From: Asterionella formosa
Lineage: Eukaryota
NCBI GenBank assembly: GCA_002256025.1
Contig: NKIB01006909.1
Coordinates: 1-64,000, forward strand
Length of the DNA stretch: 64,000 nucleotides
Reading direction: 5' to 3'
Positions 1-64,000 of the stretch are shown here, piece after piece. Both the position numbers and the translations under genes were made by a program. The notes below the pieces were generated by a model that was not told the origin of the DNA, searched no databases, and saw only the letters and a list, made by a program, of their open reading frames with translations. How positions within the stretch are numbered: the stretch's first letter is position 1; each line of letters begins with the position of its first letter.

Positions 1-134
1 GTTGGATCAGCAGTAGACAACTCAACAATATCTTCGACGTCCTCATCAGCTACAACGCATTGCTTCTCTTCCGAATCAATGCGAATAGAGGCAGCATCAG
101 AAGTTTCAGCCGTACCCACTACTTTGCTGCTCAT
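1..134 (-). CDS. 5' end of a gene running off the left edge (MSSKVVGTAETSDAASIRIDSEEKQCVVADEDVEDIVELSTADP...), product unknown
   Basis: ATG at 134 on the minus strand, open to the window edge, coding-like composition; too short to assign. Confidence 0.5.
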   Translation of the reverse strand, partial: MSSKVVGTAETSDAASIRIDSEEKQCVVADEDVEDIVELSTADP

Positions 135-1842
135 TGCGCCAATTAATCGAGATATAGTCGATGTCGGAAGATTGGTATAGAGATGAGCGGACTACTGATT
201 CTTGTATGACTCACGAAGCTGAAAGGTAATGTATACAGAGTACCGTAGTATATATATAACAAAAAATAGTTGGCGCAATATTTAATAGTATTGTGCTTGC
301 GTATTTACAGTTATTTTATCAGTGGCAACGGACGTGATACACAGTGATCAACGGCTTGATCAGTGATACAGCATTGGTCAGGGGTCCAAAAACTGTATCA
401 GTGATACACCCATGATACACCGGTGATCAGACCAAAAAAACCGTTGGTGATACACAAAAAAAAACCAAACCGCCATTTTTGTATCATATTTCGGCGATGA
501 TACACCAATGACAACAAATAACAGAATGATAAGAACGGCCCTCACCCAAAAATATGACATGATACATGATACATGATACACGGTGTACGTACATGTATAA
601 CATTTATATGATTACCGGTTCCAGGGTAACCTGGCACCTGGTTCGAGGTTTTACATGGTGGGCGATCCCGCGTAACTACACATACACTTATAGGGTTAGG
701 GTTACACAGATTATATCAGAACTCTATCAGGAGAGAACTCGACTACGGTAACACCTATATTGAATGCCGGTAGAGTACTTTAGTGTCAACCTAGACACAG
801 CACATCTACCAGTATTCTTGGTACTTCTACCGGTAGTTAGATAACCTGTACTTCATCTCCCTGCCTACCACCAGGTACCTGGTACTGGTACCTGGTACCA
901 GGTACCAGACCCAGGTACCTCCTGTTACCGAATCCAGTTCGTAAACAATGTATGAAAAATAGTACTCCGCAATTGTGTATCTGTATTCAGACTGGGTACA
1001 AACCGGTATGTTCGTCCCCAATTTATTAGCAAACCAGCGACAGATCGTCTAGTAAGTACTCGAGTACCAGGTACCTAGTACTCTTACCTCGTACCCTGGT
1101 AGAGTGAATACCTGGTACAAAGTCTAGTAAGAAGTTATCTGGTAAAGACCACGTATTAATCTTAGGGAAACAGTACGATATTCTATGTAGGAATATTAAG
1201 AAGTACAGCACGGTACCCTGGTACTACAAAGACATTACCGGAACTATGTAGCTACAGTCTACCAGAATTTATATGGAGGTGTCGTTACTCGAATCAAGAA
1301 TCATTCGACCTGCTATTTTTGGGCTACGTACACGCTCCGATGCAATAGAGCTCGTATTTTACTCCTTACCTCTCACTGCGTTTTCCCAGAAGAAACTTTC
1401 CTGCTGTTGGCACTCCGGTCCCCTGCTTGAAGGTGTGTTACCCATGGCGCTTTATTGTGATGAAGGCATGAATGAAGATCAGTTGATGAGAAATGAGATG
1501 AATGGACCCTCGGTTTATGTTCAGATGTAGTAATATGGTGTCGAGCGAACGGCTTGAATGCAATTTGTCCGAGAAGCTGAGATCAACAATATTGATTTTC
1601 GTCGCTTTGCTGCAAGGGTCGAACCAAGTCAATTGCCTTGTCGTATAACGAATGAGGGATAGCAGATGGACTCAGCCGAACGAAATTCTCCGCAGGGAAT
1701 TTCTATAAGCACCGCCCGTTTGGACATGACTCGTTCATTTCGACTTTTTCAGTTTTTGTTGGTTGTCCTTTGTTCGTCTCACTCTGCTCACCACTGACTT
1801 TCTTAACCAAACAGACTTAGTCTCACAACAACAACATTCAAT

Positions 1843-2328
1843 ATGCCTCACTCATTCGGAAAGAGAGCGCGTACGCGCAGAATGTTTTCCAAGACGTTTC
1901 GTCAACATGGACTCCCCAACCTTGCTCAATACTTGATGGGGATCAAGGTCGGTGACTACGTCGACATTTACGCAAACCCTTCGATCCATAAGGGTATGCC
2001 TTACAAGGGATATCACGGAAGAACCGGTATCGTCTTCAACATCACCAAGTCTGCTGTTGGTATCCGCGTAAACAAGTTGGTCAATGGACGTATCATTGAG
2101 AAGCGTATTCATGTCCGAATCGAACACATCCGTCAGTCCAAGTGCCAGAAGGAGATTTTGGCCCGCAAGGTTGCCAACGAGGCTGCTAAGGAGGAAGCTC
2201 GCAAGACTGGTGTCCAAGTTTGCCTTAAGAGATCCCCAAAGATGCCAAAGGAGGCTTACTTTTTGGCTTCCCCTGGAGATACCGAAATTACCACTATCCA
2301 GCCATTGCCATTCAGCGACCTTGTCTAA
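1843..2328 (+). CDS. RPL21: 60S ribosomal protein L21 (eL21)
   Basis: 161 aa; [34 protein letters not shown] and [10 protein letters not shown] match the eL21 signature. Confidence 0.97.
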
Positions 2329-2415
2329 GAATAATCAAACTAGAAGGATGAAATATTTTGCAATTTCTAGAAAAATATTACCTGGATGATGCCTAGAACT
2401 CGATTGACCTTTAAC

Positions 2416-4371
2416 TCACTTTGCTCGGCTTGGTGGTAGCAAGGGAGGACTCATCATATCCGCGCTGAGTTGGCTTGGATGACTACCTTGAGTGGCTGGA
2501 TTGTCACTTGACGAACCAGTGAGATTGCATCCAGGTTGAGGTGAAACCAGGACATCATTGGTGGATTCATCAGCCAAGTCAAGTCGTGTGCCCTGTGAGT
2601 AATATACATCGGTGCTTGGTGCGGGGCGAAAAGGTGGTGGACTTTGCCAGTGCGACACGTTGGAGTCAAGGACTTTTATTAACTCTTGAGTCGAACACCG
2701 CGGACTATCTTGTGTGGAAACGGGCCCATTACTTGCTTGGCTCGGTTGTTCCATGGTCGGTATAGCTGCATCGTCTTGAGTCTCTATACCTTGTGTTGCG
2801 GGGTACTCCGAGTCGTCGCATTGCGTTTCTGGATGCTGGTGATCGTTCGTGTGAGTTTCGGGATTGTCGATGTCCATACCTTGTGATTCTTGGTTCATGG
2901 CTACATCTTGGGCCTGAGTTTCCGGCCCTTTGTCATCTTCAATGTCATTGTCGGAAACTTGCTCGCTATCTTGTTGTTCCATTTCTTGGAATAGTGCTTG
3001 TAAATGGACGTTATTTCGGGGTTGATCGGGCATGTAGTTGCGTTTTAGTGAGGCCCTCTGTCTTTTATTCCAAGCCTTCCACTCCAAAATGACTTTTTTA
3101 GGGATCGCCGTGTGTGGATAAGGCTGCATTGTTCTTGGATCCACGAAGCCTTCTGCAATCAAGGGCTGTAGTTCGGTGGGAAACAACTCGCCCAATATTT
3201 GTTGTTGTTGTTCCTGATTATGGCACAGCTTTCGATAAGGTTCGTGCTCCATCAACTCTCGGTCGCTTCCAAAGGGTGGATTGCGCATTAAGGCACACTT
3301 GGCTTTGATTGGATCGAAAATAATGGGGTGTCTGTACATAAAGAGTGCCGACAGAAAGCTAGATTCGAAATCTAATTTTCCCTGTTCATCCAAGACTTGG
3401 TTGGATTTGCTGTAAAGCCTTTCAAAAACCTTGACAAGCGGCGGTCGATGGTCTAGTTTAGATAAATGAAAGGCGTATTCGACAATCTCCTTGGCCGTGA
3501 CGGATCCAATCATCTTCAAGGACGTGCAGTAATCGCATCCTACACACACAAACAAGACAGCTAACATGCAATCCGAGAAATCCATCAAGGAGAGCGATTT
3601 CGGAAGCAAGTCCATCGCTCCTAGGTCTCCTCTTTGAATCAATTTCCCTCTTCCCCCATCTTCCTTGTACAGAATTGAGCGCACTCCGTGAGCAATCAAA
3701 TCACTATCCTCTGTCAGTACCAAATCCACCATTCCGTATTCACTGAGAAATGCTAACTGTCCATCTGCTTCGTACGGCGACACCAAAAACGTAATTTTTT
3801 GAATCCTCAACGATATCATGAGTTCTTCTATAATGGCGGCGTATGATGCACCCGCTCCAGTTCGTTTCGCAGCCTTTAGCCTGGCGTTGTTGTCCCCGCC
3901 CTGTGCATCTCGTTGCTCCATAGCGGCTTGCTTTTTCGCAAATCGTTTCCCGTTTTCGTTCAGCTTCAACGGCGGGCTCTTTCCGTCAAACACGACCAGT
4001 AACTGTGCCTTTGCTGTCGATTGCAGCGCTAAAATGCGGTCAAGGACATAGGTCGCACACACTTTTATATATTTGTTTCTGCTTTCCGCGTTTGTGAAAT
4101 CCAATGCATCGCAACCTTCCACCATCCGTGCGTGATTATTTTTGTTCTGAAGCTGAGCTCTTCCAAAGTTGGTCAAGTGTCGTTCGTCGACGAGCATGCT
4201 GCCATGCCCATGAGTGGCTCGAGCAATCCAACCAGACACATCCACGCCGATCCGCAGCGGTCGGATTTCTTTGCTAGAGCAATCTTCAATACCGCGACTG
4301 TAATTACGCAAATCGATATCCCGAGCTGCAGTCGTGAGGACTCGGTTTAGCAGGTCTCCAGTGACTCCCAT
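2416..4371 (-). CDS. EXO1: XPG/Rad2-family 5' nuclease, exonuclease 1-like
   Basis: MGV start, GVDVSGW, VVFDG, SPYEADGQLAFL, TEDSDL and GCDY motifs; low-complexity S/T-Q-rich C-terminus. Confidence 0.85.
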   Translation of the reverse strand: MGVTGDLLNRVLTTAARDIDLRNYSRGIEDCSSKEIRPLRIGVDVSGWIARATHGHGSMLVDERHLTNFGRAQLQNKNNHARMVEGCDALDFTNAESRNKYIKVCATYVLDRILALQSTAKAQLLVVFDGKSPPLKLNENGKRFAKKQAAMEQRDAQGGDNNARLKAAKRTGAGASYAAIIEELMISLRIQKITFLVSPYEADGQLAFLSEYGMVDLVLTEDSDLIAHGVRSILYKEDGGRGKLIQRGDLGAMDLLPKSLSLMDFSDCMLAVLFVCVGCDYCTSLKMIGSVTAKEIVEYAFHLSKLDHRPPLVKVFERLYSKSNQVLDEQGKLDFESSFLSALFMYRHPIIFDPIKAKCALMRNPPFGSDRELMEHEPYRKLCHNQEQQQQILGELFPTELQPLIAEGFVDPRTMQPYPHTAIPKKVILEWKAWNKRQRASLKRNYMPDQPRNNVHLQALFQEMEQQDSEQVSDNDIEDDKGPETQAQDVAMNQESQGMDIDNPETHTNDHQHPETQCDDSEYPATQGIETQDDAAIPTMEQPSQASNGPVSTQDSPRCSTQELIKVLDSNVSHWQSPPPFRPAPSTDVYYSQGTRLDLADESTNDVLVSPQPGCNLTGSSSDNPATQGSHPSQLSADMMSPPLLPPSRAK

Positions 4372-4621
4372 GATGGTGACAACTTATTCATGTAGTGGTA
4401 TTGTATGGTATCAGAATATGTATGTATGCCTTGGGTGATTGGAGATGAAAGCAGGTACTTCATGAACAAATTACTGGTACAATTGTAATGTTCCTTTATC
4501 AATTAATTCTACTACGGTACGGTGGTACATTGCTTAAAAGTTTGTGTCGCGAGAGAAAAATTTGGCGCGGTCAAGCCCATCGAAAAACGAACCGACTAGA
4601 AAATTACCCAGTAGACAAATC

Positions 4622-7600
4622 TTAGACCCAAACAACTTCGCCTTCCTCCAAGTCGTCTATGGATATACCGAGCAAACCTAATAACAAATCTGGATTCACC
4701 GAAAAGTGAGAATTTAGATTCTCCAAAGCTGCATGAATATGCAAATGTACTTGTTCGTTTAGATTGGCTTCAATAATCTCGGTCAGCTTTTCTTGAAATT
4801 GCTTCACTGCCCTGTTGAGAAGCCAATCAATTCCAGTGTCCTTGACTGTGAACTTTACTCGTTTTAGCCTGATATCGAGCTCTTGTAGTTGAAGGACAGG
4901 AACGGGAACAGATGTTCCCATCTTCATTATGCGGCCTTTCTTGCACTCGACCCTGAGTAAGATGAAGACATTTTGTACACAGAGACTTCCAAACCCCTCA
5001 AAGATTGGGTCAAAAATAGTCCTGCGCTCGTCTTTTTCAAATCGGAAGTGAAACATGTCGAGGTTCAAGGTAAGTTTCTTCATTTCTAGATAGAGCACGG
5101 TCGAGTCAACGCGAGGATTAAATCGACGTCGAGGACTTTCAGGGAATGCAACGATCTTGGGAAATTTGACTTGACCTGGAAGCTTGCTATCAGATTTAGA
5201 AGGCGGTGGATTACATGTGATGTGGTCAGCTTCCGTAACTTCTTCCCTCTCTTTCTGAAGCTTAATTTGGAACGAAACATCTCGGATGGCAATTTCGAGA
5301 AGTTCATCGTCGTCTATTTCAAGGTTGCGCCAAAGTTCAATGCCGCAGTTTAGAACGCTGGAAACTGGAAGTCCTTGGAGGATATTAGCAACGTATCTAT
5401 CGGTAGGTTGTTGACCTACACCCCCGAAACCGGACTGCCAACACCCGTGAAGCTGAGCATTGAGCAAAAGTTCACGAATTTGATCCAAAATGGAAATCTC
5501 CGTGTTTCCCGGGGCAGACCGAGGGCTGTTTTCGACTGAGGGTTCAGACAGCAAGGAATCGTTATTAGTCACCTCACCAATGCTGGGCACGAGCACGGGA
5601 AAGAATATAGAGTCACCGCCCAAGACTTTGCAGATAAGATTCTCACGTTCTACGGTAACGTCTGAAAGCGTAAGGTCCCCTCCGTCCTCCCCTCTGCAGG
5701 TGAAAACCCAACCATCGCCAAGATCCCGTCGTTCTACCGGTATAGACATCTTTGGTAGATAATCCAAGAATCGCTCGATCGCAAGAGTGCTCTTTTCCCG
5801 AATGAAGACCGGCAATTTTTCGGCATCGACAAACGCTTCTGATGCTTCCCTAAACAACTCGTCGATGTCTACTTCGTCCATCAAATTCAGAATATCGTCA
5901 TCAAGACTTCGATAGTATGGCAAAACCACCATGAATTCTTTTATATCTTTGCAGAAGGATTCCAGGTAAAGAATTAGTTTCTCGTCAAGCTGTTGGATCA
6001 GCTTCACAGCATCATCTTGCATAAGAAAATTGAGCCAGTCAGCGGTGAGATCACCTCCACCGATGCGATGAAACTGGGCGACGCACAGAGAAAACAACTT
6101 GGACATCGGCACCATCATATCCTTGAAGTTATCAGGCATGTTTGTAACAGCCCATCTAAACTCCTCATCTGCAGCATCGAGCATTGGAATCCAAAGCTTC
6201 GCTGCTATAGTAAAATCCTTGAGCATTCTTAATTGGCGTAGGGTATGAATATTTGATGCGTGAATTGTGATCATACGGGACGCGGCGGGCTCGTTTCGGA
6301 AAACTCTAACAAAAACGCGCTCGAGAAATTCCATCATAAAGTCACTTCGAAGGAGTTTCAATACCGATCGACGAGGTGATGCTATCCATTTCAAAGCTTT
6401 TCCTAGTTGGGCCATCTTCTCTGTGTTCCGAATTGATGCACTTTCGTCACCAGACGTGGCTGATGACAGGAGACGGATTATGTATTTGAGAGTCGTACGG
6501 TAATGCATCCGGCTATCCTCCTCAACTATTCTGGACTGCACCAACGCATCTTCTACGCTTTGGACAAATATATCCCATTCACCTTTTTCTAGGGCGAACA
6601 AGAATCTTTCGTCCAGAAGCACAAGGTCGACGAATCGAAGAATACGAACCTTGGCCTTATTGCCTTGACGCTCCATTCGTTCTATGATGCCTTTGATCAC
6701 TTTTTCGATTCGCTCCTTACTTGGGCCTAAAGTTGCGGAAATTTCGGTCATGGTCCTCTTCCAAATAACTAGAGAGGTGGGAGACACATTCTTTTGATGG
6801 ACTTTCACAATGGTCCTCAAAAACAAGAGGAACTCATAGAAAATAGACAGGCCCAGTCGAAGGTTAGGTTGATCTTTACTGGAAGCACGAGCGATGGCTA
6901 CAGTCTTCATAAGTGCTCGAATAACAGAATTGGCCTTCTTGTAGGCTTCTAACAAATCAGCCTTGAGTACTTCAACCGTCGATTCCACGACAGCACTAGA
7001 CTCATCCTTTGGCTTATCTCTCGAAATAAAGATAGAATTGAGAAGCCAGAAACCAGGTCCCGGTTGATCCGCGCAGGATTTGCCGCTTTCCGTAGAAGTG
7101 GCCAGGTCAATTCCAATAGTTTCGACGAAACAGTCCTTGTTCTGTAATTTTGGAGTCATGCTTTCTTTTTCTGTTTCTGGTTTGTCCAACCTGTCCAGGA
7201 AATCAATAATGTTGGTGAAAAAGCGATTGACTCCCTCGTCGAATTCTCGGTCCTCTTCCAGCGCTAGGAGGAAACTATCCCATATTGTTTGAAATCCCTT
7301 GGAGAAAGCCTTCCAATGACCTTTGTCTGGTGACGACTCTTTATGCATCTGATGACGAATAGCAGACTCGTAGTTGTCTACCTGGATTTGGTATTGCGAT
7401 GCTTCGCGAATGAGTTCAATTACAGGAATGAATTCTGGTCCTTGGCACGACAAGATATCACATCTATTGAATTCTAGAACTTGTCCATCATGAGGACCTT
7501 GTTCCTTGATATGGACAAAGTAGCGACCCAATTTGAAATTGCGACCAGCACTGACGTAACTCAAAACGTCGCCTTTACCTAGTGTGGTTTGCACAGCAAA

Positions 7601-10195
7601 GCCAACTGCGGCCTCGACAACGCCTTGAAGGGCTTGCCTATTCAGGTACGCGTTTGCAGAACCTGCCCCCCTCCGTTGCCAGAGAGACCGCACGATATGG
7701 CAATCATCTTCAACTCTCCATCCAACTAGCACACCAACACCAAAGGAAGTAGCAACACAAGCCCCAATTGGAAATTTCGAATGACGGGGTACATATTGTT
7801 TCTCCCAGTCATCCATGATCCTCATAGTCATTTCAGTGAATTTTCCGTCACGAAGGAAGCATCTGTCTAGAATTACTGTGACGGAAAGACAATTGGTGTG
7901 TCGGCGGGATGCATGCCTACTATCTGACTCACAAAAGGGTCGAATATTAACTCGCTTGCAGGAAACTACAGTTCCCATTTGAAAGAATGATGAAGAGACA
8001 TTTCCGAGCTTGACTCCAGGATGCATAGGAAAAATTGGAACTACCATTTTTACACCGGCTTGTAGTATCGGCCTCTGATGCGCAGGCTTGGATAAAGTTG
8101 AAGACGATATTGATACGGTTTGAGTCGTTATGTGGGTTGCTGGAAATGTTCTGACACTGCTATCAACGTGCTGCCTTGATTCCAACTCTTCCGCGGCACT
8201 GAATCCCTCAGGCAAATCAAACCTTTTTGAAAGGCTGGGTGGTCCAGTAATGGTGATATTCACTCCCTCTTCATTTACAACTTCTAACGAGATTGGTTCA
8301 TGACACGACCTTTTAGCTTGCATGCAATCGCCATTTAGCTCCATTGGAGGACTCACTTCAAATTTAGCCAAGAAACAGGGTTCACTATTGAAGTAAACAG
8401 ACTTTGAATTGTCCTTCTTCTGAGTGATCTCACTCGATGCACCTCCAATTTTCACGGTAGATTTCAGTTTGTCTCTTGCGGAGTTCGGAGAAGGTGGTGA
8501 AAAGTCGCTATCTGTAGCGTCTGTAGCGATGACGGGATATCTATGCACAATTGTCGAGTGGGTATCTGACTCTGCTTCATTTTTCGATTTGGTCGAAATG
8601 GAAAGGCTTGGTGACTGAGCCACTGATGACGCTGATGTCCACATGGCATGTACCGGTTTAGGTGGGGGCACCTTTGCCCTTGATGGCGTCGTCACAATAG
8701 CTATCGGTATGTTGGGAGAAATGGTAGTGCTTGACAATTTAAGAGGATCAGAATCTATCGGCTGGGACAAGATGCTACTAGAGTCATTACCAATGCGCTT
8801 TTTTCTCTCGTCTTTTCCAAACTTCTTTTCAACGTTCCTAGTTATAGACTTGATTCGTTCTGCGGTGTCTTGAGAGGCGACGGCTCGCTGAACATGTTCT
8901 GAGTTCAATAGCCGCAAACCGATCCGAGTACCAACATCTACCCAGTTCAGATCGCTGTCTACATCAGATGCAAGCGAGAAAGTTGAATTAAACGAAGACT
9001 CGCTGTGCAAATCGATGCCAACTGACATCACGTCTTCTGCAAATGTCAACGACGAAGCATTGTCATAGTCGTCGTCCGAATCTACGCTATTTTGCAGTAA
9101 GCCACGTTTCTTCGAACATGATCCACTGGTTTCACTAAATTCTTCATCGGACCATCTTTCACTCAATATATTTTGTTCACCCATGAAGTCGACCACGTTG
9201 TTCGGTTCTCCGTTGACAATGCTTTCGTAGATATAGTCGTCCGGAATGTTGTCAATCAACAGTTCACCTATTTCAATGAGATTGCGTGGCTTTGCCTTTT
9301 TGAAGGCTTTTCGCTTTTTTCGCGCTTGAGATAGAATGAAATCATTTTTTATCATAAGATAGCAAAAGTTAACAGACGTGACATGATCTATTGACAGTCG
9401 ACTCCACTCTCCTGGAAATTCTTCCTTCGGCGGTGGACAATCACGGAGAGACTCTCGTTGGCTATCGGTTTGCAGATTTGAAAATGAATAGGAATTTTTG
9501 TTCCATTCTCTGCCAGCTATTTGTCTTCCCCAGACGAGGGTTGCATCTATCCATCTAAGGCATTCATAGGTGGCTTGCCAAATCCCTCGAAGGGATACAG
9601 GCATCACTTTGATGAGCTCATCAACATCTACCAGCACCGGCAGGAAGTGGACAGCAGATATCCAAACAACTTGATAAGTCCAACATAGTGCTTTTTGCAT
9701 CATAAATGCAAAGAGGAAAGCAGCACACAAGACAGCGCATCCAAGTGTTCTAACCCCCAATTTCCAAGATTGGCAGTCCCTTATCATCCAAGAAAAGTAT
9801 TCCTCGCAAAGCTTGGTAAGGAAAATCAAAGCTTGGCTCGGTTTGCTTACTTCATTGAACATCTCCTTCAAACGCTGAATATTTTTGGAGCATAAAATTG
9901 GCTGAAACGAGTATTCTTCTTCGCACCCTTCAGATTGTGGACTCGAAAACATCGGATTCGTGTTTAGCAGCCTTGTCATTCCTTCTCCCAACAAATCACG
10001 TTGTTCCAGTACGCTCGTTTTGGATAATTTTTTGCTTTTCTCGGTCTGATCAAACAAAACTTCTTGAATGGCTCTTCGCCATTTCTCCTTTCGATGAATA
10101 GAAGAGGGTTCTTGTGGTTTCATGTCATTTTCGTTCGCTTTTCGTTTTAAAGCTGTTGTGTCCTGTATGTTCAGGTCGGCATTTATCTGCTCCAT
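4622..10195 (-). CDS. 1857-aa protein of unknown function; N-terminal hydrophobic segment, disordered linker, possible beta-barrel repeats and possible BPI/TULIP-like C-terminus
   Basis: Uninterrupted 5.6-kb ORF starting with ATG; domain suggestions come from motif pattern only. Confidence 0.85.
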   Translation of the reverse strand: MEQINADLNIQDTTALKRKANENDMKPQEPSSIHRKEKWRRAIQEVLFDQTEKSKKLSKTSVLEQRDLLGEGMTRLLNTNPMFSSPQSEGCEEEYSFQPILCSKNIQRLKEMFNEVSKPSQALIFLTKLCEEYFSWMIRDCQSWKLGVRTLGCAVLCAAFLFAFMMQKALCWTYQVVWISAVHFLPVLVDVDELIKVMPVSLRGIWQATYECLRWIDATLVWGRQIAGREWNKNSYSFSNLQTDSQRESLRDCPPPKEEFPGEWSRLSIDHVTSVNFCYLMIKNDFILSQARKKRKAFKKAKPRNLIEIGELLIDNIPDDYIYESIVNGEPNNVVDFMGEQNILSERWSDEEFSETSGSCSKKRGLLQNSVDSDDDYDNASSLTFAEDVMSVGIDLHSESSFNSTFSLASDVDSDLNWVDVGTRIGLRLLNSEHVQRAVASQDTAERIKSITRNVEKKFGKDERKKRIGNDSSSILSQPIDSDPLKLSSTTISPNIPIAIVTTPSRAKVPPPKPVHAMWTSASSVAQSPSLSISTKSKNEAESDTHSTIVHRYPVIATDATDSDFSPPSPNSARDKLKSTVKIGGASSEITQKKDNSKSVYFNSEPCFLAKFEVSPPMELNGDCMQAKRSCHEPISLEVVNEEGVNITITGPPSLSKRFDLPEGFSAAEELESRQHVDSSVRTFPATHITTQTVSISSSTLSKPAHQRPILQAGVKMVVPIFPMHPGVKLGNVSSSFFQMGTVVSCKRVNIRPFCESDSRHASRRHTNCLSVTVILDRCFLRDGKFTEMTMRIMDDWEKQYVPRHSKFPIGACVATSFGVGVLVGWRVEDDCHIVRSLWQRRGAGSANAYLNRQALQGVVEAAVGFAVQTTLGKGDVLSYVSAGRNFKLGRYFVHIKEQGPHDGQVLEFNRCDILSCQGPEFIPVIELIREASQYQIQVDNYESAIRHQMHKESSPDKGHWKAFSKGFQTIWDSFLLALEEDREFDEGVNRFFTNIIDFLDRLDKPETEKESMTPKLQNKDCFVETIGIDLATSTESGKSCADQPGPGFWLLNSIFISRDKPKDESSAVVESTVEVLKADLLEAYKKANSVIRALMKTVAIARASSKDQPNLRLGLSIFYEFLLFLRTIVKVHQKNVSPTSLVIWKRTMTEISATLGPSKERIEKVIKGIIERMERQGNKAKVRILRFVDLVLLDERFLFALEKGEWDIFVQSVEDALVQSRIVEEDSRMHYRTTLKYIIRLLSSATSGDESASIRNTEKMAQLGKALKWIASPRRSVLKLLRSDFMMEFLERVFVRVFRNEPAASRMITIHASNIHTLRQLRMLKDFTIAAKLWIPMLDAADEEFRWAVTNMPDNFKDMMVPMSKLFSLCVAQFHRIGGGDLTADWLNFLMQDDAVKLIQQLDEKLILYLESFCKDIKEFMVVLPYYRSLDDDILNLMDEVDIDELFREASEAFVDAEKLPVFIREKSTLAIERFLDYLPKMSIPVERRDLGDGWVFTCRGEDGGDLTLSDVTVERENLICKVLGGDSIFFPVLVPSIGEVTNNDSLLSEPSVENSPRSAPGNTEISILDQIRELLLNAQLHGCWQSGFGGVGQQPTDRYVANILQGLPVSSVLNCGIELWRNLEIDDDELLEIAIRDVSFQIKLQKEREEVTEADHITCNPPPSKSDSKLPGQVKFPKIVAFPESPRRRFNPRVDSTVLYLEMKKLTLNLDMFHFRFEKDERRTIFDPIFEGFGSLCVQNVFILLRVECKKGRIMKMGTSVPVPVLQLQELDIRLKRVKFTVKDTGIDWLLNRAVKQFQEKLTEIIEANLNEQVHLHIHAALENLNSHFSVNPDLLLGLLGISIDDLEEGEVVWV

Positions 10196-11380
10196 ATCGA
10201 TCTTAAGAACTCTATTTAATTTGTGAATCGCCGTGGGTTAGTAGATGACCTATGATGTAGTGTTTTTCTAGGAATGAAGGCAAACACAGACTGACGATTC
10301 ACAGTAGTTTACGATGGAAGTATATTTAAGCGGTTCTTTGTCGTCATTTTTATTTTGTTGTGAGTGTATTTTGCCGTTATGGGATCATGAGTTTCCGTTT
10401 TGGTGCTCCTCGTCTTGATCCTATATCCCACGAATACCGGCACATGCATATCGTCTCGGTACACTACCTGGTACTGGTACCAGGTACTGAAATGTCGAAC
10501 CGGTAGACAGGAAGGTCCGGTAATGGCGCTATCATTGCACTTAGTCAGTTTTTGCAATTTTTTGGGTCAGGATTAAAAAAGCATTCTGGACCAGATAGCT
10601 ACTATGGCAGACTTTTAAAAATTCTATCCCAAATCTACTGGTATTTCCTATTCTTGTTTTTTAAACATGTATAGCCCTTTAATTCTGGAGAAAAAGACAA
10701 CAATGGCTGTATATGGAATTAATTTGAGAATTAAACAGTGTACGAATATTGCCAGTGATTAGCAAATTGTGTTCACGAGATACAAAGCATGATGGTATTT
10801 TGATTCAGCAATCAGCAAGTGCTATTACTACTACTAGAGTGATCGGTGATTGCTATTAGCAATCAGCAATTGCTGTTATTGTTCCACAGTCACTGTCAGA
10901 AATCAGAACAAGGTGCCTCCAGGTAGCCAAGTAGCTTGACTAGTATGAGCATACTAGAAGTACAAGCCTACTAGACTACCTGATAAAGGTATAGTAGACT
11001 AGACTAGTAATAGACTATTATAGGTAATATGATATTATGTAAACTTTTAGCTTGTGTCTGGCCGGAAGCCACAGACACATAGAATAATAGCAAATTAATT
11101 TATTTTAGATGATTTAATTATACATATTTCGATTTAACGGAACAAATTGGTCCTTTAGGCTCCTGAATTTGAACCCTTAGCTCGAGGTAGAGTTAAAATA
11201 CATATCAAGTCAGAGTAGTCACACACACACACTTCTTACGAGTAAGATTTGAATGTATATCGCTAAACGGAGCTTTCACCAATAGACACCCTTTCTATAT
11301 GCATAAAAGCATGTCTGTGAATAGATTTTCCATTCGATCTAACGTTTTACTAAGCATACATGAAAAAACTGATTGATTAT

Positions 11381-11730
11381 TCAAATATTTTGACATGTTG
11401 ATGATAATTTTGATATATCAATGGCCGTATCTGTATGATCAATCAAATTTGTACATTAGGTTACTAGCATACACATGTTAGGTTATACGAATATAAGAAC
11501 TTGTATATATTAGTTACCAAATCTAATCGGTTAACCAAAATTGTTGATATATTGATCAAATGTTTTGTAATGTTGATGATAATTTTGATATATCAATGAC
11601 CATGTCAGTGTGGTCACTCGAATTTGTTTGTCAGATTATTTTCTTACACATGTCAGGTTACGCATAGATAGAAGTCATTTATATTAGTTATCAAAACTAA
11701 TATGCTAACCAAATGCTTTGATATATTGAT
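11381..11730. repeat. Two diverged tandem copies of a ~175-bp unit inside the TIR element
   Basis: TCAAATRTTTTG...ATGTTGATGATAATTTTGATATATCAATG begins at 11381 and again at 11556; TACACATGT, TATATTAGTTA and TTGATATATTGAT are collinear in both. Confidence 0.8.
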
Positions 11731-12773
11731 ACGTTGTTTGATTGATCAATAGCTGTTGCTCTCTGATCAATTATTGCTTTAGCAAAGGTTATGACTTTAC
11801 ACACCAGATCACCTTACGTGTATATAAACCTTGTACCTGACGATGCTATCAGAATGAATTCTGTGCAACAACGGTACGTTCCTTGTTGCCATTCCGATTT
11901 GAATGCTCTACCGGTACATGCTTTGATCCAATTCTTGTACTGGTAGTATTCGTCATTATCTCTCCATTCGCATATCAGTAATCGAATTTCTTACAAGCCA
12001 TGTGCGTTTGTTGAACAATCCCTTACAAGCTACCTTCTTGCGTGGACGACGATGATCTCAGTCATATAACGAATGATATGGTCTCGATATTGATGGGGAA
12101 TTATGCTGGCGAAGTTTGATTGTTTGTTTGTTACTCGAAATCAAAAGCTTTGGTCAATTTATACGACAGAATTGGAGAACGATGCATTGAAGGCCATACC
12201 CGATTCCAAATCCAACCGAAATCAAGAAGATAATACCTTTTGATCATAATTCGCCCATTGCGAACATCGATCCGTATTTCGAATCTGTTCTTCAAGATGA
12301 GATGTGGATCAAAGTGAAGATGGACCAGATGGCGGCGCAGTTTGTTGCTTATGGTCTTAATCATGTGTCTTCAATTCTCCTTGACTAGCTATTGGCGAAC
12401 ATGTTTGTATGCTGCAGAATTAGAGCCGCAACATCACTAATCAGGAAGTAGCTTCATTTCATTCAGGAAATAGTAGCATAACATGAACCTTGAATAGCAG
12501 GGGGTTGGAAAAAACAATCATAACTTTGCTAAATAACATTGTACAATCCCATTGTTTTAAGAAATCTCTTTATCGGCAACATCAGAGGCAATATAAAGGA
12601 CAGCCTAACCCCATTGCCACACATGTACTTTTCACAAAGTGACCGCTATATTTATCAAGCTTATATATACGTAGTCGTGTAGCTTGTCGCACACATATGT
12701 TCTTGCCACTCCGATGAAGTGTAAAATAATTATGAGGGTACCAGAACCATTTTTCAATCAATAGCTGATTCCA

Positions 12774-13418
12774 ATGTTGTACAGCAACAATGGTTGTCGA
12801 AATGATTCCAATGAAATTGATAAACTTCTCCATTATTGGGGCGTTTCAAATGATCCCTGTTTGTTTACTAATATTGTTGGTGCTGGTATTGATACAGAAG
12901 AAAAGAGGAACAAGCTTCTGTGCACCATTACGGCCACATTTGAGAAGCAACGCCAAAATTGGGAAACTTTTTTTCCTGACGAGCCGATGGAATTAGTCAT
13001 ACCTGTCATTCCAAATAAAGATCACCAACGTCGTGTATCCTCTGTTTATGCATTAACACAGGCGAGTGAAAACGAAATAGTTGATGCCAGTTCAACTTCT
13101 CCCAATACCATTCCAAGAAGTAAAGATCATGTTGCTTGTATGCCCGTGGTAGATATTGTTTCTACTTCCTCAGAGCGTCTACTTGAGTCTATTGAATCTG
13201 ATAGACTTGATATGAAATCTCCCCCTTCCAAAGCAAAAGCAAAATGTAAATTAAAGGCTGTAGCCACGTCATGTTCCGACCGGGTATTGAGACAAGGGGA
13301 AGAAGGGAATGCTGGTAGGGCAAACCTACAGTTTCACAGTACCAGCGTAATAATAGGTACAGTTTCACAGTACCGGGTATTCGAATTCCTGTTACTAAGT
13401 CTTGTATATTTTATCTAA
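12774..13418 (+). pseudogene. Remnant ORF inside the TIR element, unassigned
   Basis: 214-aa open frame in AT-rich DNA; upstream sequence looks coding but has stops; splice-like signals downstream. Confidence 0.45.
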
Positions 13419-16388
13419 TCATACATACTGGTAGGGTATTAAATGTTCCTTCGAAAAAGTTACTAGACATACAGAGATGTATGTTATACACACTTTTTGA
13501 AGAAGAGGAAATGTTGAGATATTGCTAAAAAATTCATGCCGGAAATGCATTCTAGTCCACATAACAAACTGATGAGGTAATGGTGATAGAGAGCCTTCTA
13601 CCGGTATCAAACCAACCGGTGAGAAGAGGTAAGTTATATGATTGTTTTGCTTCTCAACTGTGGCTACCAAGGGTCTTATGATCGGTAACATGTGAGACCG
13701 GAAGCAAACTATAAAATTGTATCGCTGTTTGTGTGCGCTGCTACCACTCAAAGTTTCTACACTTCCTCAGGAAGAACGATAAAAATCAACCTAATTACGA
13801 GGTAAGAAACTACACTTAATATCTTTGTGCACAATGCTGCAGAGGGTTTGTTGTGTCTGTGTCCAATAATTTGGATTTCGACAATAAGAACATCTTTCCC
13901 TTCCATATATGCAGATGTGAGGGTTAACAACGATACCTGTCACCCATCTATCAACAGTGAGAGCATAGGTAAGTTACTATACTCTCATTTGATGCTTTTT
14001 ATGTCGATTGGAACGTGAAGTTACTATATAGATTATTTATGTCATCAGTTCATGGCACATGTGTGGCTGGAGATGCTTTAATCGTTGCAACACTTTTGCT
14101 AACATTGATATTATCTCCTCAAATTGATATTATCTCCTCAAAATCATACAGGAACCTTGGAGAATGTGGCTTGCTACCATTCTTAATGGAAGCAACAATC
14201 AACCATGCATGAGAGCACAGGTAAGTTATATGCACATTGCCTGCTCATACGGAAATTGGAGTGATGGATTCTTGTTTATGTGATCGTTTCGTTGCACATA
14301 TCTTCGTTTAGATGCCTTGCTTACTTGATGCAACAGTTTTGCTAACATTGTTGTTATTATCTCTTACAGGAAGTCGTACAAGAACATGGGAGTATGTGAC
14401 TTGCTGACATTCGCAATGGTAGAGGTTCGAATAAAGCATCATCAATTTCGTTTACTCTCTCATTTCATTTTGAAAAGGCAATGATCTAAACATAGCTACC
14501 GGAAGTGAAAATTAAGGTATTGAAGACCACTGTGTGCTCATTCTGATAGAGGATGCACAGTGGAAAGTATGGGTGACCAGAAGTAGAATATTTGAGTATT
14601 AAATAGCAATCCATTTAATCGATTTGTGTTCATCATTGATTGAACATGATAATAGGTTTGATCGATGAGAGAAATAAGTTAGATCAGTAGTAATGAACGT
14701 TAGATCGAAAGCTAAAAATTCTATTTGATATTAGCATTGCAAAGGTTAGATCGAATCAATAACTGATTTGATCTCACAATTACTAGCTATCTTTAGATCG
14801 AACACCAAAACGTTAGTTGATATCAATCAGTTTTTTTGTATGATCAATCAAAAAATAATACGTCATACTGAGAAATTTTTGGGGCAGTGGGTCTTACCGC
14901 AAAACTGTTAGCCCTAACGGTTTTTTATTTACAGACGCAGTCATTGATCAAATTAGAGGTATAGATCAACGCTATCATCATATATCGTCAGGAAATACTA
15001 GGATCTGGAGATAAATTGCAGAAAGGAACTTAGTAGGTTTTTTAAACTATGCTGAAAATAGTGAATTTTACTGGGAAAATCGAATTTCCTTCCTGCACTT
15101 TCTTACCGAAAAGTTGACTTCTGGGGCGATACGAAGATTATCTATATTCTTAAATCTTCTTTAAAACTTTACAAGGCAACGTTGAGCTATAATCGTCCCA
15201 AAATTCGACAATATCGGCCTTTTCAATGGTCTCCAAAATGTCGGAATCAGAATCACTAATCGCCAAAATGTCATCATCAGAATAGGAGTCTTGCCATTCA
15301 ATTTTTTTCGTCCTGTTCAAAAAATTCCATTGTAATTGCCCGCTTCACTATTAAATTTTTGATTGGTCACAAGTTGAATTACTTACCAACAACATTTGAT
15401 TGGCCCAGTTTGCACAGGAGTCTTGCAAACCCACGCTGGCCACCACACTGGATGCACATGTAACATTTTCTTGGGTGCTGGCTGGAACAATATCCAAAAT
15501 AGGAGTTGCTTAGCTGATCATTAGTGATTGTACTATGTGTACCAGTACTAGAATGCACCAGATTGTATGAGATGTTTATGTTGATCATAGTATAGGGCAT
15601 AGTATGGTGTACATCATGGACTGGTGAGGATGTAAACTGTTTATTTATATATTTAGCAAATTCGAAAAGGAATCTATGTAAATATGCGCAAATTTCCAAT
15701 GATTTAAATATTTCAAATGGAATCATGTCATTCAAAATTATTCCATAGAAATTCGTAGTTCCAGGGAATTTCGGCAACCCTAAGCAATAATTAAATTTTT
15801 GCCTAGGGGTTCAAATGCAGGAACCTTGAACTATTTTGCATTACATTGTTATTCTAATTGACATATTTTGGACTGAAACATATCACTCAAATTTATTTGG
15901 CAAATGTCAATTTCATGGGTATGCACAAGCACTACTGATTTGTTAACTGATAATGCTCCAGCATAATGTTCTGTTTGAATTCCTGTGTCTGCCCGTTATC
16001 CACCTTTTACCGGCATGCGCATGTACGAGGACTGAGCGATTGTCACAACGAAATGATCATCATTTAGTACAGGTATATACCGGTATTGATATGAATATAT
16101 GTACGACGGGAATTCCGGCAAACTGAGGAAAATGCGATAACAAATAAAAAAATATTTAAATTGTCCATCCATCATGTTTCGCTCTCTGTCGCTCATGGTG
16201 TTGTTCCACAACAGATTGGTTGGGAGACTGATATCTGTGCTGCACAAGTAATGATAGATGATGATATTGTAGACGATGTCCTGCCTCGTCGTGCGAGAGT
16301 ACCGGTATGCTGCCTTTTTCGTTGCGCATAAAACTGATCTCCATGAATTCTTTCTTCGCGCTGGTTATCCTAGTTCATTCTGCTGAAC

Positions 16389-18126
16389 ATGAACAACTCA
16401 CATCGCATCAATCTAATATGCTTTCATCATCGAAGCCGTTTAATTAATACATTGATTCTGATAATTGCCGTGGCTGCAGGTAGTTTGGCAGTGTGGGCCA
16501 CCAGCACTACTGGCAGTCGAGACGACCCAGACGCCGTTTCGTCGCTAGCATCCATCCCAGCATCGTCGGCTCCTATTACTGGTGCTCAACCAATGCTACG
16601 TATGAACTCAGCTCCAACACGCTATCCGCATACAGCATACAGTCTGGCGGTTCCGTCAATGACTATCATTCCGACAGAACTGACAACTTTTACAATTTCT
16701 CCTTCGTCATGGGCAGCAACAACACTATCTCCGACGTCCGTGCAAGAATATGAATCGTCCCGACCAAGTGCTGCTATCTTTAGTCCCTCCATTATTCCAA
16801 GCGAAATCGATACAACACCCAACTCGCTCGATGTTACTCATGGGGCCTCAATAACTTCGAGTTTCATTACTTTGGACACCCCGATCCCGCCATCCTCGAG
16901 TCCATCACTAGTACCCAGTACTTTTCGAGCAACGAAATTGCCATCAATGACTATTATTCCAAAAGATTTGAAAATTTTTACTCTTTCGCCTTCTTCAATG
17001 GCTGTTACAACTATATCTCCGACGTTCGTGCAAGAATATGAACAATCCCGACTATCAGTTGTATCATCCCTTCCAAGCAGAAAAGATGTCGAGGAAGTTT
17101 CATCTAATACCCCTCCAACAAGGGCTACCTTATCACCATCATCTACTCCTAGTGCAATTGTCTCCGGGAGTCCAAGTGACGTTGTTAAAAATACGTTGGC
17201 GCCTCTTTCCACTCTGACTACGTTTTGTGTCATTGCCGATGTTCCGTACACGGACCGGGACTTCGTCAACTTAAAAAATCAATTGTTGTATAATACGCCA
17301 GAAGATTGTGAATTTTTGATTCATTTAGGTGATATTAAGAATTCATCAAGTCGTTGTGACGATGCACGATTTCAAAGGGTTGAGCAAGTCCTGACCTCAA
17401 GCCCCATTCCCTTGTTTATGATCCTGGGAGACAATGAATGGAACGATTGTCCCCATAATGCTGGTACGTGAGAAGGAAATGATATATTACATTTCTGTCA
17501 ATATGATAAACACTACATTTGATTATTCACTAACTTCACTGGAATTTTCTCGATTTCTCTCTGTCAAAGCCAATTATGGTTGGGACCTCTGGGTTCGTTA
17601 CTTTTTAGGATTTGAAAACAAACACTGGACTCATGATATAAATGTGAATCGACATGCGTCTGCGTCGGAACAGTTTTCCTTCGTTCGTAAGCGAACGTTA
17701 TTTATCGGACTCAATTTAGTGGGTGGCAAAGTCTTGAACAAGGGAGATTGGGACCTTCGGATTGCCAATAACTTGGAATGGACGAAGGAATTGGTGACAA
17801 GGCACGTGCCAATGGAAGCAAGTGGCGTAATTGTGTTTGGTCATGCCAAACCAGGGCTTGCGCAACAAGGCTTTCTGAACCCCTTGGCGGAATTTATCCA
17901 ATTATTGGACACGGACATTCCATTTTTGTACCTTCATGGTGATGGTCATGAATGGATATATACTCCTGATTTTTTCAACGTGACAAATTATTTGCGAATT
18001 CAACATAGGGGTGGAACGTCGGAACCGATTCTCAGGATGTATGCCGATCCCTATGGATATCCAACCAATGTTGTGCAAGCTTTTAAGTTCGATCGACGTC
18101 TCAATAATACTTTGTCGACTTTATAA
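16389..18126 (+). CDS. Membrane-anchored calcineurin-like metallophosphoesterase with Ser/Thr/Pro stalk; exons 16389-17463 and 17570-18126
   Basis: N-terminal hydrophobic helix; ADVPY, IHLGDIK, GDNEWNDC, FGHA and LHGDGH motifs; GT-AG intron 17464-17569 with CTAAC joins the two ORFs in frame. Confidence 0.85.
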
Positions 18127-18500
18127 TTGATTTTAACCTATAGTGTTGCGCCGACATTGTGTATCATATGATTTCAATTTATACTTCGTTCATGTTGGTC
18201 AATCCTCCTTAATTTTTGTGTGTAAACAGTTCAGCTTTTTAAATATTGTTATGCTCCGGCTAATAGCTAGGGACTATGTATCAAAAAACAGATTCGAGTG
18301 CTATGACGAAAAATTGCTTAATCTATACAGCAGTGACTTAGCAGAAATGGTTAAGGGAAATCTCTATGAAAAACACTCAAGTTCCTCCTACACTGGATGT
18401 AAAGCAAGAGAAGCAATAGGGAAGAATGTATTTGTTTTGTTTGATTGGGAGAGTTAGTTCTTGGTGAAGCCTAGCAAACCTTTCCCCGATTGCCATCTGT

Positions 18501-19868
18501 CTATTCAACATTTAGGCTCATGGTATATTGCGTAATGGCAAATATTGAAGAAATTCCCAACATAAGGGCGGCAAATTTCTTCCACTTGTTTTCCGAGTTT
18601 TCCCATTCTTCCGGAATCACTTCGGTTGCTCCAACGTAGACAAAAGTACCAGCAACAATCGCCAGCATGATGGCATCGACAATGGGAGCGGCAAATTCGT
18701 TAACTGCCATACCAATGGCAACTCCAATGGGACCCATAGCACTAAAGATGCTGAGGTATTTGACAATTTCTGGCTTTGACATTCCTGATTTAAGAAAAGC
18801 AACAAGCAGTGCTATAGATTCGGCGGGCTTTATCGGAGGGACGAGGTTAAAGGTGTGAGTGTTGAATTAGTAGTACAACTTAGCCTGCATAAATTCCATG
18901 TACATCCGATGATTTACCTGATGAAGCGCAATGGAGAGTGTCAGCAAACCGCATTCACCAAAGGTATCACCCAATCCCAAGGCCATCATTTCCAAAATGC
19001 TGTGAACGGCCAATGCACCCAGTAAAATAACCGCAGATCTTCCACTACTTGGGGTTGCATCTCCATTGTGCTTATGCTCGGCCTGGGCAACTTTTGCAGC
19101 TTCCCCACTCTCAAATTCATGCAAAATATCATGCGTATCAAATGCAACTTTTTCAACAAAGAAAATCAACAAGTATCCTGTTAAGACGAGCATGTAAGGC
19201 GTGGCTTCGTTGTATCCTGAAAATCCATGAACGCACTCTGGAATCAAGTGCCCAAAGGCCAGCGAAAGGAAAACTCCTCCGGAAAAGGCGTTGGCGAGGC
19301 TCAATGCGAGCTCGTTGTCGCTAATCTTCTTGGACCTTAAAGGAATCAACCAGCAGGCAACATTCATAAATGTAAGCATTATTTGGAAAATAATTTTCCA
19401 CCCATTCAAGGGGATATTGTAAGGAGCGACAGAGCTGGAAGCGACGACCTTGGCCGCTGCTTCAACCACGTTGTCAACTCCTACCAAGTGCCCCCCACGA
19501 GGAATATTGCAGAGAGCAGCTACTTGGGTCGATTCCATGCAGTTGGAACATTCCAAACAGCAATCTTCCGCCAATCTCCGGAGTGTTGTTACTCGCTTCG
19601 AGAAGCGAAACGCCCGACTTGGAGGCAGTGAAGGCTGTGAGCAGACAGTTGACACGCGACGGCCATCCATGACATTAGCGCACTCTTCGGCTTGGCGAGC
19701 GGCTCTAGAAAAGGGAGTCTCAAAGTCACCGCCATTTTTCCGTCTGTTGTCTCCGTAGTAAGACTGATATGTCGACCAGAAAGTGACAGCTTTTGAAAGG
19801 GCGACGCTCTCGGCAAATACCACAAGCGCCATTGTCAGAATCCCGCTGCGGTGCCGTTTGCAAATCAT
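18501..19868 (-). CDS. ZIP-family zinc/iron transporter; exons 19868-18918 and 18827-18501
   Basis: NAFSGGVFL...HLIPE, ALAVHSILE, spliced IALHQPAES, and AGTFVYVG; 90-bp GT-AG intron 18828-18917 keeps the frame. Confidence 0.92.
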
Positions 19869-22144
19869 ATTTTCTTTTGATTGGTTTATTAACGCTAGTT
19901 ATTTTGGTCGAGCAGCTTGCTAGGAAGCAATGTATTAGTGTGTACCGGTAGTCGAAGATTGCAACGTGTTCAATGCTAATTATGAGGTGAAAGATTGAAA
20001 CGGACGGCTTCGGCGGAACGATGGAATACTGAGCACAGAAATGTTAATTTTGCTTTGAGGAGACAAAGGCTACCGGCAGTACAGGTACGGAGTACCTGGT
20101 ATCATGATAAGGACGAGACTACTGTATAGTTGGTGGCGTATCACCGTCAAACCGGTTATTTACGATATATGATACGGATATTCTTATTTTTATATATATA
20201 TTATGACTACCTGGTAGGCACACTACTCGCATATTTGGGACGCTCTCAACCCTAGTTACTGGTAGGGTTTCTCAAAACACATTCTGGTTGTTGGGACTCA
20301 CCGACTTCATTGAAGACAGATAAATCAAAGAAGATCTTTGAACATCATTTACCACAATTTTAGGTTGGTTTAATCTTGACTTTGCTACAAGCGAGAGGAG
20401 TTTCTATCTCCAGATAGCTATGACTGGCAACAATGAGCTATTTCTGGCGAGAAATAGCTAAATACAGTAACCACCCCCTCCTGGAATCTTAACTATTTTC
20501 CAACATTAGGTGAAAGCATCAGGCCGTCCACCATGTTTAAAGACACTTCGGAGAAAAAGGGAGAAATACTAGCTATTTCTTGTCAAAAGTAAACCTGGCT
20601 GAGTCAGTCAGCCAGGAGGTTTACTTTTCTTGTACTAACTCGGTTTGAATTCTTCTTTCTACACAAAGTTTGTATTGTAGTCTACTCTACCTTTCAATAT
20701 TCAGCAATCATCGCTCTCTGATCATATGTCATTCTAGGCAGAGGGAGCTGATAGAGGAGCAGCCTGTTGCTCACCCAGAGAATGGAATGATCAAGGTTGT
20801 TGTTTGAGGGAGACTGCAACTACCTTCTTTCTATTTCTGCACATAAAAACCATCATATTCCTATGATGCATCGTCATAGGATTATGATCATCTGATCATA
20901 ATTTTTCGTTGTATCATCTAATAATTTTGATAAATGCCCTCGTATTTTAAATAGTAACCCTTTTGACTACTATGTATATTTAAACAATATATGTATTGTT
21001 TCTATGAGGTTGTTCCTTTATTTAAATTTCTTGGTAGGATAATGTACCAGCTAAAGTAATGTGGTTTGGCTCATCATCCTCTCCACTCCTCACTCTGAGC
21101 GATTCTTGCAAAAACGACAAAGCAGTCTTGTCGAGAGGAACAAGTGTTTTTGATAAAATCTTCATTTGTCGTTCAAGTCATCATATGTCTTCGATGAATC
21201 ATCATCTAGCTATAGTGCACAATATGTTCGTATGCAATCCGTTAAGAGCTTGAAAATAAATCCAATGAAAACGAAATGGCACATCACACAACACAAATAT
21301 TTCCGGTTGGTCACCAGAGCATTCATCAGTGTTACAACCTCAATCATAGCTTAACAACATCCATTATAGTAGAACAGCACAGCAACCTACTTACATGTAA
21401 CATCGTCTCTCTAACGAGAATGTAATACATCTAGAATTGAAACGCAGCACAGCAGGCGAAATGATGCACAAAGAAGCAAGAGACTGTCTATGTATAGTAA
21501 CAGAGTGATTCTGGTTTCGTAATTTTCATGTCTCATTAGATTTCCTTTCTCATCATACTAGTTCCTTACGTTTGACGACAGGAGCGTATTCTTTGATGTA
21601 TCTGGAATGGTTCAATGGATGGCAGGCAGCAGATGGGCTTAGACACAAAAGTCGACAAAAGCACGACTTTGTAGATGTTCATGAAAAGCCAGACACTTTG
21701 GCCTATCGAGCACCAGCCAGTCTATACTGCAAAAATGCAAGAAGCACAAGTTGAATGCCCATTTATGGATTCAAGTTTCAGTAGTGCAACAATGTAAAAT
21801 AGCTAGCTATTAGAAAACGGAAGTCACATTTCATGTAATTATGGTTTTCAATTTTACTGTTAGCTACTGATTGAGAGGAAGCAATTGTATAATTTCAAGC
21901 GGGCGGGGGCAAACAACACAGAGGAGCCTAATTTTTCTCTCCAATGATTCCAGACCCTCTTGGATGTCACTTGCTACAGAAAATGGAGAACAGCCGCCAT
22001 GATCTGCCTGTTGATTGTTGCTGTATGGTGCCACTGACCAAAACCTCCAGAAATCTCAATGAGTTGCTTGCTTCTTGACTTGAATGCCCAAGGGATCAAA
22101 ACCACTGGAAAAAGCAAAAGGGAACTAAAAATTCTCTGCAAACA

Positions 22145-24624
22145 TCAGGACAATATCATACGCATTGAAGCATCTGTTGCAACTGGAGCAAAAGAATCAG
22201 TGAAATCCAGTCCCGGGATCTGAACATAGCCTTTCACTACAATAGTATGTGCGTCCTTTCCTTTGTATCGAATACTTTTATCCTGTTCAGATTGTTTCTT
22301 CTTGAATACCCAGCGTGTAATTAACGGTTTTCTGCCATTGAGATTGTCATGAGGAACCATTTTCCAAACATTTCGCTTGTAGAAGTTGTTGTTTTCATTT
22401 TTAATAGCAACGGTCCACTGCTTGCTCTCATCTCCTTTCATAGCCTCCTTGTAATGCTTTGGCTCCCCAGGATCGGAAGCAAGAGTTGTAGAATATGCAT
22501 AGAATCTCTCTACTCCTTCTTCACTTTGAAATAGTTCATCATCATCTTGAAACGCCGCTTCAGCATAATCTATCTCTTCAAGTGATCCTTTGTCTTTGTC
22601 ATCTAGCTAGTTGTAATTTGCACCAGTAACTTCCTCTTTCCAGCCAACCATAAGGCGTTTCAATTCTCGTTCCAATTTTGCTTTCTTCGAAGCATCTTTG
22701 TTGGTCTCATCATCTAACTTCCCCGCTGTTTTGTATAGCGAAAATCTTGTTTGTTTCACAACTGAAACAGTTGTTTCCAAATCAAGCAATATCCTGCTGG
22801 ATAGGTGGCACAACAGGAACAACAGCATCTTTGTCCTGATTTTAATCATCAATTGGAATATCAACTATTTCTATGTCCCTTTCCACATCGAAATCCCTCA
22901 AACCTGCAATTAGCCTTGTTTGACCAAGCCAATCAGCCCAGCAAATTTTTCGACTATTTAAAATCTTTCGTGTCTCAGGAAGGGTTAAGCATTCACTAAG
23001 TGTATCCAACATGATTATGAGATTAAACAACCATCACGCATGTAATGGCTTTTTCTTCGAGTTTATTTCTTGTTTTCTTAGCACCAATTTCCACCCATCC
23101 GATCCTGCCATAATGCATTAGAGGATCGTAAATCATTGGAACCTTGTTGTAAAACTTCTCATTTGCATTTTTTACATCATCAGATGTGGCCACAATGTTC
23201 TTGATTCGTGTGTTGTGTTGATGGCCTCTGACCAAAGTAAACCTTGAATTTTATCATCAAATTTTGCAGCAAAAATTGCTGCACATGCTCGTTGGCGAAT
23301 GGTTAAAACTTTCGTTCAACAATTCCATTCTGTTGTGGTGTGTTGGGTGCCGTATTGTCGCATATTTTTGCCAAACCTGAGACGTTTTCAGCCGCATTGT
23401 CACAACAGAGAAACTTGGAAACATACGCAGCCGTTTTGAGTTGTTGTTTTCCACAATTCTTGCATAGTCCCTTGAATTTAGTAGTACCATTGCTTTGTTG
23501 CAGACAAAGCTATCTCGTTGGTATTTGCATCCTTGAACTTCCTTTTGTAGAATGCAAGAAGTTTAGATTTCAAGTCTGACAAAGTAATTGTACCCATTCC
23601 TTCAACAACAGTAATTACTTCACTGTACTCTTTAGGTAGCTTGTTCATCATGTGCGCAATGACTTCAAACTCTTCCTTTTCGAATGATGTATCAATTTGA
23701 CGCATTCTGTTCCTGATGTTATCGAGAGCAATGAACCATTCATCTGGGTCTGTTTTAGTACTCTCTAAAGTACAATCGTTGAATTCTCCCGTTAGCTGAA
23801 TCAAGTCAGTAACTTGATGAGGAGCATAGTAGCTAGCGATCCTCCAAATACTGGCTGCCAGGCAAGAAAAGCATTGTCTCCATCCATCAAATCATCTGTC
23901 TTGGCTAAATTCACAATTCCAAATGCAATACCACTGACATTAGTAAGAATCAATAACTGATAGCCTTGTCATTCAACTGATATTTCTTCTTATCTCATCA
24001 TCAGTACTAGACACCAAATAGGCATCATCATCGATGGGCTTCGTGTCTTTGGCATCATAGTAGCTACACATGCCTAAAACCTTAAGATTTGGCAAGCTGA
24101 CGATTCTTGATACTCCACTCATGCCAAGCAGTCTCGCTCGCTTCCATCAAACTTGATACCAAACAGTCTCACCTGATTTCTCATTGGCCAGAACCACCAT
24201 GTCTCTACTAGACCTGTAGGTTTGTTTTAAAACCGCGTTAAATTGTCTAGCTAGTTGAAATATCACAGATCTTACTTTTAAGATCATCACAAAAGCTGAA
24301 AACGTATTTTCACTTTACACTTTGTAATATTGCGAGATTTCTGTTAATAGTCTATCTAGTCTTGTTCTTGCCTGATTACTCACCATATAATCCTGCTGAA
24401 CAAGACTTGTTCTCACACTTTGCTTCCTTGATCCTGTCAATATGATCTTGTTTACTTTGACAATAAGTGAGTATCACTTATTCATTTGACAATAAGTGAG
24501 CATCTCATTCACTTGTCAATAAGAAAACATCTCCAGTCATTTGTCAGTAGCTAAGTGTTGCATGTCTTGGGTCTTGGTTTCTAAAAACTAAAAATATAGA
24601 TTCTCGACTCGTTGGATTCCATAT
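22145..24624 (-). mobile_element. Degenerate Ty1/Copia LTR retrotransposon (CoDi-like): probable 5' LTR, gag, partial integrase, start of RT
   Basis: gag DPDEWF...IAHMMNKLPKEYSEV; integrase CDNAAEN and PQQNGIVER; RT EPKHYKEAM, RWVFKKK and KGYVQIPGLDFTDSFAPVA; many stops and frameshifts; integrase precedes RT; LTR limits (about 24256-24624) are approximate. Confidence 0.9.
24456..24500. repeat. 16-bp direct repeat TTTGACAATAAGTGAG, two copies 29 bp apart, in the putative LTR
   Basis: Exact copies at 24456-24471 and 24485-24500, with degenerate TGTCAATA copies nearby. Confidence 0.8.
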
Positions 24625-25127
24625 ATTTTATCATGTGCCTGTACATACCGGTACCAGGTACCGGTAGTGTAGCACGCCACATCTCACCGGTCATGATCAT
24701 AGCAGAATTTACTATCGGTATGCATACCGGTATATTGTTTAGCTACACATGCAGCTTCTCTGCACTTCGTCCCTCCGGTATCCATTCTCAGGAACAAATG
24801 CATTTAGCCGTACGACGTACGGAGCGATGCTCCATCCATCGCCATGCAACAAGGTCGATGACATCAGTGGGACATCAGCCAGTGCATTTGTTTGTGGTGT
24901 CACCTTCAAATATATTGCCGCCGCACTGGCTAAAGTCTACTACTACTACTACATGGAATACGAATAATGATACGGCCTTATGGTTCGATCATTAGCCAGG
25001 GCAAGAAACGACAATACGAACGTTGCCTTGAAGCTGTCGAAAAATCTTTGAAACAGTACAGGTAATACCGTAGTGGTTGTTGTTGTATCGTAACGTGTCT
25101 TGACCCCCAATATCATCTTCGACAATC

Positions 25128-26306
25128 ATGAAGTTCGCCAAGCCCATTGCCTTCTTGCTTCTTTGCAACGGTATCGCTGCTTTCGTCCCGCGCCATCAGC
25201 GCCGACAGCTCGCCCCAGCTCTGGCAGCGCGAGGTAAATCCAAGGCGAAGAAGGCGGCTGCGGCCGCCAGGACTCTCGAGTCGCCACCAGTTGCAGAAGT
25301 TGCCACCGAGACAAATGTATTGCCTCTGGTAGCAGATGTTGTGCTTGAGATTGCTCAGTCTCCACTAGAAACAGGTGAGTCGCATCGTTTGTCCCACACG
25401 TGTTGCGAAGGCACGGATGATTCTCATATGGTGGCATGATTCATAATCGGCGACTGCCGAAAGGGTGAAGCAACTCCTTGAATGGCAAGGGGAGCTAGTC
25501 GGGTCGCCAAAAGGCCTGCACTATTTCATGTTAAAGCTGACAACCTTACTCTTTCCCATGCAGAAGTTTCAAAACATTCCGGCAACAATCAAGAATTAGC
25601 CCGACGAGGCCTGATGCAGGCACGCTTAGCAATGGAAGCAAAGGCGCGCGCAGCTGTTTCACAAGTGGCTTCTGAACTTGCAACCGAAGGTGTTCCTGAA
25701 ACAGAAGTAGTCTCAGTAGCGGAAGAAACGACTTCACCGGGCCTAGTGGAGAGTCAACTTGCCATGGAGGCTAAAGAACTCAAGGAAGCAGCCGCTCGCG
25801 CATCAAAAGTACGACAAGACGCAATTTCTAGGGCACTTTTGGGAGCCCAGTTGGAGTACACCGCCAAGGCTCGCCTCGCAGATGCCAAGAGGAAGAGTCA
25901 ACTTGCCATGGAGGCTTAAGCACTCAAGGAAGCCGCCGCTCGCGCATCAAAAGTACGACAAGATGCAATTTCTAGGGCACTTTTGGGAGCCCAGTTGGAG
26001 TACACCGCCAAGGCTCGCCTCGCAGATGCCAAGAGGAAGAGTGACTTGCTCGCAGCTCAATTGGCGATGGAGGAGGAGGCTAGAATTCTTGAGAGTGAAC
26101 GTCTAGCAGCTATTGAAGCTAAGAAAGGAGATTTCGAAGCTATGCGTGTTCAACCCAAATCTCACGATGAGGAGGCAGCTCTTCAGGCCAAATATGGCGC
26201 AATGGAGGTCGGTGAGCGAGCTTTCAATATTTTGTTAGACCTCGGATATATCACACTTTCCCCTGAACCTGGCGACGCTGACTTTGACGGTGACGATTTC
26301 GTTTAA
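25128..26306 (+). CDS. Predicted plastid-targeted Ala/Glu-rich coiled-coil protein; exons 25128-25374 and 25564-26306; in-frame TAA at 25917-25919
   Basis: Signal peptide followed by IAA|FVP (ASAFAP-like); GT-AG intron 25375-25563 in frame; the frame resumes after the TAA and runs to 26306. Confidence 0.75.
25750..26042 (+). repeat. 144-bp (48-codon) near-perfect tandem duplication within the CDS
   Basis: Units start at 25750 and 25894 (AGAGTCAACTTGCCATGGAGGCT...); I count 4 substitutions. Confidence 0.95.
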
Positions 26307-26464
26307 TCATTTAAGTTTCAATCTCCCTTCTCAGGCTGGGGTTTAGTTTGTTGGCTCAAGTGCATGTTATCAATACTCCGTCACGTTTAATGCAAAAAAT
26401 GTACACTTCTAACTGTGTCCAGTGACAATGACTGTCACAAATCAAATTAATGAAATCAAATTTT

Positions 26465-27406
26465 CTATGCCTTAACAACAACTTCGTCCTTTATTCCTAC
26501 TAGGATATCAGCATCAACACCAATCTCTGCCATTGGTCCAAAGATAGAATTGAGGGTAACTTTTCGAGAACCCAACTCTGGGACTGTAGCATCGGCGCCT
26601 TCACCATAGAAGTCTTCTCCCCCAGTGCTTGAGGTGTAGGTAATCAAGCATTTCATGCCAGCGCCCTTGGCAGCACGAAGACCAACCATACTATCTTCGA
26701 TAACGACACACTTGGATGGGTCAATTCCGAGACGTTCTGCAGCAGTGGTGTAAATCATAGGGTCAGGCTTAAGCTTGGAAACGTCGTCGCCCAAGATGCA
26801 AACATTTAACTTTTCTCTGCGAAGTGCACCCAGTGTAACGTCCAATACCTTGGTAACGGCAGCCTTGGTGGAGGCCGAGCAAACTCCAACAGCTATCCTT
26901 GGGTCTGCAAGAGCCTCGTCCATGAGCTCAATAACACCCGGCCGGGATACAGCCTTTTCAGCGATCAGCTCCTTATAAAGCTCTGTTTTGTGGTCCTGAA
27001 GGGAGTCTATCAAAGCTTCTTCTGCTTCCTTTGTGTCGGGTGCAGCTTTCTCGCCTACCATTGGGAAAGCTCCAGTGTGGTTGCGGAAATAATATCTCAT
27101 TTTTCCTTTTCCTCCGCCAACTGTGTTTTGAAGAATATCGTAGTAAGGAACAGACCAAAAAACGGGCTCTCCATCTATGGTCAAACCAGCAGACTTAAAG
27201 GCAGCATTGTATGCAAGGCGGTGAAGCTCTTCGGTCTCAATGATAACTCCATCACAGTCAAAGAGTAGCGCAAAGTCAAAGGCGCAATGTTCGCCAGCCG
27301 ACGTTCGGGTCAAGAATGAAGGGCTGATGCTGCTACGGCCGAAGAAAGGAGTCGTAAAGGCATGGACCTGGAGGGCCAAAGCCGAGAACAATGCAATGAC
27401 TCTCAT
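26465..27406 (-). CDS. cbbY: Plastid-targeted CbbY-like HAD-superfamily sugar phosphatase
   Basis: LLFDCDGVIIETEELHRLAYNAAF, VGGGKGKMRYYF, KPDPMIY and CVVIEDSMVGLRAAKGAGM; signal peptide followed by VHA|FTT; first ATG at 27406. Confidence 0.85.
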   Translation of the reverse strand: MRVIALFSALALQVHAFTTPFFGRSSISPSFLTRTSAGEHCAFDFALLFDCDGVIIETEELHRLAYNAAFKSAGLTIDGEPVFWSVPYYDILQNTVGGGKGKMRYYFRNHTGAFPMVGEKAAPDTKEAEEALIDSLQDHKTELYKELIAEKAVSRPGVIELMDEALADPRIAVGVCSASTKAAVTKVLDVTLGALRREKLNVCILGDDVSKLKPDPMIYTTAAERLGIDPSKCVVIEDSMVGLRAAKGAGMKCLITYTSSTGGEDFYGEGADATVPELGSRKVTLNSIFGPMAEIGVDADILVGIKDEVVVKA

Positions 27407-28293
27407 CGTCAAAAAGTGCCTTCAAGGGAAACAGAAAACTGAGCAAAATTTATTCGCTATATTTATACGTATGCATAAAAATAATAATTCTTTATGAGCG
27501 TATGAGCGTATCATCCAGTAATTAGTTTGTATGATATCACTGAGAAACTATAGCTAAACGATGCCACCACGAGCGAATGAGCAAAATGTACCGGAATATG
27601 AAAATGTATACATAAACACATTATGTATATGGATACTGGGAAGGAGTGTACCGGTATATGGCTGCAATGATCTTCAGAACATATCTAATATAATAATAAT
27701 ATTATATGTTTGGATGCCCAATCGTAGGCCCGTGTTCTCGGGATTACCGTATTCTTCTTACATCCGTACTCCAGGTACCAGGGTGCTCCCCCCCGTTGGG
27801 AACTGTCACAATATGGTATCTGTTTACGTACAGTAATAAAAATCACAGAATAAACGTACGCATCCACATGCGTATTTCTTTTTTAATATGTATTGATGGA
27901 CGTCATCATCGAAGTGACGTTGTTGCTTGCTGCGATTCCAGCCAAAATCTATACCGGTAGTACCTGCATCAAGTTGCGATAATTGTGCTGAAACTAAAAC
28001 GTTAGCTATCTTTATCCCATATTAAATTGTTTATTTAAGGAAAATGACCGCAGCTTGCATGCGTGGTACAGTACAGTACCGGTACGGTTATGAGATATTT
28101 ACAAGCTGATTCTACAGACCACAAGCAATCTCCCAGCATCTGAAACATCCAAAACGACTGCTACGAGGTACCGGTTCCTACATACCGGTACCTGTATACA
28201 TCCAGATGATATTTCCAGATGGTATACAGTACTATGACACTGCTGCTATGTAGTAACTATGCTGTGTACAGTACTGGTAAGGATTCCTCGTAA

Positions 28294-29005
28294 GGTTCCT
28301 GCATTTGAACCCCTAGCTCGAGGTAGAGTTAAAAAATAATATTGAGTCAGACTATTCCAACACATACTTTTCACGAGTAAAAGGAAATGTATTACGCTCA
28401 ACGGAGCTTTCACCATTAGACACCCTTTCCATTTGCTTACATATATAGATATAGGTCTTCGGACAAAGTCCACTGTATATATCGTCAGGATACCGGTATT
28501 GGATCTGGCGAACTTCCGTTTTTTTACTATATATATGCTAAAAATACAAAGACTGGAAAATTCGGGGGAAATACCGGGTATTTTTATTTGGTATAGTAAA
28601 AATACAGAAGTTCCTTCCTGCACTTTCTTACCGGAAGAGATATACTGATCCTATTTGAAGGTTACATATGTATTGAAATCGCCTTCAGACCCAGCCGATG
28701 TTGAGCTATTGTCATCTGAAAATTCGACAAAATCGGCCTTTTTCTACTGTCTCCAAAATATCGGAAGCAGAATGACTATGACCCAAAACGTCATCGGAAT
28801 TTTAAATCCTAAAATCTTCTGTCCAATAAAATCCATTGAAAGTGCCTGCATCCAGTTGTATAATATGATTATAGGTCAACGAGAATTACTTACCTCCATT
28901 TAATTGGCCTGATCTGCATGGTGATGTTGCAAACATTCGAAGTTCCAGGTAATTTCGGGAACCCTAGGCATATTTAAACTTGGCCTAGGGGTTCAAATGC
29001 AGGAA
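28294..29005. mobile_element. 712-bp MITE-like non-autonomous relative of the 11158-15825 element
   Basis: Left TIR GGTTCCTGCATTTGAACCCCTAG (28294-28316) preceded by TAA; right TIR 28985-29005 lacks the last 2 nt; subterminal blocks such as AACGGAGCTTTCACCA and TTCCTTCCTGCACTTTCTTACCG are shared with the large element. Confidence 0.88.
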
Positions 29006-29669
29006 AAGGACCAGAGTAGCAATAATTTAGGTGACTGCAAGTAATGGGGACTTAATAATCAGTAATGCATACTAACTATAGGTCAGCATAGCCTTCCATG
29101 TAATAATAATTAAACGAAGATAGTGGTGGCAAACAATAAAAGCTGTGTCTCGTAGTACTTCTTGTCATGATTACAGACAACGCCTGTATAAGCTTGTTCG
29201 AGAAAGCCATGACTGTGGTGAACATCTGACAACGGGATGAGAAGAGATGATTCTATGAATCAAAGATTGTGAGCGAAGTTGTAGAAAGCAGACTTTTGTG
29301 TTAGCTAAACTAATTATAAGTGAATGCAAATGGCGACGGAAATGACAAATAATGCAAATGTCAAAATTGAAGACATGAATGGTTTAGGGAGAGTAATTAC
29401 TTTCGCCTCTGTTCAAGGGCGATACATATGTTCTGCTCTGAGCCTGACCTTCATGAATGAAATTGCAGGAATCCAGAAGTATCATTCCCTCACATTTAGA
29501 ATCCAGCCAGGAGTTCTGCCTGAGTCAACAGAGTGAAGGCTCCATCACGAAAAATCATCATCATAAAATGACCATTGTAATTTTTATGGCTCGTCACCTC
29601 CTCGCTGTGGTCGCAACAACACATCACCTTCTCATCAACTGTAAACTGTTTACAATAATAGATCAACGT

Positions 29670-30539
29670 TTAATCCGAAAATGTTGCTTTTTTCACAACT
29701 CGCTGCGATGATCTGACTGAGGCATTTGAATTCCGAAATGAATTCCGTTCCACGTATTGCGTAACCCTAGCTGCATCCTCGATGATGGGTTGCATCTCAG
29801 GGTCGTCTTTCGCTATCAATTCATTGAAATCAATGCCGAACTCATTATTGTCTGGTGAATGATAACGAGGACCGAATCTCAAAAGTACAAGTATGATAGC
29901 AATGGAAAACGAGGCCACAAAGTACATTTGTCCGCCACAAGCAATTCCCACTGCAGCAGACAACCATAGACTAGCTGCTGTAGTCAATCCACGGACAGTA
30001 TGCGTGTCATCGCCATTTTCGTCTTTCTTTTGTTCCTTAAAGATCAAACCAGCTCCAAGAAAGCCTACTCCTGATGGAATCGCTGCTGACACTCGCGAGG
30101 CGTCCCAGTTCATCGGTCCATCTATGAATGCAAAGGCGGAGGTTAGGGTGAAAAGGCACGAGCCTAGAGATACAAGAGCCATGGTCCTAATTCCGGCGGG
30201 ACGATCCGACTGTCGTCTCTCCCAACCGATAACACCACCTCCAATAACTGACCCTACGAGTCGGCGTCCAAAGTCACACTCTTCCAAAGTCAGAAAAAGG
30301 AGGCGCATGTACCGCATAGATCGGCAGGGGTTATTATCATAACCAGGATTTTCAAATTCCTTTTCTGATGGAGCTACATCGCAAGGAATCGTCATAAAGG
30401 GCTCAGCAACCACTACAAGGCATGTGCCGAGGACGTAACCACATGCCAGCAGATAGAATAATCCTTTGAAGAAAGTTAACTCAGTGAAATAGGAATGGCC
30501 CCGGTCTGAAAAGGTTGCGCTCATCTGCAATGACGCCAT
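29670..30539 (-). CDS. mgtC: MgtC/SapB-family membrane protein
   Basis: IGWERRQSDRPAGIRT, DASRVSAAIPSGVGFLGAG and VRGLTTAASLWLSAAVGIACG. Confidence 0.92.
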   Translation of the reverse strand: MASLQMSATFSDRGHSYFTELTFFKGLFYLLACGYVLGTCLVVVAEPFMTIPCDVAPSEKEFENPGYDNNPCRSMRYMRLLFLTLEECDFGRRLVGSVIGGGVIGWERRQSDRPAGIRTMALVSLGSCLFTLTSAFAFIDGPMNWDASRVSAAIPSGVGFLGAGLIFKEQKKDENGDDTHTVRGLTTAASLWLSAAVGIACGGQMYFVASFSIAIILVLLRFGPRYHSPDNNEFGIDFNELIAKDDPEMQPIIEDAARVTQYVERNSFRNSNASVRSSQRVVKKATFSD

Positions 30540-30940
30540 TCTGCAATGATCGCAATTACTCTACAGAACGGAACAAGCGTAGATCGAATCACGACGAAAC
30601 CATGTGCCGCCGGACCCAGAAAAGAAGACATGCCAACAATGGTTTTTACTGCATGCATGAAAAATGGCTGTATACCGGTACTAACTGGTAAGTACCTGGT
30701 ACCTTGTAAAGGTGCCAGGGTACCCAGTACCAGGTACCAGGTACCAAGTATCACAGGTATCGCTTTTCCTCTGTCCTGTTCTGTTCTAGTACCGGTAACT
30801 GCAACACCTTTAGGTTGTTTTACTCCCCTGTCCATTCTTCTCTAGGTGGCAACAAAGACACAATAATTATCTTGAAATAGACAAAGTAACATGTTATTGT
30901 TCTCTTTTTGGTGGGACCAGAAATACATATAGTATCTATC

Positions 30941-31396
30941 ATGTCAACAACAAGATCAACAACAATCAATGGTCACCATGATGGGGAGTTGCTTGGACTG
31001 AATGTTTCCAACAATGAGCACTCATGCAAGCAACATAAATGCTGTGGTGGGAAGGTGGTCAAGCCAGTTGATGTTAGCACATTCATACAGGCTGTTGTGA
31101 AAGATATTTTGGGCAAGTGGTTAGAGGCTAGTATCAAGGCTTTCACCATCAGCCAAGAAGGACAGCACAGAACTTTGCACTGCTGGATATCTGGAGAGGG
31201 AAGTTGCTGCATTGCCTTCACAAAGGAGCAAGTATATTGTTGTCTTGACAAAATTACACAGTTGCTAGAGCTGTATGATGATGAATATTCAATGATGAGA
31301 AAGAAGGCAGAGCAACCAAAATGCCAGAATGGCTTTATTGCATTTGATGAAGCATTTTCAAGGCCAGGAATAGTTTTATGTAGCAGTGCCCAATGA
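30941..31396 (+). pseudogene. Degraded small Cys/His-containing ORF, possibly HIRAN-like and transposon-associated
   Basis: ELLGL...HSCKQHKCCG...IKAF; a shifted frame reads CTAGYLER; resembles from memory a diatom repeat-borne GRSCxxHxxCG...CxVGFL protein. Confidence 0.35.
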
Positions 31397-32328
31397 AATT
31401 TTAGCAGTGCATTCAATAATATACGTTTTAACATTGTAGAACAGTAAATAGACTCTTAATTGAGTCCTTATTTGGCATAGATATTGATTCAGCATGTCAA
31501 TAAAATCTACTAGCTTTAAACAAGGAAAATCGAATTGAAAATCAATTTCAACTATTTTATATTGATTCTGTGGAATTAAAATTACAAATCAATAATCTAG
31601 AAATAGTTCATGCTTAAACAGACTATCTCTAGATGACAAAAATACGTAGTATATCAAATGAAGGCGTGTGGAATTTTGTGCAAATTGTAAGCATGGTTTG
31701 AGCATAATCTGTCTTTATACCAGGTTTATGATGTCATCACAGCACTCGCCAATATAATCCATTTATATGGTATCCTCATGTGAATTTTCGAGTTCTCAAA
31801 TGCATTTTCAGGTTATAATCATATTTTCAAAAAATTATAGTTCACAATTCTGCTTTATTCCATCTACACTAGAAATTTGCAATCCTTGTAGGCTTACTGC
31901 ACTCCAACAACTGGTACTAGCCTGCCTATCAGCAACTGGATAGTAGCTCACAAAATGTCATTTGGTTTGTGCTGATTTGGCTCTGTTCTCATGTTTGATT
32001 TCATGCACTGCATTAGCATCAAGAAAAAGGCATGCTACATCACACCACCAGTCATAGGAAAAGATGAGTCCCAAATGAATGTATTGAGTATTTGAGCACT
32101 GGAATGCATTCAGAAATGTTGATAATCTAGGAGCCTCTCGCTACTGTGAGCTTGTATACCGGTAGATACTTCTCCCAATATAGTAAGTAGTGGATGAGGC
32201 TAGTGATTATAAAATTTTCACCACTATAATTAGAATTGGTTCCTCCAAATTATTTTAGATGGCTTTCATCATGCTGCATGGCTTCCTTACCAGCCATTAT
32301 TGAGCATCGAGTACAAATATTAGCTGAA

Positions 32329-33507
32329 CTACGCTGGCCATTCTATATCAATCCAGCCATGATCAAAGCATTTTCCAATATCCACTCCTGCGGCTCCCCA
32401 CTTAACTTGCTTTACTAAGAGTTGCACTCCCTTTTCTTGCGAGTTCTTCAAGTATTTCGCAAATGACGGACACGCCTGGTGATTTGGTCGAAACCTTTGT
32501 GCATCCCCCCTATTAACAACAAAAAGAATAGTGGCATCATACTCACCAGTCTCAACGAGCTTTGTTATTTCCATCACATGTTTGATAGCACGAGCTGATA
32601 CTACTGTCTCACCATCAGGTCCGATTTGCTTGGAGTTGCCCCATGGAAACAAGGCAGTGCGCATGTATGTACTATCATCTGATGTATAGACACACTTGGT
32701 CCGGTCAGGAAGGGGCCAATGGACACTATAGTCTGTGTCAACCACTGTCTTGACTTCCACAATACGTTTGCGGCCATCGGTGTGCTCTACCACAAAATCA
32801 GGTCGCATGTTGCCATTTATGCTTCCAACTTGGGATTTAAACGATGCGATGGGCGGCAATTGATTGAACAGCAACTCATTTTGGTTGAGCAGTTCCTTTG
32901 CAATCGATTCTCCTAATATGGGGTGAGCCCCAACCCATGTGGGAATGTAATTGGCAGACAAGGCTGTTTCGTCGCAAAGTAACAATTGGCATGCGAATTC
33001 ACATTTTGGTGTGTTGTACTTTGGATTCATGGCATGGGGGCCCAACAAAACTCCATGCTTGTCTTTTTGTGGCTTGACAAGTAATTGCACGCCCGGAATG
33101 CACTTCCCGCCCATGTCCAGGTTGGGCACGTGACAAATTGCTTGTCGATTTAATGATGGGACAAAAATGTCCGCAACGTAGGGGGATTTATTGCGCTTGG
33201 ACGGTCGACATATCAGTTGTGCTGGGACGCAGTCTGGATCGAGGGTTAGAAGGAGTTTCGGTGGTGATGATATCTTGGGCCCCTCAGATTCTTCCTTCGT
33301 ATATATACGTAGTTTCTTGGGACAGGCGGGAGCTGATCTCTTTCGTTTATCAACAGTAGGTTTCGATCGTCCTGCATTGCTACATTCTAATGCAGCGATC
33401 CTTCTTGTTCCTGATCTCGTAGTGATTCCCATTTTTGCTGTGGCTGATGCGAAGGAGGCGAGATTGACTGGAAACAGTAGCAGCCACAATGCAATTGATG
33501 GTGTCAT
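32329..33507 (-). CDS. sfsA: SfsA-family protein (OB fold plus PD-(D/E)XK nuclease-like domain) with N-terminal signal peptide
   Basis: RPSKRNKSPYVAD, CHVPNL, RPDF...IVEVK, ALFP, SARAIKHVMEI, ILFVVNRGDA.RFRPN and PSFAKYL. Confidence 0.82.
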   Translation of the reverse strand: MTPSIALWLLLFPVNLASFASATAKMGITTRSGTRRIAALECSNAGRSKPTVDKRKRSAPACPKKLRIYTKEESEGPKISSPPKLLLTLDPDCVPAQLICRPSKRNKSPYVADIFVPSLNRQAICHVPNLDMGGKCIPGVQLLVKPQKDKHGVLLGPHAMNPKYNTPKCEFACQLLLCDETALSANYIPTWVGAHPILGESIAKELLNQNELLFNQLPPIASFKSQVGSINGNMRPDFVVEHTDGRKRIVEVKTVVDTDYSVHWPLPDRTKCVYTSDDSTYMRTALFPWGNSKQIGPDGETVVSARAIKHVMEITKLVETGEYDATILFVVNRGDAQRFRPNHQACPSFAKYLKNSQEKGVQLLVKQVKWGAAGVDIGKCFDHGWIDIEWPA

Positions 33508-34275
33508 GGAACAAGCATGTCCACTATTTCTCGCAGCTGAGATTGATGTCCTTCAACATCAGTAGTTTTGTCCTTCATATACAATTTTCCTTCCCACCCT
33601 TCTTTGAAGGATATTTACCGTTGTGTACATACGAATATCTTTTCAGATCATGACTCATCATTTTAGATTGTGATGCACACATAATACTTGTGCTGTTTAG
33701 GGTATCATATACCGCTAGTAAAGTTACTGACGTCTACATAAGTGCGTCGTTTCCATGCTTCTCTGGTATGACACCACTAAGTACCTGGTACTCCCTCTAT
33801 GCGAAAAAAAAATTGCATTTACGATTTCTTCGGTTCAATTGCCCTACCGGTAGGGTGCGCCATCCTAAAAGCTATAGATCTATGTATAATATACTGGTAA
33901 ATGGATTTAATTTTAAATTGGCAACTGCATTTCAAAAAATCTTTTTTGGCTTTGTCAATTTTCATTTTTGCCTATCTCGAGCAAAATGCAGATGCCTGAG
34001 CCTCATTTTTTTGCCACAACTCAATCTTAACAAGCATATGAGAAGGGATTTGACAGTAGACAAGCTTCAAATGATTCTCAATTTCTGTTTATGGAACCTC
34101 AAACAAGGACCTGATGGAAGAGACAAAATAGATGGTCAGCTTCTTTTGTTGTCTGGAACCCTTTTATTCTTATGGTGTAGTTTGATTTGAATAGGAGTAC
34201 TACTGTACAACGTATATGGAATCAAGTGTGCTCTGATTACTATTTAGGTGATGGTGAAAATTTTGCCTCACTTTC

Positions 34276-34414
34276 TGCGGCTCACAAAAAGACAGGTCCC
34301 ATTGTGCATACTGCACAGATGAATAAAACCGGTACTAATTGTGTCCATTTATTAGGCTGCCCCAGTGAGATTATTGGATAGCTTTAACATATGATAAAGT
34401 TTAATTGACTTTTT
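34276..34414 (+). mobile_element. 5'-truncated, diverged copy of the SINE-like element at 58305-58539
   Basis: Collinear blocks AAAAGACAGGT, AATAAAACC.GTACTA, CTAATTGTGTCCATTTATT, TTGGATAGCTTTAACATA and TTTAATTGAC. Confidence 0.85.
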
Positions 34415-35120
34415 CTAACAACACCATTTAAAAACAGCATCACACACATACCAGTAATCACATCATCACTTTTGTAAATCATAGCTGCCATCATTTCCTG
34501 CTGCATTCCTTGGGTTGGCCGAAAAAAACGCATGACGGAGTGAGAATAAGAATACTGCTTTGGTAGTAGTATCACTATTCTGGTATACTATCATTTCTAT
34601 ATCGAAATACTTCACTGTTCGCCAAAGTGAAAAAGTTATTGTCTTTCTCAAAATAAAATAAAGCCCGCAGTATTAACGATACCGGTGCCTGGTACCAGGT
34701 ATTGCATTATAACATCACCCATGATGACCTGTGACTCCTGAATGAGTGTGTGCAGTTGATCTTTTGACACCACCAAATTGAGACATATTTCTAGTAGGTC
34801 AAATATGTACGGATATCATTGTATATCATAACCTCAATATAAATGGACCAACATGACTGACTGCCTATCAGGTACTGGTACTACGGTAGTAACCCTTGCT
34901 ATTTATAAAGAAATTGTGATTGGATAATATATACGACACATCAAAAGAAGTGGATGAGAAACATGAAAAAATGGAAAGCAAGTACATAATAAATATCATC
35001 ATGATGCTGGTCCCTGACAATCATCAGGCAGTGTGTTGCACTCATTGACTTAAAAGTAACTTTTTGGAATTACTACTTGAATACGGTAGTGATAGAAGTA
35101 GAATCAAGGAAACACGCCCC

Positions 35121-36185
35121 ATGACAACAAGCGAAAAAGAAGGAGGGCACTCTGCCTTCAAGCGAACACAGCTTCGACACAAGCGTCAACGCGCAGCTCC
35201 TAATCGAATGGACGATCTAAATGAGTTTTGTGACTTTTGTAATCCTGACCAAAATACTCGGATTCATAGAATCAACATGATAGAAGATAACTCCTTGTCC
35301 GAAGACCTCTACCAGGGACCAGTGTTTGGAATTCAAGGCTTTTCTGGATTTTTGTATGCACCGCAAGCGCTATCTCCATCGTTGCAACAGAAGCTGTCCT
35401 ACCTAGCCGTGTCGGAATTTTGTCAGAGTCCCCATGCTACCAATATTGACCTTGTACCACCAAAATTATCAGAACAAATGAATGAGGAAGAATCCATGTG
35501 GAACCTTTGGAAACGTGAGAATAGTTGTGACATTACAAACAAATCGAACAACAAGTGCACGAAGGTGTATCGATCTTTCAAGAAATTATCGTGGGCAACG
35601 ATGGGGTACCAATACGATTGGACCCGAAGGGCCTACCATGAAGGCTCGAAATCAGTTATGCCAGAATGCCTTGTTAAATTGTCCATTTGTTTTGCCAAGA
35701 CGTCGCTGCATATTGCGAAAGCGCAATCGACCAGCTTCACGGCCAGTGCTGCCATTGTCAACTACTACAACGAAAAGTCCATAATGGGAGGTCATCGAGA
35801 TGACCTTGAGCTCGCATTGGACAAGCCAGTTATTTCGTTCAGTATGGGTATGCCCGCAATCTTTCTTTTGGGTGGAAAAACAAAGGATCAGACTCCCATC
35901 GTCCCCATATTAGTACGACCTGGTGATGTAATGATACTGGGAGGCGATAGTCGGTTGAACTATCATGGCATGGCCCGAACAATACCACCTTCAGCTATGC
36001 TTCCTAGTATTGAATCAACTCTTTCGAAGTCATTGCCGTCTGTTCAGTTCACCTTGAAAGGCAAAGATATCTTGATTCCCCAAAGTGATCTTGAACCATT
36101 AGGTAACTTCCTTCAAACCCATCGAATCAATATCAATGTTCGCCAGGTTCTTCCAGATGATGTGAGCTCCATGTCGAAGTCATGA
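35121..36185 (+). CDS. ALKBH1: AlkB-family 2OG-Fe(II) dioxygenase, ALKBH1-like
   Basis: KLSWATMGYQYDW, AAIVNYY, HRD, GDVMILGGDSRLNYHG and RININVRQV; first ATG at 35121. Confidence 0.9.
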   Translation: MTTSEKEGGHSAFKRTQLRHKRQRAAPNRMDDLNEFCDFCNPDQNTRIHRINMIEDNSLSEDLYQGPVFGIQGFSGFLYAPQALSPSLQQKLSYLAVSEFCQSPHATNIDLVPPKLSEQMNEEESMWNLWKRENSCDITNKSNNKCTKVYRSFKKLSWATMGYQYDWTRRAYHEGSKSVMPECLVKLSICFAKTSLHIAKAQSTSFTASAAIVNYYNEKSIMGGHRDDLELALDKPVISFSMGMPAIFLLGGKTKDQTPIVPILVRPGDVMILGGDSRLNYHGMARTIPPSAMLPSIESTLSKSLPSVQFTLKGKDILIPQSDLEPLGNFLQTHRININVRQVLPDDVSSMSKS

Positions 36186-37478
36186 ATCTGTTTTGTGTAG
36201 TTGTTCTGGTTTTCAAAAGTAAACTACCCCTTAGGAGTACCTTACCCACCCTGTGTAAATAATCCTTTTTAGAGTACCTAAGCTGCCCAAAATAATCTAG
36301 TAAAATTTCAAATTTTACTCCAGATAGTACTCTCGAGAAAAGTATACATCATGTGTGTGTCATGCATGCTGAACCACTTCAGCCATTACAAAAAACGTTA
36401 TGAATTGTTCATAACTCAGATAAAAACAGCTGTTTGAGAAACAATATATAGCTGGTAGAACTGAACATGACAATAAACAAATACTACGAACGTTCCTGTG
36501 AGAATGTTGGGGGGAGGAGAAGTGATCTCCAGGTAGTGTTGCCACCATCTTCAGCGTCTGTACCGCGTACCCGGTACCTGGTACATTGTACCACCTTGGT
36601 TGGCATGCCGCACTGGTAACAACCGTGTGTCGCCTTCTTTTCTTCGAGTACCCCAGGTGTGTCAACTTTTTCCATCCTTCTTAGCTTGTGGTACGTGGCT
36701 GCGGGAATTGATATGAAAAATGTGGGTGTATCGAATGGCCGCCTAAAAATACGATGGATTGACCGACCGGCTTACTACCGTAGGTACTCCAGAGTCCGGA
36801 GTACTGAGTACCAGGGGACCGGTACTCAGTATTGTTAGGGAGTTTGCTCTATTCAGTGTATCTTCTATGAAGCAGGAGACTTTACCGTTAACTATGGTTA
36901 TCGAACCGAACATTGGAGTACCTGATACCAGGAACCAGGTACGGTAACTTCGATCACCAGGGCCTGTGCTGTACCAGTTAGCACTAAGGAGCAGTATGAG
37001 CAACGTTCCCACTCGCCCACAAGACTGGCTTGTTCGATGACCGTTTTAGCTTGAATGTAATGCTTACGTATCTGAATATGTTAATGAGAAGTTTTCCCCG
37101 AGTAAAATTTACATAAGGGATTTGAAAGTCCTAAATATTGTGTCCCCTATCTTTGCAACTTTGTCTTTCCTATGTCTCCCTGCAACTCCGTTCATCAACG
37201 CCTACGAACTGGAATGATTGTATATCACCGACTGGCTCGTTTACGCATCTCTGGACAAGATTACGCCAGCCTGGCTCCAATACAAGCACATGCAATTTTA
37301 CCTTTCCATTACTCTTTCCGGTCGAACCAACTCAACCCTCAACTCCTCACCTGAATCTGTCCCATAGTCTACCTGTACCTTCGTTACAGGAAAGTCTAGG
37401 TTTCTTAAACTCCACGGTCTTCACGTCCATGCTCGCGCTTCAATCGCTGTTCGAATAGAAACGTCAAGTGAGAACATA

Positions 37479-38759
37479 ATGGCCAACAAAGACGGAACCG
37501 AAACGTTGACGTCAATAGGAACGAAGTTTCAAGGCATGTGGTCGGCTATCAGAACAATGAGTACTGCCTGGGAGGATCAAAATGCCACTGGGACTCAGTT
37601 AACGAAATGGAAAAAGGCAGTGGAAGTTGATTTGGAAACAGCCTACAATACTGTCTTTGGCAAATGTACAACCGGGGATTCTGCGTCGGTACACACTGCT
37701 GCTGGTCAAAGCTACACGCAGTCGCGAGAATGTGAACGCGTCGTACCTGCTTCACCTTCCAGAGTAAAAGAAGAGTACTTTTACTCGCAATTCCTTCAGG
37801 ATGAACGCCAGCGGGCTGTTCAAGCGGTCAACCATCTTCAGAAGACTAAGCCACACAACAGTGCTTCCACCAGCACGCCTGATCGGTCGATTCCTAAACC
37901 ATTTCCTGTGTCTTCGCCCTCCAACAAAGTCACGAATTCATTTGTCGTTCCCTCTTCTGTTACTCAACCAACTTCCTCATCCCCCGTGAAGGCACCCGTT
38001 GTCTCGAACATGTCGTTTGACGACGGGATTTCCGCCATTTCTGCGCATACATTGGACGAAATGGTGAGGCTCTCGGATGTTGCCAAATCTCAACGACTCG
38101 GCCCTGTCCGGTCAGACCTGACTTCGGAGGACTTTGCTCTTGGAAGCATGTCCCACGAGGAATCGGCACTATTTCCTGTCCTCACGCCCCGGCGCGAGGG
38201 TCCCGAGACGACGAACCACTTATCTCCCCATGGTCTATCCAAGCGTCGCTCCTTTGGGACTCATGCCAGTCAGCGCAGCAAGGGGAATCGATCCATGCAG
38301 ACCAAATCGACGCAGTCTACTCAGTCATCTCATTTTGAATCTCTTTGGCGAAAGGACGAGCAAAGGTATTGGGAAAACGCTGTTGATGAAGGCGACCATG
38401 ACCCTAATGACATGATTCCCCAAGCTAACCATCTTCGGGTGCGAAGTCGAGAGTCAGTAAGTTCGATCTATTTTACATATTGCTGGTGTTATGGACTGAC
38501 TTCACGTTTACAATTTGCTGACCACAATATTCGTTTTCTCTCAATCCTCATAAAGCACTGTCAAAAGATGTACCGCAATGACGGAACCATTACAACTACC
38601 AGCTCTTCCGCTCATTCATCGCTTTCAAGGCAGCACCCACACGACACATTTCCAGTTTATGCTGGTGATTTTGTCACCAGAAAATCTGGTTATCTAGACC
38701 CCGATCGCATCGAGCATTTCTTGATTCTTGAGGACGATACGGAAATCGGCGAAATATGA
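37479..38759 (+). CDS. Ser-rich hypothetical protein; probable in-frame intron starting at 38457
   Basis: 426-aa ORF starting with ATG; GTAAGT at 38457, CTGAC near 38518, AG acceptors at 38555 or 38567. Confidence 0.75.
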   Translation: MANKDGTETLTSIGTKFQGMWSAIRTMSTAWEDQNATGTQLTKWKKAVEVDLETAYNTVFGKCTTGDSASVHTAAGQSYTQSRECERVVPASPSRVKEEYFYSQFLQDERQRAVQAVNHLQKTKPHNSASTSTPDRSIPKPFPVSSPSNKVTNSFVVPSSVTQPTSSSPVKAPVVSNMSFDDGISAISAHTLDEMVRLSDVAKSQRLGPVRSDLTSEDFALGSMSHEESALFPVLTPRREGPETTNHLSPHGLSKRRSFGTHASQRSKGNRSMQTKSTQSTQSSHFESLWRKDEQRYWENAVDEGDHDPNDMIPQANHLRVRSRESVSSIYFTYCWCYGLTSRLQFADHNIRFLSILIKHCQKMYRNDGTITTTSSSAHSSLSRQHPHDTFPVYAGDFVTRKSGYLDPDRIEHFLILEDDTEIGEI

Positions 38760-41700
38760 TGATCTCATGATTGAATGTTCATGTGCAAGTCTTTATATTT
38801 ATTGTATCGTTGAAGTTCAACGATGGACTCCCAACGCTTTCTACCCTGCCCATTGCGGCATTTGTTCACGCCTTGTTACACTGTAGAGTTGTAGTCTTGT
38901 TCATTTCAAGTTAACTGCTTTGTGTGAGATTCCCATCTTTTTATGTTAGGGTACCTGTTCCAGTAGTCTATCTGTATGATGTTTTGTATAACATGATATT
39001 TGCATGAACCGCAGGATGACTTTCGTTGAATCGTTATTACGAACCTGGATTTGCTTACCCGGTAGACTTGAATAGGTATGTAGAGTACTAAACACTAAAC
39101 CGTACTTTAGATATACATTTGCGGTCGCACCACATGAAGCAACGGTCGGATTTTGGTCGGCATGGAGGAAGGTTGCGGGATCATCTTTTTTTTTTTCAAA
39201 GTACCGGTATCGCTACCGGTATGAAATCGATCTCATCGGCTTTCACGACTCGTCGAACTCAACTGTACCGTAGCTAGCTAGCTGAGCGGGGTTCCAGGTA
39301 CTTACCAGGTAGAAACTGCTAGCTAGTTTGAACCTCCATTTCACCACATTCGATAGATTAATACGACTAAACACTGACATACCGGTACCGGTATTCATTT
39401 CAATAATTGCAGATTTTGCTCCAGATATTCACGAGAGAGAGAGGATTACGATTGGACAAATGATTCAAGCTGATTAACAGAAGATAAGATTGTTTATAAT
39501 GATATATTTATCCATTATAGAGGGTTCAAAGCAGAATATAAAAATCTCTCAACACCATAGAAATAATTTATGTCCAACAGGGAAGACAGATAAAAAAGTT
39601 TCCTAATGAATATTCACCATCAATTACTGCTACATACTGCTACTCCATCTGTCCAATATTAGTTGCACTGATGATTCAAATTTAACCGAGGCCAGTTCGA
39701 CTCCTACAAGTTTCTCCGGCTCAATTACCCAATTGTGTGGCTTGCTCCAAGCTATGGATCCATGTATATATGTAGTAGTAAATTAAAAATTGGCAACCAC
39801 ATATCAAAAACAAGTTTTTGGATTTTTTCGATTTTCACTTGTGGCGATCTTGAGCAAAATACAGATGCATGAGTACCCGTTTTTCTTCAAACCATCTTTT
39901 CTCAACATACATACAAAGTACGATATAACAGTAGCACAAATGCAACTTGCGTTCAATTATGAAATGCGCAACCCCAAAGTGGCAATGATGGGAAGGAAGA
40001 GCTCATTTTGAGGATTGTAACCATTAAATATCTGGCAGCATGGTCCATGTAGGTGCAAAAACTGTAGAAAGTGTACTGAACAACAATTATTCTATTCATC
40101 ATGCTATAATTATTATAGTGGCTTGTTGTAGTATTCGGTTTTCCGCAAATTTAACACAGCATCTGGTGATATGTACATGTAGGCAATGAATATACATATG
40201 TTGAATTGGTTTCGTTTAGATGCTATTCATTTTATTACAGAAACAGAATATATGTTCACATCTATGTAACTCAGCCATGATGAAAAAGGCATTTTTTCGA
40301 GTACACCGACTCTCACGTAGAAAGATGGTATGTTGGCTACGTAATCATTCATATGCAAACGGTTAAGACACTAGAAGTGCAGGCAAATCGATGCAACTAA
40401 TATTGGACAGAGGGAGTATACATACTAGACTTGGTATGGGTATGATAAATACTATTGTGCTAAATAAAAGTGTGTGCAATCTAAATAAACATATGATAAT
40501 GAGCTTACTATAGCCATTATTTTAACTGGTACCAGTACTAGGGATCTTGATTATTTAAATTCGTCAAAAGTATTGAATTTCTGGCAAGCATTTATTGAGA
40601 ACCCTCCCTGTAACCACAGAATGCATCCCTGAAAATGCTTACCAGAAATTCTGTACTTTTGACGAAGTTACATTTTCATAAAAACAACGATTCTTGTGGT
40701 CATTGCACCTGAAATCAGTACTAAAGAAGCCCAATGAAGCCGCATAGTCTGTGCCAATATTAAATCATTGCAATTTAGCAGTTAAAATGTGATGTGATTT
40801 TTGATATTCACCAATCATTTTTAATAACATGACTTGGCAGTCAAATGCATCGTACTCCAGGAGGAAGTGATTAAAAAATGTGCATGAAAGGTCGTAATTA
40901 CTCTCGAGAGTCATTAAAAAGACAATACTGTCTGTTTCAGACGGTATTTGCTGCCTCAAAGTCAGAGAATAATTAGGAAGCTGAGCGAAATAAAGCTTGA
41001 AGTGCAGATGCTGATGGATCATATTGCTTACCACAACTGCACTTCTGTGCAGACCTTGTAGTGACAAAGGCTTGTAGTAGTGATCATGCCTGTACACAAG
41101 AAAAAGAAAACGAGCATAAAAAGGAGTTACCACAGTGTCGTTTGTGTCATAGCCTAGTCGATGTGTGTGCAAGAAACTCGTGCATCCAAGGCTTTGCTTG
41201 AACAAAAATATAGCTAGTCATGTCTGACATGTGAAGACGATGATGATGTCCTTTGTGCCAGAATCAGAATCGAGGCTCACCATGACCGATATAGTATCGA
41301 ATCTGTTGGTGTGCATTTCTCAATGAAGAGCAAACCAGACATCACATACCCCACAGATTCAAGAAAGGTGTGGAAACATTCATGATAGCTATTGATGTCT
41401 TGTTTTGGCTTTGTAAGAACACATGGTACAAATTGTTAGTCGTCATAAATACAAACAAACTAGTTTTATAGGACTTAGCTTACCATAGATCCTTCCAAAC
41501 CAGGAACAAGCAAGTGAAGTTTTCAAATTGGAATCAACTCAGTAAGTTAAGCCTTGCAGTTGATTTGACCTGTTTTTGCTGATTATTTTCCTTTGGAATC
41601 CCTGGCTTCCCCAACATGATGGGAAACAACGCCAATGTCACAGATCTTTTTGAGTTCTGGTATTTCACATAAACAATGTTTACCAATCGGCAGCAACACT

Positions 41701-42340
41701 CAGTCTAAATAAAATGCAGAAATTTATCAAAACGCCATGATGCTGATGCATTTATTCATGGAGTGGTATCATCAAATTCATGATTGACAGGTACCCTAAT
41801 GGAACAACAAACTAATTCTGATGAATTGTCTTGCAACATGGCATGCTTTCTCAGAATGTTTATCAGAAAAATCAAGAATTTATCAGCCCTACAGAAATGA
41901 TTCTAACAAAATACGAAGAAATACTGTGATAACAGTCACAATTCTACAGTATATTGATCTGTTGGATTCATTAATCATGAGACACTAACATCCCATAACC
42001 GGCTTGACATGCTAGATTGCCTACAATCAAACACACATGGGGATTATGACAAAGAACAAATAGATAAAGTACTAGCCTACATAGCAATAATTCGAGTCCA
42101 GTATGGGAGATGAGCTGTTTCAAATCACTCCTACTTCAAAAATTAATTTCTTAGGCATTAAATGGTCGACAAAATATGTTCAATGTGTATGTACAATTCT
42201 TGAGATCATACCAAAAGCCAATTCCAGCATAAACAGTCCATTGTACTGATTGAAATATAAAGTAAATAATGGCAAATGTGCGAGAAAGATACTTACCTAG
42301 AGCGGGGCCTTGCAGTGATCATGTCAAACAATAAGGTTCC

Positions 42341-43808
42341 TTAAAGTTGAGACGAGGCAACGACAATACCACTGACAATGGATTCCACAGGTGCCCCCTG
42401 GAACGAAATTTGATAAATAGTCTTGAATAATGGAAACCCATTGAGTAAGCCACGAGATTCGAGAATGGTGTAGACTTCTTTGGAGGTAAGGGTACCCTGG
42501 AGCTTCTGGCCGTTAAGGAGATTTGCTTCAATTTGCAACCACTTCCTCTCGCACTTAGCGTCTTCGCATGCGAAGTCGATCTCGTCATATCCAGACTGAG
42601 ATGATTCCTCTTCCTTCTTTTCCTCACACATGCCAATGACACTAGCCGCACGCGCTCGAGCAAATGCTTCAGCGCATTTGCGGTTGCGACCAGCGTAACA
42701 GGTGGTAATTAGATCAGCCATACCGCAGCTCTGAGTGAACGTATCATTTTCAATCCCATCAAAGAACAAATGGCAGAACTTTGACATCTCACGAAGCCCC
42801 ACTCTAAGAAGTGCAGCTTTGGTGTTACTTCCAAGACCTTCGATTCCGTCAACGAAACCAGCTCCTAGAGCAACGACATTTTTAAGGGCGCCGCATGCTT
42901 CAGCTCCGGCAACATCTGAAATGTGCTGCACATGGAAATTTGGCGGGCTATCAAAGACAAGTCGAGTAAGCTCGTCCGCTGGTGAGCCAAAGTCCGAAGC
43001 CAATGTGGACTCGCACATTTGCCCTGCTGCAACTTCGTCTGCAACGTTTGCTCCCATCAAGACTCCGCATTGAAAGTCTGGCCCCATGGCGGCCTCAATA
43101 GTTTTGGAGATCAAGACTGGACTTTTCGTGTCGGCATCAAAGTCTGCAAGAAATAGAACAAGACCGGGTTGGTACGAAGTTTGAGACGATTTTCTGAACG
43201 AATATTTTGAAGGATGAGGACTCCAAAAAATAAACCTCTCGTGTTGGGGAGGGGAGTGCGAGTTGTCAGTATGAACGGCGGACCCGTGGAATTCTACGTG
43301 AAAAAATTCCGAATTCTTTCCCTCGCACCCAGCTGCTAAATGAGTTCTCTGATCAACCAACAGCATGATCAGGCAACACAGGAGAAACGCTCGACTTACC
43401 CAGGCCTTTTATGAGGCTAACCCCTCGACAAGATGGGTGTGCCGCAGCTCTGATGGTGGGGAGAAGTCTTGGTAAGAACTGGTGTGGCAAGACAAAAATT
43501 AACAGAGTAGCACCTTCGCATGCTTCGGCAAGATCAGGAACGGCCACAACATTGGAAGGGAGGCGGATACCGGGAAGGTACTTTGTGTTTTCGTGACGTG
43601 AGTTGATAATGTCGGTGAGCTTCATCATAGATCCTTCCTCAATCTCAATCATTTCTTCGAATACCCACATATTGACTTGGGAGTCGCAGTTTTGGAGGCG
43701 CTCACAGTTTCGGCCGACAAGTGTGGCGATAGCTGAGCCCCAGTTGCCACTGCCGACAATGCATACCTTTTCTGTTTGATCAGCGCTGTTTTGAGGGTTG
43801 GAATCCAT
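42341..43808 (-). CDS. GPD1: NAD-dependent glycerol-3-phosphate dehydrogenase; exons 43808-43400 and 43143-42341
   Basis: [58 protein letters not shown] and GQKLQG; GT-AG intron 43144-43399 in frame. Confidence 0.95.
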
Positions 43809-44473
43809 TTTGTTTTCGCCTTCAAGTGATGAGTTGAGTGTGAGGTCTGCTCGGAATGTCGATGGACGGGTTCGTTCTCGGATTACGGCTGCTGGCACAG
43901 GAGAAGGGTGCGAAGAAGCTTGCAAGATACTTGGACTGTGAAGGAAAAGTAACACGAGTGAGACGCTTATGGACCTGATTTTGGCTGGGGTATTACGGGC
44001 CAGAAGGTAATTCCTAAAAGAATAAAAAGAAGTGAGTGAATTTGGAGGAAAGACAGAACAAGTCGGATGGGGAAAATTCGGGAACAAGAATTCGGGCGCA
44101 TACGCAAGCACATTTGGTATAATGTGTATCGACAGCGTGCACAAGTGCAACGACGAGGTGAGCAAAGGAGCACAACGTTTACACGTAGTACCGTACATCC
44201 GTAGAAATTATTCAAGCGAGCATGCTAGGCAGGTAAGAAAACAGATGTGCGCACAGTACACTGCTGTTAACAAAATAAATAAGAATACTGGTGCGTGCGT
44301 ATGTAGAAGGAGAGGAACCACTCTACAACATAGTCCACCTAGCCGTCTGTCAATACACTCTTTAGCGATGACCGCCGCTCGACCGATGCCAACACAGCGG
44401 CACAAAGCAATTACAACGTTTGTTGTATGATTCCCTTGATTGTCGATTTCTTCAATTCAATCATCGCTTCATC

Positions 44474-44835
44474 ATGCCATGGCAAGTCGTACCATCCTAT
44501 GCCATCATCATTGGCATGTTTAATTTGACTGCCTTTGGGTTGTGGGGATCGCATCGTTTGGCGACAGGCAAGGTTTGTGGCAAATTATTTTTCGACACCG
44601 TGTCTGTTCGTCGTCCGTCATTTCGCCTCTATTCAACTAACCATGTTGTGTACCTGTTTCCCTGCTCCCTATCAAACAGGACCAAGTAGTTTCTCATGAT
44701 GAATGGTCGTACAACATGGAATTGAGGGATGAACGAATTTATCTCTATCGTAAATGGATGGCAGACCCTGATAACAAAAAGTTGATTCGAAAGCTTGAAG
44801 AGAAGGCAACAGTGAAGCGTCGTCATATGGTCTAG
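44474..44835 (+). CDS. NDUFA1: Complex I accessory subunit NDUFA1 (MWFE)-like, 84 aa; exons 44474-44572 and 44680-44835
   Basis: Spliced product MPWQVVPSYAIIIGMF...GK/DQVVSHDEWSYNMELRDERI fits one TM helix plus DxW...MxxRDxR; intron has CTAAC. Confidence 0.8.
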
Positions 44836-45878
44836 CATTTTAATAAAACACTCAACAAGAAGCATTTAGCATAATGACAACAGGATTCTATTCTAGTAAT
44901 TTATTCAGGAAGAGTAGAACAAGTTGCCTCCTAAGCTTTTCATATGATGAAAATACCTTAGTCATCAGAAACTCTGGTGTAATGCATCTGACTTTGCATG
45001 AGGCTAGGTGACTTTACTGCATTCTCTGTGTCAGCCAGCTTGAAAATGGCAAAACCAGCTGTCAGGAATGTAGTGGTAGTTGGGTGAGTTGCCATGTACC
45101 AGTAGATAGCTTGGAAGAATAGAATTTAACAAGCTACATTGCACAGTACTGTTACTAGTAGAAAGGCAAAAGCCTCCAGGAGCTTCCATAAAGTTAAAGA
45201 TACTTGCTGCATAACTATTCCAGAGGTTCTATCAGGTTATGTAGCCATAGAATGCCATAGCTGGGTTAGAAGGGCTTCCTGCCTGGGCAGCAGGGGGTGG
45301 GGGTAGTTTTGGAAGAGAATTGGTCTGTCATGCAATGCTAACTGAAATTCAATGATCAATCGAAATTCCTGTTCTTGAGAAGGAGAATCTCTCCTTCATG
45401 AAATGTAATCGATATAGCTTCTATAAATATAGAGATTCTAGATTGACTTGCGCATTAGCTGTTTCTTGATTTGCAACAAAGGCATCTTCATGACCTTTAA
45501 TTCTGCATGTGATTTGTTGTAAGCAAACAGCAAGCAATTCACATGGTGAATACCATGGTGAGTCGGAGGTTCAACAATCAAGACACAAGGGACCTAAACA
45601 AAATCTGCTAAATTAGTCGACTAAAGGATAAAAATGTAAACTAAAATAATCGCTTCTCTAAACAAAAAAGCTACATGACGTTCCAGTTCTGACATACCGG
45701 TACATGTTAGGCCGCCGCTAGGGGATCAAAAATGTCGATATAAGATCCATGATTTTCCAGCTCGTTTTTGCTGCAGCTGATGAAGATTATGTTTGACACA
45801 ATTATCATACTAGCTATGAATGTGCAATAAATAAATGACGAACAATCGTTTGCGCTATGCGAAAGGACCTTGAATAGC

Positions 45879-46985
45879 ATGTCGAAGCAAGTCCAGGTCT
45901 TTCTCATCCCATCCCACGGCGCCAAACCCGAATTCCTTGCTGTATTAGAACCATCCGACAAGGATGGCGGCATTGACGAATGGGACGAGCTCCCTTCCAA
46001 GATCAATTTAGAGGGCTATACACGAGACTCCTGGGCCTGGAAGCCTCATGTTGCATGGAAGTCTCAGAAATGCGTTAGCGTGGATGGGAAAAACAAGCTA
46101 GTGGGCTTTGTTAAGTATTTAAAAGAGAGACAAAAGAGTGCCTTTGGGAGGTATTCGCCAACGTCCTGCATGGTTATTACGTATATTCAAAAAGATGCAT
46201 CGGAAATCAATGTCAAGTTCACCAGCGAATTGTCCATGATTCGTGATTGTCCATTGGTAGTAAAAAAAGCCAAAACATCAGTATCGGAAGAAACTAAGGT
46301 TCCACCCAAAAAGCAGACTGCGCCAATCAAATCAGGTCTCCTTGGGAATCTGCTTGGAGCTCAAAAACGCACCAATCATCACCTCCAAGTTGTTCCTGCC
46401 AAAAAGGCACAGGCGTCTACAACTCAAAGGACGGCAACACAAGTTTTTGCTGAATTCCGCGCAAAGATGGAACAAGCCATGCTTGATTTTGACCTGTCGT
46501 CTGAAGTCGAGCTTTTCATAAAGGTCAATCTGGCCGACATCCATGCGGGTCTTTCCCAGGATGCTAAAGAAAAAGTTACAATGGAAACGCTTGTTTTCAT
46601 GGTGTACGAGCAGGCGGAAGAAGTAAATGAAGAGTGGATTGCTAACAAGGAGCAAGGAGAATTTATTGATGATGTAACTATTGCTGTTTATAAGGAGGGA
46701 CATGCACCGGAAGATGTACTGGAAGCAGTGAACAAAGTGGAGTTGACTGAAGAAATGAGGGGCCAACAAATGGCCATGCAGCAAGCGAGACAAAAACAAG
46801 TGACAAAGGAAGAGAGACACACTGCATCCATGCAGAAGGAAAAATTAAAACAGGAGCACAATGAAGACGAAGACTTTTCAACGTTGAATACAAGAAAAAG
46901 GGATCGACGAACAATTGAAGAAATCCAGCGAGATATGGGTAGCAATGGAGAAGGGCCGAAGAAGCAGAATTGCCAAGGGGATTAA
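45879..46985 (+). CDS. Hypothetical protein; C-terminal part SPAG7-like, N-terminal part possibly SPOC-like
   Basis: GLLGNLLG, EFRAKMEQAMLDF, VYKEGHAP and KRDRRTIEE occur in the order of the SPAG7 blocks as I recall them; first ATG at 45879. Confidence 0.65.
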   Translation: MSKQVQVFLIPSHGAKPEFLAVLEPSDKDGGIDEWDELPSKINLEGYTRDSWAWKPHVAWKSQKCVSVDGKNKLVGFVKYLKERQKSAFGRYSPTSCMVITYIQKDASEINVKFTSELSMIRDCPLVVKKAKTSVSEETKVPPKKQTAPIKSGLLGNLLGAQKRTNHHLQVVPAKKAQASTTQRTATQVFAEFRAKMEQAMLDFDLSSEVELFIKVNLADIHAGLSQDAKEKVTMETLVFMVYEQAEEVNEEWIANKEQGEFIDDVTIAVYKEGHAPEDVLEAVNKVELTEEMRGQQMAMQQARQKQVTKEERHTASMQKEKLKQEHNEDEDFSTLNTRKRDRRTIEEIQRDMGSNGEGPKKQNCQGD

Positions 46986-48009
46986 TGAACAAGGTCAGCC
47001 TAGACTGTTTCAGAGTAGTACTTAGGCATAGTACTGTCTAGGCAAGAAACAGTATACGAGATATGTCAGGTGCATTATTTCCTAGCAGCACAAGTTCTCG
47101 TTTCCGCCAGGTCGCATCAAGTATGATGTACAAAAATTCGTTGAATGTAATCAGCCCGGAAATGAGATCTTAATTCCTGAAATGGATGATTTAGTAAAAT
47201 TCTTCGTTGGCACTTCTAGAAATGTGGAAGAATGGAATTCATGGCTTATACTGTTTACCGTGGCCGTTCATTAACAAAGGATGAAACAGCTTCTTTCGCC
47301 GTCGATCTTGTGGAACGTAGAAGAATACATATAGATTCAGCTGATACTACGTACTTAACAGAGGAAGTAATCAATCATGTATACACATTTGGTCAACTCT
47401 AGCAGCCGGGAGGAAACGGCCCACCTGATCAAGGCTGCAAGCATACTGCAGAACAACAACATCAATCAATCTTAACTGCAGCAACATGAGTTTGATTCCA
47501 AATTCCAGATGCATATCTTTATATAACTATATACTAGTTTAATGCCGGTAGTCTATAGTGTTCCATAGATGAGTTGCTCAAGTAGTACTTCATCATATAG
47601 GTATGTTATTGTTCTCCAAGCCGACACAAGTGATTGTACTGGTTTGAGTGCTCCGTTGTTGAGAGCAGTCAAAAGTAATAATTTATACCGGTATTTATAT
47701 TCAATATGACCCCGCTAATATTATGTTACTTATTACCGGTACACAGTTTTGCTCATGTTATTTGACATCGATGACGTACATGATGTACAGACGACCTGCG
47801 GTATACCAGGGTATTATGATATAATGATTCAACAAACATCGCACGGCGACCAATAATATACCTACCGATATGTTGGCATCTTACCACTTGCCTTTGGAAT
47901 CTCAACAAATATCCCAGTGTACCTGTTAGTCTATCGACAGTTCTTCATTCCATTCCATTACCTTTCCCTTCTCACTTTGTCGATAACTGGCGAATCTCCT
48001 GTTACTGGC

Positions 48010-49321
<1,312 letters not shown>

Positions 49322-49896
49322 CAGGGCTAGCTAGAACGCATCATGCATGAACCATACTACTACTAGTATAGTACCCACAAATGCGTAACAAACTCATAGA
49401 CCCGAAGCAATAAATGAATCGGCTCTCATTTGCTTGCTAGAGCAATCACAAAAACAGATTCGAGATAGGTTGTTTCATAAATAATCAATATTCCAAAGTA
49501 CTATGTGGACTAGGAGAAAAAATCACTTCGAATTTCGGAGGATAGCAAGAGTAAATACTACAGGAATGCAGCACACTGTCTTCTTTCTTGTCCTTGAAAT
49601 GCATTGTTAATTGACATGCAAAAATTTTCATAGCAACAGCTGGTCAGTAAATCATATAATAGAACTAGCTACAACAGAAAGCAACATACACACATGCGCC
49701 ATTCAACTGTTCCAGCACGGAGCCATTTAATTGACAATAAATACCAACGTCAGCCAGGCAGCACCACAACTCACTCATGCATTCAGAAGATTGCTCATGT
49801 TCTGAAATGGGCTACAAAAATGTCAGATAATTATAGATAACAATACCAGATCAGTGTGAGTTATCACTCCCTCTCTGATATGATGACAAAAACTAA

Positions 49897-50142
49897 AAAT
49901 TAATCTTACCTTAAAAGACTCCATTGCAGGTCTCCATGTTGCATCATTTCACATTCTTCTCACTCGTGCTTTTAAAGAAACACCCCTTTACTGAATAGCC
50001 TGTTCAAATGTGAAATGAAGAATGTAGAGAACAACAGTATGAGATGATACTATTGCTCACTTGGTGATCTTATAAAAAAGCAAGCAAATTAATCTTACCT
50101 TAAAAGCATGCAATGCAGATCTCAATGATGCATCATTCCATC
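49897..50142. repeat. Diverged ~55-bp direct repeat with 189-bp period
   Basis: AAATTAATCTTACCTTAAAAG at 49897 and 50086, each followed by a similar TGCAG.TCTC.ATG.TGCATCATT. Confidence 0.75.
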
Positions 50143-51206
50143 ATCAGTTGATGCAACAAACAGTATGTGAGTTGATGAAGGATTTGTCAATAGTGAGGCA
50201 GCTGAGAACAAGCTGGAAGCGGGATGCTGGGTGTACGGGTTGTCCCCATGTTGGAAAGATATTTTTCACTGTGGTGTTGAATTTCATTATGTGTTGCTTG
50301 CTCAATAGAGTAAACGCGAAAGCAAATACCGGTATCCAATTTTCGTAATTTCGTGTTGATGGCAGCAAGCTTTGGGCAATAATACCTACCGGTATGATGA
50401 TGAACAACTACACAATGCAACAATACAAGTTACATACGTAAGTATTTACTCGCTACCACTCTATATAAATCTGAACAACTCGTTCGTGACAATAAATAGC
50501 GTATCTTGCAAACAAGCAAAGTTCAAACGGTGCGTTTACGGTACCAGGTACCCGTACTCCGTTTAGCGTTGGCTTACAATTCAAAAGTCGCCGTAGCGGT
50601 GGGTTACAGTTTTAGGTGGTACCGGTACCGTACTTGTAAGTACAATCAGGCTCAATCAAGCGTCGCACGCACGTCCCAATCATGATGAAAGAATTATATT
50701 TATACATGTATGAATAATATATATTTTAAAGTGCCGTTAGGAACACCATTCCTCCTGCCATGAATGGTCAATATTCAATACACACACACATGAATGTCTA
50801 TTTTTATGTAATTAAACGCAGCGCGCATGCTGATAATTTCATTGGGGTTCGTACTGTACCACGTAAAGTCAAGTGAAGGCTACAATTTTAGCCTAAAATG
50901 ACACCAACACGCATTTGTTTTTACGACAAAAAGAAAGGCAGCAAGTCTTGACATGCAGGTTGTCTAATGCACGCGATGGTACCAAGTACCTGGTACGACT
51001 CCGGCGTACAATATGTAAATACCTGTGTGATATCATGCTTAGGTTCGTGTTAAAAACCCTGCTCGTCGTTGTCTCGTAAAAAAAGTCAGAAACTCGTTCT
51101 GGTTCCGGAAAAGTGCAACACACTCAAAGTCAAACTAGCCCCCTCTCGGTCATCTCTGCCTCCTCCAGCTGCCTTGTCGTCGCTTGCACGATAACGAGAC
51201 GTCTCC

Positions 51207-52449
51207 ATGTGCTGTTGCTGCCCCCCTGCAATTTCCGCTCTCTTTTGTTTGTGGGTCCAATCTGGTTTTAGCAAAGGATCCGTTGCAGGAGCGCTGACGT
51301 TCTTTCCGCCGGAACCGGCACTTTACAAGTTTGAACGTTGCGACCAGGATGGAAATCCCCTTCTAGACAACGAAGATGGAGAGACAAACCCCGATGAATC
51401 TCATCCTGACACTAGTGATGGAGAGCTGGGCGAAGTCACAGTCAACACTGGTCACGTCGAACCTTTGGAACGAAAGTCACCAGTCAAGGGCAAGAATGAG
51501 ACACCGTCACCTGTCCAGCAATTGACAGAGCGGAGTAAGAAATTGAGACAACGAGCCAAGGAGCGGTATGCTCGAGACACCAGCGATCTAGCGGCTGGTG
51601 TAACCTTTCAGTTGTCTCTAGATCCTCGCCTGGCCAATCCTCCTGTTCGAGGAGGAACTATTGAAGCACGCAAACTTCCTAGCAAGGGCTCTCATGTTGC
51701 CACTTTGATTTATCACCTACCGCAGGAATACGTAACAAACCGAACCAAGACGATTATTTATTCTCACGGCAATGCGACGGACATTGGTGCTATGTTTATG
51801 CTCCAATCTGTTTTGGTGCATTCGTTGTTATGTAACGTTGTCATGTACGATTATTCTGGCTACGGCGAATCGGGTGGTGTGCCGACCGAAGGCAATTCCT
51901 ACAATGATGTGAAGACGGTTTACGAGTTCGTCAAGTCAGGACTGGCTCCAGACCCAAGCAATATTGTCCTGTACGGACAGTCAGTTGGGTCGGGACCGTC
52001 GTGCGCATTGGCCTACAAAAAGAATGAATTAGGTGGCGTCATTTTGCATTCGCCATTTACAAGTGGAATGCGGGTATTGACTCCGAGTCGGTGAGTCATT
52101 TGCTGTTACAGTGAATCTCATTTTTCTAGTTTGATCATGTCATTTGCTCACTTTGACCACTTTTGGAAAACTCTGCAATCATAGTGCTCTAGCCTGCTTA
52201 GATATTTACCCCAACATTCATCGCATTTCCCACGTACGATGTCCAGTCATGGTAATTCATGGCAAACTAGACGAAGATGTTTCCTTTTCACATGGATATG
52301 AAATGCACCAAGCAGTTCCAGAAGAGTTTCGACGAGACCCATGGTGGGTTCCTGATCGAGGACACAATGACATTACGGACGGCCCGGGGAAGATGACAGA
52401 GTATATTCGAAGACTAAGAACTTTCCTGGCTGGCTTAGATGAGGAATAG
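51207..52449 (+). CDS. ABHD17: ABHD17-like alpha/beta hydrolase (depalmitoylase); exons 51207-52090 and 52185-52449
   Basis: N-terminal MCCCCPP, LTFFPP, YSHGNATDIG, YDYSGYGES, GQSVG, VIHGKLDE and GHND; GT-AG intron in frame. Confidence 0.9.
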
Positions 52450-52872
52450 CCATTTCCAGTTTCGTTGGCGTTGAGCGGAGGAGTTGCAGGAAAAGCTGAT
52501 TTTGGTGTTGAAAAAGGGTTGGTTACATTTTATATTCTTTTTTTTGATGTTTGGATGGAATAATTGTTTTACAAACGCTCTGTTCATTTACCAGACGAAA
52601 AGTCCTATGTTATCTTCTGGAAATAGAATTTGCTTTTGATTGTTATTTCTGTTTTCATCGCTCAGTTTCCTCAATTCGTAGAGTTGATCTTTCGAAGTTG
52701 CACTACCCCGACGCACGTGATGACACCACACGACGGCCCATACGTCGCCGATGGGGAGCTGCTACGAGAATTGATGATCTCTTAGATCTGCGACACTGAG
52801 GAAGATCGTTGAATTTACGGAGAAATTCGGAATCTTTTGGTGATTCAACTTGAATATCAGACAACGCGGTCC

Positions 52873-53577
52873 TTACATGAATCGCTTGCCTTGTTTCTTT
52901 TTCATATTGTTCTTCTTTTGCACTTCTCTCAGTTCTCTTTCCTTCCAGTCAGACCTTTTAATTCGTATCGGTCGACTGCTCAACCAGGTCTGATCCATTT
53001 CTCGAATCGCCCTGGCACACTCCAATGGATCCAACAAACTACAAAATCCAAATCCTTTGGAAAGTCCAGTTTTCGCGTCCTTTACAATTTTGACCATGGC
53101 AAGTGATTTGTATTTACTAAAATGCTCATACAGTTCTGGGTCAGTCACATCCTTCGACAAGTTTCCCACAAAGATACGGAAATCATTTTCTGGCCAATCC
53201 GAAAGCGTCGCGTCGGTCCATGTCGTTCCAGCTGCCGATCGCTTATGTGCTTGTAATGGTTGGTTGGATTCATTAGCAGTAAGTGGTAGTGATGGCGGAG
53301 GTAATGGCGGCGGCGGTGGTGGTGGTGGAATTCCTAGAAACTCAGGTCTAGTAGTATTAGTATTAGTAACGGCACTGCCTGTGCCTTCGTTAGTTGAATG
53401 GTCAACACTGACGATAGCAGATCCAGACGATGCCACGACAATTCCTTTTGGTCGAATGGTGATCGTCTTTTGTTTCTTAGTGGGAGGCTCCTCAACGTCA
53501 ATGTGCGGTTCAACTGCTGAAACGGCATCGAAAAAGGCTTCTAGGTCATCATTCTCGTCAACGGATGATGCGGCCAT
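52873..53577 (-). CDS. RBM42: RNA-binding protein 42-like (RRM)
   Basis: RSAAGTTWTDATLSDWPENDFRIFVGNL, SKGFGFCS and SSRPIRIKRSDWKER. Confidence 0.9.
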   Translation of the reverse strand: MAASSVDENDDLEAFFDAVSAVEPHIDVEEPPTKKQKTITIRPKGIVVASSGSAIVSVDHSTNEGTGSAVTNTNTTRPEFLGIPPPPPPPPLPPPSLPLTANESNQPLQAHKRSAAGTTWTDATLSDWPENDFRIFVGNLSKDVTDPELYEHFSKYKSLAMVKIVKDAKTGLSKGFGFCSLLDPLECARAIREMDQTWLSSRPIRIKRSDWKERELREVQKKNNMKKKQGKRFM

Positions 53578-54136
53578 GATGATGGTGATGGAAGCAAGTT
53601 AGTGATGGTAATGGCAAAGATGACCACAACTACGCAAAAATGGCTGTACTGTGCTAGTTGTGGTGTCGCTTATTTTGATGCTACATATCTAGTATCATTA
53701 GGCTACGGGTACAAGAAATTGGAAAAGGACACTTTGTTTATTAAATTATAATCAAAAAATGGAAAACGAAGAAAAAAAAAGAAATCGAAAAGACAACAAA
53801 GAGCAACATCCCAACCCACTTGGGCGTTGGTATGATCTTCGGGTTCCTTAAAATCCCCTGGGCCGCGGTCGTGCGTGCCACAGAAGATAAAAGGAAAGGC
53901 ACGCAGAAGCACCAAGCAAACGAGCGAGAGTACGATACACGCACACTTATTACACCATCATCATTCTATCAGCTTCGTTGATCTTCGTTGACCTTGAATT
54001 CATCGTCTTATATAAAATAGAAATTAATACAGTACCGGTGGCGAATAAAAATAACAGCTGACATTTCGTTTTACTAATGTTCCCAATATCGACCCGTATT
54101 TGTTTCTGGTTTGGGACACAATAAGAAACAGCCATC

Positions 54137-55609
54137 ATGAGCGCTGGTGAATGTCAAACAGGCAATAAGAACGATTACGATGATGTAAGTAGAACGAATA
54201 GGACTTGCTGATCCACCTTGGATTGTCGACACAGTGCAAACGACACACACGGCGTTGTTCTGACTCTCGAAACAATTCCCACCCCTTCAACTCCGCAGGA
54301 AGAGAAGGAAGGCAGCCCGCCTCCTCTCGACGAAACCGACATTGCCTTGCTGAAATCCTACGGACTCGGGCCCTACAGCGTCGCCATCAAAACACTGGAA
54401 GAAGAAATCAAGACGCATCAGCAAACTGTCAAGGATCTGATTGGAATCAAGGAATCCGATACCGGTCTGTCGCAGCCATCGCAATGGGACCTAGTCGGAG
54501 ACAAGCAAATGATGTCGGAAGAAGCACCGCTGCAAGTAGCAAGATGTACCAAGATTATTCCAGGAGAAGCGGAAGCGTCGGAGTCGGCGGCTGGGGGCCC
54601 CGCTGCCAACGCGGCCAACGCTGCGGGAAACAAGTATGTCATTAATGTCAAGCAAATCGCAAAATTCGTGGTAGGGCTTGGGGAGAAGGTAGCACCGACG
54701 GACATTGAAGAAGGTATGCGCGTCGGGGTGGATCGCAGCAAGTACTCCATTCAGATTCCGCTGCCACCAAAGATTGACCCTACTGTCTCGCTCATGACCG
54801 TTGAGGACAAACCCGATGTCACGTACGACGATGTCGGAGGTGCCAAGGATGCCATGGAGAAGTTGCGGGAAGTGCTGGAGTTGCCGCTCTTGCACCCAGA
54901 GCGATTCGTGACTCTCGGTATTGATCCACCCAAGGGAGTATTGCTGTACGGCCCACCCGGCACTGGAAAAACATTGTCAGCTCGTGCTGTTGCGAACAGG
55001 ACCGACGCTTGCTTCATCCGCGTCATTGGATCGGAGCTGGTTCAGAAGTACGTTGGTGAGGGTGCCCGCATGGTTCGGGAACTTTTTACTATGGCACGTT
55101 CCAAACGAGCCTGCATCATCTTTTTTGACGAAATCGACGCGATTGGAGGCGCCCGTGGAGGTGGGGATGACAATGGCTCGGACAATGAAGTCCAGCGTAC
55201 TATGCTTCAAATTGTTACGGAACTGGATGGATTCGATGCACGCGGAAATATCAAAGTCTTGATGGCCACCAACAGACCTGACACACTTGACCCAGCACTG
55301 TTGCGGCCAGGCCGCCTGGATCGTAAGGTAGAATTCGGATTGCCAGATTTGGAAGGCCGAGGACATATCTTGAAAATTCACTCCAAGCGCATGAATTGTG
55401 ATCGAGACATTCGATTTGAACTCATTGCTCGTTTGTGTCCCAATACAACGGGAGCAGAGCTGCGGTCGGTCTGTACAGAGGCAGGTATGTTTGCGATTCG
55501 AGCCAGACGCAAGTCCGTGAGCGAAAAGGATTTTTTGGATTCTGTTAATAAAGTGGTCAAAGGCTACAAAAAGTTTTCGTCAACTCCCAAGTACATGGTG
55601 TACAATTAA
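54137..55609 (+). CDS. PSMC2: 26S proteasome AAA-ATPase subunit Rpt1; exons 54137-54184 and 54299-55609
   Basis: [27 protein letters not shown] and [11 protein letters not shown]-terminus; GTAAGT...CAG intron 54185-54298 in frame. Confidence 0.96.
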
Positions 55610-55697
55610 ATTAGCAAGTGGGACAATAAGGAGGGTTACCCCATCCGCCTAAAAGATTTTCTAACGCTGTTGCTACATAACCTTTTGGTAGACTCTT

Positions 55698-56243
55698 TTA
55701 AAACATATCATCCTCCACTCCTCTTAAGTAATCCCCAATATCAGCTTGATGAAGCACCACATTTCCCGTCGGCTCCAAGGTTTGACAGTGCTCAGTCGAT
55801 TGCGCTGCTACACCGAATCCCAGGGGAATGTCATTCATGTTGTACACAATGACCCCTGCATACTGGGGTGTGGCTTCAGTCATTCTAGCCAATCCATTCT
55901 TGGTGACGTGATTTCCGTACAGAAAGCTCATTTCCGCACTTGGCTTGACCCACACCTTGTATTTCGCATACTGTGCCAAGTGGTCAAGCGATGTGATGGA
56001 GAGGCGAAACTTGCCACTCTTGGAAAATTTCCCCAAGCACACCCCCACATGAAGTAAGTCGTCTCGTGCAATGGATGTGGCGGCAGTCATGAGCGACTCG
56101 CTGACATAGTAAACCCGGTCCTTGATTAAACGAAAGCAATGGCGTTCGTCGGAGCGATTGATCAGTCGTTCTATTGATTTCCCGATGTATTCAGAAAGTT
56201 TGATAAAGAGAGTTTTGGTTTCTTCTTCTGTTAGTGGTCTCAT
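55698..56243 (-). CDS. NIP7: 60S ribosome biogenesis factor NIP7
   Basis: [30 protein letters not shown] and [10 protein letters not shown]. Confidence 0.96.
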
Positions 56244-58304
56244 GGTGTTGTTGCTTTTGCTGTTCTTCTTGTTATGTGCTTCTGTGGATCTGAAGTTGTT
56301 CTTGTTGATCGAATGCAGTCAGGCGGGAGCAAGACAACTGACAACGACAATTGTATTGCTTTGTTACCGGTAGCTAATTATTGTTAGCAATTGTATTTCT
56401 TAACCTTAATAAGTATATTATTTCGAAGGTCAATCATTCAAAGAAGTGGAATGATCATAGCATGATTCTTACGCTCATGCTTGCAGATATCAACTCTAAT
56501 CATGTCTACAGTTACCACAGGGAGTAAACCGTACCGATAGTATCAGGTACCAGTTACCTAGTACCTGCTACCAGGGTACCAGTACACATCATTCTTGCTT
56601 TGGTCTTTCTTTTGGGACCACTCCTCTCCTGGTGAACAAGCAAAAGCCGACAAGTTTTTCGTTGGCTTGGGACCATGCTATGGTCTGACTGTCACCAGCT
56701 CGTCGTTGCGACACAACAGATACCGGGTACCTGGTACCGGGGGGTATATAGACCGGAACATGGAGCACTTGTCGTTGCAGATTGGATTCGGATGCCAGGG
56801 CAATGGCATCATAAAAGTTGTTGTACATAACTAGATATGGCTAAATAAATAGTTTCTCTCCTACTCCATCATGCTAATGGAAAAGTACCCCTCTATAGCC
56901 AACTGCACAATTTGGACTTTCTGAAAAATGACATTAACTGGTAACTGTTCCTAGATGTTGCGGTTTGTGTAAGTCAGACCTCGTCACATCTAAAGTGGTT
57001 ACCAGTTAAAGTCATTATTGAGGATAGAGCTTTGCTGTAGGCCTGCCTGCTTGTCAGAAAGGCAAAGATGGCGAAGGAGGAGGTAAGGGCACCATTGCGG
57101 CTGGTGTCAGACGAGTTGTCACAATTGATTCTCTTCACCTGCATTGTTGATTGTTAAATGTGATTGCTGAAATGTCCTCTAATGATCCATCTTCTTTCAT
57201 AACCTTCCTGAAGTAGGCACAGTTTGCGATCTAGTACTAGTGGAGAATGAAGACATGATACAGAAGGAGTCCTCGGTGTATCTTTGATCCATCATCATGT
57301 TCAGGGACTGGAGCATTTCGGGATTGCTGTGTGGGAAGGAGTTTGTCAGTTGAAGTTTGATACACTTAGAAGCGAATGTGCTTGCTGTCCCATGAGGTGT
57401 CCAGCCATACTAGCATCCAACAATCATCCAATGTCACCATTCATTAGGAAGGCAAAATATTCACTCAACATGTTTGTAGAAATTGAATTAACAAATATAA
57501 ATGCTACTATAGTGATAATCAACGCATCTACTGTTCCTTGATTCACAAGAGTAGCTGCATTGTTATCATCGGCCAGTAGCAAGAGCAACCATCATTGACC
57601 TATCAAGTTGTTGCAACAAAACGGCTTGCAAGTCTCCATGATGGTACCACCAACCTCGGCGGTTCCGCCATTATCGGAGGAGGGGCGTGAAAAGATGAAA
57701 TATTCGACTATAGAGAAAAGTGAAAAAACGAAAATAAAAAATTCCTTAAATAACCATTGACCTACATGACGTTCCCGTAGACGACATGCCGGAGCAAAAT
57801 TTCTATCCGTCACGACGAGGACTGCTCCATGTGGGTAATGCATAAGTGGAAGTATGATGATAGATGTATGAGGGCGAGTACTGGTGTGTTGCGTTAAATG
57901 AGAAATTAGCTTTGTTTTCCTCATATTAGAAAACCGTCTTTTACCGCAACTCCCTCTGGTACCACTACACATATCACAAGGGAATGAATGTGAGCAAGTA
58001 GTAGTCTACCCGGTATCAAATTCCTTACACCAATAGCAGCCAGTACGCGTTTGTACAAGCTATATGCTTTAGTCCTTGTAGACAACTCAAATGTAGACAG
58101 CAACATTTTGTTTCCTTATTTTTTGTGATCTTATTAAACTAGAAATTGATTTACAATCGATTCCACTCTACTTATTTCAGATCAGTTAGATCTTGGATCT
58201 TTTACCCAAACTTTCATATAGATAACCAAGTTATGATAATGATCTGTTCTTGATCATTTAATCATTCTTTTTCTTCATAACATGTATAGAATAATGTTTT
58301 ACTT

Positions 58305-58539
58305 AGGGGAATGGCTTAGTGGTTAGCACACCTTCTGTGGTGGCAAGTTCGATTCCTGCATTCTAGTACACCTGTCTTTTTCATGTAGTCCCTTGCATTC
58401 CGGGGGTGCAGCTGATGAAAAGACAGGTTCCATTGTACCATGGACAAATAAAACCTGTACTAGCTAATTGTGTCCATTTATTTGGGCCTGAGTGCGTTTT
58501 TGGATAGCTTTAACATAAAGTAAAATTTAATTGACATTT
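58305..58539 (+). mobile_element. tRNA-derived SINE-like element, 235 bp, with 18-bp target-site duplication
   Basis: A box TGGCTTAGTGG at 58312-58322; B box GTTCGATTC at 58347-58355; identical TAGAATAATGTTTTACTT at 58287-58304 and 58540-58557; second partial copy at 34276-34414. Confidence 0.88.
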
Positions 58540-59113
58540 TAGAATAATGTTTTACTTGCATTGTCAGTAGCTCCAATGGTAATGACATGCCTGTGAATAG
58601 TTCAATACATAGAACATCCACCTTTCCAAATATTCCATCCCATCTTGTTAAGTGTATGTTTGTCTTCATTTACATTAGTTCAAATATTTCTTCAACAGAA
58701 ATAGTTTCGCCATATAATATTGATGTGCACATTGATGGAATGCTGTTAACCCTAAATCACTCTAGATTTTGTCATGCGGCATGGTACAAATGACACAACA
58801 ACCGACATGTACCTACATAGAGAAATAATGATCATACATAATTCATAGGTTAGCACAAAACAGATAAACGAAATAATAACGGCCAACCAAAATTAATTAA
58901 AGGCAACCAGGATGTAGATTTCTTCGTCATCGCGTCGGGCGAGCATGCTTCAGGCTGATTCAGTAAGTGCGAATATTGTTGAATTGAAAAATGAACAAGC
59001 TTCTGGCTGTCATTTCAACTTTCGAAAGCAGTCGACTGATGAATGGACACAACAGCGACTGCCTACACCCAGCCTGGAAATCCCGCAATCATCGGCTGCC
59101 CTAATTACAAGCA

Positions 59114-60019
59114 ATGTCGGCCCAAAATGACAACTCGCTTCACGGTGCCCTGGCCGGAACTGGCTCCTCCGTAGAGGAGGCGCTGTTGGGATTTATGAGC
59201 GGCGTCGTCTTTGGACTGGTTTCACCCATAGTCGGACATCCACTCGATACCATCAAGACAAAAATGCAAGCAGAAGCTGCTTACCAATCATCAACGTTTA
59301 CCCGCACGGTGCAGCAGGTATGGCGGCTTGAGGGACTTTCGGGTCTCTATCGCGGCATCGGACCTCCACTGCTGGGATCAATGGTCTTCCGAGGGCTGTC
59401 CTTCAGTGCGTACTCAGGAACCTACGCCGCATGCGAACGCGTTACTGTCCTCAAGGAGCCCATACCCTATACTGGAGGAATCCGTCCCAGTGTGCTGGTG
59501 GCAGCTATGGCAGCGTCCTTTGCACGAGCCACTGTGGAATCACCGCTGGACTTTATCAAGCTGCGCTCGCAAATTGGAAAGGAAGCCATGCATGCCACCT
59601 CCAATCCAATAGTGCAGTTGAGACATTTATATCAGGGATACCTACCGACACTTCTTCGGACCATGGGTCTATTAGGAAGTTTTTTCATTATGGTTGAGTA
59701 CAGCTTAATCTATATCCCAGATGTCATTAATGCTCCTTTGATTGGACCATTCTTCAAGGGTGGCGTGTGCGCAACGGCGGCTTGGGTATTTGCCTTTCCT
59801 TTTGAAACTGTCAAGTCCGTCATTCAAGCAGATCATACTGGGAAATACACATCTATGAAACATGCAACTTGGAAAGTCATGGGACAGATTCAGAGAGAAC
59901 GAGGGATCAAAGGACTGTATCGAGGCTTTGGACCAGGTGCCAGTCGGTCCTTTATAGCAAATGGGACAAGTATGGTGGTATATGGGTGGTTCCAAGATGC
60001 AATAAGAAAAGAAATATAG
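59114..60019 (+). CDS. Mitochondrial carrier family (SLC25) protein, substrate uncertain
   Basis: Three Px[DE]xx[KR] motifs (PLDTIK, PLDFIK, PFETVK) and GLYRG motifs. Confidence 0.93.
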   Translation: MSAQNDNSLHGALAGTGSSVEEALLGFMSGVVFGLVSPIVGHPLDTIKTKMQAEAAYQSSTFTRTVQQVWRLEGLSGLYRGIGPPLLGSMVFRGLSFSAYSGTYAACERVTVLKEPIPYTGGIRPSVLVAAMAASFARATVESPLDFIKLRSQIGKEAMHATSNPIVQLRHLYQGYLPTLLRTMGLLGSFFIMVEYSLIYIPDVINAPLIGPFFKGGVCATAAWVFAFPFETVKSVIQADHTGKYTSMKHATWKVMGQIQRERGIKGLYRGFGPGASRSFIANGTSMVVYGWFQDAIRKEI

Positions 60020-60084
60020 GATTGTGTGTTGTGCTAATCAGTTGCTTGTCTACTTTAGCTCCTTTGTCATGGCATGATGCAGTT

Positions 60085-62360
60085 CTAATAACTGCAACAG
60101 GCATCCAAAAACTTTTGACCGACACATCCAGAAACCATTCGTAAAAATGCCATCTCGTTTTCATCCATGAGAGTCTCGCCACTGTCAAATCGGAGTTTGC
60201 CCAATCCAATCAGCTCGTAATGAGAAACCATGTGTTCGACCTCAAGAATAGAATATCTGGGCACTTCAATGACTTTCATGGGAGCTTCCCAGTACTGATG
60301 TCTGCAGGCATGCATAGCTGATTCTGTCAGGCCGTTGGTATACTTGCGAGCAAGTGCATGGGACTCGGTGGTTGCTACAATAATGCCACCTCGTTTCATG
60401 GGAGTTGGCTTCTTTGGTAGCACTTCACTGTCATGATTGTGAAAAATACCCATGGCTTCCAAAGCGAATTTGAAGACATTTATTAGTTCATATGGAATTG
60501 GGTGAAAGCAATTTGGATCATATGACCCATGATAGAATTGGTCATTACTGTGACTGTATTCGTGGTAGCCATTGAACCCATCCATGGCAATCAAAAAAGG
60601 CTTTTCCTCCTGCTCCATAAGGTATTCCATAACTGACGAATAGCACATAGGAGCAATAGCATTGATTTCCTTCCCTAGTTTGAGCAGACCAACCAATGAT
60701 AGATCGTCCTTACTTTCATCAGGAATTAGCTTCTTCTGGGCATTTGAAAAATACTTGTCCTTGACCTCCTCAGTGATGAAAAGTCCTTCCAAATCCTTTT
60801 CGTGACACTGCAAGAACTCTGCGCAAATTTCTTGCGATAGATTTGACAAATCATAAAATCCCTTATGAAGGACGCTTGGCCTAACAACAGACGCATGTCG
60901 TCGCATGTCATCGCCATCAGGCATGTATAGGACAATGTATCCCGACTTTCGAGCAGAGGCAACAATTGTGGTAAGAACCGCCGACTTGCCTATTCCTTCC
61001 CGACCGTGAATGTAAATTCGACTAGACTTGTTCTCTGCTAGCATGCGAGCAGCTTCCCGCGTACATTGTCGGAGCATAATGCGCTTGGCAGTGTCGTGAG
61101 CAGATAGTTGCCATTCTTCCACCATGCGACCAGTTTTGTCGGTCCTACTGACAGACAAGGGATACAGAATCTTTGGGATATTACACACTCGTGGCGCACC
61201 CTCTTCCTTTTCTCCTGTTTCCTCTTCAAACACATCCTCAGGGTCGTACAGTTCTAAAAATAAAGGAACTGCAGTCGCATCGTCCTCCGCAGTAATCTTT
61301 CTGACCGCAACCTCGGGTTCCTCATACGGACGTTCATCATTCGAATCAGACTCACTATTTCCGGAGAGCCCAAAGTCACTACTTTCATTAGTTTTTGTGC
61401 CTTCGTCAATGGTTTTCAAGGTAGGTGTTGCTGTCGAACTATCGTCAGCCTGCGCCACCGTTTCAAGGTACGACTGCAATGCCTTCTCTACCCACTCCCC
61501 AAACCTAGGATGCAAGCTCAAAACAGTCTCCTCCTCTCCCAGGTCAGCTTCCAGGCGTTCAAAGAGTGCATCTACAGCATCTTGTTTGTCATCCCACGTT
61601 GCGAGGGCAAGAATTGTTTTCACCTCGGGCTCGGCCAACTCTTTGACCTTTTTCGCGATGTGATTTTCCAGTTGGATAGCCCTCCACTTCCCGTATTCTA
61701 CCGCTCCGGTTCGACCAGTGCGGCCTCTGCCTTGCCCAGGACTAGGAGGCGGTGGGGGTGGAAGGGGAATATTGGCAAGTTCCTCCAGAGTTGGAATTCC
61801 TAAAGGTGCACCGTCGGATATGAGTTAATTTTGAACTGAACAGACCGACAAAAGTGCATCGATGGCATTAAGTGCAAACCCTTACCGTCGTAAATCTTGA
61901 CTCGTTCTTGACTGATTCTAGAGGCCATGTCCGGAGTCCAATCTGGCAAATCGTCAAAGTCAATTCTTTTGGTGAAATCCTCATCCTTGATTTCCCAGGA
62001 ATCTTCCCAGAGTCGGCCCTTCATGTTGGCAAAGATCTCCTTGTTGTGAACATCAGCCAATTCATGATAATTAGCCGCTTTGTCTCCTTCGTCGTCGTCG
62101 TCGTCGCTGTCTTCTTGAACCGCATCAGTCCCGAAGGCACTACTATTTAAGAGCTCCATTTCGTCCGAGGAGTATTCGCGAGCAACAAACCTGGACATAG
62201 GTTTTGCGAGTTTCTTCATCTCCTCGGCTTCGATTCTGACATCAACTGCGGCTTCTTGGTCTTCGACCCCGTCGAACGTTTTGCGAGCGAAGCCACGTAC
62301 AAGCGAGGGTCTTCCATTGAGGAGCCGTCTGGAAGATCGAACGAGTGAAGAGCGCAGCAT
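60085..62360 (-). CDS. DAP3: Mitochondrial small-subunit ribosomal protein mS29/DAP3-like; exons 62360-61886 and 61799-60085
   Basis: Arg/Ser/Leu-rich presequence; P-loop GREGIGKS, GYIVLYMPDG, LIAMDGFN and IEVPRYSILE; 86-bp GT-AG intron joins the two ORFs in frame. Confidence 0.82.
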
Positions 62361-64000
62361 GATTTGGAGATTTCAATATGAAGAATGGTCAAAGGTGAGA
62401 ATGAGGGCGGCTGCTGTTCTATGGACCACCTATTATTTCACATATGATGTGTATTGTGTTTTGATATGGAGCGGAGTACTCTTATGTACTCACACTCATA
62501 TGGATGAAACAATACAGGGTATAATTGTTAGAGCCTTCATTAGCTCCATGCAGGCAGAACGAGGTCTATTCTATGAAAATGTTGTAAGATAATAGATATT
62601 CATATATGTATATGAACATAAAATATGCTTGTTGGGCGCTCTACACATGTGGTCGGCCACTATGTTTTTATCTCATCAATACTATTAGCAATGTTTGTTC
62701 CTGCTGCTGGAGATTCAAAGGTTCTTATTGGATTTTTGATGAAGAAGGACAAAGATTGGCAATGTTCCCCTGGTATTCAGCCATGTATTCTACTAGGCCA
62801 CATGAGTGACATGCCAGATCACAATGAATCTACTTTTTTGCTAGCGGGCCTTTTTGTATTTCCGATGCGCCTTGCTCGTTGTTGCTTACCACCACAAATC
62901 AATGGTATTTTGCATATTACTGTAAAATAATGTATGAGTCAAATATCGCATAAAATATTCATCAATACATCGCTCGTCCACACGGTGTTGTTTAGAATTT
63001 ACAAAAACTGTTTGTTTACCAACAATATACTGATAGATAAAACACGGCGCACATGTCATTTATATTCTGTCAGATGCTTCTGGTTTGAATTGATACAAAG
63101 ACGATAGCACTTACCGATTGTCTTTTTTCCACATTGGTGTTCTCCCACCAAATTTGCATAATCTGTTATTCAATCACTTGAAGTGGAAGCACGCATAAAA
63201 GTTAACCCAACTATCAAAGATCCTGGCTTTTCCCCTTAACCTATTAAGGCTTGTTTCTGTTCACCTTTCCGTATTTTTTCCCGTAAAGCCGCAAGTTATA
63301 TCATTAATTTATAGCGGAAGTGAACAGGTAGTTTATCGTTTTTGTTAATTTTTCATTTCAGGTAGCATGCATGAGAATGAAGATGTAATCACGATTCTAA
63401 GTATACCATAGCCATGTATATATCTATACAAATTTTGTATTATACTTTTATATAGTTGAACAACATTTCCAAAATTCAAAAAGGTAGCTAACCTAAAAAT
63501 GCTACATCTATGGCACAATATCACCAATATTTCCGATACCAAATTCCAATTTAAACAATGCTGGATGAGTTCATTGTTTTCCACGATCTGATGTACTGTT
63601 TTGAATTTTTCCAGTAAAAATTCCAGGTAGTAATAGTCAGTGATTAAGCCCGTCATCAGTGTTGACAGGCGTAACATTTGGTGCTGTCCCAATACTTCTA
63701 TTTATCCTAGAAATCAAATAGAAAGCATAGTGTTGATAGTAAATCGAAATATCTTAGACCAAATTACACATTACGGCCGTTATTGATTGATTACGATAGA
63801 AGGATAATTTCGAACACATACGTACATACAGAGTACCATACATTTGATTGTCCAGGTCAGAGCTACCCCCGCCCCTAATGTACATTGCTGCCATGACTGA
63901 ATTTGACTGATTTAAGGGGGTCTAGGTTCATCGAGAGATCTCCACTATAATGGACCAAAGTAAATTTCATAAGTTCTACAGAATGGAGTGTTTCTTTCTA

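Follow-up and report, generated by a model that had tools for sequence, protein, structure and literature searches.

The insertion described here lies in the window, the whole 64,000-nucleotide stretch of DNA that was analysed, and is very probably a copy of a non-autonomous diatom retroposon of the SINE2/tRNA class, whose tail is homologous to a resident LINE clade, which was mobilised by the protein of that LINE and which now sits, decayed, in the remnant of a Copia LTR. Sequence comparison establishes the tRNA-Ala origin of the family (family A), its dispersal, its creation of target-site duplications (TSDs), the pattern of its truncations and the similarity of its tail to LINE ends. Family A is a well-supported SINE of a known class, with an architecture that is textbook in animals and plants and barely described in diatoms. 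The tRNA parent of this diatom SINE has been traced, its insertion sites are proven, and a poorly studied clade of RNase H LINEs supplies a candidate partner; its insertions could be used to tell strains of a freshwater diatom apart.

Boundaries, empty sites and age of the copy

The earlier note had described two identical 18-mers bracketing 235 bp, and these are indeed in place (58287-58304 and 58540-58557). The window holds 8 other exact direct repeats of at least 14 bp that are 50-1000 bp apart, so the 18-mer repeat alone is no proof of an insertion, and it is the evidence from the family that supplies it. The A box, T-arm (one mismatch), shortened anticodon region and T-ending tail that had been read in the sequence are all present, the A and B boxes being assigned on the Pol III box consensus. 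The start of the insert had been placed at 58305. The family begins at a run of G, which here falls at 58306, and the preceding base differs between copies; the A at 58305 belongs to the target, as its 19th base, and every one of the 17 empty sister sites has A there. The TSD thus measures 19 bp with one later change and the SINE occupies 58306-58539, which means that the repeat noticed earlier is real but one base longer than the 18 bp given, with one mismatch, and that the insert measures 234 bp and not 235. The features are collected in Table 1.

Table 1. Features of the insertion, its host repeat and its relatives (window positions unless a contig is named)
Feature	Position	Strand	Basis
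Copia LTR remnant, split by the SINE (ends approximate)	58012..58774	-	54 candidates, 40 scored
Left TSD, 19 bp	58287..58305	+	18 bp identical to right copy; 19th base A as in 17/17 empty sites
Full-length SINE, family A, 234 bp, decayed	58306..58539	+	matches consensus 1-234
tRNA-Ala(AGC)-derived head (62 nt in consensus), acceptor stem broken here	58306..58370	+	best tRNA match; consensus cloverleaf
Pol III A box (putative)	58312..58322	+	read in sequence; nearly invariant in 11 aligned copies
Pol III B box (putative), inside T-arm (58343-58359)	58346..58356	+	read in sequence
Body hairpin stacked on acceptor stem; five-T run at 58377-58381	58370..58428	+	consensus helix; compensatory swaps between families A and B
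LINE-like 3' tail; 6-bp basal stem disrupted in window copy	58484..58539	+	aligns with LINE 3' ends
Right TSD, 19 bp, final base G not A	58540..58558	+	18-mer identity; empty sister sites
Second family-A copy, 5'-truncated, consensus 100-234, 82%	34276..34413	+	consensus match; no TSD evident on inspection
Family B copies	L244-L263, e.g. G000:C3233 near 7400-7630	-	same head and hairpin, different LINE-like tail

Empty sister sites give direct evidence that the repeat was made by the insertion itself. The repeat flanking the SINE is the remnant of a Copia LTR, since in one copy (locus L233) it adjoins a Copia gag ORF (PF14223). The check for empty sites that had been proposed turned out in favour of an insertion, in that 17 of the 19 sister LTRs fetched span the site with a single copy of the target, the two remaining loci being one that stops at a contig edge and one that diverges earlier. 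On its left side the host LTR is 84-88% identical to its sisters, which are mostly ~96% identical among themselves. Both copies of the TSD have A at position 8, where 17 of 17 sisters have T, which indicates that this change predates the duplication. A contig of sequencing run X11 omits exactly 253 bp at the site and was considered as an orthologous empty allele. It was ruled out as such and assigned to a sister LTR, given that ~10% of the flank positions differ and that it is deeper than the exact-match contigs of the run; that it differs from the flanks is explained by the flanks being themselves a repeat (54 candidates).

The earlier suggestion of a fairly young insertion is contradicted by the divergence of the copy. 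Over 227 aligned bases the window copy differs from the consensus by 24 substitutions, besides 6 indels (10.6% overall, 7.7% outside CpG), which places it among the older copies in a family where 54 copies range from 1.3%, the youngest, to 17.9%. It groups with older copies in the SINE tree, most of which is unresolved (3 of 51 branches starred), and neither its acceptor stem nor its 3' stem is intact. The near-perfect TSD (1 mismatch in 19) leaves room for a few percent of change in each copy and gives no sign of youth. Family-wide, divergence at CpG is 20.4% as opposed to 6.0% elsewhere (3.4 times), and 201 of 237 changes at CpG are C>T or G>A. This excess points to CG methylation of the family-A repeats, as read from their substitutions. 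With its CpG loss and broken stems, the window copy is old and decayed and almost certainly inert.

Dispersed copies and a head derived from tRNA-Ala

The prediction of a multi-copy SINE with copy-specific TSDs was borne out by searching the genome with the insert and scoring the flanks of the hits. The search of the assembly (15,436 contigs) returned 602 candidates, 40 of which were scored, the window copy included, the others being 80-83% identical. The exact 23-nt head occurs 66 times, compared to 0 for its reversed control. Among the best 30 tail hits there are 24 full-length copies, 13 with the exact head, and 6 that are 5'-truncated; from this fraction and the 66 exact heads we estimate at least ~120 full-length copies. 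A TSD score of at least 10 was reached at 25 of 30 loci (a set that includes two duplicate pairs and the window copy), and by 5 of 870 mismatched-flank controls, 4 of which are those duplicates, leaving 1 of 866 non-duplicate controls. When 54 distinct full-length copies were compared, 42 had a TSD of their own, ranging from 10 to 25 bp, with 27 of 17-20 bp and 16 perfect. In 28 of these 42 the TSD starts with T, a weak preference with little other target preference beside it. Of the 54 copies, 42 finish in 3-7 T, and one 5'-truncated family-A copy carries a perfect 19-bp TSD.

Several copies depart from this plan. Loci L087 (G000:C160) and L091 (G000:C1163) are internally deleted, and L087 retains both ends and an apparent TSD without most of the LINE-like tail; L267-L269 and L154 join family-A bodies to a longer, family-B-like head or a variant hairpin and are possible intermediate subfamilies. 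A metagenome scan returned 6 loci, namely 2 ordinary tRNA-Ala genes and 4 family-A-like pieces, and no distant related SINE family. In RNA run X17 the head is covered by contigs from other family copies and several silent bins are bare, a weak hint of expression that was kept out of the evidence; contigs of this kind show neither ends, strand nor polymerase.

Host tRNA-Ala(AGC) is the best match to the head among 25 tRNA rows, a subset of the host tRNAs made up of 20 of 62 tRNA hits and 5 pattern hits, and the 3' end of the head is identical to it at 26 of 29 positions. On this sequence evidence the match identifies the host tRNA-Ala(AGC) as the parent of the family-A head. The consensus head of 62 nt folds into the four arms of a cloverleaf, and the head and hairpin of a natural young copy adopt the same fold (z = -3.2; 1 of 200 shuffles as good). 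The acceptor stem had been reported as improper, which holds for the window copy, where a 3-nt insertion and a substitution disrupt it, but not for the family, whose consensus pairs at 7 of 7 positions and retains G3·U70 and A73. Alanine identity rests mainly on the G3·U70 pair (PMC9976931). The anticodon loop appears to have been lost, with a short hairpin made from the old variable loop in its place; the head does not have the complete cloverleaf with a 7-nt anticodon loop of a functional tRNA gene. SINE heads often lose the cloverleaf, young families keeping most tRNA features (PMC8450103), and its retention in the family-A head is notable.

The body hairpin has an 11-bp basal helix in the consensus, and families A and B differ in this hairpin by two adjacent compensatory swaps. 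In 46 of 54 copies the hairpin keeps five or six consecutive T. The five-T run of family A lies 5 nt past the discriminator base and matches in length the T runs that follow host tRNA genes, where a run of 4-8 T occurs within 25 nt downstream in 23 of the 25 rows, the other two belonging to one tRNA-Ile/tRNA-Ala pair. Judging from this placement, the hairpin T run could act as a leaky terminator.

The shared tail, the candidate partner LINE and rival explanations

The earlier note had spoken of an unidentified partner LINE. A candidate clade has now been found by matching the tail to LINE 3' ends, although no intact partner was found among the matches scored: the last ~55 nt of the SINE match the 3' ends of a clade of LINEs with endonuclease, RT and RNase H. 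A first RT search with PF00078, from which 50 loci were fetched, included a Gypsy-type family and a GC-rich LINE, and no SINE match to these was seen at E<=5 in the first 30 loci. The partner candidate came to light through locus L124, where an element next to a Gypsy-type hit, broken but bearing RT and RNase H-like motifs, has a 3' end that matches SINE 178-220. Pfam returned nothing in three open-frame fragments of this element, and four separate copies of its lineage terminate at the same place. A search with the RNase H region gave 129 matches, and the SINE tail was matched downstream of 12 of 30 fetched RNase H LINE loci, better than in all 30 shuffles, mostly ~850-1100 nt downstream of the matched domain and in lineages that are only 40-60% identical in protein. 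The matches amount to ~75-86% identity over 40-55 nt of AT-rich sequence, and 18 of the 30 loci are without one.

Homologues of the LINE have ORFs of ~2000 aa with hits to PF03372 (endonuclease) and PF00078 (RT), and one of them is from the diatom Fragilaria crotonensis. Their profile gives RNase H hits at positions 1448-1595 and weak similarity to R2 proteins (PDB), and their consensus has a CCHC motif. The candidate TSDs that bound four LINE copies measure 17, 19, 17 and 14 bp; the third and fourth, at a score of 11, do no better than background loci. The TSD-bounded spans are 7.2 and 8.5 kb. An intact ORF2 was found in none of the LINE matches scored, in which the longest frames are 845 aa and 749 aa compared to ~2000 aa in full-length homologues. 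A bipartite origin, with the SINE body taken from the 5' end of the LINE, was rejected, as four TSD-bounded LINE copies (two of them 5'-truncated) match the SINE only in its 3' tail.

A 6-bp basal stem appears to recur in the LINE and SINE ends: across 29 of 30 rows, 163 of 174 cells are paired, and one position shows a two-sided change. The window copy has lost this stem, and the rows are related sequences picked by motif. The 15 group-A LINE ends were chosen partly by tail match, which inflates this count as well as the contrast between families A and B given below. Between the strands of the stem lies a lineage-specific insert, the enclosed part being 17-24, 39-40 or 50 nt long.

Judging by its traits, the partner clade is probably Ambal. 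Ambal elements are defined by an AP endonuclease, an RT and an RNase H in one long ORF, exceed 10 kb, have an ORF1 and make TSDs of ~9 bp. The partner LINE has the domains of this definition, and its candidate TSDs are 14-19 bp as against ~9 bp.

Three groups of LINE loci deserve mention in their own right. L124/L217 (G000:C5148, ~56030-64490) is an 8.5-kb RNase H LINE with flanks that seem to continue a Gypsy-type ORF on both sides, and it was probably inserted into a Gypsy-type element. L204-L207 and L215 (e.g. G000:C761, C13713, C12643) form a young RNase H LINE lineage with copies 93-99% identical and frames of up to 845 aa, several of which begin at one contig edge; the lineage is a candidate for recent activity. 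L031-L044 (e.g. G000:C14560) represent a GC-rich (~56%) endonuclease-RT LINE found on many small contigs at 97-99% identity, which may have arrived recently or belong to a co-assembled organism.

Family B (215 nt; 345 candidates) has its head and hairpin in common with family A, and shows a compensatory change in the T-stem compared to the tRNA; 10 of 16 hits carry a TSD. Scored on the 15 group-A LINE ends, the family-A tail reaches 44-66, and on 5 copies of a younger, distant lineage it reaches 26-34, whereas the family-B tail scores 52-63 against the younger lineage and 24-39 against group A, except for 64 with L211. The five younger copies count as one sequence in this contrast, and L211 blurs a one-to-one pairing. 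In a quick LINE tree of local copies and unnamed homologues the younger lineage forms a branch of its own and L211 is nested in group A. Taken together, the tails suggest that switching of partners between LINE lineages is likely, and sister families whose LINE-like tails differ allow a direct test of both tail recognition and the switching of partners. A joint reading of heads and tails goes further and is, as a whole, unlikely. Selection would have kept a 62-63-nt, anticodon-less mimic of tRNA-Ala in two sister SINEs (with an acceptor stem paired throughout, G3·U70, CC after A73, a compensatory T-stem change and a rebuilt anticodon arm), each provided with the tail of a different Ambal-type LINE lineage. 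Master copies might then give rise to two transcripts, one that reads through and retroposes and a short, pre-tRNA-like one that is possibly trimmed, CCA-added and alanine-charged, and that would act as a decoy for tRNA-handling enzymes.

By analogy with characterised elements, we infer transcription by Pol III, mobilisation by the LINE and binding of a stem-loop for family A. The RNA of the SINE would end in the ~55-nt segment homologous to the 3' end of the LINE clade, which is predicted to encode an AP endonuclease, an RT, an RNase H and a CCHC finger. The LINE protein would bind the 3' stem-loop of the SINE RNA and nick DNA at loosely T-rich sites, reverse transcription would be primed at the target from the U-rich end, and a staggered second cut ~17-19 bp away would produce the long TSD.

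The main alternative retains a true SINE and assigns its movement to a different enzyme, for example that of the young GC-rich endonuclease-RT LINE, the likeness of the tails being a relic of origin or AT-rich convergence. The GC-rich LINE is the most intact non-LTR element found, with frames of up to 1008 aa and copies 97-99% identical, and the LINE copies that share the tail are mostly broken. Nevertheless, the SINE has no match to 30 RT loci at E<=5, a search in which the true 3' end of the GC-rich LINE was not recovered, and the tail motif lies at the terminus of many lineages of the RNase H clade, whose TSD lengths agree with those of the SINE. This makes mobilisation by another enzyme decidedly improbable.

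An origin outside retroposition has far less to recommend it. The strong inverted repeat within the SINE speaks for a MITE-like non-autonomous DNA transposon that had captured a tRNA fragment, but this repeat is internal and not terminal, and short TSDs of fixed length are absent. Long TSDs of variable size (10-25 bp), 5' truncation and a T tail of variable length, all seen here, are the marks of target-primed reverse transcription and leave such an element very little probability. The cloverleaf of the consensus head, with its alanine identity elements, might also suggest a conserved single-copy RNA gene or a tRNA pseudogene beside a chance 18-mer repeat. The check for a conserved RNA gene that had been proposed came out clean: neither ARAGORN nor Rfam calls anything at the SINE, ARAGORN finds no tRNA in the whole window or on the family-A consensus, and Rfam gives no match at E<=1 in 57000-60000. 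With many dispersed copies that have different TSDs, and with empty sister sites, we regard the chance of such a gene as practically nil.

Known systems and genomic setting

The preferred reading, a SINE mobilised by the LINE with which it shares its tail, has close counterparts among known systems. Like the SINE2/tRNA elements of stringent SINE-LINE pairs (PMC5786205), family A consists of a tRNA head with Pol III boxes, a body and a LINE-like tail, with TSDs and 5' truncations; here, however, the host is a diatom and the candidate partner is an endonuclease-RT-RNase H-CCHC LINE instead of an L2, CR1, RTE or L1 element. The 3' end here is a short T run, and the head has been cut to 62-63 nt yet folds into a cloverleaf. 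Of the attributes of a SINE2/tRNA element, a tRNA head with boxes, short dispersed copies, and the characteristic TSDs, 3' end and truncation were found. Those of a bipartite RTE-derived SINE, a body from a LINE 5' UTR and an RTE partner, were not, the candidate partner having an RNase H. A precedent is provided by zebrafish ZfL2-1 and ZfL2-2, in whose 3' ends a stem that is conserved and a loop that varies are recognised (PMC4176376). The tails described here are comparable in that the basal 6-bp stem appears to be common and the loop varies by lineage, but they belong to a different LINE clade.

That diatom SINEs are poorly described, as the earlier note supposed, is supported by the literature searched, in which no description of such a family was found. 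Our searches of article texts returned no tRNA-headed diatom SINE family like family A, diatom SINEs appearing only as software-assigned classes, and no SINE partner for Ambal-type LINEs. The putative SINE of P. tricornutum, reported as the first in a diatom, comprises 13 copies and 1,454 bp in total and was assigned by software; the passages of PMC5859163 that treat it give no tRNA origin, TSD or partner. In S. tropicum SINEs make up 0.065% of the genome as a class total (PMC11032307). Ambal is a Repbase clade name (PMC5753468), and these elements occur at a relatively high proportion in the Pleurosigma genome (PMC12803021). The main text of the SINE-LINE survey (PMC5786205) includes neither diatoms nor other stramenopiles, and the account of RNase H capture by oomycete elements in PMC5348765 does not mention Ambal in its passages on the subject.

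The SINE is flanked by a NIP7 gene (55698-56318, minus strand) and by an ORF at 59105, presumably a mitochondrial carrier by its look, and no ORF of at least 120 aa overlaps it. The NIP7 matches with organism names are mostly diatoms, the top one being Pseudo-nitzschia at 81%, with a brown alga and a flagged contaminant placed lower in the list. On the strength of these matches the host is taken to be a diatom. Most of the sequencing runs that contain the stretch are freshwater metagenomes.

The GC content of the window is mostly 36-50%, and other repeats occur in it. Another dispersed repeat, with direct and inverted copies at 11157-11305, 15082-15827 and 28292-29005 and a common core of 21-25 nt, is probably a distinct non-autonomous element. 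Many short palindromic repeats of the GGTACC type lie between genes (866-927, 30692-30763, 56708-56742 and others), and 25750-26037 is a tandem duplication of a 144-nt unit with 97% identity. At ~57700-57830, contigs of all four sequencing runs compared match at ~90%, so a further repeat may adjoin the LTR on its left.
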